A program made the position numbers and the translations under genes. A stretch of DNA of 64,000 bases from an uncultured delta proteobacterium (GTDB taxonomy: Bacteria > Desulfobacterota > Binatia > Bin18). How positions within the stretch are numbered: the stretch's first letter is position 1; the number at the start of each line of letters is the position of its first letter. Of the stretch, positions 1 through 64,000 are shown piece by piece. The DNA lies in assembly GCA_963733195.1 (NCBI GenBank), contig CAVTCR010000028.1:1-64000 (forward strand), written 5' to 3'. The notes beneath the pieces were generated by a model that was not told where the DNA came from, searched no databases, and saw nothing but the letters and a program-made list of their open reading frames with translations.

Positions 1-523
1 CCAAACGAATACATATCGATGTCGTGAAAGAGCGTGGGCAGGTCCTCGACCGGTACCGGGATGATGTGGTGAAACAATATCAGGCCCGGCAGCTGGGCAG
101 CGAATTCCGCCACATATTCGCAGTACCCCCGCGACGCAAAGTGATCCACCAGCTCGCCAGCGTACCGTCGCGCGCTGGCTTCGAGGCGGCCCACCGCCGC
201 CGGACTAAAAAAGGGATTCAACACCCGTCGCCAGGCAGTGTGATACGGCGGGTCCAAGTCCTCTGGCAGAATCGGCAGATTCCCTTCGGGTGGATTCCAG
301 CAGCCAGCCGTCCGCACTGCTAAAGGTACGCCAGTCTGCCGCGCAGCGCCGCACGTCCTGGTAACGATTAAAAACGTGGTAGCCGGGTCCAACCTCACTG
401 TGGGCTACCGGACATTTGGTGACGAGATGTTCGAGGACATCCTCGAACTGTTCTGCGAACGCTGGATCTTCAATGTCGAACTGGTCTCTAAAACCGGTCG
501 AAATGGTCAGGCTTGGTCATCAT
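1..523 (-). CDS. Cytochrome P450, N-terminal part (frameshifted, runs off window edge)
   Basis: Not in the ORF track. Manual translation across about 3 frameshifts gives KCPVAHSEVGPGYHVFNRYQDVRRCAADWRTFSS...LPEDLDPPYHTAWRRVLNPFFSPAAV...ELVDHFASRGYCEYVAEFAAQLP, a typical bacterial P450 N-terminus. RBS AAGGGAGG precedes the ATG at 523. Confidence 0.8.
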
Positions 524-911
524 GTCCCTCCCTTAGCTGAAACTTTGCCCTTCCCGTTCCCTACGCTAGACCGTAACAAACGCTAAGGGGAACGTTTGCG
601 GGCCCCGGACAATAAAACGAATCGATCCAAATGACAGATGGTGTCCTCTGCCTCAGCAGACGGCTAGACATGGCAGGAGACCTTCTAAAGCAACTTGGGC
701 TTCGACCCGCGCATGGTCTCACTTTGGTATTGATCAGTCACTATGATCCTCACTTCCTTATGATCTTTTTTCGGGCGTACCGCTCTAACAGTTCTTTCGT
801 GCGACCATCAAACAAAACAGCGTGCGCCGCAGTATTGTCAAGTTATCGTAGAGGACACCAAAAGCTGCATCGAGCAGTCACTGCCCGTATCGCGCTCGGA
901 CTCAGGGCGAA

Positions 912-2512
912 CTAGCGAAGCTCGAAGCCTTCGTACCCCTTAGCGGCAACGTCGGCAAAGATCTCACGGTAGAGCGGCACGCCGCCGGCAAATAAGAGGA
1001 AACGGCCACGCACGTGCTCGGGATTGGTGCTGCCGAAGAACCACGAATCCTGCATCTCATTGATTAGCAGCCCTTTGGCCGATTCATAGCAGCGCTTGGT
1101 CCACGCGTCTTCGGCCTCGGCGGTTGCGGTCATGGTCTCGAACCCATGCTCGCGCATATAGCGAATGCAATCGACGATCCATTCGACGTTGCTCTCCACA
1201 CAGCGAGTGATATTGCAAAACACCGCCGGGTTGTGCGGCCCCATGATGGCCCAGAGGTTCGGGAAGCCCGAGAACTGCACGCCCAGGGTGGTGCGTGGCC
1301 CGTCGGCCCAATGCTCTTGCAGGGTACGACCGTGTTGGCCGCGAATATCCATACGCAGGAGCTCGCCGGTAACGCTATGAAAGCCGGTGGCATAAATAAT
1401 AACGTCGAGTTCATGCAAGTCGTTGCCGGTTTCGATCCCGGTGGGGGTGATCTTCGTGATCGGCGTTTCGCGCAGGTCAACCAATCCGACATTGTCGCGG
1501 TTGAAGGTCTCGTAGTAGTTCTTCTCGCCGGGACACCGCTTCGTGCCGAAAGTGTGCTTCGGGATCAGTTTCTCGGCCATCACCGGATCGGTGACTCGTT
1601 CGCGGATCTTGTGGGCGAGGAACTCGGCGACCTCATCAGCAGCTTGCCTGTGACATAAATGAGTCACTGTAATTGCCAAGCCACAACGCGAACCCGCCGC
1701 GGTCGTACAACTCCTGATAGCGGGCCCAGCGCTCCTCTTTGGGCACGTCCATCGCGGCGCGCGGGTCCGGTTCGTGAATAAAACCCGCCCAGGTGCGTTT
1801 GCACAGTGCGAAAATCTCATGCGCTTTTTCTTTGAGCGCCCGTTGTTCCTCCGCGGTAATCGGGCGGTTGCGTAGCGGGGTGCACCAATTCGCGGTCCGC
1901 TGAAAAACAGTCAGCTGTTCACAGTCGGGGGCAATGGTCTGAATGATCTGGACGGCAGTCGGGCCGGTGCCGATGATGCCGACTCGCTTGCCCGTGAAGT
2001 CGACCGGTTCTTTCGGCCAGCGCGCGCTGTGCAGCGACAGGCCGGCAAAGTCTGCAACCCCTGCATAGTCCGGAAACTGGTGCGCCGAAAGCAGCCCGGT
2101 GGCGCAGATCACATAGCGCGCACGGGCGCGCAAACCGTTGTGGGTCGTCAATCTCCCACCGCTTGTCAGCTTCGTCGTACATGACGGTCGCAACACGCGC
2201 GTTGCACTCGATGTCGCGTTTGAGATCGAATTTATCCGCGACAAAATGCAAATACCGCTCGATTTCCGGCTGGCCCGAGAAATGCTCGCTCCACTCCCAC
2301 TCGTCGATCAGTTCCTGAGAGAAGGAGTATTGGTAAGAATAGCTCTCAGAGTCGAAACGGGCACCCGGGTAGCGATTCCAGTACCAGGTGCCGCCGATAT
2401 CGGTACCGGCCTCGAACACCCTTGCCGAGAGGCCGAGTTCGCGGAGTTTATAGAGCGCATACAGGCCAGACACGCCGGCCCCGATGACGATAGCATCATA
2501 GTGTTGGGTCAC
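912..2512 (-). CDS. Type I Baeyer-Villiger monooxygenase (cyclohexanone monooxygenase family), split by 2 frameshifts
   Basis: ORFs 1919-2569, 1636-2244 and 912-1820 join up. GAGVSG, GGTWYWNRYPG, fingerprint FAGLSLHSARWP, second Rossmann GTGPTA, ATG motif. GTG start at 2512 after GGAGGA. Confidence 0.92.
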
Positions 2513-2708
2513 GATAACAGTCCTCCGTGGTGAGCGATCAGTTTGCATTTCAGCCGGCGACTCTCGCACGACAGCTCCGAGCTGGCCTTTCGTCTGAGAA
2601 CACTTCCCAGACCGTTCCTGGCGGTAGCGTCAAGTTATTGAACCGACAGTTTTGCCGCAACTTGACACTACTCTTTCTGGTTGCGGGTTATCAAATCATC
2701 TTAAAAGT

Positions 2709-2735
2709 GTCCATAGGACATATAGTCTATAGGAC
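2709..2735. promoter_or_regulatory. Tandem near-palindromic operator-like site upstream of BVMO
   Basis: GTCCATAGGAC and GTCTATAGGAC, 5 bp apart, in an AT-rich intergenic region. Confidence 0.35.
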
Positions 2736-2990
2736 TTATTGTCAAGAGGTCAAGTTTCCGCTCCAAGAAGGTAGCAAACCATCAAGGGTTCGCTCAACGT
2801 TTGAGTTCGAGAAGTTGTCTGATGTTCCGTTAAAAAATGCTTTCGCAGCAGCCTTCACTTCGTGTGACCATCAATTTTTCCGGGAAATTTGACAATTTTT
2901 GTCACTGAAAGTGTTTTAAACCACCCGAAAAGTACCCTAGCACCACACAACTTCGCAAACTCATTCGCAAGACCCAACGGTAGGGAGGTC

Positions 2991-3353
2991 GGTTGTGTCG
3001 CAACTTTTCCCTTGATGAGGATTTCGCTATACTTCTCGCCTGATCATGAGGGGAAGGAAAAGTAGGCGGCATGATGAACTTTAAGGGGAGCCAATTCGAG
3101 CGGGAGATCATCATGTGGGCAGTACAGTGGTATATAGCCTATCCGATTTCCTATCGGCAACTTGAGGAAATGATGAGCGAGCGGGGTGTAGCTGTCGATC
3201 ACTCCACGCTCAACCGTTGGGTGAATACAAATACGCCCCAGAGTTCGAGAAAGCGTTCCGTCGCCAACAGTACCCCGTGGGCCGGAGCTGGCGGATGGAC
3301 GAAACCTATAGTGATGATCTCGCTCGTCGACAGTTGGAAATTGCGACAGAGCC
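2991..3353 (+). mobile_element. Internally deleted IS6-family element with both terminal inverted repeats
   Basis: IRL GGTTGTGTCGCAACTT (2991-3006) and IRR AAATTGCGACAGAGCC (3338-3353) match at 13/16. Encodes only the transposase N-terminus (FKGSQFEREII...VDHSTLNRWV...GRSWRMDETY). Confidence 0.85.
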
Positions 3354-3510
3354 TCTTCCAGCACGGCTGCAGCCGATTCGTCAACTGCGCTCGTTCTTCG
3401 ACTAAGTGGGTCCGATAGCGAGTCAGATCGCGCAGCTGCCGTTGGGCGGGGGAGGGAATGAAACTGCTGCGAATCAAGCCATGCCGTAACAGGTCCGCAA
3501 TCCATTCCGC
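3354..3510 (-). pseudogene. IS110-family transposase fragment
   Basis: WIADLLRHGLIRSSFIPSPAQRQLRDLTRYRTHLVEERAQLTNRLQ. Truncated at the IS6 right IR. Confidence 0.75.
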
Positions 3511-3891
3511 TCAGCCGATAAATCGCCGCTTCATAAAGACGAGTGCTTCATTAAGTCTGATTATTCTGGCCTTCCGCTCATTGTTCAGGCGGACTGAACA
3601 TTTTGTTCAATCATTTGTTACGCCTCTTAGGGTGGCGGCGGTGACGAGATAAATGATGGTGCTTTCGGAGCTGGATTACCCAGGAGCTTACACATCGTAA
3701 CGGTAAGGTAAGACTCGAAGTTGGGTTAGGCTACGAAAAGCGGCAATGCTTACCATTCTTATTGGCCAGCCTTATTGGTGTTAGGCTGCTGGCTCACTAT
3801 TCGATCACCGAGTGTTATCAGTAAGGAAGGGAACATGATATGGCCACGCGAAACTGTAGACGAACTCTACGACCTATGAGGAGGAGAACTC

Positions 3892-6426
3892 ATGGCTAAA
3901 CCGTCCAAATCTACTAAGGAAAAAAAGCCAGCGGTCAAAACTGCTCGGCGGAGACGCTCAGCGACTAAAGCGAACCCTGCAACCGGATCAACAACCAAAA
4001 ATTCGCTTCGCATTGCCTACACTCAGCCAGTTTCGGTCAATCCACCAAAGGCAATAACGAAAACCTCACTAACGGTTGCGGCAGGTGCGGCTCCTGAGGT
4101 CCAGACGATCATTTACATTCACGGAATCGGCAACAAACCGCTTGCTTCTGTTCTCAAGTGTCAATGGGACTCGGCATTGTTTAACGTTCAACTTGGCGAC
4201 CGCAGCCGCATGGCCTATTGGGTCAACCGAGACTATTATCCGGTTCCTTCCGACGAAACCTGCGCAGGTGGAGATTTAGTGCAAGTCGATGACGACGAGG
4301 TCACAACTCGGGCTATCATGGCGCAGGCCGCAGGGCGACCAACAAACGAGCAAGAAGCAATCGAAAATGAAATCACTGCGCTGACCGAGGATAAGGCCAG
4401 ACAAGAATGGCTGCGATTGCTCGCGAATAAGATGGTCGCGAAGGCTCTTGCTGACGAGGAAACCATCAAAAAAAGAATCAGGGAAACGACTGGCGTGAGT
4501 GCCAAGGTACTACCGTTGCCTGGGTTTCTCAGGCGTCTGATTACGCAGAAACTCACACGCGCCTTTCTGCGGGATGTTAATGACTTTTTCTTCCATCCTG
4601 ACAGACGGCAGGCGATGCAAGAAAGTCTGGTGGACCGCCTCAACGCTGGCGGTGGCCCATTCGTGGTGATCGCGCATAGTCAGGGGTCAATGATTGCTTA
4701 TAACGTCTTACGCCACCTCACAAAGGCCGACTGCGACGTGCGACTCTTTCTCACTATCGGTTCACCGCTAGGGTTGACAGAGGTGCAAGATCTTTTGCGC
4801 CAGTTCCCTGGTGGGGTATTGGGCGTGCCCGGATGTGTGACCCGCTGGGTCAATGTGGCCGAGTGGCTTGATCCAATAGCAGCTGACCACGACATCTCGA
4901 ATGATTTTACACCAGCAGGAGCAATTGAAAACTTTGATGGATTTCTGTTAAACCCTGACGCCCCTCTGCATCCACACTCGGCAACTGGCTATCTTCAAAG
5001 TGACCCAGTCCGACAGGTAGTCCGTGAAGTCGTAGGGAATGCCTTCGCGCAAGCAGTCGCTAGCACGATCGTTACCAAAGATCTGGTTGAGGATTTGGAG
5101 AATAGCTTCCGTGAGCAGCGCCATGTCGCATTAATACAGCTTACTACGCCTGCTGAGCCTGGCCCACTTGGTCAAACGACGATTTCTGGGGTCCGTACCC
5201 AATTGGTCAAAACTATCTCGGACATGGTCATCGAGAGCGGCGACAGTGTGGACGCAGCTGGCATCGAGCCGCTCAAACGCTTTGTGTCGGCAAAACTCAC
5301 ACGGCTTGAGATTGAACGGTTACGCACGCAGTATAAAGACCTGCAGATTACCAGGGTCTGGCGGGACGCTACGAAGAGAGCGCTCATCTACCAATCCACC
5401 AATACTATTCAGGTCCGCCCTGCTAACCTCGGTTATGGGGCCTTGGGGAAAGATATCGGCTGGGCGGTGCTGGATACTGGCATTTGTGCTGACCATCCGC
5501 ACTTCGAACAATACAAAAACATCATAGCGCAATGGGATTGTACAAAACCAGGGAGGCCAAGTGAGCTGTCGCCCCTCCAAAGCGCGCAACTGGATAAGAA
5601 TGGCCATGGTACTCATGTCGCTGGAATTATTGCCGGTCGGTATGAACTTCCCATGGAGAATGGTGGTCCAGATGTTTTGTTCTCAGGTATGGCACCAGCA
5701 GCAAAATTGTACGGATTTAAAGTTCTTGATGACCAAGGAAGGGGACAAGATTCATACATCATCAAAGCGCTCGACTACATCGCTGATCTTAATGAGGAAG
5801 CAGGACGGTTGGTAATTCAGGGGATCAACCTTAGCCTCGGCGGAGCCTTCGATCCCAGTGTATATGGTTGCGGTCACACGCCACTCTGCCAGGAACTGCG
5901 CCGACTGTGGGGTCAAGGAGTACTGCTCTGTCTAGCGGCTGGGAATGAAGGATATGCGCTCTTACAGGCAGTGGAAGGAAAGGTCCCAGCGAACATGGAC
6001 CTCTCAATGGGCGACCCGGCCAACCTTGATGAAGCAATTGCCACCGGGTCGATTCACAAGTCGAACCCTCATACGTTCGGCGTCTCGTACTTCTCTTCCA
6101 GAGGGCCCACTGCAGATGGCAGAAAAAAACCAGACCTGGTTGCGCCGGGAGAGCAGATTCTTTCTGCTTATCACAATTACAATCGTCGGAAGCCAGTAAA
6201 GCAAAGAATAGCCAGTGATCTCTATGTTGAGATGAGCGGTACCAGTATGGCGTGTCCACACGTCTCAGGACTGTTGGCGGCGTTTCTTTCCATACGGCGA
6301 GAGTTCATTGGCTACCCCAACCAAGTGAAAACGATCCTGCTGGAGAACTGCACCGATCTCAACCGCGATGTGTATATCCAAGGACGAGGCATGCCGAATC
6401 TGATTAAGATGTTAACAAGCAGTTAA
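3892..6426 (+). CDS. Alpha/beta-hydrolase (lipase-like) fused via a prodomain to an S8 subtilisin-like serine protease; no signal peptide
   Basis: Hydrolase motifs YIHGIG, AHSQGS, TIGSPLG, WLDPIA, HPHSATGY. S8 triad VLDTGI / NGHGTHVAGII / SGTSMACPHVSG, plus AAGN. Basic N-terminus without a hydrophobic core. RBS GAGGAGGAG. Confidence 0.9.
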   Translation: MAKPSKSTKEKKPAVKTARRRRSATKANPATGSTTKNSLRIAYTQPVSVNPPKAITKTSLTVAAGAAPEVQTIIYIHGIGNKPLASVLKCQWDSALFNVQLGDRSRMAYWVNRDYYPVPSDETCAGGDLVQVDDDEVTTRAIMAQAAGRPTNEQEAIENEITALTEDKARQEWLRLLANKMVAKALADEETIKKRIRETTGVSAKVLPLPGFLRRLITQKLTRAFLRDVNDFFFHPDRRQAMQESLVDRLNAGGGPFVVIAHSQGSMIAYNVLRHLTKADCDVRLFLTIGSPLGLTEVQDLLRQFPGGVLGVPGCVTRWVNVAEWLDPIAADHDISNDFTPAGAIENFDGFLLNPDAPLHPHSATGYLQSDPVRQVVREVVGNAFAQAVASTIVTKDLVEDLENSFREQRHVALIQLTTPAEPGPLGQTTISGVRTQLVKTISDMVIESGDSVDAAGIEPLKRFVSAKLTRLEIERLRTQYKDLQITRVWRDATKRALIYQSTNTIQVRPANLGYGALGKDIGWAVLDTGICADHPHFEQYKNIIAQWDCTKPGRPSELSPLQSAQLDKNGHGTHVAGIIAGRYELPMENGGPDVLFSGMAPAAKLYGFKVLDDQGRGQDSYIIKALDYIADLNEEAGRLVIQGINLSLGGAFDPSVYGCGHTPLCQELRRLWGQGVLLCLAAGNEGYALLQAVEGKVPANMDLSMGDPANLDEAIATGSIHKSNPHTFGVSYFSSRGPTADGRKKPDLVAPGEQILSAYHNYNRRKPVKQRIASDLYVEMSGTSMACPHVSGLLAAFLSIRREFIGYPNQVKTILLENCTDLNRDVYIQGRGMPNLIKMLTSS

Positions 6427-6445
6427 GTATATTTCCGAAGCGATG

Positions 6446-6509
6446 CAGCCTGGATGAAGCGAAGCGCAACCAGAGCACCTATAGTTTGTTCCCGAATTGC
6501 ATCCGGGCT
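6446..6509. repeat. Degenerate REP-like palindromic element
   Basis: GCAGCCTGGATGAAGCGAAGCGCAA...CCCGAATTGCATCCGGGCT; the two ends are complementary. Confidence 0.45.
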
Positions 6510-6831
6510 TCTCTAAGGAGTAACTTGTCAACCCCAAGGGGTCGGCGGGGCTGGCGGCTGATCCGCGAGAGGGAGACGTTGGATATCAGCAGGCAAGCTG
6601 AACATTGCTATTTGCTCAATAAGAGACAATGCCTGAGGGACACTACCGCACTTAAACGAAACAGGCTCCAAATCATATAGGTCCCCCTTATATTAGGATC
6701 TTTTCCGTATCGAGAGGGAGTAAGCAAAGCGGGCGAGTGCCCGTTAGTCAAATTATTTAAAGTGACAGAAAGTGATATTCTAAAGAGTCCGTATATCTTT
6801 GGAATGGAAATTCAGGAGGAGGGCATACATC

Positions 6832-8349
6832 ATGGCAGCAAAAGCGCCATTGCAGCAATTCATCCTGCTTCCGACACGAGGCTTGCGCGCTCAGGAAACC
6901 ACTGCGAGTGCATCAGTCAAAGCTTTTTTTACCTCTATAAATCCTGAGGCGAAGACTCCCAAAGGGAGATCTGTCAAGGTTTCTGGAGCCCCCAAACTTC
7001 AGATGCGCGTTCTTGACTCGATCGGTAAAAATGGCGCGAAGTTAGTAGAATTACCTGCCGAATCGCTGTCTGATCTCAAAGCTGCTCAGCCAGGAATGCG
7101 AATTGTCCCTATTACATACTACTACCCGGCTGTGGTGCAGCGGCCAACAGTTCGGCCAATGCTTAAGGCGTTCGTTGCGGCTGCATCTGCAACTAAAATC
7201 ACCATAAAAGTTGTCTCGCGCGCGGATGGCAAGCCAGTGGCTGGAGCAGACGTAATTGCTTTCACGAATTTTAGCCAAAGGTTGGGAGCGCAAGGGAAGA
7301 CTAACAAGTCAGGCCGGGTAAGCTTATCGCTCGGGACTGCAGTGAGAAAGTTGGACCGGCTCTATATCTACCCGGAAGTCGGATTTTACAGCTTGCTGAG
7401 AACGAGCATTACCATCTCCTCACAAATGGAGTTGGGACTGCGTCCAGTAGACCTCACGTTTAGTAACTTTTCAGATGCACTGCGGCACTTTTATGGGAAC
7501 ACTGCTGACGATATTGGACAAGGAGTGAAAGTTGCAGTGATAGATACCGGTATTGCGATAAATCACCCCGACCTCAGTGTAGATGGAGGAATGAATACTG
7601 TACTAGGAGAAGACTCTGGTGATTACGATGACAATGGACATGGGCATGGAACCCATGTTGCAGGGATCATTTCCGCGCATGGTTTGCCTCCGACTGGTGT
7701 CCGAGGTGTCGCTCCTGCTGTGACGTTACGTAGCTATCGGGTTTTCGGTGAGGACGAGGAAGGAGCGAGTAATTTTGCTATTGCAAAAGCGATAGATCAA
7801 GCCATTACTGATAAGTGTGATTTGATCAACATGAGCTTGGGCGGCGGTCCTGATGACGCTGCAGTTCGGTCAGCGATTGCGGACGCTCGTGCCCAAGGTT
7901 GCTTAGTTATTGTCGCTAACGGTAATGATTATCGCGAACCTGTGAGTTTTCCTGCTTCGGATTCTCTATCCCTTGCGGTTTCCGCAATGGGACGTCTTGA
8001 AACATTTCCTTCCGACTCTACTGCGGTGGGGGATATAGACGTCCCACGAGGGAAAGACCCGAAAAACTTCGTTGCCGCGTTTTCCAATATTGGACCGGAG
8101 ACTGACTTGATAGGCCCAGGAGTAGATATTGTTTCCACCGTACCCGGGGGGTATGCTCCTATGAGTGGAACGTCGATGGCTTGTCCAGCAGTAACTGGAA
8201 TTGCCGCGAGACTCTTAGCTGCTCGACCGAAAATTCTCGCGATGAGCCGCGATCGAGACCGGTCCGATGAAATGGCCAAACTTGTACTGAAGACGGCTGT
8301 TGCACAGGGCTTTGGCCCTGACTTTGAGGGACAAGGACGTCTCCCCTAG
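6832..8349 (+). CDS. S8 subtilisin-like serine protease with N-terminal prodomain and Ig-like domain; no signal peptide
   Basis: Triad VIDTGI / GHGHGTHVAGII / SGTSMACPAVTG. Beta-rich KITIKVVSRADGKPVAGADV segment. ATG 6832 after AGGAGGAGG. Confidence 0.92.
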   Translation: MAAKAPLQQFILLPTRGLRAQETTASASVKAFFTSINPEAKTPKGRSVKVSGAPKLQMRVLDSIGKNGAKLVELPAESLSDLKAAQPGMRIVPITYYYPAVVQRPTVRPMLKAFVAAASATKITIKVVSRADGKPVAGADVIAFTNFSQRLGAQGKTNKSGRVSLSLGTAVRKLDRLYIYPEVGFYSLLRTSITISSQMELGLRPVDLTFSNFSDALRHFYGNTADDIGQGVKVAVIDTGIAINHPDLSVDGGMNTVLGEDSGDYDDNGHGHGTHVAGIISAHGLPPTGVRGVAPAVTLRSYRVFGEDEEGASNFAIAKAIDQAITDKCDLINMSLGGGPDDAAVRSAIADARAQGCLVIVANGNDYREPVSFPASDSLSLAVSAMGRLETFPSDSTAVGDIDVPRGKDPKNFVAAFSNIGPETDLIGPGVDIVSTVPGGYAPMSGTSMACPAVTGIAARLLAARPKILAMSRDRDRSDEMAKLVLKTAVAQGFGPDFEGQGRLP

Positions 8350-8360
8350 AGGAAAGATCA

Positions 8361-8591
8361 ATGGCCCGCTTTATTTTGCGCTATCAAGGAAAAGGACCAA
8401 AACCTCAACAGAACATTGAGCAAATCCGTTCTTTAGACAATATTTCCATAATTGATGATTCCTCTCCGCGTATGATCTTGGTTGATGCCCCTGAGGATGA
8501 ACTGAAGGCGCTCGTTGACTCGATGCCGGATTGGATTGTAAGCCAAGAGAGAACATATCATTTACCCGACCCACGCCCCAGGCTTCGGTAA
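8361..8591 (+). CDS. Small protein resembling a subtilisin propeptide (inhibitor I9-like)
   Basis: 76 aa, starts 11 bp after the S8 stop, has an RBS. Pattern FIL...IIDD...LVDAPEDELKAL...P...Y...RPRLR parallels the prodomain of the upstream S8 (by-eye alignment). Confidence 0.65.
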   Translation: MARFILRYQGKGPKPQQNIEQIRSLDNISIIDDSSPRMILVDAPEDELKALVDSMPDWIVSQERTYHLPDPRPRLR

Positions 8592-8957
8592 AATAGAAGA
8601 ATAAGTATAGTCTAGAACTTATCCCTAAACCTCTTCCGCCCCGAAAACCTGGATTCCCGCTGTTGCGGAAATGACGGAAAATCGGGCACAAGCACGTCAT
8701 GCCCGCGCAGCCTTCCCAAGTTAAACCGGACTTGTCCAGGTTCTACCGGGAGCGTGCTCCAGACAGAGGTTTTGGACGACTTATTCTGCTCCGTACTACC
8801 CAACACCAAAAGCTCATCAGTGGCTGCCAAGACAGCTGCTCCAATTTCATGGGTACCGAGAGCATAACCGATCGTGAGTTTTTGAATCTCGATCTGATCT
8901 CTGAGTTGTACTTCCATCGATATGGATGCCCCTCCTTGTGGCGTCTCTGTGATCCTT

Positions 8958-9107
8958 GATGTCTTGTTGTGTGTCGACTCGACAACATCGCTGTAGAGAA
9001 CTGTGTGTGCAGCGCCCATTCCAAGAGTGTACCTTGAAGAATCGCCTGTGCGGCACGAAGGTGACCAGCCCCGGAGGACATAGACACAGTAAAACCTTAC
9101 ACATCAT
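8958..9107 (-). pseudogene. Truncated MGDG-synthase/UgtP-like glycosyltransferase N-terminus
   Basis: KVLL..SMSSGAGHLRAAQAI directly after the lipid kinase; the frame decays within ~50 codons. Confidence 0.5.
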
Positions 9108-10002
9108 GAACTTTCCCTACTCTCACACGAAGTGCTGCTGGATGTAGACGGACAGTTAGGCTGACTTCGGCATTGGTGACGGGCTCGCCATCAACATGGA
9201 GACAAAGTAATCGCTGCCCTGTGATCGTCACCTGGGTGATACGACGCATCTCTACATTGGTACTATTGGCAATGGTCCCATTGAAAAGGCGTCGAGCCTC
9301 CCAGAGCGTGGTGAGTGGCGAGCGCGTTTGGATGACTACCAGATCAAGGTGACCATCACTGAGACTCGCGTCGGGAGCGACAATAGCCCCATTGCCGTAT
9401 TGCCGGGAGTTGGCTAGGGCGATGAGCAAGGCTGGGTGATGTCTCGTTTCTCCGTCGATGGTGATGGTATACTCTTCAGGCTGGTAAGAAAGCAGTTCTC
9501 GTGCGGCTATCGTGACATAGGAGAGCAAGCCGCGCCGCCCCTTAGGTCGATTGTTAAACATTGCGGTCACATGAGCATCGAAGCCGATTCCAGCGGTATT
9601 AAAGAACAACTTTCCACCAATTTCTCCAACATCCATGGTCCGGTCAGTACCGTGGAGTGCGCTCTTTAACGCCCGTACGGGATCAAACGGAATATGAAGT
9701 TCTCGTGCGAGGCCATTGCCAGAACCAGCGGGAATCAGACCAAGTGTGGTGGAGCTGAATGCCAGCGCACGACCAACCTCATTCATAGTGCCGTCACCGC
9801 CCCAAGCGAAAACAAGCGAGGTCTTTTGCTCAACTGCCTCGCATGCAAGTTCGTAGGCATGTCCGGGACGCTCGGTAATCCGCACTTCGTGCTCTATTCC
9901 CGTAGACGAAAGAAGGTCCTTTGCTAACTCCGCTCGACTGCGCGCGACCTCCGGGTGTCCATGGGTCCCGGAGATAGGATTGATGATAACGACGACACGC
10001 AT
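9097..10002 (-). CDS. Diacylglycerol/lipid kinase family protein (YegS/DagK-like)
   Basis: INPISG, GGDGT, PAGSGNGLAR, GIGFDA, YGNG and VDGE motifs. Confidence 0.93.
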   Translation of the reverse strand: MRVVVIINPISGTHGHPEVARSRAELAKDLLSSTGIEHEVRITERPGHAYELACEAVEQKTSLVFAWGGDGTMNEVGRALAFSSTTLGLIPAGSGNGLARELHIPFDPVRALKSALHGTDRTMDVGEIGGKLFFNTAGIGFDAHVTAMFNNRPKGRRGLLSYVTIAARELLSYQPEEYTITIDGETRHHPALLIALANSRQYGNGAIVAPDASLSDGHLDLVVIQTRSPLTTLWEARRLFNGTIANSTNVEMRRITQVTITGQRLLCLHVDGEPVTNAEVSLTVRLHPAALRVRVGKVHDV

Positions 10003-10017
10003 AAGAGGGCAACACGA

Positions 10018-12180
10018 CTATGTGTCCAGGCGCGTAAAGGGAAGGGTAAAGAAAAACGTGCTCCCACTTTTAAGAGTACTCTCGACCCACACATTTCCCT
10101 GGTGAGCATGAATGATCTCTCGCACAAGTGCGAGTCCTAAACCGGTCCCACCAATGCCGCGCGTGTCAGAATTGTCTACGCGAAAAAACTTAGTAAAGAG
10201 CTTGGGAATTGCTTCTGGCGGAATACCGACACCGTGATCCTTGACCCACACCATAACTCGGTGTGCTTCTGCTTCCGCACCGACCTCAATCGGTCCCCCC
10301 TGAGGGGAGAATTTAATGGCATTCGATACCAGATTGACCAGAACTTGGCGTAGGCGATTGGCATCACCGCGAACCCGCGGTAGTAATGACGGCACTTCCA
10401 ATCGAAGAGAGTGAGGTCCTCCTATTGTCTCGAAGAGTTCAACACTTTCGCGAAGTACGGATTCCAGCGCAAGTGGTGCAAACACATAGGGATGATGGCC
10501 ACCTTCTATCCGTTGGAGATCGAGAAAGTCATCAATCAGGTGTGTCAAGCGTATGGCTTCACTATGAATGACATCCAGAAGTTCGCGTTGTTTTTCAAAG
10601 GTGAAATTTCGTTTCAACATCAACTCGGCAAAGCCACGAAGACTGGCTAACGGCGTGCGGAGTTCATGACTGACGGTTGAGATTAACTCATCCTTCACGC
10701 GTTCGACTTCCTTCCGTTCGGTAATATTTCGGAAGGTGACGACGGCACCAACGACCTCACCATGCTCGTTGCGTATAGGTGTACTCAGGTATTCGACTGG
10801 AAAATTCGTTCCGTCTTTACGCCAGTAGACCTCTTCAGTGATCCGGACGCTTCTTCCATCATGCAGCGTGTGGAGCATGGGGCAGGCTTCGGCAGGGTAT
10901 AAGGTACCATCAGCTTTGTGATGATGTATCCGTTCGTGCAGCGGTTGGCCTAGCAACTCGAAGACTTCATATCCCAGTAGGTGCGCTGCCGTAGGATTCA
11001 CAAATGTAGCTCTCCCGTGTTCATCCACCCCGAAAATTCCTTCACCAGCTGAGTTTAGAATTAACTCGTTCTGCTGACGCAAGCGTTCAAGCGCTGCTTC
11101 TGCATGTTTCCGTTCCTCTATTTCTGCTTGTAACGCTGCATTAGCTTGCACCAAGGCAACAGTACGCTCCTCTACTCGCTGTTCTAACTCACGATGAGCC
11201 CACTGTAACGCTTCTTCTGCACGTTTACGGGCAGTGATGTCCTGCACTGTTCCTTCATAGTAGAGCGGAGCCCCATGCTGGTCACGGACGAGCCGAGCGG
11301 TTTCAGAAATCCAAATTCGCTCACGGGTTTTGTGGCGGTATACTTCAGACTCGAAGTCCGTCACACTGTCCCGTCCTGCCAAGATGTGTTGAAACTCTTC
11401 ACGTCGGTGTGGATCGACGTACCACTCCGCGGCAATATTGCTCACAGCTGGCAGCATTTCTGCTTCACTCTCGTAGCCATTCAATTTCACTAAGGCAGGG
11501 TTGGCACGAAGTTGACGACCATCGAGACTCGAACGGTAAATACCCTCGACCGCATTCTCAAAGATGGTGCGATACTCATGCTCGGCTGCCCGTGCTGCTT
11601 CTTCTGCTCGCTTTCGCTCAATGACCTCTGTGCGTAAGGCCTCATTCGCCCGCGCTAAGTCAGCAGTGCGCTCTTGGACTCGTTGCTCCAGTGCAGCGTG
11701 CGCTTGCCGCAAGGCTTCCTCAGCATGCTTCCGCTCCGTGATGTCGCGATAGATCCCAAGAATACCAACCAACATACCTTCCCGGTCGCGCAGGAAACGC
11801 GTGCGAGCCTCGACTGCCACTGTGCGCCCATTGGATCGTAGCAACTCAATCTCAAACGTGGATGGAAGTGGCTCGCCAGCGAGCGCCCGCTGTATACGCT
11901 CTTCCCCTAACGCAACAGATGCGGGCGTAAGAAACTGGATAAACGGGCGGCCAACAATCTGTTCTCGCGACAAACCAATAAGACGCTCCGCACTACGATT
12001 GACGCTCGTCAGCGTTCCGTCCAACGCAATGAATGCGATGGCATCGTTGGCGTTCTCGAAGATCGTACGGTAGTGCTCTTCGTTTTGAGGAAGGGGCCTC
12101 GCTTGTGCCCCTTTTAGTAAGTCGAAAGCTGAATGCTTATCCCCCGCTCGCTGTGAGACATCCCTGTTGCTCACACTCAT
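10018..12180 (-). CDS. Cytoplasmic multi-PAS sensor histidine kinase
   Basis: Three PAS/PAC units, H-box SHELRTPL, NLVSNAIKF, GTGLGL. Confidence 0.95.
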   Translation of the reverse strand: MSVSNRDVSQRAGDKHSAFDLLKGAQARPLPQNEEHYRTIFENANDAIAFIALDGTLTSVNRSAERLIGLSREQIVGRPFIQFLTPASVALGEERIQRALAGEPLPSTFEIELLRSNGRTVAVEARTRFLRDREGMLVGILGIYRDITERKHAEEALRQAHAALEQRVQERTADLARANEALRTEVIERKRAEEAARAAEHEYRTIFENAVEGIYRSSLDGRQLRANPALVKLNGYESEAEMLPAVSNIAAEWYVDPHRREEFQHILAGRDSVTDFESEVYRHKTRERIWISETARLVRDQHGAPLYYEGTVQDITARKRAEEALQWAHRELEQRVEERTVALVQANAALQAEIEERKHAEAALERLRQQNELILNSAGEGIFGVDEHGRATFVNPTAAHLLGYEVFELLGQPLHERIHHHKADGTLYPAEACPMLHTLHDGRSVRITEEVYWRKDGTNFPVEYLSTPIRNEHGEVVGAVVTFRNITERKEVERVKDELISTVSHELRTPLASLRGFAELMLKRNFTFEKQRELLDVIHSEAIRLTHLIDDFLDLQRIEGGHHPYVFAPLALESVLRESVELFETIGGPHSLRLEVPSLLPRVRGDANRLRQVLVNLVSNAIKFSPQGGPIEVGAEAEAHRVMVWVKDHGVGIPPEAIPKLFTKFFRVDNSDTRGIGGTGLGLALVREIIHAHQGNVWVESTLKSGSTFFFTLPFTRLDT

Positions 12181-12294
12181 AAGCTGTACCTCCCTCCTGA
12201 CCCTCCTCAGGGAACTCAGCTCGTACAGTCCCTCTACTATAGGTCACCCTATGAAAGATAGGGGGTGTCCTCTAACGATATTCTCCTCTGATTG

Positions 12295-14617
12295 TTACTC
12301 CACCTGATAGGACAAGCTGTCAGAGCGACCAGCATTATCAACGACCACAAGTCGATGAATGCCGAGCCGCAGTGGAAGCAGGAGCTTTGCTTCAGGCGTG
12401 CCACTACGGATGAGCGTACCATTTTCATACCAGTAGAGACGCGTAGCAGAGGCGCCTCCTTGAATACTGAGAGGAATCTGCTGATACTCCCCAGGAGCAT
12501 CGCGGCGCAAATGATAGGGAGTATCAGCGTTCGGCGAAACGATTTTGAGCGGCTCGCTGGCGGGGATATCGGTGCATAGCGAACTGAGACGTGGAACAGA
12601 AGGAATTGAGTGTCCTTGAGCCTGCTTCCATGCCAGCAGCTCCGGAGGATAGGTCATGATTACTTCTGCATGGTGAGGACGCTGAGCAAGGCATGATCCT
12701 GCAAGCTGCTCTCCGGTCTCTGTGTCAACAAAAATACGACGGTGATACGAACAGAGTGAGAGTTTCGAGCGTCCTGGCAGCGAAGGAACAGTATCCTGGA
12801 GAGGGCAGTATGGTCCGGCTAACTCATGGCTCTGCTCGCAGATGCGGACTGTGCCCAACTGCAAATTCTTGGAATACGGCAGTTGCGCTGTTCCGCCTTC
12901 GATGACACGGAATAGATCGAATAACAGTGGGGCAGCATGCTCAGCACCAGAAATGCCCTTTTGGCCGTGACCATCTACGTTCCCGACCCACACACCAATC
13001 GTGTAACGGGCTGAAAACCCGAGACTCCAGGCATCGCGGTGGCCATACGAGGTGCCGGTTTTCCAGGCGACAACTGGGACATCGCGAGTCAGATGCCACG
13101 CACGAGGAAGGTCTGGACGTTGCAGGCCGGTTAAAGTCCTTGTCACCAGATGTGCAGACTCAGGGGAGAATAATAGCTCTTGAGCACCTTCGACTGCTGA
13201 TGCGTTGTTCTGTATACGGACTGGTCGATGGACTCCTCCGGTTGCGAGTGTAGCGTACAGATTTGTCAGATCGAGCAACGTAACCTCGCCGCTTCCGAGA
13301 ATAAGCGGTAAGCCATACGTGGTTGCAGGACGATCAAGCGTAACCAAGCCGCCTCGTCGTAACAGCGTCTGAAACTCTGCTAACCCAATCTGGGCGAGTA
13401 AGCGAACGGCAGGAGCATTCAACGAGCGGACTAAGGCTTCACGTACTGTGACTAATCCGCTGTACTGTCCATCATAATTTTCGGGCACATAGCCGGCGAA
13501 GTCGGTTGGAATATCGAGCAAGTACGAGTTGGGAATAATCAACCCGGCATCCATGGCCATAGCGTACAGAAACGGTTTGAGGGTAGAGCCTGGCGAGCGA
13601 CGGGCAACGGCGGTGTTGACTTGTCCCTGTGTCGCTGTGGCAAAGAAATCCGGTGATCCGACGAGCACGCGTACCGCCCGGCTGTCATTCTCAATCACGA
13701 CCACCGCGGCACTACTAATGCCACGGTCACGCAACCCGGCGATGCGGGCAGCGACTTGGGTTTCAGCGATCTGTTGGAGATGTCGGTCAAGGGTCGTAAC
13801 GATCTTCGGCTCTCGGGGCAAGCGGTCTACCACTAGCTGACAGAAGTGTGGAGCAACGAAGGGAGAACGCCAGATGGGAGTATGAACCGGATGGCGGCGG
13901 GCGTCAGCGATCGCTTCAGGAGAGAAGATCTGCCGGACAGCCAGTTGCTGAAGGACGCGATTTCTTACCGTAAGCGCGGTCTGCGGATTCCGTGCAGGAT
14001 TGTAACTATTAGGCGAGCGTGGGAGTACCGATAGCAGTGCTGCCTCACCCAGAGAGAGCTGTGCCGGGATTTTACCAAAGTAGACGGTGCTTGCGGCACC
14101 GATCCCTTCGACATTGCCTCCATAGGGTGTGAGGTTGACATACAGCTCAAGCAGTTCCTCTTTTGTGAAGTGTCGCTCGAGTTGTAGTGCACGAAACATC
14201 TCTTGCCCTTTTGCCCAGACCGTCCTGGGCTTGGGTTCTGCTAACCGCGCGATCTGCATAGTGATAGTTGAGGCTCCAGAGACGATTCTGCCACGGCGCA
14301 GGTTTGCCCACATTGCGCGCACGACAGCAAAAGGGTTCACCCCCGGATGGGAATAGAACCAGCGATCTTCTGACGCAATGAGCGTTTGGATAAAGACTGG
14401 CGCAACTTCATTAAGAGTCACAGGCAAGCGCAGTTGTTCGTCAGGCGGGAGAAAGATGCGCAGCGGCACCTCTGCTCGGTCTGTGACTACAACCGCCGGC
14501 CGGCGGTATAAGGTTGCGGTCGGGAAAGGGAAGAGCGAGTCAAGAATGCCGAAACAGAAATACATCCCCCCACAGAGCAGGAGACTCACAAGTGTAGTTT
14601 TATATGCCGTGCCGCAT
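12295..14617 (-). CDS. pbpC: Penicillin-binding protein 1C
   Basis: Transglycosylase motifs EDRWFYSHPG and GASTITMQ; transpeptidase STLK, SLN, KTGT; adjacent to alpha-2-macroglobulin. Start uncertain (ATG ~14617 is out of frame; ORF track uses 14589). Confidence 0.93.
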
Positions 14618-14632
14618 TATTCTTAACTATTG

Positions 14633-17600
14633 TTACGACACGCTTGTCGCTATCTTCTTTACCTTCACTTCAATCGTTCCCCGTTCTCCGGTCGCGCGAA
14701 TCGCCGGATCGTACATTGCCTCGGCCTGAACCGGAGGCAGCCGGAAGGTGCCGGGCGCGACCGCACGCAATAACGCGTACGCGATGTGCCATTCGTTTGC
14801 GGGGAGGTCGGTAAACAGGAGCACGCGATCATCACGGATGTCTTGGTGCGCCGGCTCCAGATTCGCGTCGGTGACCCACGGGAGTGTTTCGGTCGACTTC
14901 AAGCGTGGATTCTCAACTTCTAACCCTGAGGGCAAAAGATTCTGGATCACCACATTATCGAGCTTACCAGAGAGGCTACGGACTTGGGTCTTCACTACGA
15001 TCAGATCTCCTTGAGAAACAGCAAATAGGTCAAGTGGATTCCCATCACGAGTGAAGAACGAGCGAGAGATTTCTAGCCCAGCCTTTTCAGGGGCAAACTT
15101 GGCGTCAGTCGGAATACCGCGACTGTGAAGCGCAAAGAAGGCTGCACCTGATTCATAGCCTTCGTTCATCTGAATCCTGATCGGTTCGTTCCCCTCAATA
15201 TCTGCGAATGTTATCGTCTTGTTCGTAAAGGTGCCGATCTCCTTCTTGCCGACAAAGACCGTCCCCGAGTACGGTTTCTTTTGCGTCTGTTGTTTGAAGA
15301 ACTGTCCTAGCGCGACAAATGCGACGGCACTTTCTTGTGTGCTCCAGCCATCGTCAGCCTGTGCGTCGCGGGCAAGGCGCTGCACTAATTTAGGGATGCG
15401 CGGATCGTGCGGCGCTGCATCCAAAAAAGCTAGCAGCAGTAACGCGCGGTTTCGTACCGTCGAGTTGAAGTTCTCTCCGGTTTGTCGTGCTGTTTGCTCT
15501 GCATCTTCAAGACCACGAGTCAATTCTTCAATGACATTGGTATTGCCGGTCGCGGCATAAGCGGCACCCAGCAATGCCCGTGACTCAGGTTTCAGTTTGT
15601 TGCGATGTCGATCACGCACGAAGTCGAGCGTGCCGAGGTCGGCCTTACCAGCACGAGCCAAAACGTACGATGCATACGTCACTCGTTGTAGCTCCTCCCA
15701 GTTCGGGTCTTCACTCGGCTTGGTGTCTTTGACGAGAGATTCGAGCGCACGATCATAGAGCAGAGCGTCGACATGATGTCCGGCCCGGCGGGCTTCGACT
15801 AAGAAATGTGTGGTATAGATGCTGCCCCACGGATGCATCGTGTCACCATCCGGCCACATAGAAAAACCGCCACTTGAGAGTTGCATCGTCGCTAACCGAC
15901 GAATGCCTTCTTGAACGAACACATCAGGATCACTTTTGCTAAATAACTCCGGATCAAGTTCTTTGGCGAGTTCGCTGAAATAGACCAAAGGAAAGGCGCT
16001 TGATGTGGTTTGTTCAACACAACCATACGGATAATGCAGCAGGTAGCGTAACTTGCCGGTGAATTGGACCAATGGCAGTGGGCTGAGCCGTAACTCCCGG
16101 CGCGCGGTTTCTGGTCGGAATGCATCTAGCTCTTCTGCGGTCAATTCGAGTGTGGCTTTAGTAATATCTCCAGCACGCTCTACTGTGCGGGCAGGTAGAT
16201 CGGCGCGCAACGACAACTCAGAGCTTGAACGTGTTTTCTCTCCGTTGCCTTCTGCTGTCAGCGAGAAACGAACATCACCCGCTCGATTGCCACTCTTAAG
16301 GGTGAAATAGATGGTCTGCTCTTTTGCTTGTGCGACTGTTACTGTTTGGGTGGTATCTCCTTCTACTTTGACTAAACCTTCAGTTGCCAGCGTGACGGCA
16401 AAGTTGCCGTCTTTGCCAGTGTCATTACGGACAGTAACAGGGAGTTGAGCGGTTTCCTGGAACGAGAGGAAGCGGGGATACGTGGGCAACAGAACGACTG
16501 GATCGCGCACCTTGGTCGTATACGAGGCAGAACCAAATTGCTTGCCGTTATGAGCGACGGCCATAACACGTAAGGCGCCCTGAAATTCCGGCACCTCGAA
16601 CGTGACCGTTGCTCTGCCTTCACCATCAGCAGTGACAATGCCAGACCAGAATGTTACCGGCTTTACGCGGCGAATACTTTCAGTTCGTACCTGTGATTCC
16701 ATCGCGTCGCCTTCGGCATCACCACCGACGGAGGCTTTTCCTTGCACATTCACCTCCGGCAGGAGGAGAGAGAAAATATCGAACGCACGCACCCCGAGCG
16801 CGAGCTTGCGATAGAAGTAGGCAAAGGGATCGGCTGTTTGTTGGGCGATTAACTGCAAAATGCCTTCGTCGACCATAGCGACAGTGACATCTGCTCCAGG
16901 TGTGGCGGTTACGTTCACTGACAGTGGGGAATGAGGGCGAACTTCCATTGGTGCGGCGATATCGATCTTAAGTCGGTTACTGGTCTGATCCACATTCAGC
17001 GGGATTGCGCCGAACGCGCGCCCAGCTGTCCCTGGTTCCAGGTCTTTTGCCGAACGAATCAAGGTGGCGGTGACGTAAGCATTCGGTCGATACTCGGCAA
17101 CGATCGGAACTTTCACTGCTGCGGTATTGCCTGAGATCTCGTGAATTTGCGTGTGGGTAATGCCATCGCGCTCGACCGTCACTAGAAGTTTTCCGGCAAA
17201 CGGTGCTTTGACCTGAACCGTGGCTTCTTCACCGGGTTGGTACTCAGTCTTGTCGAGCCCCAACTCTAAGCGCCCTGGAGTCTTGATCGCCCAGGGAGAA
17301 TATCCCGATCCACTGGCGAAAAACTCGACTTGCGTAGATGCACCAGTGTCAGTGTCTATAAGGGCAACGCGATAATCACCAAATTCAGGTGGCGTGAAGG
17401 TAAACTGACCGCGAGCGTTTCCTGCCGCAAGTGTTTGGCTATCAAGCAACACTGGTTCGCGTGTGGATTCGTACCGGTAATTCCCGGCGTCGGTTCTGCG
17501 GAGCACCGTATGCCAACGATCACGGAATAACTCTGCGCGCAGTGACTTTTGCCGAAACTTCAGTGCCAGTGGGAGCGACAGCGACATATTCGAGAGTGAC

Positions 17601-20078
17601 CGGCTGGCGTGGTTCAGGATACCCTTCACCAACGCGGCGCAGACCAAGGTAGTAAGGGTAGGGGTGAATCGGAATGCGTTGCAGCGCTGCAACTCCCCGA
17701 CCTCCTTGCTCTTGCACACGAGCGGTGACGACGGCAGTGAGAGAAGAGGGGACACGGAGTCCAGAAGGAACAGTCGCAGTGAAGGTGCGGGTACCGGCTT
17801 CGTCGAGCACACTTTCGTTGGTCAGCAACTCCTGATCAGTAAACTTCCGCTCGGGATCATGAAAGGTAAACTCGTCATATCCTTTGGGAGCAAAAGTCGA
17901 GGTGGTCAGCCGCACACGACTCTCTACCTTGAGCCCAGCAGCAGGCGGACCAAAGAGATATGCACTCGCGACATCGTAGGCGAATTCTTCGCCAGGGCTA
18001 AATTCTGGCTTCTTGGCGTTGATGTCTACTCTAATGCGATCAGGAACGAACTCTTCTACTTGAAACCGATATTGCCCGATCACTTCCTCCCCAACCACTA
18101 ACTCTAAGTTATGGTGACCGGTGCGAGCATAAGAGGGGATAGTCAGGGTAAAGGAAGCCAGGCCATGATCATTGAGTGTGAGTTTGAGAGTGTCACGGAG
18201 ATTTCCTTGCGGATCGTTATGACGCAGCACTAGCGGCATGACTGGTGGGGCTTGTAAGTTACGGTCACGCACAACCGCCACACCGTTGACGGTTTCTCCG
18301 GGACGGTAGATGTCCCGTTCACCATACAGATATGCAGAGTAACCTTCTTTAGAGACATCGGCCCCGGCAACATCAAAACTGGAAGTGTCGATCGTTGCTT
18401 GATCAAGGAGCAAGAAGCTGAAATCGTTGCCTCGTTCAACCGTAACCATGTACGGAGTCTGTTTCTCAAATATCTTCGCCAGCCCATGGATACGCCATAC
18501 ACCTTCGGCGTCGGTTTTTCCCTCCGCGATAGTCTGGTTTTGGTTGCTGATGAGACGAACCGTTGCTCCCTCAACAGCTGCGAGGTTCGCAAATGATGAG
18601 GTCCAAACCAAGAACTCATCTTTGCCTTGCTTGGCGACGATACCTAAGTCGGTTAGCAGTAACCACCGCGAAGTTCCACGTGAAGAATCAGGGCGGACGA
18701 CACCGATACGATATAAGCCTGGGGTTTCTTCTTTAACGTAACTATCAAGGGCCAATGGCGTAATTACGCTTTTATTGCGCTCTCCACTCAGGGATATGGT
18801 TTGGGTCACAAGCCGATCACCGAACACCTGCGACACCGTCGAATCATAATAGTCCTCGTTCTCGTACCCTCCACTGTTGCGGTCGAAGAAGAAAAACAGA
18901 TTGTTACGATAGACGCGATCGATGGTCAGTTGCACCTCGCTCACGTTGACGGTCTTCAATGCGACGGTCCGCGTGCCACTGGCGGACAGAAACATGCCTG
19001 GGCTTTGAAATGTGATTGCTGGATCAAGGTTTGGAACAGCGACTGAGGTTTTGTATTCTTGTTGCAACACTGCGTCATCCGTGGCAGGGAGTCCTTGCGC
19101 GACAACTAGTGCATACTCCTGGCCAGGAATGAGGCCACCGGTCAGAATTAATTCCGTGCTTTCAGCGGACACTCGGTACTTTGTCGCAGGATTCAGACTG
19201 ATGTACTTTTCAACGACTACCGGGTTGACTGGGGACGAAAACCGGATGCGGACAGTAGAGTCAGGCTCCCCAGCTTGTGCTGAGACTCCTTGCACGTCAA
19301 GTTTCTCGGATGACCCCAGCGTAATCTTTTGCTCCCAGTCTTTTGCAAGAGAAACGGTTCCACCCTCCGGGGTGAGGTTAGAAAGGATGATGAGCCTCAG
19401 TTCCCGTGAGACTTTCTGTTTTTCGATGGGTTTACTACGGAAGCCGATCACTTGACTGCGGTAGGTGGTTTCAAGTTCAAGTGGAATAGGATCTTGCTCG
19501 CTACGTAGCGGGTCGATAAGCCGTAGCTTGGTGGCAAGGACTTCTGGATTGACCTGGGTATTAAATCGTGCGCTACCGCGGATGATGACCTGATGCTTGG
19601 CTTCGAGAACAGGTTCCTCGGAAATGTCTATGCGCTCGACTTTGAACGGATCGGTTTGCAGGGTGAATTCACTCTTGCCCGCGAGCGTTTGTCCGGCTTT
19701 CAGGAGACGTTCGAGAATCAACGCGACGTGGTACTCGGTTGACATAGCGAAGCGGTCGGTAGCCTCAAAGCGTAAGACATTCGCTCCTTGCCACTTCCAC
19801 GATCCACCAGTGGTCGGTTTGAGAATGGCAGGGTCTTTGCCGAGTATTTCGCCGATATGTCCTTCCCCTAACGGGCGATTGAAGACAATGTTCACTCCTC
19901 GCTGGTTCTCGCGGTCGAAGGAAATATCGAGAACCGAGACAGTCTCTTTCGTCGGTTTTCCTTTTTCTGTCTTGTCTTCTGAATGGCGGCCTTTGAGGAG
20001 AACGCTGGATAAGATGATGACCGCTACCGCAAGGGCAGCAATAGTGAGATTTTTCCAGTCCGCAAACCAGGAACCCAT
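14633..20078 (-). CDS. Bacterial alpha-2-macroglobulin (YfhM-like), split by one frameshift near 17540
   Basis: N-terminal membrane anchor, YRPGE motif, thioester motif PYGCVEQT, C-terminal AEAMYDP; canonical pairing with pbpC. Confidence 0.93.
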
Positions 20079-20292
20079 AGACAGACGCTCCTCTAGCAAG
20101 AAGGGGATACTATTATGCTGAACACAAACTGTGCGATTTGGACGCGAACGACTCTCTTATCGTACACAAAAAAATCGCTGAGAGGAAAGAGTTATGGTTC
20201 GCGAGTGGACAAACGCAGAAGTAATAGGATGTACTTCAGAAAAACATAGGAATTATATCTGCGGCACACCAAGCTATGGAGTGCTAGTTGAC

Positions 20293-20316
20293 GATGGCAG
20301 GCACAGCCTGCCCTAC
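20293..20316. repeat. GTAG-type REP element
   Basis: GATGGCAGGCACAGCCTGCCCTAC, identical to 22701-22724. Confidence 0.65.
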
Positions 20317-20584
20317 AGGGTTCGGAGGGGGACAACGGCGAAAAGGGCAAAGGGAGAAAAGGAAACAATGTCTCTTCTTTCTTTCCCTATCCATTTCCTC
20401 GTTTCGCCATTTCCCCTTTTCCTCTCATCTTGAGACGAGCTGCGCCCGCTACGGTGCGCTCAAGCAAAAATCCGTATCTTGGGGTGCGTTCCATGCAGCG
20501 ACTTGTTTGGCCTCGGTAAACGCGCTAACACAGTAAGAGAGGTTGGGAAAAGACCTGGTGGTCGTTCCCAGAAAGAGAGAGCGC

Positions 20585-21325
20585 ATGCGCGTGACAGTGC
20601 TCGGCGCTGGCGATGCATTTTGTAGTAGCGGTCGGCGTCATAGTGGATATTTCGTTGAAACAAGGGATGTCGGTTTCCTACTGGATTGTGGGGCAACAAC
20701 GCTGCTAGCACTGAAAGCGTTGAACATTGCTGCCGAGCGTATTGATTTTATCGCCATTAGTCACTTGCACGGCGACCACTTTGGTGGACTGCCGTTTCTC
20801 TTCCTCGAATATACCTATGAAAAACCTCGTACCAAGCCGTTAGTGATCATTGGTCCGCCAGGATTGGAAGAGCGAGTGCGAACCTTACATAGCACTATGT
20901 ATCGTGAACTCGCGGCGCGAGGTACTGCGTTCCCTTTGCAGTTTCATGAAGTTACGCCAGGAAAAGCGGAAACGTCTCACGGTGTCACTCTTCTTCCTTT
21001 TCGTGTCCCGCATCAAGAGAAGGACATTTCTTTAGGATACCGTGCCGCTGTTGAGGGGAAGGCGATACTCTACTCTGGAGACTGTGGCTGGAACGACGAT
21101 CTGGTGGCCCAGTCGCGAGGCACGGATTTGTTTATTTGTGAGTGTTGCTACTTTGCGACCATGACAAACTTTCATGTCAGCTACCCACAGATCGCTCAGG
21201 CCCATCAGCAAGGACAGTTGGGTTGTAAGCGTTTGGTGTTGAGTCATATTGGACGCGAAGTGCTAGAACGAATAGATGAAGTGACTATCGAGTGTGCGCA
21301 TGATGGGTTGGTTCTTGAAGTGTAG
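20585..21325 (+). CDS. Metallo-beta-lactamase fold hydrolase (RNase Z/BN-like)
   Basis: LLDCG, SHLHGDHFGG, YSGD and LSH motifs. Confidence 0.9.
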   Translation: MRVTVLGAGDAFCSSGRRHSGYFVETRDVGFLLDCGATTLLALKALNIAAERIDFIAISHLHGDHFGGLPFLFLEYTYEKPRTKPLVIIGPPGLEERVRTLHSTMYRELAARGTAFPLQFHEVTPGKAETSHGVTLLPFRVPHQEKDISLGYRAAVEGKAILYSGDCGWNDDLVAQSRGTDLFICECCYFATMTNFHVSYPQIAQAHQQGQLGCKRLVLSHIGREVLERIDEVTIECAHDGLVLEV

Positions 21326-21352
21326 ACACAAAAGAGGCGCTTGCGCTCTGTT

Positions 21353-21778
21353 ATGCTACGATTCCTGGTTTTTACTTCACTTTGCGTGATGATCGGGGGT
21401 GCCTTTTCAGCAGTCGCCCAGAGCCCATCTCCTGCTGGACCTCCGCAACTCATCCGCATGACGGGAGCCTTCGTCGAGCCTGCAGGAGCCGGAAGTCAAC
21501 AATCGCCCCAACCGTATCCTACGATCGATGTTCGTGTTGCTGAACACGTACGCCCGTTCCGTGTGCGTGAGGTCGAGTCTTTGACTAACGCTAAGCAAGG
21601 TACGCCCATCCTCCGCAATCTTGGCGGCTTTCTCATCTTTACTGGTCCACAAGAGATGCTCGATCGCTTGCAAAACCCAGAGGCTACAGGACAGCCCCTC
21701 AAGATAGAAGGTCGATTATACGTAAAAGACCGAGTTCTGATGATCAACTCTGTCGAATCAGCTGCCTGGAGCAAATGA
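21353..21778 (+). CDS. Exported hypothetical protein
   Basis: Signal peptide-like N-terminus ending AVA; co-oriented between MBL and MoxR genes. Confidence 0.7.
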   Translation: MLRFLVFTSLCVMIGGAFSAVAQSPSPAGPPQLIRMTGAFVEPAGAGSQQSPQPYPTIDVRVAEHVRPFRVREVESLTNAKQGTPILRNLGGFLIFTGPQEMLDRLQNPEATGQPLKIEGRLYVKDRVLMINSVESAAWSK

Positions 21779-21784
21779 GGATGC

Positions 21785-22657
21785 ATGGAGGTTACCTTCG
21801 ATCTCGTCCAAGACGGTCTCAAAAGAGGTCGTTACATCACGACCCCTAAGGTCGAAACTGCTATCTACCTGACCCTAGTTCTGGAAAAACCGCTTCTGAT
21901 CGAAGGCCCAGCAGGAGTGGGCAAAACCGAGGTTGCTAAAGTCCTGGCTGAGTTTCTCCATACGGAGCTGGTTCGCTTGCAATGTTATGAAGGGCTCGAC
22001 GAAGCGCGAGCGTTATACGAATGGAATTATCAGAAGCAGCTTCTGCGTATTCAGGCCGATACCGCGCAAGAGCAAGGCTGGGATGAGGTCTCGTCACATA
22101 TTTTCTCACGCGAGTATTTGCTTGAACGCCCGCTCCTGCACGCCATCAGTGTGCCTCGCAAAGTTGTGTTGCTGATCGACGAGATTGATAAAGCCGATGA
22201 AGAATTTGAGGCGTTTCTGCTCGAAGTGTTGAGTGATTTTCAAGTCAGCGTACCGGAACTGGGCACTATCCGGGCGCTACATCGACCGGCAGTGATTCTT
22301 ACTTCAAATCGTGCCCGTGAACTTTCCGAGGCGCTCAAACGGCGGTGTTTGCATCTGTACATTGATTTTCCTGGCTTTGAGGACGAAGCCCGAATCATCG
22401 CACTGAAAGTGCCAGATCTTGATGAAAAGTTACGACGGCAAGTGGCGCGTTTCGTCAACGGGCTGCGCAAACTTGATCTGAAGAAAGCGCCAAGCATTGC
22501 TGAAACCCTCGATTGGGCACGAGCACTGCTTGCGTTAGGTGTCAAAGAACTCGATGCTCCAGGAGTTAAGCGGACACTCAATCTTGTGCTCAAGTACGAA
22601 GAAGATATTCGCAAAGCGGAGGGGCGGGTTGGGGATTTGTTGCGAGCGAGCACGTGA
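21785..22657 (+). CDS. MoxR-family AAA+ ATPase (CoxD-like)
   Basis: Walker A GPAGVGKT, RLQCYEG, Walker B LLIDEIDK, EALKRRC. Confidence 0.93.
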   Translation: MEVTFDLVQDGLKRGRYITTPKVETAIYLTLVLEKPLLIEGPAGVGKTEVAKVLAEFLHTELVRLQCYEGLDEARALYEWNYQKQLLRIQADTAQEQGWDEVSSHIFSREYLLERPLLHAISVPRKVVLLIDEIDKADEEFEAFLLEVLSDFQVSVPELGTIRALHRPAVILTSNRARELSEALKRRCLHLYIDFPGFEDEARIIALKVPDLDEKLRRQVARFVNGLRKLDLKKAPSIAETLDWARALLALGVKELDAPGVKRTLNLVLKYEEDIRKAEGRVGDLLRAST

Positions 22658-22700
22658 AAAAGGTTAAAGGTTTTAGGTTTGATGTAGAACCCTAGCCGGT

Positions 22701-22766
22701 GATGGCAGGCACAGCCTGCCCTACCTTGCTCCTGCAAAGACACGTAGGACGGGCTGCGCCCGCCAC
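22701..22766. repeat. Inverted REP pair (BIME-like) between convergent genes
   Basis: REP copy at 22701-22724 followed by inverted GTAGGACGGGCTGCGCCCGCC. Confidence 0.55.
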
Positions 22767-22771
22767 AGTGC

Positions 22772-23332
22772 TCAATGCAGCGTAAGCCCGCGAGTGGGGT
22801 CTTTGATGTACACGCCAAGCTGTAGTGTGCGTAACACCTCGTCCCATACCGGCGTGTAACGTTCGGCATGCTCCGGCCAGAAATCCATCGTGATGCACGG
22901 TTGGACATTGGCGCCACGGGCAAGACACAGGCGTGAGATCGCCTCACGCTTTTCAGCCGGGTCGATGAAATAAATCTCTACCCAGGCATATTCCAGCTCT
23001 GATCTTTGTACGGTGTGAATTTCGCTCTGCGTGTATGGTGTCCGTGGATCTTCTTTCACAAGATGTTCTAGCAATTGTGATAAGGGAAGCTTGCCCCAAT
23101 CAATTCCAGGCGGAAGCCGTAGATACGAGACTTCCAGGCGGCAGTCGTCATGAGGCGGCTTGCGATCGTGAAACTGAAAGGAGTCTGGACCTGGATCGAG
23201 TATCCACGTCTGCGGAATATCGAAGCGGACCGCGCCACGGTCGGCGACAAAGATGCGATGGCCAGGCTTGGCTTTCCAGCCATGGTCATCTTTCAGCTTT
23301 ACAACCTGCTTTTTCCATTTTAGCTTCGCCAT
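22772..23332 (-). CDS. Hypothetical protein
   Basis: 186-aa ORF with normal composition filling the gap; no motif recognised. Confidence 0.7.
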   Translation of the reverse strand: MAKLKWKKQVVKLKDDHGWKAKPGHRIFVADRGAVRFDIPQTWILDPGPDSFQFHDRKPPHDDCRLEVSYLRLPPGIDWGKLPLSQLLEHLVKEDPRTPYTQSEIHTVQRSELEYAWVEIYFIDPAEKREAISRLCLARGANVQPCITMDFWPEHAERYTPVWDEVLRTLQLGVYIKDPTRGLTLH

Positions 23333-23595
23333 GACGATGGCTCTTTCCTATGTCGAACCAGTTGCGATAACGTCGCACTATGTAGCGGGAGTGTATAAGG
23401 AAACGGGTTGTCTGCCCAGAGGACTGAGGAAAGGGGAAGATTCTTAATGAAGATCTACTCCGTACTAATAGAGGGTAGGTCTGTTAAGTAATTTATAAAA
23501 CAACTGTTCTTTTCCCCTTTCTTCTACCCTTATATGCGCCTTGACGCTTCCCTTGTTTGGCCTTACACTCATCTCGTTATTTTAAGGAAGAAAAG

Positions 23596-24048
23596 ATGGG
23601 GGCGGGGGCGCTGCCACGAATATTGGTCCTTCATGGTCCAAACCTCAACCTGCTGGGGCAACGCGAGCCGCAGATCTACGGATATACGACCCTTGCTGAT
23701 ATTAATGCGATGTTACTCAGTAGGGGACAGGAGTTGGGAGTCGAGGTTGAGACCTTCCAATCGAATCATGAAGGTGAATTAGTCAGTAAGATTCAAGCAG
23801 CACGCGGACAGTATGCGGCGCTGATCATCAACGGCGGCGCATATACCCACACAAGTATTGCCATCCTTGATGCGCTACTGGCCATCGATATGCCGGTCAT
23901 TGAAGTTCATCTTTCTAATCTCTATAAGCGCGAAGAGTTTCGTCATCATTCATACATCGCTCGTGCAGCTATTGGGCAGATCTGTGGCTTTGGTGCAGAC
24001 AGTTACCTACTAGGTCTACAAGCAGCGACAGGAATCATAAGAAAATAG
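23596..24048 (+). CDS. aroQ: Type II 3-dehydroquinate dehydratase
   Basis: [35 protein letters not shown]. Confidence 0.96.
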
Positions 24049-24126
24049 GGCTTGTTGGGGACTGGGGCTTAGGGGCTGGCGACAAAGAAAATCCTCCCCG
24101 AATCCTGAATCCCGAATCTTCTACTT

Positions 24127-24619
24127 ATGGACATTGAAGAGATCAAGAAGCTCATGGAGATGATGGAAGAGCGAGGCGTGATCGAGTTGGAGATCAAGAA
24201 CGCCTCGGGTGAGATCCGCCTTGTGCGGGAAAACCATCGTGCTGCTGTACAACCGCCAACAGTTGTGGGGACGGCGCCATCTCCGCATGTTGCCCTATAC
24301 TCTATCTCCACAGCCGTTGAATTCATCAATGACTTCAGCCTCTTCGCCGTCAGCGCAATCTGACCTCAGTCAACTACGTGGAATAGCTATTCCTTCCCCG
24401 ATGGTTGGTACGTTTTACCGTGCTGCCAAGCCCGATGCGAGTCCTTACGTGGAGATAGACTCGGTGGTTGAGGTCGGAGAAGTCGTGTGTATCGTCGAAG
24501 CGATGAAAATGATGAACGAAATTCAATCCGAGATTCGTGGTCGAGTGGTGAAAATTATGGCGGAGAACGGAAAACCGGTGGAATACGGGCAACCGTTGTT
24601 TCTGCTGGAGCCGCTCTAA
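24127..24619 (+). CDS. accB: Acetyl-CoA carboxylase biotin carboxyl carrier protein (frameshift in linker, probably sequencing error)
   Basis: MDIEEIKKL N-terminus, SPMVGTFYR, biotin motif EAMKMMNEI; between aroQ and accC. Confidence 0.93.
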
Positions 24620-24644
24620 GAACGGGCGGAGGGGAGGTATTTAG

Positions 24645-26036
24645 GTGTTTACGAAAGTATTGATTGCCAATCGCGGTGAAATTGCTATCCGTATTATCCG
24701 AGCCTGTCGCGCATTAGGTATCCCTACTGTTGCGGTCTACTCAACGGCTGATCGTGAAGCGCTGCATATGCGTCTTGCTGATGAACGGGTGTGCATTGGT
24801 CCACCCAGCGTACGCGAAAGCTATCTCAACATCCCAGTGATAGTTAGTGCGGCGCTGTCGTTTGGTGCCGATGCGGTTCATCCGGGCTATGGTTTTCTTT
24901 CTGAGAACGGTGATTTTGCCGAGGCTTGTCAACGTTCGGGATTGACATTCATTGGTCCGCGCGTGCGGAATATTCGTTTAATGGGTGATAAGCCACGTGC
25001 ACGGCGCATTATGGAAAAGGCTGGTGTCCCTGTGCTTCCTGGTACATCCGCGGGAACGAAAGATGTTCGTGAAGCGCAAGCTGTGGCCGCACAGATTGGG
25101 TTCCCGGTGCTGCTGAAAGCTGCGGCTGGTGGTGGAGGTCGCGGCCTGCGTGTTGCCCACAATCCTGAGGAACTTGCGTCTGTGTTTGCCATTGCCGAAG
25201 AAGAAGGGGCGGCAGCCTTTGGCAATGGGGCGATTTACGTAGAAAAGTATCTCGAACATCCCCGACACATCGAGTTTCAGATCGTTGCTGATCAACATCG
25301 CAATATCATTCACCTCGGCGAGCGTGAGTGTTCGATCCAGCGCCGCTATCAGAAAATCATTGAAGAGACACCATCCGTAGCAATCACCAAACGGTTGCGT
25401 GAGCGGATGGGTACAGCAGCAGTCAAAGCGGCACGAGCTATTGGCTATACGAATGTTGGGACGGTTGAGTTCCTTCTTGATCAACAAGGCCACTTTTACT
25501 TCATTGAAATGAACACCCGCGTGCAGGTGGAGCATCCGATTACCGAAATGGTCACCGGTGTTGATATTGTCCGAGCCGGTATTCTTGCCGCGGCAGGTGA
25601 AGCGCTACCGTGGCGCCAGCGTGACATCTCTTTTTCCGGCCATGCGATTGAATGTCGAGTCGTGGCAGAAGACCCGAACACCATGCTCCCGTCTCCAGGA
25701 ACGATTCGTGGCTATCATGCTCCAGGTGGATTGGGAGTCCGTATCGACTCTGGGGTTGCGGAGAATAGCATTATTCCTGTGTTCTATGATTCATTGGTTG
25801 CCAAAGTCGTGACGCATGGCAAAACTCGTGACGAAGCGATTCAACGGATGCGCGTGGCTTTGAGCGAATACCAAATTAGCGGAATTAAGACGAATATTGC
25901 ACTGCACCAGAAAGTATTGCAGGACCCAGAATTTCTTACTGGTGACGTGCATACACGTTACCTCGATAAATTTTTATCGCGTCCTGTGACTCGCCCAGCT
26001 GCATCAGCGTCGAAACGTCTCGCTGCCGTTGCATGA
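24645..26036 (+). CDS. accC: Biotin carboxylase
   Basis: ANRGEIA, HPGYGFLSEN, GGGGRG, ERECSIQRR, EMNTRVQVEH. Confidence 0.97.
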   Translation: MFTKVLIANRGEIAIRIIRACRALGIPTVAVYSTADREALHMRLADERVCIGPPSVRESYLNIPVIVSAALSFGADAVHPGYGFLSENGDFAEACQRSGLTFIGPRVRNIRLMGDKPRARRIMEKAGVPVLPGTSAGTKDVREAQAVAAQIGFPVLLKAAAGGGGRGLRVAHNPEELASVFAIAEEEGAAAFGNGAIYVEKYLEHPRHIEFQIVADQHRNIIHLGERECSIQRRYQKIIEETPSVAITKRLRERMGTAAVKAARAIGYTNVGTVEFLLDQQGHFYFIEMNTRVQVEHPITEMVTGVDIVRAGILAAAGEALPWRQRDISFSGHAIECRVVAEDPNTMLPSPGTIRGYHAPGGLGVRIDSGVAENSIIPVFYDSLVAKVVTHGKTRDEAIQRMRVALSEYQISGIKTNIALHQKVLQDPEFLTGDVHTRYLDKFLSRPVTRPAASASKRLAAVA

Positions 26037-27100
26037 GGAGAATATTCATGAACGTCTGTGCTCGAGCCATCTTCCTCCCTTTCTTAACATGGTTCACACT
26101 GGCTGCTGTTCCCTCCATCGTGGCTGCGCAAGCTCAGACTGTTCCACTGACTACTACCAACCCTCCGCGGATCACATTCACGGAGACAGTCTACGACTTT
26201 GGTAAGGTTGAACAGGGCGACCAAGTAAACCACCTGTTTCGCTTTACTAATCAAGGGGACCGAGACTTACGTATCGAATCGGTGAAAACCTCGTGTGGGT
26301 GTACGGCTGCAGTGATCTCCTCCGAGGTAACGGCTCCAGGAAAAGAAGGAACGATTAGTGCGACGTTCGACACGACGAAATTTTTCGGTGAGAAGGTAAA
26401 GCAGGTTACTGTACACAGCAATGACCCCATACAACCTGTGGTGACGCTTACCCTCCAAGGAGAAATTGCGGTTGAGGTCGAAGTGAACCCCGCGCAACTC
26501 TATCTTGGCAAAATTCGTCGTGGCGCGAGTGCGACCCATACGATCGAATTGTTGTATGATGCGAGCAAGCCGATTTCCATCACTAACGTTGCGACTGACA
26601 GTCCGCTCGTTTCGGTGCGAACAGAAGAGTTGGAAAGGCAGGGAAAGAAAGGCAAGAAGCTCCTTGTTACCTTGAGAAAAGATGTACCACTGGGACGAGT
26701 GAGCACGGAAATCAATGTGACGACGACGAGTCAGAAACGACCGTCGATAGCAATCCCTGTCTTTGGTCAGATTGAAGGTGATCTCATGGTGACACCTTCT
26801 CAAGTGTCGTTTGGTGTTGTCCGTAAAGGTGATAACAAAGAAAACAGCCTCAGTATTAAAAGTCGTGCGACGAACCCCATCCATGTCGTACGGACCCAGA
26901 GTTCGAGTCCTAATGTCATAGCTGAGATAGTAACTGTGAAGGCCGGAGAGGAATATAGTTTGACTTTGAAGGTGAATTCAGAAAGCACACCTGGGCAGAT
27001 CAAAGGCGAGGTGCAGGTGTTCACTGATCACCCAACCGAGAAGGTCTTGACCATCCCGGTGTACGGGATGTTGGTTGATCCTCAAGCGGCGAAGAAGTAA
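26033..27100 (+). CDS. Exported DUF1573-domain Ig-like protein
   Basis: Signal peptide, YDFGKV...FTNQG...SCGCT, repeated Ig-like modules. Confidence 0.8.
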   Translation: MRRIFMNVCARAIFLPFLTWFTLAAVPSIVAAQAQTVPLTTTNPPRITFTETVYDFGKVEQGDQVNHLFRFTNQGDRDLRIESVKTSCGCTAAVISSEVTAPGKEGTISATFDTTKFFGEKVKQVTVHSNDPIQPVVTLTLQGEIAVEVEVNPAQLYLGKIRRGASATHTIELLYDASKPISITNVATDSPLVSVRTEELERQGKKGKKLLVTLRKDVPLGRVSTEINVTTTSQKRPSIAIPVFGQIEGDLMVTPSQVSFGVVRKGDNKENSLSIKSRATNPIHVVRTQSSSPNVIAEIVTVKAGEEYSLTLKVNSESTPGQIKGEVQVFTDHPTEKVLTIPVYGMLVDPQAAKK

Positions 27101-27209
27101 ACCTCCAGCTCTCAGCAGCCAGGCTTAATTGAATTGAGTGATTGAGTCATTTTTACATTTTTCAATGGTGTAATGAATCAATGAACCAACGGCTCAATAC
27201 ATTACCCGC

Positions 27210-30200
27210 TTGCCGTCCATGCTAGAATCTGTCGTTCCCTCCCAGTTTTTCTCTTTCGCTGAAACCCTCGAACGTTTTCTCACAACACTTCAGCATGCGT
27301 CTGTGGGCAAGGCGGTACGCGTAGGTGGGTTGCGTGGGGCAGCCCAGGCTTTTTTTCTCTCCCAGTGGTTTTTACGTACCCCGACACCAACGCTCTGTGT
27401 TTTACCTTCGTCGCAAGCAGCAGAAACGTTTGCTGATGATCTGCGGTTTTTCCTTGGCACCGAGAAATCTGCATTGCAACAGTTGTTCCTTTATCCTGCG
27501 TGGGACGTACCTGCCTTTGAAGGGGTGTCGCCGAGCAGTGAAGTCTTAGCAGCCCAGGTCGAAGGGCTCTACGCGTTGGCATCGTTGCCAACACCGCTTG
27601 TCGTCACAACCATTGATGCCGTTGCCCAGCGTGTCATGCCGCAGGAAGATTTTTTTACAGCAACGAGAGTGCTGCGTGTAAAGCAGGACGTGCCGCTCTC
27701 TGACTTGGTTGAGCACCTGACACAATGGGGCTATCGACGGGTGCCGCTAGTAGAAGAAAAAGGTGAGATCAGTGTACGAGGTGGGATTGTTGATGTGTTT
27801 CCGCCGCTAGCGACGCAACCGCTACGGATCGAGTTTTTTGACGACACAGTCGATTCGTTACGTACCTTTGATCCCGCGTCGCAACGTTCTCTTGATCGCG
27901 TCGAGGAGTTTACGTTTCTGCCGATGCGCTTCTTTTCTGTTGCTCGGCTCCAAGCCTCGCGTCGAGGTGTAGAAGAAGCCTTGGCTGATAGTGAGGCCAA
28001 ACAACGTGAACAGCAGCGTATTAGTGAGAATTTCAAGAGTGGCCTTCCTTTTCCCGGAGTCGAGTTTTTTCTCCCCTATCTCTATTCGAGTCTCGAGAGT
28101 TTTGAAGATTACCTCCCGCGTGGGACAGTGGTGTGGATCCCTGAACCTGCAACTGTTCATGCTGAGTGCGCAAATTTTGCGGATCGGATTCTGTCATGCG
28201 CTACCCAAGCCCAAGAAGCTGGGCATCTCGTGCCACTACCAGACACGCTGTACCTTGGGTCAGAAGACACCTGGAAACAATTCACCTCTCGGGTTACTGT
28301 CGAACTACCAGTGCTAGAGACAACTGAGACTGAGTTCACTGTTACGCAAGGTTCGCATCTGGACCTGAAACCTATTCTGCACGCGCGAGGTGGTGAGGGT
28401 GGCTTGGCTCCGTTGGTTGAACGGATTCAGCATTGGCAAGACGAACGCAATCGTGTGGTCCTCGCGGTGTCGAGCGCACTGCAAGCTTCACATTTGCAAA
28501 ATTTACTGCTTGGACACGATTTGCGTTTACCAGTGAGGCAAACGTGGCAAAGCGACGGTGATCCGTCAGCTGCCATTGTCATTGGTCCGCTCTCGCACGG
28601 ATTTACCCTACCAGGTGACGGACTGATTTTTCTTGCGGAAGAAGAAATCTTCGGTGAGCGCCGGCACCGTCGTCGCTCGCGTCCACGTCCAGTAGCCGAC
28701 TACCTGACTGGCCTGAGTCAGCTCACCGTAGGTGACTATGTCGTACATATCGATCATGGAGTCGGGCACTATCAGGGCCTGCGACACCTTAGCGTCGCTG
28801 GCACTGAAGGCGACTATCTGCACCTCGAGTATGCAGGTGGGGATCGTCTCTACTTACCGGTTGAGCGGATCAACTTGGTACAGAAATACACCGGTGCTGA
28901 CGGGCACACGCCGGGCCTCGACCGATTAGGCGGGGGAAGCTGGGAAAAGGTCAAGAAAAAAACGCGCGAAGCAATCCTGATGATGGCACGTGAACTGTTG
29001 GAAGTACATGCCGCACGTGCCAGTACCGAACGTCCAGTGACGGCCAAGTTGGACGAGGACTATGAAGAGTTTGTTGCGCGATTCCCATTTGAAGAGACGA
29101 GCGGACAACGTACGGCGATCGAGGATGTCATTGCGGATCTGCGCACCGACAAACCTATGGACCGTTTGGTGTGTGGTGATGTTGGCTACGGCAAGACCGA
29201 AATCGCCCTTCGTGCGGCATTTTTGACAGTGCAAAGCGGGAAACAAGTGGCGGTGCTCGTGCCCACGACGATTTTAGCGCAACAGCACGCGGAAACATTT
29301 ATCCGTCGCTTTGCGGAGTATCCCATTCGCATTGAACTCCTCAATAGGTTTCGCTCGCCGCAAGAAGTAAAGACTGTGATCCAAGGACTCGTAGCGGGAA
29401 CGGTTGATATTGTGATCGGCACACACCGGCTGTTGCAACGTGACATTGTCTTCAAAAACCTTGGGCTCATTGTTGTTGATGAGGAGCATCGTTTCGGGGT
29501 GGCGCATAAAGAGAAGATCAAGAAGATGCGCTATCTGGTCGATGTGTTGACACTCTCTGCGACTCCAATTCCGCGTACGTTGAATATGGCCCTGATGGGT
29601 CTCCGTGATCTCAGTGTCATCGAGACTCCACCAGTTGATCGTCAAGCGATTCGGACCTATGTCGCGCGGTTTGATGAGGGGTTAATTCGCTCGGCCATCT
29701 TGCAAGAGTTGGGACGTGGTGGGCAAATCTTTTTTGTCCATAACCGTGTCGAGACGATCGACAAGATGGCAAAACAATTACGTGAACTCGTCCCTGAAGC
29801 TACCATTGCAATTGGCCATGGCCAGATGGATGAACACGAATTGGAGAAGGTCATGCTCGACTTCATACATCACCGCTCTAACGTGCTCTTATGCTCGTCG
29901 ATTATCGAATCTGGACTCGATATTCCCACGGCCAATACTATTATTATTAACCGTGCCGATCAGTTTGGCCTGGCGCAGCTCTATCAACTGCGTGGTCGAG
30001 TAGGGCGTTCCGCCCAGAAAGCCTACGCCTATTTGTTGATCCCTGGTGAACATTTGGTTACTAAAGACGCGACCCGACGGCTCGAAGTATTGCAAGAACT
30101 CGATGATCTCGGCGGTGGTTTTCGTCTTGCGGCCCATGATCTCGAAATTCGCGGCGCAGGAAACTTGTTAGGTAAAGAGCAATCCGGTCAGGTTGCGGCA

Positions 30201-30713
30201 GTTGGATTTGATCTGTACGCCCAGATGCTCGAAGAAACAGTCGTTGAGTTGCGCGGTGGGAAAATTCGTGTACAGATCGAGCCCGATATCCAGCTTGGTC
30301 TTCCAGCTTACATTCCTGAAGCCTATATTCCCGATGTGAATCAGCGGTTGGTATTTTACAAAAAGATGGCGAATGTCGAGAGCCGTGCTGATCTCGAAGA
30401 TCTTGCGGCGGAAATGGAGGACCGCTTTGGTCCGTTGCCGCAATTGGTGTTGACGTTTCTCGAAGTCATGGACCTGCGCAGAGTTTTACGCGAGTATCTT
30501 GTCACATCGATATACAGAAAAGGGGAGAAAGTGACTTTGCACTTTCATCCTGACTCGCAAATCAAAGGCGAGCGGCTGGTTGCATTGCTACAAAAGGATC
30601 GAGGACGTTCTCAGCTTAGTCCAGATTTACGTTTTACCTTTACCCTTAAACCTGACGAAGATGTAATGGTTGCCACCAAGGCACTCTTGCAGAGCCTGGG
30701 CGAGGGAACATAA
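27210..30713 (+). CDS. mfd: Transcription-repair coupling factor; last 4 codons supplied by the integrated element
   Basis: VRGGIVDVF, CarD-like [46 protein letters not shown]. Confidence 0.97.
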
Positions 30714-30740
30714 CGTTTTCCCTCTTTTCTTCAGGCCCTT
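30677..30740. repeat. attL of integrated element at the mfd 3' end
   Basis: 64 bp identical to 47891-47954. First 22 bp (CAAGGCACTCTTGCAGAGCCTG) recur at 52369-52390 with 1 mismatch. Confidence 0.93.
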
Positions 30741-31907
30741 ACCTTGTTCTTAAAAACGGCGTTCGTCTCGTTGGTTGCGTCTGGGTTGCGGATGGTTGCA
30801 TTTTCTAGCCCGTCGAGCTTGTCCACTGCGCTTTTGTTCCCTCCTGGTATGAGATGTCCGTAGGTATCAACGGTCATGGTGATGCTGTGATGTCCCATCT
30901 GCTCTTTGACGTAGGCCAAGGATTCCCCTTGCTGAATGAGCAGTGAGGCGAAGGTGTGACGCAAGTCATGCACGCGGATATGGCGGAGGCCAGTTTTTCG
31001 CAACAGAGGTTCCCAGATGCGGTGCCGCACGTGTCCATGATCTAACGGGGTTCCGGTCGTGGTGATGAACACCCATGGAGGGATTGCTCCCCAGCCTTTG
31101 CGTAACGTTTCTTTTTTTCGTTCGAGTGACAACGCTGTGAGCGTTTCTGCAAGTTGCAGGGACATATCCACGCGGCGGGTCTTGCCGTTCTTAGGGGTCG
31201 ACGCCCGGCCAAGCGTGACGGTGCGCTTCACTTCGATGAACCGCCCGTGAAAGTCGATGTCCTCCCATTGCAGACCGATCGCCTCACCAAAACGGAGCCC
31301 CGTACGAGCCAAGAGAGAAAAGAAGGGATAGCAGAGCGGAAAGTGTTCTTGGCAGGTCCGCAAGAGCAGGCCAAGTTCTTCTCTGGTGAGCGCGTCGGCT
31401 TTGCGGTGGGCTGTTGCTTCTGTGGCGCGGTTGCGCTTGAGAATTCGTAACACGGGGTTGACGCTGAGCTGCCCATCTTCAATCGCGTGGTTGAACATTT
31501 CCGAGAGCGGAGCAAGGATCACTTCTACCGTCTTTCGCGCCTTGCCCTGAGCGAGCAGTCCATAAGCGAGTGTCTTGACCTGGTCCCGCGTAATATCGGT
31601 GATGTCTTTTTTGCCGAAGGTGGGCAGGAGGTGTTGCTCGAATGCGTTCGTGTACAACCAGTGCGTACGCTCCTTAACAGTGTGCTCTGACGTAGGTGTC
31701 GAGCCAGTGACAGAAGTGCACGTCAAAGGGCCTCAATGTTTTTTCGTCTTTTATCTCGAACTGTCCAAGCGCAATCTTGGCTTGAATCTTTTCCGCCGCG
31801 ATCTCCGCCGCACGCTTACTGCTACCGATCCGCTTTGCTTTGCGCTTTCCCTTGTGGTTGATAAAAATCCACCACGCGCCTTTATGCTGTTTGACTTTGA
31901 CTGACAT
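30731..31907 (-). CDS. Tyrosine recombinase/phage integrase (frameshift near 31700)
   Basis: TGLRFGE, TPKNGK, HDLRHTFAS, MGHHSITMTVDTYGH. N-terminal arm-binding part in ORF 31674-31997 from ATG 31907. Confidence 0.95.
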
Positions 31908-32018
31908 GGTTTGCCTCCCTCTATTGAATGGTGTCCTGTGTGGTCGACGGCCCATATCTGCCCGGCTGTCCTGGACGTCCTGGCATGCGTCCTTCATCGA
32001 TCTCTTGCAGAAGCAAGT

Positions 32019-32297
32019 TCATACAGGTGGTGATATGGGCACACTGGCTTGTGCCAAGTCGGTGAGGGTTTGCATAGGGTCACTGCCGTAGTGGTCTGCC
32101 CCTTCGCGCGTGACGCAATGCGTGGAATCGAGGAGCGCTTTCAGATGGTCGACGGCGATGAGCGTGCTGCTGATAGGGTCCTGGCGGTCGCATTCGGTGA
32201 GTGTCATAACGTATTTCTCCTGTGCAGAGTGAAGGGTGACAAGTGCTCTTGCCGCGTCGTACAATGCGGGGTGGCGCACGTTGCCGAGCAGAAACAA
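32019..32297 (-). CDS. Hypothetical protein
   Basis: Co-oriented ORF upstream of the integrase; start uncertain. Confidence 0.4.
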   Translation of the reverse strand: MFLLGNVRHPALYDAARALVTLHSAQEKYVMTLTECDRQDPISSTLIAVDHLKALLDSTHCVTREGADHYGSDPMQTLTDLAQASVPISPPV

Positions 32298-32442
32298 GAG
32301 GTGATAGGGTTCATAGTGCTTCGAGCCTCCAGAGGTTGAAGCATCGGGCTTGCCAGAGTGTCCGCTCTGGCAAGCCTTTTTCAGTTAGGCCGTCCTCCTC
32401 GACTCGTCGCGAGCCTCAGATTTAACGGCTTCGGGGTTCAGT

Positions 32443-32763
32443 TCAGGTTCCGCCTTTACTCTCTACCCGTGGCGTACGGATCGCATACAGGGCCAGAGCG
32501 ACAGCGTGTTTGCAGACCTTCCCGCGGAACATGCTGTCCCCACAGCCACAGAATGACCGGCCTTCAGTCAGCGTGACGCTGTAGTTCTTGCCGTCGCCAT
32601 TGGCCACGTATGCGCTGATTTCTTGTCTCCGTCCGTCGCGTGAGACGTAATGCTGTATGCACCAGCCGTGAGTCCTTCCACGCCGCGCTGTAAGCCGGTC
32701 GCTGTCGACCTTCTGGATGATGCTCGTTGCTACCATTGCTGTTCCTCCTGTGTGGTTCGTCAT
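32443..32763 (-). CDS. SWIM zinc-finger protein
   Basis: YSVTL...CGCGDSMFRGKVCKH fits CxC...CxH. Possible internal ATG at 32736 after AGGAGG. Confidence 0.75.
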   Translation of the reverse strand: MTNHTGGTAMVATSIIQKVDSDRLTARRGRTHGWCIQHYVSRDGRRQEISAYVANGDGKNYSVTLTEGRSFCGCGDSMFRGKVCKHAVALALYAIRTPRVESKGGT

Positions 32764-32841
32764 AAGGATATTATAAACGTCATGACGAATTAGTCAAGAA
32801 GGTTATTCCTTCCTTGACAAAGAAAACTCCACCGCTATTCT
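32756..32841. promoter_or_regulatory. Back-to-back sigma70-like promoters with palindromic operator
   Basis: Plus strand TTGACA(32814)-N16-TATTCT. Minus strand TTGACT(32797)-N16-TATAAT. Perfect palindrome CGTCATGACG at 32778-32787, half-site TTCGTCAT at 32756. Confidence 0.65.
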
Positions 32842-32859
32842 GTAAGCAGGGGAGGAGCA

Positions 32860-33213
32860 ATGCCGACGAAAGTAAAAACGCGTGCCATTACCATTGTGAG
32901 GCGCATCACCATAGAACAGAAAACTTGTCCGCAGTGTGGCAAGACATTTGAAGGGGCCAAGGTTGCGAAGTTCTGTTCAAAGACTTGCGCAAATAATGCG
33001 AGCTACGCCCGCCATGCAGAACAGTACCGCGCCCATCGGCGGGAGGTCTACCGCGCACGCAGGACACTACTACGAAGAAGGAGAAAAGGAGCTGAGACAT
33101 ATCCCCCATTTGGAGGATTGCTTCGCTTGATATGCTGGCGTAGTGCTCATATCCGTCATAAGGGGGTGGAGCAAAAATGCAGCATCGAGACCGGGACTAT
33201 CACGATTTGTTAG
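32860..33213 (+). CDS. Small basic zinc-ribbon protein, putative DNA-binding regulator (true end may be ~33095)
   Basis: CPQC...FCSKTC followed by a basic helix; RBS GGAGGAG. Confidence 0.65.
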   Translation: MPTKVKTRAITIVRRITIEQKTCPQCGKTFEGAKVAKFCSKTCANNASYARHAEQYRAHRREVYRARRTLLRRRRKGAETYPPFGGLLRLICWRSAHIRHKGVEQKCSIETGTITIC

Positions 33214-33371
33214 ACGCCGCCCCTGATGTAGGAATGTCTGCCTTGCTACAGCTGATCGAAGCTGGAAGCGGGACAACTCTCATGATTCAGGTGAAGGGAG
33301 AGGTGTGGGAGATCACGGCAAAAAAGCTGGCGTATCACAGGAGGGTCAAAGAATGCGATCACAAGTCGTGA
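33177..33371 (+). CDS. Small hypothetical protein
   Basis: 64-aa ORF with GGAG RBS, upstream of the PEP-CTERM gene. Confidence 0.4.
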   Translation: MQHRDRDYHDLLDAAPDVGMSALLQLIEAGSGTTLMIQVKGEVWEITAKKLAYHRRVKECDHKS

Positions 33372-34039
33372 AGGTGCTACTGCGGCACAGTCTTGTCGTA
33401 TGGTACCTCCTGGCACCTGTCCGCACCGAGGCCGTGCCCATCTCGTACCGTTTCACGCTGGCTGTTGCCGTGGTCGAGATCCAATCCCCAGGAGAGTTTG
33501 TCGAGACCTTTCCGTGTGCCACGCATCCCCACGCCTTCTGTGCTACCCCCTTTGTCGGACGATTCGACATTGATGACGCCGTGCTCAGCCGTGAGGGGAA
33601 TCATCTCCGAGGGGTGATGGCTAACTTCCACATCCGCTTGGCTGATGTCGTCTTCGACCAGAACCAGCCGTCGGCCATCCCAGCGAATTTTTTCAGGGGC
33701 TTTATTGGGCCAGTGACAGAGGAGGATGAACAGCTGGGTCTCGTGGACTCCCCTGCTCCCTCCCCTGGGTTGAACGTCCACGGGGGTATGCTCACGGGTC
33801 TCACTGGCGGAGTCTTGGGCGATGGCGACGCCGTGTTCATCGACTTCATTCCGCGTGCGCTTGGGACCAGCACCTTCCAGGCACATTTTTATGAATTCCT
33901 CTATCCCGCGTACCCCCCGTATATTTTCTATTCTGCGAGGGGTGATCTTATCCTCTCCCCCGTGCCCGAACCCTCCACCCTGCTCCTGGTGGGCAGTGCA
34001 GTTGCCCTTCTCCTCACCAGAAGACAACGCACGCACTAG
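33353..34039 (+). CDS. PEP-CTERM exosortase-target surface protein
   Basis: Signal-like N-terminus; C-terminal VPEPSTLLLVGSAVALLLTRRQR. Confidence 0.88.
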   Translation: MRSQVVKVLLRHSLVVWYLLAPVRTEAVPISYRFTLAVAVVEIQSPGEFVETFPCATHPHAFCATPFVGRFDIDDAVLSREGNHLRGVMANFHIRLADVVFDQNQPSAIPANFFRGFIGPVTEEDEQLGLVDSPAPSPGLNVHGGMLTGLTGGVLGDGDAVFIDFIPRALGTSTFQAHFYEFLYPAYPPYIFYSARGDLILSPVPEPSTLLLVGSAVALLLTRRQRTH

Positions 34040-34270
34040 CCATGGGCTCCCTCGTCACACGCACGAACAGCACCAGCGGAAGTGTGGGCAAGGCATAGAC
34101 CAGGAGCACCGTCACTACTCTAAGGCGTGCGCCAAGAAAGCCGCCTGCCACCGCGCCCCTGAAGTCTATCGGGAAAGCCGGATGAAGAGTTACCGCAAGG
34201 CGAAGGGAGGAAAAAAGTAGCCGTCCTCTATATGGCCAGTGGTTATACCTACAGAGCTGAGTAGGGATGG

Positions 34271-34609
34271 TTACCCGTAGAAGGTTGCGGCCACCGCTCG
34301 GAAGGTGTTGCTGCTCAGAGCCCGGAGGGGTTGCTGTAGCTGATGACCAGTGCTCTGCTGATAAGATAGCGATCTGCGTTCCTCATATCCTGAATCCGCG
34401 TGCGGCCCAGGCGGAACGGTTTCTTTCGTGGCAGTGACCGCCCACACCAGGGAGAGGATCCAGCCTATAACCGTCCAACCCAGGAGCAGATTCAGCGCGG
34501 TGATGGCGCCGGTGTTGCGGTGGTTGCGGGACGAGGCGAGGATGGCCGGGAGAAGATACAGCCCAAAGAAACAGAGCCAGAACATTCCAGAGGACCCGCC
34601 AGGTTCCAT
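34271..34609 (-). CDS. Superinfection immunity protein (T4 Imm-like)
   Basis: LYLLPAILASSRNHRNTGAITALNLLLGWTVIGWILSLVWA signature. Confidence 0.88.
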   Translation of the reverse strand: MEPGGSSGMFWLCFFGLYLLPAILASSRNHRNTGAITALNLLLGWTVIGWILSLVWAVTATKETVPPGPHADSGYEERRSLSYQQSTGHQLQQPLRALSSNTFRAVAATFYG

Positions 34610-34769
34610 AGCCTCCTCCTTATGCTGCCCTCATAGGCCAGCTTGGTCAGTATTACTAGCAGGGTTCTCTGGGCGTGTGATGGTAGTAGTTTCCCGCTCC
34701 TGATCGAGCCGCCGAATCGTCACGAGAGAGGCCGGCTCATTGGCGTGGACAATGATGGTTGGGACGTGC

Positions 34770-35225
34770 TCAGTCGTAGAGATTTACATCTAGATAAATG
34801 CCGACCATACCTGGTTTCTTGTTCTCGCTCCTTCCCCCCCCACGAATGTTCGCCTTACACGTAAAGTGCTGAGCTGTCACCCGTTCATTTTGGAGCCGTG
34901 TACGAAACGTGCTTGCATCACTCCGTGACAGATACCCGACTGTTTTCCCTTCGACTTCCACACGCACGGCGTTATTATCGTACCTGTTGGTATTATCGAG
35001 AATGAGTACCGCCGTGACAACGCGATTTTCGCCTTCCTCGGTTCGCGGGCCACAAATTTCTTCAAAGGTGCTCTGGTAGTGAAATTCCCCAACGACTGGG
35101 AGCTTGAACTCTTCGTTGCCCTCTACCCACGCGGGCTGGAGTTGGGTAGGAGAGAGACGGTGGGGTTGCAGTGCTAAACGTGTTTCTCCTCTCACGAGAC
35201 GCTTCACCCACGACCAGAGCCCCAT
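34770..35225 (-). CDS. HIRAN-domain protein
   Basis: VVGEFHYQ...LILDNTNRYDNNAVRVEVEGKTVGYLSRSDA. Confidence 0.82.
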   Translation of the reverse strand: MGLWSWVKRLVRGETRLALQPHRLSPTQLQPAWVEGNEEFKLPVVGEFHYQSTFEEICGPRTEEGENRVVTAVLILDNTNRYDNNAVRVEVEGKTVGYLSRSDASTFRTRLQNERVTAQHFTCKANIRGGGRSENKKPGMVGIYLDVNLYD

Positions 35226-35238
35226 GATCTCCCCCTTC

Positions 35239-35481
35239 CTACCCCTCTGACTTCTTCGCCCACCGCGCTTCTGCTGCTTTCTTGGCAATCTCCGCTCGCT
35301 TTTTGGCGGAAAGATTTGCGGCTCTTGCCCTTCCTCCCTTGGAAGCACCAAGGCGTGAGAGCGCGACGGCGTGAGGGTTTTTCTTTGGTGGGGTTAGCGG
35401 TTCACCAAGGACAGTTTCAACAACCCGGCGGGCGATGAGGGTTACGTCTTCTTCTGGTTGTTTGCTTGCTCGTGTAGGCAT
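35239..35481 (-). CDS. Small basic KGG-motif protein typical of mobile elements
   Basis: KNPHAVALSRLGASKGGRARAANLSAKKRAEIAKKAAEARW. Confidence 0.75.
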   Translation of the reverse strand: MPTRASKQPEEDVTLIARRVVETVLGEPLTPPKKNPHAVALSRLGASKGGRARAANLSAKKRAEIAKKAAEARWAKKSEG

Positions 35482-35528
35482 AAAACAGGTATGCCACAAT
35501 GAGAACAGGAGTCTAGGGTCTGAAGACA

Positions 35529-36160
35529 GGAAACCGGGTCAGTGAGCCAGGAGAAGAGCCGCCCGAGGGCAGAACGGCTCTTCTTCCGGGGGGCAGAACA
35601 GAAAGGATCTTATGCAGTGTACAAAAACACCAACAGGTTACAGGGAGACGACAGATACAAGACATTTCTGTGACGCTACGCTGTTCCGTCGTTCAGTTAC
35701 TCACTCTTTCATTTTCCCCCAGCGTCTTCCTGCGCTCCTCTCTTCTGCAATGAGCGGGAAGATAGTCTCTCGCATCCAGGCCGGCGGTTGTTGCCCGGCG
35801 TGGAGTATGAGTGCACGTACCACCGCCGAGCTACCCACACCTCCACCAATGTAGTCAGTTGCGGCTTGGCGCATCTGCTTGAGCAGCGCTGCGGTCGATG
35901 GGGTCAATGTATGCAAGCGAATCGTGATCGGTTCTTTTTTCGAGCTGGGTTGTCGTGTTGCCATACCATGAGTTACTAACTCCTAGAAACGAACCGCGCT
36001 ATGGGCCTGAGGGACTTCTTTGCAGAACGCTACACCAGACGCTGGAGAACCATCAAGGGAACAGGCGATGAGGCAGGAACACCAACAGTGCCAACGTGAG
36101 GCGTGCATAGACCAGGAGCAACGTCACCACCAAAGTAAAGCGGGTCTCGGGGCGAGGGAA
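35529..36160. repeat. Duplicated ~620-bp module, copy 1 (hairpin + RHH-like gene + membrane-peptide 3' end)
   Basis: Collinear, highly similar to 44719-45333. Confidence 0.9.
35701..35964 (-). CDS. Small putative ribbon-helix-helix DNA-binding protein, paralog 1
   Basis: Three paralogs in the element; strand-helix-G-x-S-helix pattern (ITIRLH...AALLKQM...GSSAVVRALI). Fold is inferred. Confidence 0.65.
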   Translation of the reverse strand: MATRQPSSKKEPITIRLHTLTPSTAALLKQMRQAATDYIGGGVGSSAVVRALILHAGQQPPAWMRETIFPLIAEERSAGRRWGKMKE

Positions 36161-36241
36161 ACCAACGTACATGATGGTGGCAATGGTCACCGCACTCGAT
36201 GCCCCAGCGAGCAGGAAAAGGGCAGTCAGGTCTGGTAGCAT
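36053..36241 (-). CDS. Small two-TM membrane protein
   Basis: Two hydrophobic segments; the C-terminal one has relatives at ~34055-34118 and ~45230-45310. Confidence 0.5.
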   Translation of the reverse strand: MLPDLTALFLLAGASSAVTIATIMYVGFPRPETRFTLVVTLLLVYARLTLALLVFLPHRLFP

Positions 36242-36372
36242 GCCCACGTTATCGTACAGATCACCGCAAGTGGCAAGGCTCAATTTTCAGAGCGTAGAAG
36301 GACCGGGACAGAGATGGGCAGCCTCTGGCTCTTTCTCCGCACCGGGGACTTCTTGGAAATCCCTCGCACGCT

Positions 36373-36714
36373 TCACTGATCCGCGAGCGGGACGACTGCC
36401 GTGAGCACTGGTTCGGTGCCCACCACGCGCGTCGTATGTCCGCGCCCAGTGGTATCTTCGACCAGCCGGGCATCCCCTGCTCCAAACCGGCGTACCGTGC
36501 CATCCCCCAACCCAATTTCCAGCTGGCCGGCGAGAATAATCACATACTGCCGACGGGGGGCGGGATGCCAGTCGATAAACGTCCCCACCGGCAGTTGCGT
36601 AAACACAATATGGGCCGCTGGCTGGGGGGTTGTCAGGGCAGGATGGGACGCGAGACTTTGGTCTTCGATGCGCGACTTCCCATCTTCGCCATTGTAGAGT
36701 CGAAACACACCCAT
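36373..36714 (-). CDS. Cupin-fold protein
   Basis: WHPAPRRQYVIILAGQLEI...EDTTGRGH; RBS GGAGG. Confidence 0.85.
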   Translation of the reverse strand: MGVFRLYNGEDGKSRIEDQSLASHPALTTPQPAAHIVFTQLPVGTFIDWHPAPRRQYVIILAGQLEIGLGDGTVRRFGAGDARLVEDTTGRGHTTRVVGTEPVLTAVVPLADQ

Positions 36715-36828
36715 AGGTCAGTTCCTCCCCTGAGAGCATACGCTGTCTCGACACGGTCGCAAGCCGTTCACTCCTCCTCGCTGGAGGCGGTTTTCCTCGC
36801 CACGGGAGAGAGAACGCGTCATAACAGT

Positions 36829-36883
36829 GCCGAACTGTAATTTAAGGGCCATGCTTGTGGCTCTTAGCAGAAACACATTCCTA
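36829..36883 (-). other. attI-like site, copy 2
   Basis: Gap-free 43/55 match to 39289-39343; ends GTTCGGC on the minus strand. Confidence 0.55.
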
Positions 36884-37064
36884 TCGGTAGACGCACCGGG
36901 TTACAAGGAGACAGATAACTTCCTGTGAACTCCTTCAGTTCATTGGTCCAGATAACCTTAAAAAATTAGGCGGAGAGAAGAGTCTAGGGATTCAATCTAA
37001 TAGTGTCCATTTTTCCTTCCCTTTCCGGACTGGAATTCTTCTTTTTCAGACAATTCTTCGGAGT

Positions 37065-37160
37065 TTAAACTTGCGCGCACCGCGAGCCGCCCAAACGTGT
37101 CCTTTCAGCTTCATACCAAACTGCAACAGGGCAGCGATGCGGTGGAACGAAGGGTTAGGC
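37065..37160 (-). other. Integron attC site, degenerate distal end
   Basis: R'' GCCTAAC 3 bp after the stop; body resembles attC 38325-38425; no clean R'. Confidence 0.7.
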
Positions 37161-37163
37161 AGA

Positions 37164-37787
37164 TTAAAAAACACTCCTCGTCCGAGCGAACTGCATGAAT
37201 GCCGCACAGATTCCTATCGCATCCTCCTCGTTCCGCCATGTAAAGTATTGAGACACAAAGAACCGGGAGCCAGGAGCGACTTCACCTGGAAATGGAGCCT
37301 GCGAGATTCGTCGCCGTTTCTTCGGAAACTCTCTGCATAAATTCGCTACCGCATTACTTGCAAGGTGCCCCATAACCCACACGATAGGTGCTTGGGATAA
37401 TGATGCAAGAAGATGAGCAGGGTCCTGCACTCGAGTCGAGGCATATCGGACTGCCGCGTTGCGCTCTTCATCAACAATCTCTTTTGGCAAGGGACAGCGA
37501 ATCGCATGGTCAAATAAGAATCCGGCATCTCGAAATCCTTCGAGCGTGGCCGTCGCAAGAAGCATTTGACTATGAAGACCGAGAAGAAGACAACGCCGCA
37601 CGGCTACCGGATCGTTTGCGTAATCCTTGGGAGCTTCATAGAAATAGGCGGACTCAACGCTACCAGGGTTTTCTCCGACGATGAGACAACGGAGCCTCTG
37701 CGGTCGCCAAACGTGCTCGACTTCGAAGCGGTCCCATGGATGCGTGGCAATTCCGCAACACGTTAACAAGTGAAACCTTTCTTTCAC
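37164..37787 (-). CDS. Integron cassette gene, uracil-DNA-glycosylase-superfamily-like protein
   Basis: Starts right after GTTAGGC. CLIVGENPG and WVMGHLA resemble UDG-fold motifs (inference). Confidence 0.6.
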   Translation of the reverse strand: MKERFHLLTCCGIATHPWDRFEVEHVWRPQRLRCLIVGENPGSVESAYFYEAPKDYANDPVAVRRCLLLGLHSQMLLATATLEGFRDAGFLFDHAIRCPLPKEIVDEERNAAVRYASTRVQDPAHLLASLSQAPIVWVMGHLASNAVANLCREFPKKRRRISQAPFPGEVAPGSRFFVSQYFTWRNEEDAIGICAAFMQFARTRSVF

Positions 37788-37788
37788 T

Positions 37789-37875
37789 GCCTAACGCCGT
37801 GCATAAGGGGCGCAACTGGAGCGAAGCCCGAAGGGCGTAGCGGAAATTGCGCCCCTCTCTATGCACTTGTTATGC
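37789..37875 (-). other. Integron attC site
   Basis: GCATAAC...TGCATAGAGAGGGGCGCAA...TTGCGCCCCTTATGCA...GTTAGGC imperfect palindrome, 87 bp. Confidence 0.92.
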
Positions 37876-37896
37876 GGCAACACGTGGCGACACAAA

Positions 37897-38295
37897 CTAA
37901 TCGGCTTTGGCGACCGCTTCTACCTCCACAAGCGTGGCTTTCGATGCGAGAGAAGCGACACCAATACCAGTTACTGCTGGACGTGAACTGCCAAGGAAAC
38001 TGGCCAAGATTGGCGCCAAAGATTCCATATGCTCTTCCAACTCTCCACGGACATAAATCCGCAGATGCAGCAGGCTGTCAACGCTTGAGCCGGCAGCCGC
38101 AAGTACGGTCCGTAAATTTTCTAGTGCGGCTTCAAACTGGCCCGAGACGGAGTTCTGTGAGACTTGGTGTTGGTGGTCCCAATCGACCTGACCGGACACA
38201 AACACCAGCGAGCTTTCTGTATCAAGCACTGCCTGCGACATTCCAATGGGGGTGCCGTCATACAGTCGTTCAGGGTTTACTAACTTTTTGGCCAT
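37897..38295 (-). CDS. Integron cassette gene, RidA/YjgF family protein
   Basis: VFVSGQV...ALENLRTVLAAAG...RPAVT...LVEVEAVA. Confidence 0.92.
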   Translation of the reverse strand: MAKKLVNPERLYDGTPIGMSQAVLDTESSLVFVSGQVDWDHQHQVSQNSVSGQFEAALENLRTVLAAAGSSVDSLLHLRIYVRGELEEHMESLAPILASFLGSSRPAVTGIGVASLASKATLVEVEAVAKAD

Positions 38296-38324
38296 TTGTT
38301 CACCTTCTGCTTATTGATCGTCAC

Positions 38325-38425
38325 GCATAACGCGCCCCGGTCACCGTTTGCCGCCCAACCGAGCCCCTTCGGGTTTGCTCTGATCCGCAAACGGGCGGCA
38401 ATACGGTGGAACGGGTTTGTTAGCC
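38325..38425 (-). other. Integron attC site
   Basis: GGCTAAC...CACCGTATTGCCGCCC...GGGCGGCAAACGGTG...GTTATGC, 101 bp. Confidence 0.92.
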
Positions 38426-38437
38426 GGCGTTCTTTCC

Positions 38438-39238
38438 CTATCCAATTTTCTCTTCGAGCCAGCTGCAAATTGCTTCATTGACAAGTTCCGGCTTTTCCAT
38501 ATGGGGAAAGTGCCCCGTGTCTTTGATCATCGCTAGCCTCGCCTCGGGGATCGTCTCGGCCAGTACCTTGCCAGAGGTTTCAAATGGCAAGGGTTTGTCT
38601 GTATCGCCATGGACAACGAGTGTCGGCACTCGCACCGCCGATAAACGCTCAGTAAAGTTGAGACGGCAGAAGCCTCGGCAGGTTGCTTTACTGGCGTAAA
38701 TGGGGGGCTTGCAGGCTTCTTTCTGGAGCATCGCTTCTATGTCCGCCCCGTAGGGGTTGTACTTGGCAAACTTCTCATGGGTGATGAAGGTCTGAAAGAC
38801 CCTTTGCCGGCCCTCGATCGTATCGTAGAACTGCAACACCTGCTCTTCGGTAATCGTGAGTTGGCTGCCGGCTGAATACGACCCGAGAAAGACGATCCCT
38901 ACTACCTCCCCTGGGTAGTCGAAGTAGTATTGCAGCGAGATCGGCCCACCAAAGGAGTGGCCGAGATGGACCGCCTTTGTCACGCCGAGGGCTTGCAAGA
39001 TGGTATGGAGATCGGAGGCGTGAATGGTGGTGTCATACACCTCAGCTTGCGGTTTGCCGGAGAGGCCACAGCCGCGCAGGTCATGCAGGATACAGCGGTA
39101 TCGTTTACGGAGGATGCGGGTTTGCAAAAAGAACTGTTGTCCGAAGCCCATGTTGCCGTGGGTGAACACGAGCGGGAAGCCGTCGCCTTCGACTTCGTAA
39201 TGAAGCTCTACGCCATCCGATGCAGTGACAAAAGGCAT
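38438..39238 (-). CDS. Integron cassette gene, alpha/beta hydrolase
   Basis: FTHG, DLRGCG, GHSFGG, HGDTD, GHFPHME. Confidence 0.92.
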   Translation of the reverse strand: MPFVTASDGVELHYEVEGDGFPLVFTHGNMGFGQQFFLQTRILRKRYRCILHDLRGCGLSGKPQAEVYDTTIHASDLHTILQALGVTKAVHLGHSFGGPISLQYYFDYPGEVVGIVFLGSYSAGSQLTITEEQVLQFYDTIEGRQRVFQTFITHEKFAKYNPYGADIEAMLQKEACKPPIYASKATCRGFCRLNFTERLSAVRVPTLVVHGDTDKPLPFETSGKVLAETIPEARLAMIKDTGHFPHMEKPELVNEAICSWLEEKIG

Positions 39239-39288
39239 AATCTCGCCTCCTTTCGTAATATGTTCATCCACCGTGTTCGGGCTAAGCC

Positions 39289-39343
39289 GGCTAACTTTAA
39301 TTCAACGGCAATGCTCCCGGCTATTAGCAGAAACATCTTCCTA
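39289..39343 (-). other. attI-like site heading the cassette array, copy 1
   Basis: Non-palindromic ...GCCGTTGAATTAAA-GTTAGCCGGC; the last 10 nt are complementary to the R'' region of the first cassette's attC. No intI upstream. Confidence 0.7.
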
Positions 39344-39909
39344 CGAATAGCCAGAACGGTCTACGGGTAGGCAGCTCTATACGGCTGTATGTAGCCAGGT
39401 GGGCCGTGGCTACATAGAGGAACTTTTCTGGAAGTCCATCCAAAAATAGAGACAGGGAATAGGATCTTGTTGTTCGGTTAATTCCTACCTTTCCCTACAC
39501 ATTCTCACCTCAATACAAATAGCTACTTGCACGTCCGGGAAATCAGTACGGATTCTCCCGCTGCCCTTGCTCAAGCGGCGTCCGTGTCTCCTTTTGTCTC
39601 ATGATGGCATGCCCACATCCTCAAACCCCCCAAGACAAACCTACACCACACAATTAGTGATCAGATAAATAGAGACATTTTGTCTCATGAGATACAAAAA
39701 ATGAGCCACACCCTACCTAAACCACCTAAAGTCCCTAAAGCTGGGGACAAGATTAGCTCCTTTAGCCACTTTAGGCGGGAGGAACGAGGTCTGGTCAAGA
39801 GGTGCGGAAAAAGAAACAGGCAGATCTGCTCTTGGGTGAGGTTATCACTTCAGGTTAACTCCTCCAATATTTTGCCTTCGCCTCGTGCAAATCTTCAGTG
39901 TCAAAGCCT

Positions 39910-41571
39910 TCAGGAACTAGAGGGAAGGGCAACATGTTTTACTGGTGTCTCTTGCATGCCTCTTCCTTTCTCGCTGCTGGGTCCTGGAGCCGCGGGCAGC
40001 GTGAAGAAGAAGGTGGCCCCTTTGCCCACCTCCGACTCCACCCAGATCTGTCCGCCGTGTTGCTCAATGATCTTCTTACAGATCGCTAAGCCAATACCGG
40101 TGCCGGGATACTCCTGGCGGGTGTGTAAGCGCTGAAATACCTGGAAGAGCCGCCCGGCATGCGCCGGATCAATGCCAATGCCGTTGTCCCGCACACTGAA
40201 TCGCCACTGCTTGCCGTCCCATTGCGCGGAGACGTGAATCTGCGGCGGCGCAGGGCCCCGAAACTTCAGCGCGTTACCGATCAGATTCTGTATCACCCGG
40301 CCTAACCGCGCCGCATCGCCCAAGACCGTCGGCAAGGGATCCTGCGTGATCGTGGCCCCGCTCTCGGCAATGGCGAGCTGGAGGTCCGCCAGGACACGTG
40401 CCAGTAGGGCGTCCCCGTCCACCGTGGTGACCTCCTGCCCCTCTCCCCCTGCCCGCGTGTAGGCCAGTAGACCGGCGAGTAAGTGGCGCAGACGTTGTGC
40501 ACCCTCTTCGACAAAGGCGAGGTATTCAGAGGCCTCGGCATCGAGCGTGCCGGGCAAACGACGAGTGAGCAGTTGGAGGAAGCTGGTAATGGTGCGCAGC
40601 GGCTCATTCAAGTCGTGAGAGACGATGTGCGCGAACTGCTGAAGCTCCTCGTTGGTGCGCTGCACCTCGGCGAGCAACTGGGTGCGGGCGTCCTCCACCT
40701 GTTTGCGCACGGTGATGTCGCGGGCGATCTTCGAGGCCCCGATGATCATGCCCCGCCCGTCTCGCAACGGGGAGATCGTGACCGAGACGTCCAGCAACCG
40801 CCCGTCCTTGGCCTGCCGCACCGTCTCGAAGTGGTCCACGCGTTCCCCTCTGCGTAAGCGCTCCAGAATCATCCGTTCTTCGTCTTGTCGATCCTCGGGC
40901 AGCAGGCGCAGAATCGGCTGCCCGATCATCTCCTCCGCTGTGTAGCCGAAGAGGCGCTCAGCGGCGGCATTCCAACTGGTCACGATGCCGTCCAACGATT
41001 TGCTGATGATGGCGTCATCCGATGATTCAACGATAGCTGCTAGTCGGAGACTCGCCACCTCGGCCTGCCGCCGCTCGGTGATATCGCGAAAACTCCAGAC
41101 GCGGCCTACGTTCCGTTCCTCGACGAACTGAATCCGTGAGTATCGCTCGAATACTCTGCCATCGGTGCATTCCAGCAGGTCATAGGTTTCTGCCGGCGAC
41201 GACGCGTTAATGTCGTCAATTCTGGTCAGGAACTGGCAGGGCTCCTTGCAATACTGGCTAATGACGGCGAGTACGGAGGTGTGTTCTCTTGTGTCCAGGA
41301 CCGCGCGGGGGAGCTGCCACATCGTCACGAATTGCTCGTTAAAGTCCGTGACCTTATCGTGGCCGTCGGTCACCAGAATCCCATCCGTGGTTGATTCCAA
41401 CGTCGCGCGCATCCGCGCGAGCGAGTGCGTGAGCTCTTGCGTCTTGAGTTCCAACGCTTCCTTCGTCCGGATCAGCTCCTCCTCGGCACGCTGGCGTGCG
41501 AGGAAAATGCTCTGGGCGTTCTCCAAGGCCACGGAGCGGAGGAGTTCCTCCTCGGTCTTCTGCGTCGCCAT
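39910..41571 (-). CDS. PAS-domain sensor histidine kinase
   Basis: Two PAS domains, SHDLNEPL, NLIGNALKF, GTGIGL; start overlaps the upstream stop (TAATG). Confidence 0.94.
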   Translation of the reverse strand: MATQKTEEELLRSVALENAQSIFLARQRAEEELIRTKEALELKTQELTHSLARMRATLESTTDGILVTDGHDKVTDFNEQFVTMWQLPRAVLDTREHTSVLAVISQYCKEPCQFLTRIDDINASSPAETYDLLECTDGRVFERYSRIQFVEERNVGRVWSFRDITERRQAEVASLRLAAIVESSDDAIISKSLDGIVTSWNAAAERLFGYTAEEMIGQPILRLLPEDRQDEERMILERLRRGERVDHFETVRQAKDGRLLDVSVTISPLRDGRGMIIGASKIARDITVRKQVEDARTQLLAEVQRTNEELQQFAHIVSHDLNEPLRTITSFLQLLTRRLPGTLDAEASEYLAFVEEGAQRLRHLLAGLLAYTRAGGEGQEVTTVDGDALLARVLADLQLAIAESGATITQDPLPTVLGDAARLGRVIQNLIGNALKFRGPAPPQIHVSAQWDGKQWRFSVRDNGIGIDPAHAGRLFQVFQRLHTRQEYPGTGIGLAICKKIIEQHGGQIWVESEVGKGATFFFTLPAAPGPSSEKGRGMQETPVKHVALPSSS

Positions 41572-42632
41572 TAGCCGCCTCCGAGTAGCGCCGACGCGAG
41601 TGCGGTACCCAGCACGCGCGCACGAATTTTTTCGAACGCCGTGTCCCGAGTCGTCGAAGTATCATCACAGAAGGGGGAGAAGCCGCAGTCATCGGTAGTG
41701 CCCAGTTGTTCGACGGGAATGTACAGGGCTGCTTCGAGGATGCGGTCCCGAATTTCTTCCGGCGTCTCCACCCGTGGATCGATCGGCGCAACCACGCCGA
41801 TGAAGACCCGCTGATAGGGCTTTAAGTAATTCTGGATGATCTTCAAGACGCGGCCCCGATCCTGCTCGCCGGCCAGTGCGATGTAGAAATTCCCGGCCTT
41901 TAACTCGAACAAACTGGGCAACAACTCCGCGTAATCAACATCTGCACTATGGGTCGAGTCGCGGTCGCCGCCCGGGCAGGTATGCACACCGATGCGCTGT
42001 CGCTCCGCAGCGGAGAAGCGCGCCAACGCGAGATTGTTCAAATCGATAAAGCTATGCAGCAGGTTGCCGGAAGGATCGATCTTGAGCGCCAGGCGCCCCT
42101 CCGTGAAGTCGATTTGCACCTTGTGCGCGCCTTTTTTCAGACAATTGCGGATTTCGGTCTCGTGCTCATGCAACAAGTCCTGGAGGAACTGCTCGCGGGT
42201 ATAGCCAGGAATCTCGTCGGCCGGATACATCAAGCTCAAGGCTGAGGGCGAGATGACTGCTTGCTTTACCAGCATATGCGCGTAGCGCAGGGCCACGTCG
42301 AGGTAACTATCCGCATGCCTCTTGTAGCGGAAAGGGCCGCCCGTCAGCCGCAGCATCCGGCGTACGTGTCCCGCTGCGAACGGGATCGTGAAGCCGTCCG
42401 GGGCAGTGTTCGGCAGCCCCTCCACGCTGTAGGTCCAGAAATTATGATACTTTCCCTGCTCACCGTCAGTGATCACCGGCGAGCCCGTGGCCTCGAACCG
42501 CTCAATAGTGTCCCGAATCGCCTTCTCGTAGAGTGGGTCCAATGCAGGGTCTGTCCCGTCTCGTGTCCCCATTGCCTCGATGAGCCAAGAGGGGCGTGGA
42601 ATACTCCCGATGGGTTCGGTTGGGATTGTCAT
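41571..42632 (-). CDS. Cobalamin-independent methionine synthase II-family protein (single barrel)
   Basis: TEPIGSIPRP, ITDGEQ, Zn-ligand motifs HTC and TTDDCGF. Confidence 0.88.
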   Translation of the reverse strand: MTIPTEPIGSIPRPSWLIEAMGTRDGTDPALDPLYEKAIRDTIERFEATGSPVITDGEQGKYHNFWTYSVEGLPNTAPDGFTIPFAAGHVRRMLRLTGGPFRYKRHADSYLDVALRYAHMLVKQAVISPSALSLMYPADEIPGYTREQFLQDLLHEHETEIRNCLKKGAHKVQIDFTEGRLALKIDPSGNLLHSFIDLNNLALARFSAAERQRIGVHTCPGGDRDSTHSADVDYAELLPSLFELKAGNFYIALAGEQDRGRVLKIIQNYLKPYQRVFIGVVAPIDPRVETPEEIRDRILEAALYIPVEQLGTTDDCGFSPFCDDTSTTRDTAFEKIRARVLGTALASALLGGG

Positions 42633-42773
42633 AACAGATCGCGTGCGTTGTGTTTATTCACGGCCTATGGCAATCCAAGCGGAAAAGTCGCTGGGTGTTC
42701 AAGCGTCCCCGATTTCCTAGAGCTGTATTATCAGCAACTGCAGTATGGCTAATGGGAGTCAAATAGGCAATGA

Positions 42774-43157
42774 CTATCGGCATGGCAATGTCAGGTATAG
42801 ACTTTCCTCTTGCATCAATAACGCTGTATAGAGCGCCCGCTGAGGATGATCCTCATGGGCAATCGGCGCGCCGAACAGCGCAAAGATGCCCTCCCCTAAC
42901 GCTTGGGCCACATAGCCCTCGTAGCTATGCACCGCGTCCATCATCAGTTGCAGTGCAGGGTCAATAATCGCTCTGGCCTCTTCCGGATCAAGACCTTCAA
43001 TGAATGCGGTAGAGCCTTTGAGATCGGCAAACAGCGCGGTGATGGTTTTCTTTTCACCGTCTGTTCCACTCCGCACTTCCATTGCCACCTGCTCCGCGAG
43101 TATGCGCTCAGCCAGGTGACACGGCGGAGGTCTTTGCAATAAGTGTGGGAAAAGCAT
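42774..43157 (-). pseudogene. Class III adenylate/guanylate cyclase fragment
   Basis: GEKKTITALFADLKGST...FGAPIAHEDHPQRA; truncated. Confidence 0.8.
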
Positions 43158-43193
43158 CGGGCAGCAATCTGCCCTTGGCTGACGATTGTCTCT

Positions 43194-43997
43194 TCAGGTG
43201 AACTCTTCCAACAACGCTTTCGCCTCTTGCAAATCCTTGGTGTCGAACCCTTCGGTGAACCAGTGGTAGACCGCGGCTAACATCTCGTGAGCTTCTTTCT
43301 GCTTACCCTGTTGCTGCCAGAGCTTCGCCAGGCTCATTACCGCTCGTAGCTCCAGAGACTTTGCTTGCTGCCGCTGGGCAATCTCGCCGATCACGACTAC
43401 CCCGGTGTGAATGCCGATACGGACCTGAAGAGGATGGGGTAACTGCTTGGACTGGAGGGATGACGTACGGAAGGCGGTAATGATCTCGATACCCGTATGT
43501 ACGGCCCGTTGGGCATCGTCTTCATGGGCCATAGGATAACCAAAGTACACTAGCAAACCATCGCCCAGATGTTGGGCTACATATCCGTCGTAGCGCTGGA
43601 TCACTGTAGTACAGGTCTCTTGATACTTTTGCACGACTTCCCGTAGGTCTTCGGGATCAAGTTGCGCAGAGAGAGTGGTTGAACCCACGAGGTCACAGAA
43701 CAGCACGGTGAGCTGGCGTCGTTCAGCTTCCGGAGGTGTCGGACGGGGCTGTATAGCCAGAGGGGGAGTTGCACGTCGGGGTGTTTTCCTCGCTCTGGGA
43801 GTGCCCTGACGTGTACGCACCTTGGCGGCTGGAGGTCGCCCTTTGGCTCCTAGGGGTGTGCCGCATTCCGGACAGAACTTCGCTGTCGGTTTCGCTTGGT
43901 GGCCACAGCTGGGGCACACAAGTACAAGCTGGGCTCCGCAGGCTTCACAGAATTTGGCGCCGGCGTCAGTCTCGTGCTCGCAGCTTGGGCAACGCAT
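43194..43997 (-). pseudogene. Double-zinc-ribbon cyclase-AAA-TPR gene with large in-frame internal deletion
   Basis: CxxC pairs and ERRQLTVLFCDLVGST...RIGIHTG, joined directly to the family C-terminus KSLELRAVMSL...FTEGFDTKDL. Confidence 0.8.
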
Positions 43998-44112
43998 GGC
44001 GTTTGTTTACTGCATTCAGCGCCCTGGAGCAAGGAAAACTATCCGGGACCCACAGGACGTGATCCTGCACGTAGCCTGGATCTCAGGCCAGGGTATACTG
44101 CGAGAAACCGGC

Positions 44113-44358
44113 TTACACTTGGTGTGTCCCAAAGCGTCGATAGAGCCACAGGAGAAAGACAGATCCACCCAGCGCCATCAGGAATCCCGCTGCGTCAGTA
44201 GGGCCATACCAGCCCAGACTCCTTCCAAGAAACCCACCCAGAAGGGCCCCAGCAATGCCGAGGAGAATAGTGACGATGATCCCCCCGGGGTCACGGCCCG
44301 GCATGACGAGTTTGGCTAAGGCTCCCACAATTAATCCAAAGATAATCCATCCGAGCAT
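44113..44358 (-). CDS. GlsB/YeaQ/YmgE-family stress membrane protein
   Basis: WIIFGLIVGALAKLVMPGRDPGG...LGIAGALLGG. Confidence 0.92.
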   Translation of the reverse strand: MLGWIIFGLIVGALAKLVMPGRDPGGIIVTILLGIAGALLGGFLGRSLGWYGPTDAAGFLMALGGSVFLLWLYRRFGTHQV

Positions 44359-44385
44359 GTTGTCCTCCCTGCGGTCGTCCGCACT

Positions 44386-44646
44386 TTACTTCTTTCTTCT
44401 TGAAGGGGTTCCCACTGCGACCTCTTTCTCAATGAGGGGAAAGAGCTGGTCACGGAGCCAGGTCGGGTCTTGTTGTTCAGCGTATCGTAACAGCGCACGG
44501 ATGACGGTCGAGTGACTGACGGCTCGGCCTAATGAGTCCGTCGCTGCAATACTCAGCTGCATGAGCAGCGCTGCTGTCGGTGGAGTCAGGTCATGGGTCC
44601 GGGTACGGAAGGAGTCGTTTTTCGGTGGTGGCGTATGTAGTGTCAT
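44386..44646 (-). CDS. RHH-like protein, divergent paralog 3
   Basis: Aligns with paralog 1 (LTPxTAALL, AATD, VxRAL, WxRxxxFPLI). Confidence 0.65.
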   Translation of the reverse strand: MTLHTPPPKNDSFRTRTHDLTPPTAALLMQLSIAATDSLGRAVSHSTVIRALLRYAEQQDPTWLRDQLFPLIEKEVAVGTPSRRKK

Positions 44647-44718
44647 ACCAACAACAGTACTGCACCTGAGTGCTTATGCTATTCCTCCAGAAGATAGGTT
44701 TGTGCTTGACTGGGTCGA

Positions 44719-45333
44719 GGAAACCGGGGGAAGAAGAGCCGCCCGAGGGCAGAACGGCTCTTCTTCCTGGGGGCAAAACAGAAAGGATCTTATACAAGTG
44801 TACAAAAACACCCGCAGGTTACAGGAATACGACAGCTACGAGACATTTCTGTGACGCTCCGCTGTTCCGTCGTTCAGTTACTCACTCTTCATTTTCCCCC
44901 AGCGTCTTCCTGCGCTCCTCTCTTCTGCAATGAGCGGGAAGATAGTCTCTCGCATCCAGGCCGGCGGTTGTTGGCCAGCGTGGAGTATGAGTGCACGTAC
45001 CACTGCCGAGCTACCCACACCTCCACCAATGTAGTCAGTTGCGGCTTGGCGCATCTGCTTGAGCAGCGCTACGGTCGATGGGGTCAATGTATGCAAGCGA
45101 ATCGTGATCGGTTCTTTTCGAGAGATGGGTTGTTGTGTTGCCATACGATGAGTTACTAACTCATGGAGACGAACCGCGCTATGGGCCTGAGGGACTTCTT
45201 TGCAGAACGCTACCTCAGGCGCTAGAGAAGCGTCAAGGGAACAGGGGATAAGGAACACAAGTACCAACGTGAGAAGTGCATAGACCACGAGCAACGTCCC
45301 CACCAGGGTGAAGCGGGTCTCGGAGCGAGGGAA
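44719..45333. repeat. Duplicated module, copy 2
   Basis: Direct repeat of 35529-36160, including the hairpin GGAAGAAGAGCCG-N13-CGGCTCTTCTTCC. Confidence 0.9.
44878..45144 (-). CDS. RHH-like protein, paralog 2
   Basis: Near-identical to 35701-35964. Confidence 0.65.
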   Translation of the reverse strand: MATQQPISRKEPITIRLHTLTPSTVALLKQMRQAATDYIGGGVGSSAVVRALILHAGQQPPAWMRETIFPLIAEERSAGRRWGKMKSE

Positions 45334-45490
45334 GCCGCGTGGGGGATTGTCCTCTCTCTGCCTTGCTTATACAGAAACCGAGGAGCTCGGCAGCGGCTGA
45401 AGGGACACGACGAAGAGCCACCGAGACCAGGCGACCCGTGTACGAAACTAAACAAGGGAAGGGCACTTTTCCTTCCCCGGAGGGGTAACG

Positions 45491-45928
45491 ATGGATGGTG
45501 CAAAGCAGTGGAGAGACATTCTGCTCGCCGAGGATAGCCCCAGCGACGCAGAGATGTTGCGCGTAGCATTTCGGGAGTATGGGCACCTGCCATGTCGGAT
45601 TCATAGCGTGCGCGATGGGGAGGCCGCGGTGGCCTTTGTGCAGCGGCATGGGTTATATGCGGGCATGCCCCGCCCCGATCTGCTCATCTTAGATATTGGG
45701 TTGCCCAAACTCGGGGGCTGGAAAGTGCTCAAGACCCTGCGCGCCCTTCCTGCGCTGGCCACGCTACCGGTCGTGATGCTGACCGGGGCGAGGATGGAAG
45801 TGGATGAGACACACAGAGCAGCGTTGCAGCCGCTGGGGTATTTCGTGAAGCCCTTGCTCCTCAGCGAGTATCAGCAGTTGGTGGAGGAGCTCGAAAAACT
45901 TCTACACACGATTGCCAGCAATGGGTGA
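45491..45928 (+). CDS. Single-domain response regulator (Rcp1-like)
   Basis: ILLAEDS, PDLLILDIGLP, VVMLT, FVKP. Confidence 0.92.
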   Translation: MDGAKQWRDILLAEDSPSDAEMLRVAFREYGHLPCRIHSVRDGEAAVAFVQRHGLYAGMPRPDLLILDIGLPKLGGWKVLKTLRALPALATLPVVMLTGARMEVDETHRAALQPLGYFVKPLLLSEYQQLVEELEKLLHTIASNG

Positions 45929-46066
45929 AGAGTAGAGGGACAAAGAGGGACAAGGTTCAATTTTGTGGGGAGAGGAAGACCGGAGTGGAAAGAGCAGGAC
46001 TATCGTTCAGATAACGTCCTGTGAACTCCTGCATTTCATAGGTCTAGACAACCTTCGCGCAGGTTG

Positions 46067-46315
46067 TCAAGCTGTGGCTGGCTGTTGCTCCTGGTGCTTC
46101 CTGAGGTGCTCTCTCCCCAGGGAGGACACCGAGATATATATTCCGCACCCTAGCTCAAGGCGATGGTCAAGGAACCCTTGCTCGTTCGCCTCTTCCCATA
46201 CAGGTAGCCGGGGACACGACGTACGCCATGCTTCGATAACCTCGGCGTATGGACGCTCGTGGGGGCCGATCCACTCCAGCAGGTTGAGGATCAAGGCGTC
46301 TACTGGGTTTGGCAT
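46067..46315 (-). CDS. Small hypothetical protein
   Basis: LLEWI...RPYAEVIEAWRTSCPRLPVWEEA; RBS AAGGGG. Confidence 0.7.
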   Translation of the reverse strand: MPNPVDALILNLLEWIGPHERPYAEVIEAWRTSCPRLPVWEEANEQGFLDHRLELGCGIYISVSSLGREHLRKHQEQQPATA

Positions 46316-46419
46316 AAGAACCCCTTCGCTGGCATTCTGCTGCTTCAGGGTTGGTCGAGGAAGAGGGAAACCGCTAGCTCCATAGCGAGCAGTCTTCGAC
46401 TTCCAGCGTGGTTTGAACC

Positions 46420-46607
46420 GATGAAGGTTTCAACGACATCCATGGTAGCAATTAGTAGAAATAACTTTCTATGGGGAGGCGCAACCGTCTATGAGTAGAA
46501 CTCCCTGTCCGACTACTAGCTGTAGAGTTGTCCGGTTAATCCTGCTTTTCCCTACACATTCTCACTTCAATACAAATAGCTACTTGCGCGTCCGGGAACT
46601 CAGTGCG
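46420..46607 (-). other. Degenerate third attI-like platform with conserved upstream block
   Basis: 46429-46471 aligns with 39301-39343; 46531-46607 aligns with 39473-39550; the GTT R-box is lost. Confidence 0.55.
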
Positions 46608-46660
46608 ACAAATGAACGTTGTTCACGTCACGTAGCGACTTCCGAAGGAGGGAGCACAGA

Positions 46661-46960
46661 ATGAAAACTCTTCTCTGTACCGCACTCATTGTTCTCTCAG
46701 TCTCCGTCTGTGGCGCGCAACAAACTCCTCCTGCGGCCGATCCTGCTCCACCCGCCGTCCCCGGTATACCGAATCCCCCCCCAGGTGGCACGCCCGAACT
46801 CCCCGGCGGGCCCGGCACTGTTCCAGAACGAAAATCGGTCCCCCCTGTCCCGGGTAGTTCTTCTCAACATCCTCTGGAGCCAAACCCTAAAGGGAAGAAA
46901 GTGGAACCCCTGGATCCTCTCCCCACCCTTCCTCCGGTTCCCGGAAAGACAATTGAATGA
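46661..46960 (+). CDS. Small exported proline-rich protein
   Basis: Signal peptide MKTLLCTALIVLSVSVCGA; RBS AAGGAGG. Confidence 0.7.
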   Translation: MKTLLCTALIVLSVSVCGAQQTPPAADPAPPAVPGIPNPPPGGTPELPGGPGTVPERKSVPPVPGSSSQHPLEPNPKGKKVEPLDPLPTLPPVPGKTIE

Positions 46961-47160
46961 ACGAGGCGTGGCAATATCTACTGAGTGAGTAAGGGGCAAC
47001 GTAGGAGCAAGGTTACTGAGGGGGGGAGTGGTGGTTCTGGAAGGCGAGGAGAGAGGCTCTACCCTTCCCAGTGAAGGATGGAGCGGGGAGGGGTTAATAG
47101 TGAGCGACCTTCCTCTTCAGCAACTCGTGGTCCGCCATCGCATCAATGCGGGGGGTAATC

Positions 47161-47610
47161 TCAGGCATGGCCATTGGTGATCTCGATATGCCCGTTCCCA
47201 TTCGTCAACTGCGCAGCACGACGGGCTTTGATGAAGGTCAGTATTTCTCTGAATAGTTCGTCTTGACTGTTCTCCACCTCAACCTCGTCCTTGAACATGC
47301 CCAAGTGCCGGCCCAAGTGCGCCCACGCAGCGATGCGCGCAGCCGGTGAGGTGTCCTTTCCCCAGCCCCGCGCTTCTGTGAGGAGGCCCTGCAGTACGAG
47401 GTCGGCGGTGATCTGGGTGCGCTCGGATTGGTGCTGTTGCGCTTCCTGAATTGCCCGCGCAACCCTAGTTTTCCCTAGTAGTTCTGGACCGATCTTATCG
47501 GCATTCCTTTGGCTGTACCCGGCGCGAACCGCCGATCGCGACGCATTAAGATCGATGAGATATTCCTGAACGAACTTTTGCTGTTTGGGGGTGAGTCCTG
47601 CTGTGGTCAT
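47161..47610 (-). CDS. terS: Phage terminase small subunit
   Basis: LTPKQQKFVQEYLIDLNASRSAVRAGYS...LGRHLGMF. Confidence 0.9.
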   Translation of the reverse strand: MTTAGLTPKQQKFVQEYLIDLNASRSAVRAGYSQRNADKIGPELLGKTRVARAIQEAQQHQSERTQITADLVLQGLLTEARGWGKDTSPAARIAAWAHLGRHLGMFKDEVEVENSQDELFREILTFIKARRAAQLTNGNGHIEITNGHA

Positions 47611-47846
47611 GGGGTGAGTTCCTTTCTCCCGCTGGGTTACTGCTTCTGGCTCAGGGTGCCTAGAGAGGAAGGCGGTGCAGGAGAGACGCCCGCCGTGTCA
47701 GCTGCGTTGATCAGACGCAGCCTATCCCCCTTTAGGTCGAGGTCAGTGTATGACCGGTTCTATTTCGTGTCCACCTCCGCTTCAATGTCACAACCTGTAC
47801 GGTTGCGTCTGGGTTGCGTGCATGGTCGTGCAGGTTTGTGTTTTAG

Positions 47847-47954
47847 CTTACAATACGCTAGAAAAATCAATAATTTCACGGCGTCCGGTTCAAGGCACTC
47901 TTGCAGAGCCTGGGCGAGGGAACATAACGTTTTCCCTCTTTTCTTCAGGCCCTT
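47847..47954. repeat. attP-like junction between the two tandem elements
   Basis: Left arm + core match 52325-52390 (64/66); core + right arm match 30677-30740 (64/64). Confidence 0.93.
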
Positions 47955-48009
47955 TGACGTGGTGCAGAGCGGGTTTACCCCGGTTCAGCGATAGCCGTTG
48001 GTGCAAATT

Positions 48010-48134
48010 ATCGTTCAGATTGTATGCGCTCACGGTCCGTTCCTCCTCCTAACTCTGCCCTTTCGGGTGTGACCTGAACTCATAAATGAACCGAAAAATG
48101 AACTCTAATCTGAACGATTCACCTACTTCTGAAC
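48010..48134. promoter_or_regulatory. Phased TGAAC direct-repeat array plus 12-bp inverted repeat
   Basis: TGAAC at 48075, 48087, 48099, 48111 and 48130; ATCGTTCAGATT (48010) / AATCTGAACGAT (48107). Confidence 0.55.
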
Positions 48135-48264
48135 TGTAGCTAGAAGTAGTATACCCTTTGTCGGATATGGCAATTACTGCCAACCAAGCTCCTGTCGACA
48201 CGACGGGTCGATAAGGCCTGGGCCGAGACACCCAAAACGCTACGGCACAAAGGAGGATCGAACG

Positions 48265-49440
48265 ATGAGTACCTCACCAGCAGTCACTCCTCTCAAATAC
48301 CTCGATCAGGCGCTCAACAAGTTACGGGACCTGGGCCTGGTACCGGAGAAGTCGGAAGATGCCCCGATCATCGCGCTGATTAACAAGATCTCTGATTTCG
48401 ATCAGGAGCGGGCCGTTGCCATTGCCCGCACCCTGAATCAGGCGTCCTTGTTTAATCAAGTCGTACGTGAGCAGATTGACGCGATGCGCATCGGACAACG
48501 TTACGAAGACATCGCGAAATCGTTCAACGGCATCCGCGATGATGCCAAGCGCATGGTTGATCAGCTCGATGACGGGACAGTCGGCTTCTTGGAGCGGGTC
48601 CAGAACGTATGGATGAAAGTGGCCCGCGGTGATATTCCTGCGCGCTTCCAAAAGATCAAGGAGACGTACCTCGACGTCGCCAAGGACTCCAAAGATCAGA
48701 TAGAGCGCGAGCGGCTGATTCTCGATGCCTACCGTGATTTCCGTGGGGCTCTCAAGGAAGCCGAGGTCCAGGCTCTCAACATTCTTAATAAAGCCGAAGC
48801 GCAATTGAATACCGCCAAACAAAAGCTACAGGACGCAGGTACAGCTCTCTCGCAGAACACCAGTACTGACCGTGAAGCAATCGCGAAACTCGAACTCGCT
48901 CGCGACGAGCGTCTGCGCGAGTTACAGCAGATGGATGAACGGTACCAAATCGCCAAAGACTTGGTAGATAATCTTACGATCTCCTACAATACCACCGAAA
49001 CGATCATGGCTCGACTCTTACAGACGACAAACGCCAAAGAGCGCGTATATTCGCAGTCGGTGACTTTCTTCGGTACCAATGAGACCGTCTTAACTGCGTT
49101 GAGTGCCTCGTTTACTGGTCTCCACGGTCTGCACGAAAGCACGACGACATTGAAGACCATGAAAGAAGGAATCAATCAAAGCCTTGAAGACCTGGCCGAG
49201 GTCGGCGGCAAGGTGCAGGAAGCAGCGATTAAAGAGGGCTACGGGCCAACCCTGCGTGCTGATGCGGTCAAAAAACTCGTTGATTCGGTGATCAACTTCC
49301 AGGAGCGTTCATACGTTCTCATTGACGAGATGCGTGACGCTGCGACACGTAACGCTGAAGAGATAAGTCACGCTGTCGAGGATGGGAAACGCCACCTCGC
49401 TGAGTTAGCCCAACGCGGAAATGCGCTGGTAGGCGCATAA
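48265..49440 (+). CDS. All-helical coiled-coil protein, possibly toxic-anion-resistance (TelA-like)
   Basis: 391 aa, RBS AAGGAGG, heptad-rich, no TM; family assignment inferred. Confidence 0.75.
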   Translation: MSTSPAVTPLKYLDQALNKLRDLGLVPEKSEDAPIIALINKISDFDQERAVAIARTLNQASLFNQVVREQIDAMRIGQRYEDIAKSFNGIRDDAKRMVDQLDDGTVGFLERVQNVWMKVARGDIPARFQKIKETYLDVAKDSKDQIERERLILDAYRDFRGALKEAEVQALNILNKAEAQLNTAKQKLQDAGTALSQNTSTDREAIAKLELARDERLRELQQMDERYQIAKDLVDNLTISYNTTETIMARLLQTTNAKERVYSQSVTFFGTNETVLTALSASFTGLHGLHESTTTLKTMKEGINQSLEDLAEVGGKVQEAAIKEGYGPTLRADAVKKLVDSVINFQERSYVLIDEMRDAATRNAEEISHAVEDGKRHLAELAQRGNALVGA

Positions 49441-49461
49441 GGCGATCGATCTTCTACGTAT

Positions 49462-50730
49462 ATGAGCGAGCAGACGCAACCACAGAATGTCCCGCTCACT
49501 GATCTCATGTTAGCGATGGACGTGGTCGATACGCTGCGTCACCGGGAATCTTTGGTGGAACGGGAGTTGCGGGCCGACGTCCAGGAACAGGAACTGGTTG
49601 ACAAAGTCAAAGCCATTTACGCCGCGCAAGGCATTGACGTGTCGGATGAAATTATCGCCGACGGTGTGAAGGCGCTCCGTGAGAAGCGGTTCTCTTACAC
49701 CCCACCGGCGCCAAGTTTCAAAACTCGTCTCGCACATTTGTACATTGATCGTGGCAAATGGGTGAAGCGCGCCTTTGGCGCACTTGGCGCCGTCCTCTTG
49801 GCATGGGGAATACACTACGGTTTGGTGCGACTTCCGGCAGAGCGGGCTGCAAAGCACGAAGCGACGACGCTTACTAATACGGTACAGAAGGCCCAGAGTC
49901 AGGTAGTCGACCTCATCGCGCGCCTCAAAACCCTAGCCGCAGACCTGGCACAAGTGAAACGGCAAGTGCCCGATGCTCTTGGCGCTGCCTTTACTCGAAG
50001 TGAAGAAAAGACCAAACAGCTCCTCACACAAGCAGCGCAGCGCATCCAGTCGGCAAGTGAAGCTGCCCCGACTGGCGATATCATCGGAAGTGAGCAGGCG
50101 CGCGCGACAGCCCGCACCCGCCTCGGTCAGCAGACGGCGCTTTTGCAAGAAAGCACCACCTTGCTCGATCAAGCTCAGGACAACATCCGTCAGCTCAACC
50201 TCATGAACGTTCTCCCGGGAGGGCTAGAGCAACTGCGGCACGACATACGCGCTGTCTCGCAAGATGCTCAAGCGACCGCGCAGGCAGATCAGGCCTATCA
50301 GGACGCGCTAGCTGCCATGGGGCAGGGAGACTTCAACAAAGCTCAGCAGCGTTCATCGGACCTGAAGAACTTGTTAGCCACGCTGCAACAGACTTATACC
50401 TTAAAGATTGTGTCTCGCCCCGGCGAACCGAGCGGCGTGTGGCGGTACCCGGATGTAAACTCACAAGCACGGAACTACTACCTGATTGTTGAGGCAGTGA
50501 CGGACACGGGGGATCGTCTCACGTTGCCGGTAACTTCGGAAGAGGACGGCAACGTGTACACAGTTGAGCGTTGGGGATTGCGTGTCGACAAGTCGATATA
50601 TGATCAGGTCGCGGCAGATAAACAAGATGACGGCATTATTCAGCAGAACACCTTCGGACTGAAGCGCCGCGGCTTCGTACGCCCCGAGTATCAGGTGCCG
50701 ACCACGGGCGCGGCCATCACGCAGTGGTAA
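49462..50730 (+). CDS. Single-TM coiled-coil protein (DUF6384-like)
   Basis: LMLAMDVVDTLRH...IYAAQGIDV, TM segment, C-terminal RNYYLIVEAV...DKQDDGIIQ...GAAITQW. Confidence 0.75.
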   Translation: MSEQTQPQNVPLTDLMLAMDVVDTLRHRESLVERELRADVQEQELVDKVKAIYAAQGIDVSDEIIADGVKALREKRFSYTPPAPSFKTRLAHLYIDRGKWVKRAFGALGAVLLAWGIHYGLVRLPAERAAKHEATTLTNTVQKAQSQVVDLIARLKTLAADLAQVKRQVPDALGAAFTRSEEKTKQLLTQAAQRIQSASEAAPTGDIIGSEQARATARTRLGQQTALLQESTTLLDQAQDNIRQLNLMNVLPGGLEQLRHDIRAVSQDAQATAQADQAYQDALAAMGQGDFNKAQQRSSDLKNLLATLQQTYTLKIVSRPGEPSGVWRYPDVNSQARNYYLIVEAVTDTGDRLTLPVTSEEDGNVYTVERWGLRVDKSIYDQVAADKQDDGIIQQNTFGLKRRGFVRPEYQVPTTGAAITQW

Positions 50731-50734
50731 AACG

Positions 50735-52183
50735 ATGTTTAGGGGTTCTGACACTCTCGCTCGCATTGACTCCAGCCTCCAGCAGGTGCGCCAGGAGTTG
50801 CAGTCATTGGAGGCACAGATTCAACAAACCAGCAATCGTCTTGCCGCTATCCGCCAGCGCGAGTCGGAAGCGTACCGTGAACTTGCTCGCTTTCACATCG
50901 ACAGCATGCAACTCGATACCGTCACGCAGAATCTCGATCGCGCCGAACGACAAGTGCAGGGGCTCCTCACCGAACGCGAACATACTGTCTCGCAGTTGGT
51001 CGCAGAGACGGAAGCTTCGCAGCGAAAACAAACCGAACTGGAGCAGACCCGCCAGCAGCAGAATGCTGTCGTCGAGGAAGCGACGCGGGCTCTGCAGGCG
51101 ACGATTGATCGTGCGCATGCCCGCATCGTAAAAGATGCTGCCTACCTTGCCCAACAGCAGAAGGCCCAGAACGCGGTCAATATGGTGAGCGCTGCAGAGG
51201 ACAAGGCGAAGCTAGCAGAAGCCGATAAGGCAGAGAAGGGAAAACTGTACCTGGCGGATCGGTTGTTCGTGTACTTATGGGAGCGAGGCTATGGCACCTC
51301 AGCGTACCGCGCCAGAGCCCTTGCTCGTTTTGGCGATGGACTGGTGGCACGTCTCATCGGCTTTGAACAAGCGCGCCGCAACTATGCCATGCTGGTCGAC
51401 ATTCCGCAGCGATTGCATGAGCACGTAGAGCGCTTAAGGAAGGGAGCCGAGGCAGAAATGCAGAAACTGGCAGAACTCGAACAGGCAGCCGAAGAAAGCG
51501 AAGGCAGTGCGAGCTGTGAAAAGGAATTAGCTGCTGCGAAAAGCAAATTGCAGGAATTGGACCAAGTCATGGCTGAGGAGGAAAAGAAGTACGCCGCCCT
51601 CCTCGAGCAGCGGGAACCGTACACGGTTGGAGAAGATCACCACTTTCAAGAGGCCCTTGAGCTACTCGTGACAAGTCTCCGAGCGGAACCGCTTACCCAA
51701 TTGCGCCGTGAAGCAGAGCTCACGGCCAGTCGCGAAGACGACAGTGAGGTGAATGACCTGATCCAGCTGCAGCATGAAGAAGACACGATCGAGAATGGTC
51801 TGCAAGAGTATCGCAACGTCCATCAACGTAATCTGCAACGACTCCATGAACTTGAAGAGGTCCGGCGTCGCTTTAAGCAACAGGAGTATGACTCGCCATA
51901 TTCCGTCTTTGGCAATGCTGATGCGGTAAGCATACTGATGGGAGAATTCCTCCGCGGCATGATCAGCTCCGAGCAACTATGGCAGACCATCCAACGTCAC
52001 CAGCGGTTTCGCCGCCCATCGTTTCCTCGACCGATTGACATGGGTTTTCCCGGCACCTTTCGTTTTCCGCGCGGCGTGCAAATCCCTGGTGGATGGGGTG
52101 GGGGCATGGGAGTCCCCAGGGTACCCCAGAGCGCTGGTAGTAGAGGAGGGGGAGGTGGATTCCGCACAGGCGGGAGATTCTAA
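50735..52183 (+). CDS. Long coiled-coil protein with Gly-rich tail
   Basis: Heptad repeats, YLADRLFVYLWERGYGTSAY core, C-terminal GGGGGFRTGGRF. Confidence 0.8.
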   Translation: MFRGSDTLARIDSSLQQVRQELQSLEAQIQQTSNRLAAIRQRESEAYRELARFHIDSMQLDTVTQNLDRAERQVQGLLTEREHTVSQLVAETEASQRKQTELEQTRQQQNAVVEEATRALQATIDRAHARIVKDAAYLAQQQKAQNAVNMVSAAEDKAKLAEADKAEKGKLYLADRLFVYLWERGYGTSAYRARALARFGDGLVARLIGFEQARRNYAMLVDIPQRLHEHVERLRKGAEAEMQKLAELEQAAEESEGSASCEKELAAAKSKLQELDQVMAEEEKKYAALLEQREPYTVGEDHHFQEALELLVTSLRAEPLTQLRREAELTASREDDSEVNDLIQLQHEEDTIENGLQEYRNVHQRNLQRLHELEEVRRRFKQQEYDSPYSVFGNADAVSILMGEFLRGMISSEQLWQTIQRHQRFRRPSFPRPIDMGFPGTFRFPRGVQIPGGWGGGMGVPRVPQSAGSRGGGGGFRTGGRF

Positions 52184-52185
52184 AG

Positions 52186-52325
52186 GGACTTTGTTGCATA
52201 TTCCGCCCTTTGCCTTCTGCCGTTAAGATAAGCCCATGAGGGATGCCCGAGACCTTGTGCGTGCGGTGATCAAGGGCCTCCCAAGGAAGAGCCGTTTGTG
52301 AACTTGGAATTATGCAACAAAGCCC
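52186..52325. mobile_element. 140-bp MITE with IS5/IS903-like ends
   Basis: GGACTTTGTTGCATA ... TATGCAACAAAGCCC, 14/15 inverted match. Confidence 0.7.
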
Positions 52326-52390
52326 TTACAATACGTTAGAAAAATCAATAATTTCACGGCGTCCGGTTCAAGGCACCCTTGCAGAGCCTG
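52325..52390. repeat. attR, followed by the displaced native mfd end
   Basis: Core followed by AGT GAG TCA TGT TAG, then the surA RBS. Confidence 0.9.
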
Positions 52391-52416
52391 AGTGAGTCAT
52401 GTTAGCCGAGGAGAAT

Positions 52417-53514
52417 ATGAAAAAACGAGTATTGTTGTTTTCCCTGTGCGTTCTAGGATGGGCGTGGCAAACGCAGGCAGACGTCATCAATCGTGTTATC
52501 GCCACGGTTGATGATGACCCGATTACCCTCCATGAAGTAGAGGCCTTTCGTAAAGGCGGAAGTAACCAGCAAGGGATGATGATGCCACCACAGGAAAACC
52601 TCGCCAACATGGCCGACAAGGACATCCTGGAAATCCTCATCATGAACAAGCTGATTGGCAAGGAAGTCGAGTCCCAAGGGATGAAAGCCAAAGACTCCGA
52701 TATCGACAACTATATCGAACGCATTAAAACTCAAGGCAACCTCAGCGACGAAGCCCTCAAAGAAGCCCTCGCGAAGCAAGGGCTAACGGTAGAAGCCTAT
52801 CGTCAACAAATTAGTAACGAGATTGAACGTGCCATGCTCATTAACCGCGAGATTGGCTCAAAAGTGCATGTTACCCAACAAGAAGTGGAACGCTACTACC
52901 AAGAACAAGGCGGTGACAGTTCGTCGACTTCGGATGAGCAAGTACATGTGCGCCACATCTTCTTACCTCTCTCCCCTTCCGCATCTTCTGACGAAGAGAA
53001 ATCAGCACTTGAGCAAATGCAAGATATTCGCAAACGAGCATTGGGCGGAGAAGATTTTGCCGCGCTTGCCAACGCGCATTCTCGTGGGCCAGGGGCGGGT
53101 CAAGGCGGTGATCTGGGTTTTTTCAAAAAGGGACAGATGGTCAATGAGATTGATACTGTCGCGTTCTCTTTGAAAGCTGGCGAAATCAGCGAGCCCTTTC
53201 GCAATGAGGCTGGAGTGCATCTGATAAAAGTAGAAGAACGTATTGGTGCTGGGGAGAAGTCGACCACCATAGACCCAGAGACCGCAGAGCAAATTAGAGG
53301 CAAACTGTATAATGAAGCGCTCCGCGAGCGGTACGAGCGTTGGTTCCAGTCTGACCTACGGTTCCGTCATCAAGTCGAAAATATGCTGACTACTTCTTCA
53401 GGCGATTCTTCAAGTGCCATCCCACTCATATCCGCACGACAGAAAGAAGAAACTACTAGTGCTGCCAAAGAACCAGAGCAGAAGGGTTTTTTCCGAGGTT
53501 TGTTGCCGTTCTAG
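52417..53514 (+). CDS. surA: SurA-like peptidyl-prolyl isomerase chaperone
   Basis: Signal peptide, NRVIATVDDDPIT, parvulin motifs VRHIFL, GGDLGFF, GVHLIKV; precedes pdxA. Confidence 0.88.
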   Translation: MKKRVLLFSLCVLGWAWQTQADVINRVIATVDDDPITLHEVEAFRKGGSNQQGMMMPPQENLANMADKDILEILIMNKLIGKEVESQGMKAKDSDIDNYIERIKTQGNLSDEALKEALAKQGLTVEAYRQQISNEIERAMLINREIGSKVHVTQQEVERYYQEQGGDSSSTSDEQVHVRHIFLPLSPSASSDEEKSALEQMQDIRKRALGGEDFAALANAHSRGPGAGQGGDLGFFKKGQMVNEIDTVAFSLKAGEISEPFRNEAGVHLIKVEERIGAGEKSTTIDPETAEQIRGKLYNEALRERYERWFQSDLRFRHQVENMLTTSSGDSSSAIPLISARQKEETTSAAKEPEQKGFFRGLLPF

Positions 53515-53540
53515 TATCCCCATGTGATATATTCCATATG

Positions 53541-53566
53541 GAGGGGCGTATGGTTATACGCCCTAC
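53541..53566. repeat. GTAG-type REP hairpin
   Basis: GGGCGTAT-GGTT-ATACGCCC-TAC. Confidence 0.5.
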
Positions 53567-53618
53567 AGCAGACAGTTTTTGCTCACTCAACGGGGTGAAG
53601 TGAATGTGGTGATTCGTC

Positions 53619-54632
53619 ATGAGCCCTCTCATTGGCATAACTATGGGTGATCCTTCCGGTATTGGGCCGGAGGTCACACTTAAGGTGGCATTAAAGAAAC
53701 CGCCAAAGTGTCGTCTTGTCGTTCTGGGGGATCTAGGGGTACTTCAAGATACCGTGCGGCAGCTCGGGATTCGACTAACGCCGATTGCGTGGGCACCGCC
53801 GAATCCATATCCATGGGTTGCACGTACCCTACCTGTGATCGAGCTTTCTCACCTTGAGCCGGCACAGCGAAAACCTGGGCAGCCAACGTCGATGGGAGGA
53901 GATGCCTCCTACCGCTATGTTGAAGCGGCCGTCCTTCTTGCTCAGACGGACGTGCTGCAAGGCATTGTTACGGCGCCTATTAGCAAAGCGATGTGGCATA
54001 CGGCAGGACGTGACTATCCTGGTCACACCGAGTTATTAGCATCTCTGACGCACACGCCCGACGTCCGTATGATGCTCGTCGGCAGCCGATTACGCGTGAT
54101 CCTTGTGACCACCCATCTTGCGCTCTCACAGGTACCCACCGCACTGTCAAGTGAACGTATTCTTAAGACTATCCAAATAACGGCTGAGCATCTGGCACGT
54201 TTTCACGGGATCGCGCAGCCTCGCTTAGCTGTTGCTGGCCTCAATCCTCATGCTGGTGAGGCTGGTGCGTTCGGCGATGAAGAGGCACGCATCATCGCTC
54301 CGGCGATACAGCAGGCTCGAACGCTAGGGTTTGCTACAGAAGGCCCATTCCCTGCCGATACCGTTTTCGTCCGCGCCACACGTGGGGAATTTGACGGGGT
54401 AATTTGCTTGTATCACGATCAAGGATTGATTCCACTCAAACTGCTGTCATGGGAAGATGGCGTCAACGTCACTATCGGTTTGCCAATCGTTCGTACCTCG
54501 CCTGATCACGGGACGGCTTTTGATATTGCTGGCCAAGGGAGAGCCGATCCGCGAAGTATGCACGCCGCACTGACGTTAGCCGCACATATGACAAAACATC
54601 GGAGCACGCATGAATCCAGCTATCTTTCGTGA
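53619..54632 (+). CDS. pdxA: 4-hydroxythreonine-4-phosphate dehydrogenase
   Basis: MGDPSGIGPE, PGHTE, LNPHAGE, YHDQG, RTSPDHGTAFDIAG. Confidence 0.96.
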   Translation: MSPLIGITMGDPSGIGPEVTLKVALKKPPKCRLVVLGDLGVLQDTVRQLGIRLTPIAWAPPNPYPWVARTLPVIELSHLEPAQRKPGQPTSMGGDASYRYVEAAVLLAQTDVLQGIVTAPISKAMWHTAGRDYPGHTELLASLTHTPDVRMMLVGSRLRVILVTTHLALSQVPTALSSERILKTIQITAEHLARFHGIAQPRLAVAGLNPHAGEAGAFGDEEARIIAPAIQQARTLGFATEGPFPADTVFVRATRGEFDGVICLYHDQGLIPLKLLSWEDGVNVTIGLPIVRTSPDHGTAFDIAGQGRADPRSMHAALTLAAHMTKHRSTHESSYLS

Positions 54633-55968
54633 GTACGATATTCGCGGGATTGCCGAGAAAGATTTTAACGCTGACTTTGTAAAGACGCTCGGCCAGGCAT
54701 ACGGCACATATGCACGTGCCCAAGGCAAGCACCGCATCGCGGTTGGCCGTGACTGCCGCTTGACCTCAGACCCGTATGCTGCGGCATTGCGGCAGGGATT
54801 ACGTTCTACTGGGATCGATGTCGTCGATATCGGGACGTGTCCGACACCACTTATGTATTTTGCCCTGCACCACTATGATTTAGATGGTGGGATACAGGTC
54901 ACTGGTAGTCATAATCCCGGAGATCACAACGGTTTCAAAATCTGTATTGGCAAGATTACCATTCATGGCGAAGAAATTCAGGAACTGCGAAAGCTCATCG
55001 AGCACGGAAAATTCGTTGCCGGTCAAGGGAAAGAAGAGGCGGCTCCGATCATTCCCCCGTATCAAGAATTTGTCATCAAACAGTTTGGTCGTCTCGGCCG
55101 TAAGATTAACGTTGTGATTGACGCTGGCAACTCGACCGCTGGACCAGTTGCGCCACGCATTTTTCGTGAGCTTGGTTGCCAGGTTACCGAGTTGTTCTGC
55201 GAGTTAGACGGACGCTTTCCCAATCATCATCCAGATCCCACAGTACCGGAGAACCTCCAGCAGCTGATTGCCACGGTGAAAGAAACTGGCGCCGAAGTTG
55301 GAGTGGCCTACGATGGCGATGCTGACCGCCTCGGGTTGGTGGATCGTCACGGTCACATTATTTGGGGAGACGAGATGCTGGTGTTGTTTGCCCGCGATAT
55401 TCTTCAACAGCGGCCTGGAGCGACGATCGTGTCTGAAGTGAAATGTTCGCAACGCTTGTTTGATGACATTGCCCGGCACGGTGGAACGCCAATTATGTGG
55501 AAAGCTGGTCACTCATTGTTAAAAGCGAAAATGCGCGAAACTGGCGCGCTGCTTGGTGGCGAAATGAGCGGGCATATCTTCTTTGCCGATCGCTACTTTG
55601 GCTACGATGATGCGATTTATGCATCCTGCCGTGTCATGGAAATCCTTGCCAAGAGCAAGAAAGAAGTAACCGAACTCCTGGCTGATCTTCCCACCTCCTT
55701 CACCACACCAGAGATTCGTATGGATTGTCCTGATGACATTAAATTTCGCCTGGCCGAGAAAGTCTGCGAACGCTTCCGCGGCAAGTATGATGTCGTTGAC
55801 ATTGACGGAGTTCGCGTAAAGTTCTCCGAAGGCTGGGGCCTCGTGCGTGCGTCGAACACACAACCTGTGCTGGTCCTCCGCTTTGAAGCGAAAACGCAGG
55901 AAAAGCTAACGGAATACCAGACGCTAATGGAAAGTGTCGTAGAGGAAGTGAAGCGGAATTTGCGGTAA
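54610..55968 (+). CDS. Phosphomannomutase/phosphoglucomutase (AlgC-like)
   Basis: FREYDIRG, TGSHNP, DGDADR, GEMSGH, RASNTQP. Confidence 0.95.
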   Translation: MNPAIFREYDIRGIAEKDFNADFVKTLGQAYGTYARAQGKHRIAVGRDCRLTSDPYAAALRQGLRSTGIDVVDIGTCPTPLMYFALHHYDLDGGIQVTGSHNPGDHNGFKICIGKITIHGEEIQELRKLIEHGKFVAGQGKEEAAPIIPPYQEFVIKQFGRLGRKINVVIDAGNSTAGPVAPRIFRELGCQVTELFCELDGRFPNHHPDPTVPENLQQLIATVKETGAEVGVAYDGDADRLGLVDRHGHIIWGDEMLVLFARDILQQRPGATIVSEVKCSQRLFDDIARHGGTPIMWKAGHSLLKAKMRETGALLGGEMSGHIFFADRYFGYDDAIYASCRVMEILAKSKKEVTELLADLPTSFTTPEIRMDCPDDIKFRLAEKVCERFRGKYDVVDIDGVRVKFSEGWGLVRASNTQPVLVLRFEAKTQEKLTEYQTLMESVVEEVKRNLR

Positions 55969-56019
55969 GTAAGGGCGCTGTAATCTTTTCTCCCCCGTAG
56001 TCTTCTCCACAAGTCTCCT

Positions 56020-56323
56020 CGCTGGGAGGCCCGTCTGCGGTCGAGCAGAACGAGCCTGTTTGGTCTTCTGATGACGGACTTGGGTTAACCATTGCTCCAC
56101 AATACTGCGCGCCAACGTAATATGACCGACTCTCTTTTCTTTGCCACCGCGCGTAATGTCTCTACGTCCTCTTTCGTCAATCGTAAGGCGAGCTGTTCGG
56201 TTGCGTCGGCTGGATCACGACATCGAGTCTCTCGCCACCGAATTCTTCCACGCTATGCCGATTCCAGAATGCCCGCTCTTCCTGATCGTGTAAGGTGGGA
56301 ATTTTCGTTTTCTTACTTGCCAT
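56020..56323 (-). CDS. CopG/BrnA-like antitoxin-family protein (frameshifted; end approximate)
   Basis: Manual translation: MASKKTKIPTLHDQEERAFWNRHSVEEF...EQLALRLTKEDVETLRAVAKKR..VGHITLARSIVEQWL; RBS AAGGAG. Confidence 0.65.
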
Positions 56324-56351
56324 TATCGGTCTCCTTTACTGCGCCGGCCGT

Positions 56352-58159
56352 GTTTCAATTCGTCCTACGGAGTGTGAGGTGGCGTTTCACCAGGTCTCTG
56401 TGCAACGCATTTGGCACGAAAATGCGTTTCAATCTCCTACGGAATTAGAGGTTCGTTTCGTCTACACGATCATTCACCGCATGACTGTCGTGCAGAACTG
56501 AGTTTCAATCTCCTAGGGAGTGTAGTCGTTGTTCGAGCACCGTGAAAGACCTCCGAGAGACCTACGAAGCGCGAGCCAGTTTCAATCTCCTACGGAGTGT
56601 GAGGTTCGTTTCGTCCTCGTGTCCTGAGCGGTACGTATAAGGGTACTGTAGGTTTGGTTTCAATCTCCTACGGAGTGTGAGGTTCGTTTCGTCAAGGGAC
56701 GCGGGGCGCTCTTTGCTCAGGTCAGTAGCAGAGTTTCAATCTCCTACGGAGTTACTAGAGCGATCCGTTTTGATTTGTGTATTATGATCGCTCAGAGAGG
56801 GAGGCGATCAGATTCAGGAGTTTGATGAGATCATTAACGAGGATCTAGACCGCGGGAAGTGCAACGCGAGGTGAGTGTAAAGATGGGGGCGCAAGAGCAC
56901 ATTGCGGCAAGAGTTGCCAGGTTCTAATTCTCGCTGGAGTAAGTGAGCAAGTGGAAACGCCAGAATGAAGCGGGAGGTGGGTCGTTTCTCCGACTGGGCC
57001 ATCGAGGGAGCTAAAGCAATTTACGGAGAGAGGCGCGTCACGAGATTCTGCGGTGGATCGGCAGTCTCAAGACGTGAGTGTGGAAGCCGTTCGTGATTTG
57101 TCGAAGAGCAGTATGGGGTCGTGTTTTATCCAACCAGTCATTCTACGACTGATTGGAGGTGGGTGGCATGGGTTATCTCCGGAGTGAGAAGAAGAATCCC
57201 ATACGGGATGAGGCCCAGATATTGGCGCGACGGAGGAGATTAGAAACGACGGAAACGCTTTGCGAGGCGATAGAGCTGGAAGAGGTGATCATCCTGCTGG
57301 AAGACGAGTGTGAGTTCGTTTCTGTCCATGTGTGTGACATCGTCTGAGCTAAGCGCAACACTCCGATTGAGGACCCGATCACGAACGAGCGAGAACCCAA
57401 TCCTACTAAGGCCCGATTAATCTCGATGACCCAAGCGGTACATCTCCAAGAGCGGACGGTGGGGGATTCGACCAGTACAGTGGCCCATCTCCGTTGGTGT
57501 TAGAAACTGTATCCGGACAAGCGGTTCCTCGTGTTGTGGGATGGAGCAAGTTATCATCACGGGTCAGAGATGCAAACCTTCCTGGCATAGGAATGCCGTT
57601 TAGCGAAGCGGACTGGAGAGTGACCTGTCTCAGTTTGCGCCGAAGCCCCAGAGCAAAATCCCAACGAGACTTGTGGTTGAAAGGGAAGACCTATCTCAGC
57701 AAACAGTTTACGGTAGTGAGAGGTTCGCGACGGCTAAACACCGCTTCGCTACGTTTCTCCGCACCTTAGCTGTGAGTCGATCAAATGCAGATGTTATTGG
57801 CGCGATCTACAAATGAGTGTAGGAGGCGTTTAGTCGTTTTGGCAGCACTAAGGCTGTACATTGGGTCAGTATCTCCCGAGGACCCGGTTTCAATCTCCTA
57901 CGGAGTGTGACTGGTTCGTTTCGTCTGCCGGCATGCGCTAGGGTGGCGGCCCGCTTCGCGAAGTTTCAATCTCCTACGGAGTGTGACGGTTCGTTTCGTC
58001 AAAGACTATTGGCGGGCGAGCAAAGCACGGCGATCTACTCAAGAGTTTCAATCTCCTACGGAGTGTAAGGTTCGTTTCGTCGGCGGACAACGGCGACCTC
58101 TGTAACAGAATCGTAACGACTGTTTCAATCTCCTACGGAGTGTGATGGTTCGTTTCGTC
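56352..58159 (-). CRISPR. CRISPR array, 10 repeats / 9 spacers, repeat ~37 bp
   Basis: Plus-strand consensus GTTTCAATCTCCTACGGAGTGTGAGGTTCGTTTCGTC at 56352, 56426, 56502, 56579, 56657, 56733 (split), 57887, 57963, 58045 and 58122. Minus strand ends ATTGAAAC. Spacers ~34-44 bp; degenerate repeat at the left end. Confidence 0.96.
56753..57832 (+). mobile_element. IS630-family element inside a CRISPR repeat (very error-rich)
   Basis: Fragments ILLEDEC, FLVLWDGASYH, DWRVTCL, APEQNP, LWLKGKTYL. The repeat stops at 56752 and a degenerate remainder resumes near 57831. Confidence 0.78.
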
Positions 58160-58360
58160 AGTTGGTACCATTTCTTTTGTAAAATTGCCAGCTTACCCTA
58201 TTGTTTGCGCGGACCGAGCAACAACGAACGGTTTTCCTCTCTTTCTTCTTCGTCGTTCTTCTTCTGCTCATGATTCTTATCTCCTTGCTTCATCAAGTGT
58301 TTCTCGCGAGCGCGCATCTCCCTAGGGTTTGGCCCACAGCTTCGATCCGCGCTAGGCTGA
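58160..58360 (-). promoter_or_regulatory. CRISPR leader
   Basis: Non-coding stretch between cas2 and the first repeat; AT-rich near the repeat. Confidence 0.7.
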
Positions 58361-58636
58361 TCAAACAACAATCGCTCCTTCCTCTCGCGGCTTCTCTCCG
58401 CCAATGCGCTCGACTTGGCGCTTGCAACTCTCACACAAAAAGTAGAAGCGGATGCTGTCGTCTTGCTTGGCATCAATCAAGTGATCCAGACGGTCGCGAA
58501 GTTTCAGGAAGTGCATTTTGTCCAGGTCACACTCGAAGACGCTATACTGCATCCACTGCCCAAAGTTCTTCAGTGCCTTGAAGATGCGGTTCCGACGTTT
58601 GTCATCCTTAATGTCGTACGAAATCACTATGAACAT
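58361..58636 (-). CDS. cas2: CRISPR-associated endonuclease Cas2
   Basis: VISYDIKDDKRR...QYSVFEC...DSIRFY. Confidence 0.96.
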   Translation of the reverse strand: MFIVISYDIKDDKRRNRIFKALKNFGQWMQYSVFECDLDKMHFLKLRDRLDHLIDAKQDDSIRFYFLCESCKRQVERIGGEKPREEGAIVV

Positions 58637-58663
58637 GGCTCACTCACTGCTGAGAATCCGTGT

Positions 58664-58865
58664 CTAGACACGGATCTTTCGCGAAGCGGGAACCCCAAGA
58701 TCCCGGCAAATCTTCACGGCCAGCCAATCTTTGAGCTTCAGGTGTCTGGGGACCGTTGATGGTCTTATTCGTAGTCCCGATGATACCACACTAATGTTTT
58801 TCTCCTTCGCGAAACAAGCGACATCCGTCGCTCGTGCAGATACTGAGAAATTCTCGGCGTTTCAT
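58664..58865 (-). CDS. hicA: HicA-family toxin (frameshifted as assembled)
   Basis: Manual translation: MKRREFL...GCRLFREGEKH...STVPRH...LAVKICRDLGVP. Confidence 0.72.
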
Positions 58866-58869
58866 GCAT

Positions 58870-60790
58870 CGTGGCGCTGATAATTCAATTGTAAGGGGTC
58901 TCTTTACGTAATTTCACGCGAGCCTGGCTCTTTTCGGAAGAGTACGATTAGCTTCGAGCACCAGGACCAACGCTTCCTTTAAATTCTCCCGCGCTTCTTT
59001 CAGATGTCTTTCCTTGTGTGTTGGCTCCGGGCACCTCTTCTACGTAGTGGTCACTAATTTATTCCCTGCTTATTTTTCAGCAAGTTGAGGGACTTGAGAT
59101 GAAGCAATCGGCGGAATTTTTGGGCGCGCATAGTCAGGCGCCCGTGACGGATGCGGCGGACCGTGGCCGCGTTGTGGGCCATGACGGCCATCGTGAGTTG
59201 CACACAGGCGCCGTGCCAGCCTTTGTAACGCAGCTGCCCGGCGCCCCGACTCAGCAAGCTGGCGATGATACTTTCGACCACCGGACGGCTGGAGCCGGCC
59301 GCGCAAGCCAGCTGCACTTGGCGGGGAGTGCGTTTGTGATGCAAGTCGGCGGTGGTGAGCATCTCGGGGATGGCTGCGGGAGACGGAGTGGGCAAGAGGG
59401 GCTCGACCGAGCGTGGGATACCGACGGTGAGAATACCGCGGGTGTGCAGACTGCTCCGCAGGGTGGGGTCGTTTACGGCCAGATCCCCGGCCAGCGAGTG
59501 GATACTGAGGAGTAGCCCGCGTGGGGACACGCGTACAGGCGGTCTGGACCAGGTCGACCAAGGGCAAGACGTAGCTGATATCACTGGGATTGCCCACGGG
59601 CAGCCGGGCCGCAAACACAAAGCCGGTGGCGGGCTCGGCGAGAAGACCGGGCTTGCGGCCAAACTGGGTGGGGCAGTTACTCTTGCCTTTGCAGATCGGG
59701 GCAATGGTGGCATGGTAGGCATAGGCAATTTTACAGGGCGTCAGGGGTTTGCCGTGGGTGAGGCGTCGGGATTGGGTCACGATTTGGTGATGGGTGGAGG
59801 AGGGCGCGTGTCAGTGTAGTGTCCCAGCGTGTCCGTTGGTCTGGGTCAACTCGGGGGCGCTTTGGACGTGCGCTTGGGCAGTGTGTGCCAACGCCACCAC
59901 CGGCTCGCCCGTCGTCAACAGCTGGGTTTGGTCTGGCGTACCAACCTCACAAAGACTTTCCCTTGTCCCCGGCATTGCCGCCCAAAGCGGCGCATAATCT
60001 TGGCCAGCTCCTGGAGCTGGTGCTGGGCCTGCGTCTTCAAGGTCGTGCCCTGGGTGGTACATTGCGCCGCGATCTGCGTGATGAGTTGGAGGACTTTTTT
60101 TTCGCCTTGTACAGGGTGGCGGCATCATTGACCCGTTGGCTGCCCTGTTCGCTGGGGAAGGTATCCACGACCACGTGCGCTGGACTCACCGCGCCTTCCT
60201 CCATCGCCGCTGCGGCCTGGAGAGCCAACAACTTCTGGAGCAACGCTTCATCCAAACGACTGCGAAACTGGGTGAAGAGTTCCGGTAACACGAAGTGCGC
60301 TTGGGTACGGTTGACTTGGACCTCAGAAATCCCGCAGGCATACATCACCGCCAAGTCAGTCCGCAGCTGGCTACAGATTTGTTCATCCGAACAAGGCAGT
60401 TCATGCTTGAGTAATTCCAGCGCCAACACCACCCGCGTCGCCACCGGGGCGCGTCCACGAGCGGTAGGAGTCGGAAACCGTCGGGCGAAGTTCCGCTCTA
60501 CGGCAGCGACCAGCGCCGTCCAGGGAAACGTGTCGGCCCATTGCCGTACCGGATGGCTCTCCGGCACGAAGTCAGCCACGCGCAGCAGGCGGCCTGTTCC
60601 GGTTAACCAATGCTGGAGATAGCGTAATAGACGCATAGGCAGGGCTCCGTCGCTTGAGATAGACGAAGCATGCGACGCGGACGCTCAATTGACAACCCTG
60701 TGAAAGAGTCTGGAATAAATTAGTAGTCACTACATAGGCGACGTACCATCCTCCTCGCTTTTCAAATACTGCGGTAAATTCACCTTTCAT
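58870..60790 (-). pseudogene. hicB: HicB-family antitoxin interrupted by IS5
   Basis: MKGEFTAVFEKRGGWYVAYV | IS | EEVPGANTQGK..KEARENLKEALVLVLEANR. Confidence 0.85.
59047..60730 (-). mobile_element. IS5-family insertion sequence (transposase 59054-60636, frameshifted)
   Basis: Terminal IRs GTGGTCACTAATTTATTCC / GTGACTACTAATTTATTCC; TAYGTA-type target repeat; DUF772-like N-terminus, VVVDT, ICKGKSNCPTQFGRK. Confidence 0.88.
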
Positions 60791-60823
60791 AATATATTTG
60801 CCCCTATTGCTGTTAGGAGAGAG

Positions 60824-61825
60824 TCACCGTACCACAAACGGTTCATACCGTTCGAGTTCGCCTTGAATGGTCTTTGCCAGAATACGAGCCTGCAACTCGA
60901 AGCAGCGTTGATAGGTTGCCTTGTACTCGAAGATCGGGTGCTGAATCTCGGTCTGTTTGCGTTCTTCATATTGCACAAGAAACTTCTTGCGTCCCTCGGG
61001 CGAGAGATTGTGTACCTCTCCTAAGCCCACCGCGAAGTCCTCTCGTTGGAGAATGCGCTTGTTGAGACAACTGAGGACTACGGCGTCTACGACGAGTGGG
61101 CGAAACTCTTCCATCAAGTCCAGTGCTAGCGAGGGCCGCCCATAGCGATCAGCGTGCAGGTAGCCACAGTAGGGATCAAAACCCAGAACATTGACTGCGG
61201 CGTGTACATCATTTGCCAACAGTGCATAGCCAAAGCTGAGCAACGCATTGATTGGATCAGTCGGTGGTCGCCGAACGCGCTTGGTAAACGAGAAACCATC
61301 AGCCTTGATCAGGTGGTCAAAGACACCAAAGTAGGCTGCCGATCCTTCGCCCTCATGCCCACGCAGCACGTCAAGCTCGTCCGCTCGCTCTGCCCGCTGT
61401 TCAGCGCCGCGAATGGCCTCAATAGCATTATCAACGTTGAGCCCATCACTGTTACGTGCCGCCCGCAGTAACGTGACCCGCAGGTTGGCAAGTTTGCCCA
61501 AGACAAACCCTCGCGCCAGCGTGAGGGTGCGATGTTCGTCGAATGACGCAGCGTATTGCGCCCGCCGTAACAGAGAGTTTTTCGAGAACGCCGGTTCGAT
61601 GCGGCCAATGTAACGACCATATTCGGTGAGGTACGTGAGGTGAACATTACGTTCCATCAAAGCCGCTACTGTATGTGGCGTGACCGTGACACGGCCCATA
61701 ACGACGACTTGCGAGACCTTGAGCATGGGCAGATCGAGCAGTGTTTCCCCTTTCAGGGTCACTCGGAGGCGTTCATCTTCTTTGCGAAGGACAGAGTCTT
61801 GTTGAGTGAGATAGAGTGTTGACAT
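60824..61825 (-). CDS. cas1: CRISPR-associated endonuclease Cas1 (resembles subtype I-D)
   Basis: GHEGEGSAAYF, RRPPTDPINALLSFGY, YLH, LALDLMEEFRP. Confidence 0.96.
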   Translation of the reverse strand: MSTLYLTQQDSVLRKEDERLRVTLKGETLLDLPMLKVSQVVVMGRVTVTPHTVAALMERNVHLTYLTEYGRYIGRIEPAFSKNSLLRRAQYAASFDEHRTLTLARGFVLGKLANLRVTLLRAARNSDGLNVDNAIEAIRGAEQRAERADELDVLRGHEGEGSAAYFGVFDHLIKADGFSFTKRVRRPPTDPINALLSFGYALLANDVHAAVNVLGFDPYCGYLHADRYGRPSLALDLMEEFRPLVVDAVVLSCLNKRILQREDFAVGLGEVHNLSPEGRKKFLVQYEERKQTEIQHPIFEYKATYQRCFELQARILAKTIQGELERYEPFVVR

Positions 61826-61834
61826 GGGAAAACC

Positions 61835-62551
61835 AGGATTTAGGATTTGGGCTCTAGGCTTTGGGTTTTAGGTTTCAGTAGCGTGCGCTGTGCGCACGAT
61901 TTTCGTCCAATCTTTTCTTCTTTTTCAAGTAATTCGTTCACCGCGAAGTTGTGCGGATTCTTTCGGTAAGCAGATGTCGTATAGGCTGCACCCCTTGCAT
62001 CGTGGTGTATATGGATTCGGTGGCCGCGTGCCGGATTCGATCAATTGTCGTACCGCAGCGATCGTGGCCATCGTTTGCTGCCGCAGTTCTGGGGTGAACT
62101 GGACTTCTTGCCGTCGCCCGGTCGCTGCATAGTAGAGGTACCCTTTGTTGACCTCCCTCCCGGTCATTTCTTCCAGGCACAGCGCTTGTGCGCAGAGTTG
62201 CAAGGCATCGTTGATCCAGTTCCGCGACGACCCTTTTTATGTTCGATCGGGTACAGCTCTCCATCTCGTTCTTCGATCACGTCGGCTTTACCACATACAC
62301 CAAGTGTTCGTGCGTACAAATACACACTCGGGTTTGTATTGCTCCATCACGCGTACTGCTCTCGCCGGAGTTGGCGCGGGCATGCTGAAGCGTCCCTTCG
62401 ACCGTGTGCTCATTCTCGACAAAGACGTTCTCGACAAAGATGTAGTAGCATCGCCGCGGGCAATAATCGTACTGATTCAGCGCTGAAAGAAAAACAAATT
62501 CTTCCATTTTCTTTCTTTACTCTGGAGCCTAAAGCCCAAATCCTAAATCCT
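61835..62551. repeat. 26-bp inverted repeats flanking cas4
   Basis: 61835-61860 AGGATTTAGGATTTGGGCTCTAGGCT matches the reverse complement of 62526-62551 at 25/26. Confidence 0.8.
61925..62507 (-). CDS. cas4: CRISPR-associated protein Cas4 (frameshifted)
   Basis: LNQYDYCPRR, PIEHKKG, QLCAQALCLEEM, CKGCSLYDIC. Confidence 0.92.
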
Positions 62552-63391
62552 CTTGGCAACGCCGAAGCCCATCGTGGTCTTTGCGCCTACACCGGCATAG
62601 AAAGCAAAATCCGCCAGCGCGTTCAGCGTCTTGATGATGCCTTGGTCATGCAATTCCACCAAGCGGAAGGAGCAAGAGCCCACGAAACCAGGGAAGGTCG
62701 TGGTGCGATACTGACCACCATCGCGTTGAAATATCAATCGCGCTACTTGTGACGAGACGTGATGGTAAGTCATTTCGAGGTGGTGGCAGCAAATCTCTTT
62801 GAGTAGATTTGCCTCGACAAAAGACGCAGGTGAAAATTGGTTCCAGTTGCGCAGCAAACTGCCGAAGATCAAATCCGGCAACGGGAAAGGCACGATCAGG
62901 TCTGGATAAGCAGGCCCACCACCGCGCTTAAAGAACGTCGGCGTGGCGAACTGGAAGGAGAATATTTTCTCCTCATCAGAAGCGCTCTTATACATCTCAT
63001 CAAACGACACACACCCAGCCCACTCTTCGCCACTTTGCGGAGTGCTTAGAACGCGAGCGACCGTCAGTTCAGTCCGCACGAGATCGAAACTCAAGTCAGG
63101 GGTAGACAAGAAATAGCGCGCCAGCAGCGGGTAGAGCGAGTCATCGAGAAATGCGAAGCGCACTTTGAGTTCTTCACCAGCACGGATGTGATCAGAGCGG
63201 CGTTGTCGCTCGTTCAACAGGAGTGCTGTAGAGAAAGGTTTCAGTCCTTCGGTGCTGTGGACCTCATCACCTTTGACGGCACTGGCTTTTTGCAGGAGTT
63301 CATAAAACAAACCGTGCAGGATCTTCCCTTGTGCATGCATGAGCGGAAGGTCTGTTCGCGGAAACGCATGAATGACAATAGCGTAGGGCAT
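62543..63391 (-). CDS. cas6: CRISPR-associated endoribonuclease Cas6
   Basis: KPFS, FATPTFFK, G-rich loop FYAGVGAKTTMGFG. Confidence 0.93.
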   Translation of the reverse strand: MPYAIVIHAFPRTDLPLMHAQGKILHGLFYELLQKASAVKGDEVHSTEGLKPFSTALLLNERQRRSDHIRAGEELKVRFAFLDDSLYPLLARYFLSTPDLSFDLVRTELTVARVLSTPQSGEEWAGCVSFDEMYKSASDEEKIFSFQFATPTFFKRGGGPAYPDLIVPFPLPDLIFGSLLRNWNQFSPASFVEANLLKEICCHHLEMTYHHVSSQVARLIFQRDGGQYRTTTFPGFVGSCSFRLVELHDQGIIKTLNALADFAFYAGVGAKTTMGFGVAKRI

Positions 63392-63443
63392 TGCTGATAC
63401 CTCGACTTTCACAATGAACCAAAGGGTAGGGTACGGCGCTTTG

Positions 63444-64000
63444 TCACCGGTACACCTTTCCCCCTTTGATGACGTGGGTTACGTGCTGCAGGTTGTTCAG
63501 ATTTTCCAGAACATTGCCTTTGACGACGATAACATCGGCGAGCTTCCCGGCTTCGATGGTCCCTAGATGCGCTCCCTGTCCCATCACCAAGGCAGGCCAC
63601 TTGGTCGCCGCGCTGATCACTTGCAGCGGCGTCATGCCATGCTGCGCCATCAGTTGCATTTCTCGCCAGGTTGACTCGGTGTGAAAATTGATCGGCGTGC
63701 CGGAATCCGTGCCGATCACGATGCGCACGCCGGCGTTGATAAGTTGTCGCCAGCGTCCCGGACCGCTCGCAATCCAGCCCGGCGCCCAAGCGAAATACTG
63801 CAATCCTGTGAAGTTACTGAGGGACTGCTCCAGGTCCTGCACGAGGTCGGGAGGAAAATCCTGCCGCACTTCCTGGTTGAAGCGACGCTCGGGAAACTCC
63901 TGCGTCAGTTTATACACCCAGGCGACAATGCCGGTTGGCACAACAACCGTCTGCTTTTCAATCAGCAACTTGATGACATCATCGGCGTAGGGCAGCGCGC
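63444..64000 (-). CDS. Amidohydrolase family protein, C-terminal part
   Basis: IGTDSG, GMTPLQVISAAT, GTIEAGKLADVIVV, VIKGG. Confidence 0.88.
   Translation of the reverse strand, partial: ALPYADDVIKLLIEKQTVVVPTGIVAWVYKLTQEFPERRFNQEVRQDFPPDLVQDLEQSLSNFTGLQYFAWAPGWIASGPGRWRQLINAGVRIVIGTDSGTPINFHTESTWREMQLMAQHGMTPLQVISAATKWPALVMGQGAHLGTIEAGKLADVIVVKGNVLENLNNLQHVTHVIKGGKVYR

Follow-up and report, generated by a model that had tools for sequence, protein, structure and literature searches.

We identified two cytoplasmic subtilase units lying side by side within 4.7 kb of the genome of an uncultured delta proteobacterium (GTDB lineage Binatia). They are probably unrelated to each other and were probably acquired horizontally as independent mobile units rather than as one module, a reading to which we assign a probability of about 0.6. 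Under this reading the first unit is a single gene, P1, encoding a latent effector fused to an S8 protease, and the second is a subtilase, P2, encoded together with its putative inhibitor, P3. The window analyzed is the 64,000-nucleotide stretch at positions 1 to 64,000 of contig CAVTCR010000028.1 (assembly GCA_963733195.1), and the features discussed below are the following.

3071..3418, + strand, N-terminal fragment of an IS6-family transposase (scar)
3199..3477, - strand, fragment of an IS110-family (DEDD) transposase (scar)
3892..6426, + strand, P1, 844-amino acid hydrolase-prodomain-S8 fusion, a single-gene unit
3892..4095, + strand, P1 residues 1-68, basic low-complexity N-terminal tail, from alignment to homologues
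4096..5091, + strand, P1 residues about 69-400, alpha/beta-hydrolase domain, from invariant residues and fold matches
5119..5385, + strand, P1 residues about 410-498, prodomain-like beta-alpha-beta-alpha-beta unit, from the secondary structure of the model (residues 351-432)
5464..6366, + strand, P1 S8 catalytic domain, PF00082 E 5.8e-44, with D529, H572, N685 and S785
6832..8349, + strand, P2, 505-amino acid cytoplasmic subtilase, counted from the ATG at 6832
6832..7140, + strand, P2 residues 1-103, prodomain-like domain at the N-terminus, paralogous to P3, conserved across 11 homologues
7177..7335, + strand, P2 residues about 116-168, beta-sandwich insert between prodomain and catalytic domain, from weak Pfam matches
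7516..8301, + strand, P2 S8 catalytic domain, PF00082 E 6e-48, with D238, H272, N365 and S448
8361..8591, + strand, P3, 76-amino acid stand-alone prodomain/I9-like protein, predicted cognate inhibitor of P2

Gene organization and flanking sequence

The three ORFs named in the original prediction are all present (844, 516 or 505, and 76 amino acids) and share one orientation. The P1 ORF is accompanied by a GAGGAGGAG ribosome-binding site. The longest ORF for P2 (6799-8349, + strand, 516 amino acids) begins at a TTG that lacks a ribosome-binding site; we prefer the ATG at 6832, which has an AGGAGG site and gives 505 amino acids. The P2 stop and the P3 start are 11 bp apart, compared with 405 bp between P1 and P2.

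P1 and P2 are indeed co-oriented S8 proteases with intact D/H/S triads, as judged from their PF00082 matches (151 and 164 bits, respectively, against a gathering cut-off of 21.8) and from the motifs located in each. The expected lack of signal peptides was also borne out. Kyte-Doolittle means peak at about 1.0 for 12-residue stretches of the N-terminal 70 residues and nowhere exceed 1.33 for stretches of 19 residues, so that neither protein contains a signal-peptide-like or transmembrane stretch. The S8 domains of both resemble intracellular subtilisins in the PDB.

Upstream of P1 lie the two predicted insertion sequence scars. The IS6 fragment is recognized by tblastn to annotated plasmid IS6 transposases (E 2e-24), and the IS110 DEDD fragment matches PF01548 with E 3.7e-6 at 27.2 bits, just below the 29-bit Pfam cut-off and over profile positions 113-149 only. 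The truncated glycosyltransferase proposed for the other flank was not recovered: none of the four ORFs between 8612 and 9107 matches Pfam, the ORF at 8612-9019 (- strand) has none in a search against plasmids, and the first recognizable gene 3' of P3 (9097-10002, - strand) encodes a YegS/DAGK-type lipid kinase. Neither P1 nor full-length P2 was found in 40 relatives of the source genome (E <= 1e-20), which fits the suggestion that the locus was acquired.

Two units rather than one module

The original prediction grouped the three genes in one block forming a single cascade, with the third gene restraining the hydrolase. The co-conservation that this would entail was not found. P2 or P3 homologues are near P1 in none of eight other P1 loci (seven genome loci and an eighth). 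Likewise, the P1 hydrolase is present at none of the 23 P2-type loci tested (13 genome and 10 metagenome loci), and at none of 80 metagenome loci. The P3 profile is related to the N-terminal domain of P2 (see below) but bears no resemblance to the P1 family (hhalign probability 0.3%).

A cascade in which P1 is activated by P2, or P2 by P1, so that the hydrolase is freed, with P3 restraining the whole system, would suit the single orientation of three genes within 4.7 kb and the fact that both proteases are cytoplasmic with intact triads. Additionally, a protein 82% identical to P1 (P0003) and one 83% identical to P3 (P0125) both list 75,357 bases as their longest contig. If the two are on one 75-kb contig, the adjacency of P1, P2 and P3 could be conserved among close kin. 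However, co-conservation is lacking, which already weakens the cascade, and the 405-bp gap and the relationship of P3 to P2 but not to the P1 family also argue against it. We consider it very unlikely.

P1 is an alpha/beta hydrolase fused to a subtilase

The N-terminal half of P1 has the fold, the nucleophile elbow (G/A-x-S-x-G) and the Ser-Asp-His triad of an alpha/beta hydrolase, and the fusion of one subtilase to a lipase-like hydrolase thus holds. The oxyanion residues H77-G78, the nucleophile Ser263 in AHSQG, Asp327/332 and His362 are invariant in 29 aligned homologues; taking the hydrolase and S8 catalytic residues together, all are invariant or nearly so in this set. A variable helical insert (about residues 113-205) precedes a conserved LPLPGFLR motif. 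The domain scores 25 bits against Pfam Abhydrolase_6, just below the cut-off of 26.3. In the AlphaFold2 model (pLDDT 79) its fold matches phospholipases, lipases and thioesterases with VIA Z values up to 13.7, this value being for LPLA2 (183 residues aligned, rmsd 3.5 A). Foldseek gives weak matches to lipase and PGAP1.

The prodomain-like unit ends in RALIY directly before the S8 domain; its placement and the C-terminal tyrosine were judged by eye against subtilisin prodomains. P1 contains no domain besides the tail, hydrolase, prodomain and S8 domain, and no sensor is recognizable with Pfam or in the model. It matches the whole of the PADLOC 'subtilase' model PDLC03014 (model positions 1-391 of 391, E 7.5e-78, 260.7 bits). 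Judging from adjoining accession numbers, this model is presumably part of the PADLOC gasdermin system.

There are more than 1000 homologues of P1. The 120 listed are 55-93% identical to it across 87-100% of the query, and two of these full-length homologues (P0027 and P0050) carry an N-terminal bacterial gasdermin (bGSDM) domain (PADLOC PDLC02986, E 1.3e-73 and 9.1e-64). The two proteins are 64% and 60% identical to P1 along 96-99% of its length and score 257 and 274.7 bits against PDLC03014. The basic tail of P1, which in homologues is rich in K, R, S, T and A and ranges from about 25 to 140 amino acids, sits where P0027 and P0050 have the gasdermin domain and a linker, and its final ~40 residues align with that linker. 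The original statement that no gasdermin is present is correct. The bGSDM model has no match anywhere in the source genome (93% complete), and when the gasdermin portions of P0027 and P0050 are searched against the window by tblastn, the linker alone is found, with no gasdermin domain or gene.

No neighbour of P1 is conserved in eight loci. A sensor-protease neighbour occurs in one of these, the closest genome locus (L004), in which the upstream gene encodes WD40 repeats and a caspase-like Peptidase_C14 domain. The hydrolase also exists as stand-alone proteins of 293-345 amino acids that retain every invariant motif of the P1 domain. These are found in actinobacterial operons with STAND NTPases and trypsin-like proteases: among the best 80 of 271 matching loci, a STAND NTPase homologue adjoins the hydrolase in 69 and a trypsin-like peptidase homologue in 63. 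Given the gasdermin-fused relatives, the hydrolases in STAND/trypsin operons, and the absence of P2 and P3 nearby, P1 is probably a self-contained protein combining a protease and a death effector without a sensor. By the same sequence relationships, the fusion can be regarded as a candidate toxin type akin to protease-activated death effectors, as had been supposed.

P2 and P3 form a conserved pair

Full-length homologues of P2 were found in 13 genomes, 10 metagenome contigs and 5 plasmids, and its catalytic triad is invariant in 14 homologues. The insert between prodomain and catalytic domain contains invariant glycines and has sub-cut-off Pfam matches to bMG3 (E 1e-3) and CarboxypepD_reg (E 9e-3). 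P2 and P3 are a strictly conserved pair. A P3 homologue follows P2 in all 26 assessable loci, which span several phyla and plasmids (13/13 genome, 8/8 assessable metagenome and 5/5 plasmid loci), and is beside none of 70 metagenome loci that have only the S8 domain.

P3 belongs to a family of 745 representative clusters at 50% identity that is recognized by neither Pfam nor NCBIfam. It is conserved over its full length, has no hypervariable core, and carries a conserved tail motif, PE..Y.[VL]P, and an invariant Pro69 in the tail. The AlphaFold2 model (pLDDT 89.7) has the element order beta-alpha-beta-beta-alpha-beta, that of the I9/propeptide fold. A VIA search of 48,161 chains returned subtilase prodomains or the I9 inhibitor POIA1 in seven of the top eight rows (Z 6.6-7.1), led by POIA1 (Z 7.1, rmsd 2.6 A over 67 residues) and subtilisin prosegments (Z 7.0); these values are middling and in a range that small common folds reach by chance. 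The best Foldseek E-value is 0.05. The nearest named ESM Atlas clusters, which serve as leads only, are all subtilase prodomains. At the sequence level, the P3 profile aligns with the N-terminal domain of P2 (hhalign E 7e-5, probability 63%, 40 columns), has no match to solved prodomains, and matches none of the 17 members of Pfam Inhibitor_I9 (PF05922) at E <= 10.

The predicted complex of P2 and P3 has an ipSAE of 0.85, compared with 0.17 for the best of three controls. Among solved complexes, 58 of 80 come up to that mark, as do 2 of 110 mismatched pairs. The run used alignments that we supplied, and its high score may stem from memorized subtilisin-prodomain complexes of known structure or from likeness to them. 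At least 76% of contacts are shared between runs, with a partner pLDDT of at least 83. In the model, the parts of P2 contacted by P3 residues 63-71 include the oxyanion Asn, the catalytic His and the region of the Ser. P3 is therefore prodomain-like, and its predicted position in the active site of the adjacent subtilase is consistent with the free prodomain mimic of the original prediction. On the basis of this model, P3 is predicted to be a stand-alone prodomain-like inhibitor of P2. Its tail extends past the predicted active-site contact, and together with the invariant Pro69 this would suggest a pseudo-substrate more than a product.

Possible functions and alternative explanations

We infer the activation steps, the toxicity and any anti-phage role of either unit as follows. 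P1 would be a latent lipase- or phospholipase-type effector joined to an S8 protease that is held by its own prodomain-like segment. A trigger would relieve the prodomain block. Acting in cis or in trans, the freed S8 domain would then cleave the hydrolase in its variable insert, cut at the junction with the prodomain, or do both. The liberated hydrolase would harm the cell, in abortive infection or another conflict function. P2 would be a cytoplasmic subtilase that has a prodomain-like domain at its own N-terminus, and P3 is the stand-alone paralogue of this domain. P3 would bind mature P2 in the manner of a prodomain, with its beta-sheet on two surface helices and its C-terminal tail running through the catalytic cleft, and would keep P2 inhibited, so that protease and inhibitor would function together much as a toxin and its antitoxin do. 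Both units could be tested directly in E. coli.

A bolder form of this proposal, which taken jointly we think rather doubtful, would make P1-type proteins complete one-protein suicide devices, with the prodomain as the element under guard, and P2-P3 a widespread, unnamed toxin-antitoxin or defense pair. Any agent that took away or degraded the P1 prodomain (ion influx, a stress protease or a phage factor, for example) would unleash the S8 domain, which would cut the hydrolase insert and also, in P0027 and similar relatives, the gasdermin linker. Lipid hydrolysis would then kill the cell, whether or not pores form as well. In the second unit, loss of P3 as a labile I9-like antitoxin would free P2.

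It is possible, although unlikely, that both units serve ordinary intracellular proteolysis and have no conflict function, P2-P3 being a regulated protease for housekeeping or stress together with its inhibitor, and P1 a bifunctional enzyme of lipid and protein processing. P2-P3 would in that case be comparable to the Bacillus intracellular subtilisins, in line with the PDB matches noted above. Most genes next to either unit have housekeeping or unrelated functions (for example purH, dnaB, Ham1, and the genes for malate dehydrogenase, a TonB receptor and an ABC-F ATPase), and the usual signal of a defense island, which we looked for as the original prediction advised, is mostly absent around the two units. 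Defense-system models match only the single-protein 'subtilase' and, weakly, IetS, and a search for P1 on viral contigs found none. The conflict reading of P1 is further weakened by its lack of a recognizable sensor, in contrast to characterized protease-effector modules, and by the low numbers of listed homologues with a gasdermin domain (2 of 120) and of loci with a sensor-protease neighbour (1 of 8). However, the units are sporadic, with P1 present in 2 of 400 other genomes of the phylum in addition to its absence, and that of full-length P2, from the 40 relatives. Both also recur in distant phyla at 40-60% identity and on plasmids. The gasdermin-fused relatives of P1, the hydrolase homologues in STAND/trypsin operons, and the CHAT, trypsin and nuclease genes that flank P2-P3 on two Rhizobiaceae plasmids likewise speak against a housekeeping role.

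Other roles can be imagined for P3. Subtilisin prodomains act as intramolecular chaperones and can do so in trans, and the prodomain fold and predicted binding mode of P3 would suit an intermolecular folding chaperone or maturation factor for P2 rather than a standing inhibitor. However, a second chaperone seems redundant because P2 already has its own conserved prodomain-like domain, and the pseudo-substrate appearance of the P3 tail also tells against this role, to which we give a slim chance. The position of a small ORF immediately 3' of an S8 protease, and a weak match of P2 to the NCBIfam PatA/PatG cyanobactin proteases (54.7 bits, the cut-off being 421), could instead point to a substrate or precursor peptide (e.g. 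RiPP-like) processed by P2. This is barely credible for a protein conserved end to end and predicted to be a compact folded domain, and modification enzymes were not found conserved nearby.

Comparison with known systems

IetAS is a defense system of an AAA+ ATPase with an S8 protease. The present locus shares with it an S8 protease and a possible conflict role, and there are weak matches to IetS models (best E 6.5e-10). However, no AAA+ gene flanks the locus, in agreement with the original prediction, the NCBIfam IteS model gives 24.5 bits against a cut-off of 900, and the domain architecture is different.

P1 can also be compared with the gasdermin-protease systems of bacteria (Johnson et al. 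2022, preprint 10.1101/2021.06.07.447441). Its prodomain-plus-S8 part corresponds to the PADLOC 'subtilase' throughout, which would make it the associated protease of such a system if the model is assigned correctly. It has close homologues with an N-terminal bGSDM fusion, and would like these systems be cytoplasmic and protease-gated. It differs in that neither the protein nor the genome contains a gasdermin, in having an alpha/beta hydrolase in place of the pore-former, and in lacking sensor repeats.

A second precedent is the protease-associated alpha/beta hydrolase of Evans et al. 2025 (bioRxiv, PMC12642450), which was shown there to be a zymogen that becomes toxic after two cleavages. The module consists of LcHydrolase with LcCaspase, and both cleavage sites are in the N-terminal third of the hydrolase. 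P1 is similar in that a lipase-like hydrolase is linked to a protease, here by fusion; in that its hydrolase homologues have the same kinds of partners, namely proteases, a STAND NTPase and the WD40-caspase of L004; and in that its variable insert is in the N-terminal third of the hydrolase. Unlike the modules of that account, the protease is a fused S8 subtilase with a prodomain rather than caspase- or trypsin-like, and no sensor is attached, the WD40-caspase neighbour at L004 being the only one. If P1 works as we propose, protease-gated death effectors could exist as a single sensor-less polypeptide, and the protease-hydrolase chassis could also acquire a gasdermin domain, as in P0027 and P0050. 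Pore-forming and lipolytic effector types, so far studied apart, would then become linked.

Stand-alone I9 inhibitors are exemplified by POIA1 of Pleurotus, PBI2 of yeast and SPI-1 of Arabidopsis. A further I9-like example is the SUB1 propeptide-like protein of Plasmodium (PMC6993865). P2-P3 would add a bacterial, operon-encoded branch to such inhibitors, and would provide a large family of small 'hypothetical proteins' with a name and with a function open to test. Like its best structural match, POIA1, P3 is a free protein with the beta-alpha-beta-beta-alpha-beta fold, and in the model its sheet packs on the protease surface helices with the tail in the active site, as in other inhibitors of this kind. 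In contrast to them, P3 is a cytoplasmic protein of a bacterium whose gene shares an operon with that of the protease, and it has no sequence match to PF05922. It also differs in being a paralogue of the N-terminal domain of its own target, and in a tail that is predicted to pass the P1 position of the cleavage site, with an invariant proline.

Organization of the subtilase genes

Three open reading frames in one orientation were found in the ORF listing of the window where the original prediction had placed a three-gene protease module.

3892-6426, forward strand: P1, 844 aa, preceded by a good ribosome-binding site
6832-8349, forward strand: P2, 505 aa, from a likely ATG start behind AGGAGG (the ORF listing gave TTG 6799)
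8361-8591, forward strand: P3, 76 aa, beginning 11 bp past the P2 stop

The P1 protein has a Pfam Peptidase_S8 match at residues 525-825 (E 5.8e-44) and a weak Abhydrolase_6 match at residues 241-386. In an alignment of 29 homologous sequences the HG oxyanion motif, Ser263 (in AHSQG), Asp327/332, and His362 of the hydrolase are invariant, and the S8 motifs (D529, H572, N685, S785) are almost invariant. P2 also matches Peptidase_S8 (E 6e-48), its catalytic domain being preceded by weak beta-sandwich matches, and P3 has no match in Pfam, NCBIfam or PADLOC. The two subtilases were correctly described as having intact D/H/S triads. Their description as lacking signal peptides also holds, as P1, P2 and P3 contain no signal-peptide-like or membrane-spanning stretch.

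A promoter and terminator scan of 3400-9200 gave counts not above those of shuffled sequence, and is therefore uninformative on transcription units. Two 151-nt contigs from a soil metatranscriptome match 8189-8493 (the end of P2 and start of P3) with zero differences, which is too little to claim transcription.

Two units rather than one module

Our comparisons favor two separate units, P1 as a fused protease-gated hydrolase effector and P3 as a prodomain-like inhibitor of P2. We give this reading a probability of roughly 60%, and its structural half is more certain than its functional half. The original prediction instead joined all three genes in a single system. Its observations were largely right, and for parts of the locus the spirit of its interpretation holds, but it was wrong about the unit.

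Relatives of P1 (42–76% identity) were identified in seven genome loci from Blastocatellia, Methylocystis, Rhodospirillales and four Verrucomicrobiota, and an eighth locus comes from the same phylum as the window. None of these eight loci outside the window contains P2 or P3, and they have no common neighbor save between two near-identical loci. Full-length P2 relatives occur in 13 genome loci from Acidimicrobiales, Chitinophaga, Pedobacter and Williamsia; in all 13 a P3-family ORF of 76–95 aa lies directly downstream, and in none is the P1 hydrolase present. A metagenome scan gave the same picture. The P2-type N-terminal domain was found in 10 of 80 loci, and P3 follows in all eight of these that have downstream sequence (the other two end inside P2). 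P3 is absent from the 70 loci with S8 only, and the P1 hydrolase from all 80. P3 also follows P2 in five of five plasmid loci (Variovorax, the Agrobacterium tumefaciens Ti plasmid, Rhizobium leguminosarum, Paracoccus, and Rhizobium sp. CIAT894), including the Variovorax plasmid, where P3 is present though the gene table shows no gene. Overall, P3 follows P2 in 26 of 26 assessable loci.

We reject the three-gene module on the basis of these neighborhoods of the P1 and P2 loci. In no locus examined outside the window does P1 adjoin P2-P3, and the consistent pairing of P2 with P3, the occurrence of P1 elsewhere without them, and the 405 bp that separate P1 from P2 together lead us to split the finding into two units. 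The joint arrangement may nevertheless be shared by one close relative: for two proteins from public assemblies, P0003 (82% identity with P1) and P0125 (83% identity with P3), the longest contig has the same reported length, 75,357 bases. Sediment and soil metagenome contigs matching the window are short and of low depth (runs cover at most 0.19 of the stretch), and none bridges P1 to P2.

Both units are accessory. P1 has no match at E <= 1e-20 in 40 relatives, of which 2 belong to the genus, 22 to the family and the others to the order and class. An even sample of 400 other genomes of the phylum gave two matches, one full-length at 59% identity and one to the S8 part only. Full-length P2 is likewise absent from the 40 relatives, a single genome having a 36%-identical match confined to the S8 domain. 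Over 1000 P1 homologues are present in a large protein collection, and the 120 matches listed share 55–93% identity over 87–100% of the query and derive from Acidobacteriota, NC10, Alphaproteobacteria and others. P2 relatives are carried by conjugative and other plasmids, and no P1 relatives were found on viral contigs. Such patchy occurrence, together with high identity between phyla, suggests that the P1 unit and the P2-P3 unit have both spread horizontally.

The P1 hydrolase-subtilase fusion

An AlphaFold2 model of P1 residues 60-520 (pLDDT 79) contains an alpha/beta-hydrolase core in which a long helical insert separates the second strand from the conserved LPLPGFLR motif. The core is followed by a beta-alpha-beta-alpha-beta unit (residues about 410-491, ending ...RALIY just before the S8 domain) that we read, by eye and from its position, as prodomain-like. 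Foldseek gave no match to the model at E <= 0.001, with weak matches to lipases and PGAP1. In a structural search independent of Foldseek (VIA), the best match is lysosomal phospholipase A2 (Z 13.7), followed by YdeN-like hydrolases, a DDHD phospholipase domain, acyl-protein thioesterases and lipases.

The PADLOC single-protein model 'subtilase' (PDLC03014) is matched by P1 over its whole length (E 7.5e-78), and the IetS models match weakly. Two of the 120 homologues listed, P0027 and P0050 (1085 and 1111 aa, 60–64% identical to P1), are longer at the N-terminus by about 250 residues. This extension is a bacterial gasdermin domain, matching the PADLOC bGSDM model at E 1.3e-73 and 9.1e-64 over positions 2-256 of 257. 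Natural gasdermin::hydrolase::prodomain::S8 polypeptides therefore exist. The N-terminus of P0027 reads MAC; in bacterial gasdermins the N-terminal cysteine is palmitoylated. In place of the gasdermin, P1 and most relatives have a basic low-complexity tail of 25–140 residues, the last part of which can be aligned with the linker in the gasdermin-fused proteins. P1 itself contains no gasdermin, and none is detectable in the genome.

The P1 hydrolase also has stand-alone homologues of 293–345 aa that keep all invariant motifs, in Streptomyces, Actinoplanes and Kitasatospora. Relatives of the hydrolase are encoded by 271 stretches in species-representative genomes, and we compared the neighbors of the best 80 of these 271 with those of a reference locus (L116), using BLAST on ORFs taken from stop to stop and a threshold of E <= 1e-10. 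Among these 80 loci, homologues were found of a 1022-aa STAND NTPase (AAA_16/NACHT-like; 69 loci), a trypsin-like peptidase (63), a 393-aa ORF without an assigned family (62) and an Endonuclease_NS gene (36). In loci L108-L187 (e.g. L116:7001-14308) the hydrolase, the 393-aa ORF, the STAND NTPase (~1020 aa) and the trypsin-like peptidase form a conserved actinobacterial operon, often with Endonuclease_NS upstream. Locus L127 encodes an EAD1-trypsin protein, and L138 a trypsin::Endonuclease_NS fusion.

Evans et al. 2025 (PMC12642450) show that a protease-associated alpha/beta-hydrolase is a zymogen and becomes toxic after two cleavages. The likeness lies in the partners that they describe for it, which are of the kinds seen near P1-type hydrolases, including the WD40-caspase gene of locus L004 described below. 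Our reading is that P1 is a fused protease-effector. In the literature covered, which includes subscription journals only thinly, we found no description of a hydrolase::S8 or gasdermin::hydrolase::S8 fusion, or of a bacterial operon-encoded I9-like inhibitor.

No sensor for P1 was found. In the closest named P1 locus (L004, a Blastocatellia metagenome-assembled genome), the gene directly upstream of the P1 homologue encodes WD40 repeats together with a caspase-like Peptidase_C14 domain at the C-terminus.

L004:4109-7732, same orientation as the P1 homologue: WD40-caspase gene, 1207 aa, separated from it by 226 bp

No homologue of this gene was found in the window, the other loci or the genome of the window.

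A 563-aa S8 peptidase that is 38% identical to P1 residues 425-841 and lacks the hydrolase is encoded on a plasmid of Rhizobium sp. SU303 (L192:5695-8724). It is followed after 10 bp by a 442-aa hypothetical protein without a Pfam match, and the two may be another protease-effector pair.

The P3 family resembles subtilase prodomains

A profile of 17 P3 sequences identifies 745 representative clusters at E <= 1e-3 (297 at E <= 1e-10). Nearly all of the 150 matches listed are 65–143 aa in length, with one of 193 aa. In the alignment the core is conserved, as is a tail motif in which Glu63 and Pro69 are invariant. Because of this conservation along the whole length and the compact predicted fold, we reject the reading of P3 as a RiPP precursor. 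Aligned with hhalign, the profile matches the conserved N-terminal domain of P2 (E 7e-5, probability 63%, 40 columns) and gives nothing against the P1 family. The P2 match indicates that P3 is a free paralogue of the prodomain-like region of P2.

The AlphaFold2 model of P3 (pLDDT 89.7) has a beta-alpha-beta-beta-alpha-beta order. No Foldseek match reaches E <= 0.001, the best being the Tk-subtilisin propeptide (E 0.05). In the VIA search of 48,161 chains the first rank is taken by POIA1, a free I9 inhibitor in complex with subtilisin BPN' (Z 7.1), and other top matches are the BPN' prosegment (7.0), a fungal alkaline protease prodomain (6.8), PCSK9 prodomains (6.6–6.7) and the TKS propeptide (6.6). 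These Z values are within the range that small common folds reach by chance, and the weight rests on which chains rank first: subtilase prodomains and POIA1 occupy seven of the top eight rows, with the prodomains of EpiP, pro-subtilisin E, cucumisin and Tk-SP lower down. The nearest annotated neighbors in the ESM Atlas are exclusively subtilase prodomain clusters (scores 0.80–0.84, taken as leads). By sequence, none of the 17 family members matches Pfam I9, and nothing meaningful was found in the PDB, so we class P3 as working like I9 rather than as a proven member.

A complex of P2 residues 205-506 with P3, predicted from alignments that we supplied, scored 0.85, and the highest score among three controls was 0.17; solved complexes reached the mark in 58 of 80 cases and mismatched pairs in 2 of 110. 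At least 76% of contacts are common to the runs, and the partner pLDDT is at least 83. In the predicted interface, P3 enters the active site of P2 with residues 63-71, which contact its catalytic His, Ser region and oxyanion Asn, and a face of the sheet rests on two helices. This pattern is what we take to be the classical prodomain binding mode, and the score may therefore reflect likeness to solved complexes.

Genomic context and possible function

Defense-island context is largely lacking: in Pfam, ten neighbors of P1 loci and ten of P2-P3 loci are mostly unrelated, ordinary genes. The few exceptions near P1 loci are a patatin-like gene (L006) and the WD40-caspase gene. On the A. tumefaciens Ti plasmid (L191), P2-P3 is flanked on one side by a trypsin::Endonuclease_NS fusion and on the other, upstream and on the opposite strand, by a CHAT protein of 1157 aa and another S8 peptidase. 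This fusion (700–710 aa) follows P2-P3 in the same orientation in both L191 and the Rhizobium sp. CIAT894 plasmid (L195); among the 35 sources searched it occurs at only one further locus, with a nuclease-only match in L022. We consider the chances of a role in conflict for P1 to be about even. Given so few suggestive neighbors, a defense or toxin-antitoxin-like role for P2-P3 is possible but less supported, and we regard it as rather doubtful.

Both the IS6 and the IS110 fragment reported upstream of P1 are real. Beside them, on the reverse strand at 912-2569, an FMO/Baeyer-Villiger-like flavin-dependent monooxygenase is spread over at least two to three overlapping frames (ORFs 1919-2569, 1636-2244 and 912-1820), probably reflecting a frameshifted pseudogene or assembly errors. 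We found no support for a truncated glycosyltransferase on the downstream side, where the genes look like ordinary chromosomal ones.

9097-10002, reverse strand: YegS/DAGK-type lipid kinase (Pfam)
10018-12180, reverse strand: multi-PAS histidine kinase (translation read by eye)
12295-14589, reverse strand: PBP1C-type penicillin-binding protein (translation read by eye)

Downstream of P3, about 35 nt at 8643-8679 recur in many short contigs with dissimilar flanks from all four sequencing runs compared (summed depth up to 43), pointing to a short repeated element, with a terminator-like hairpin beside it on the minus strand at 8683-8705.
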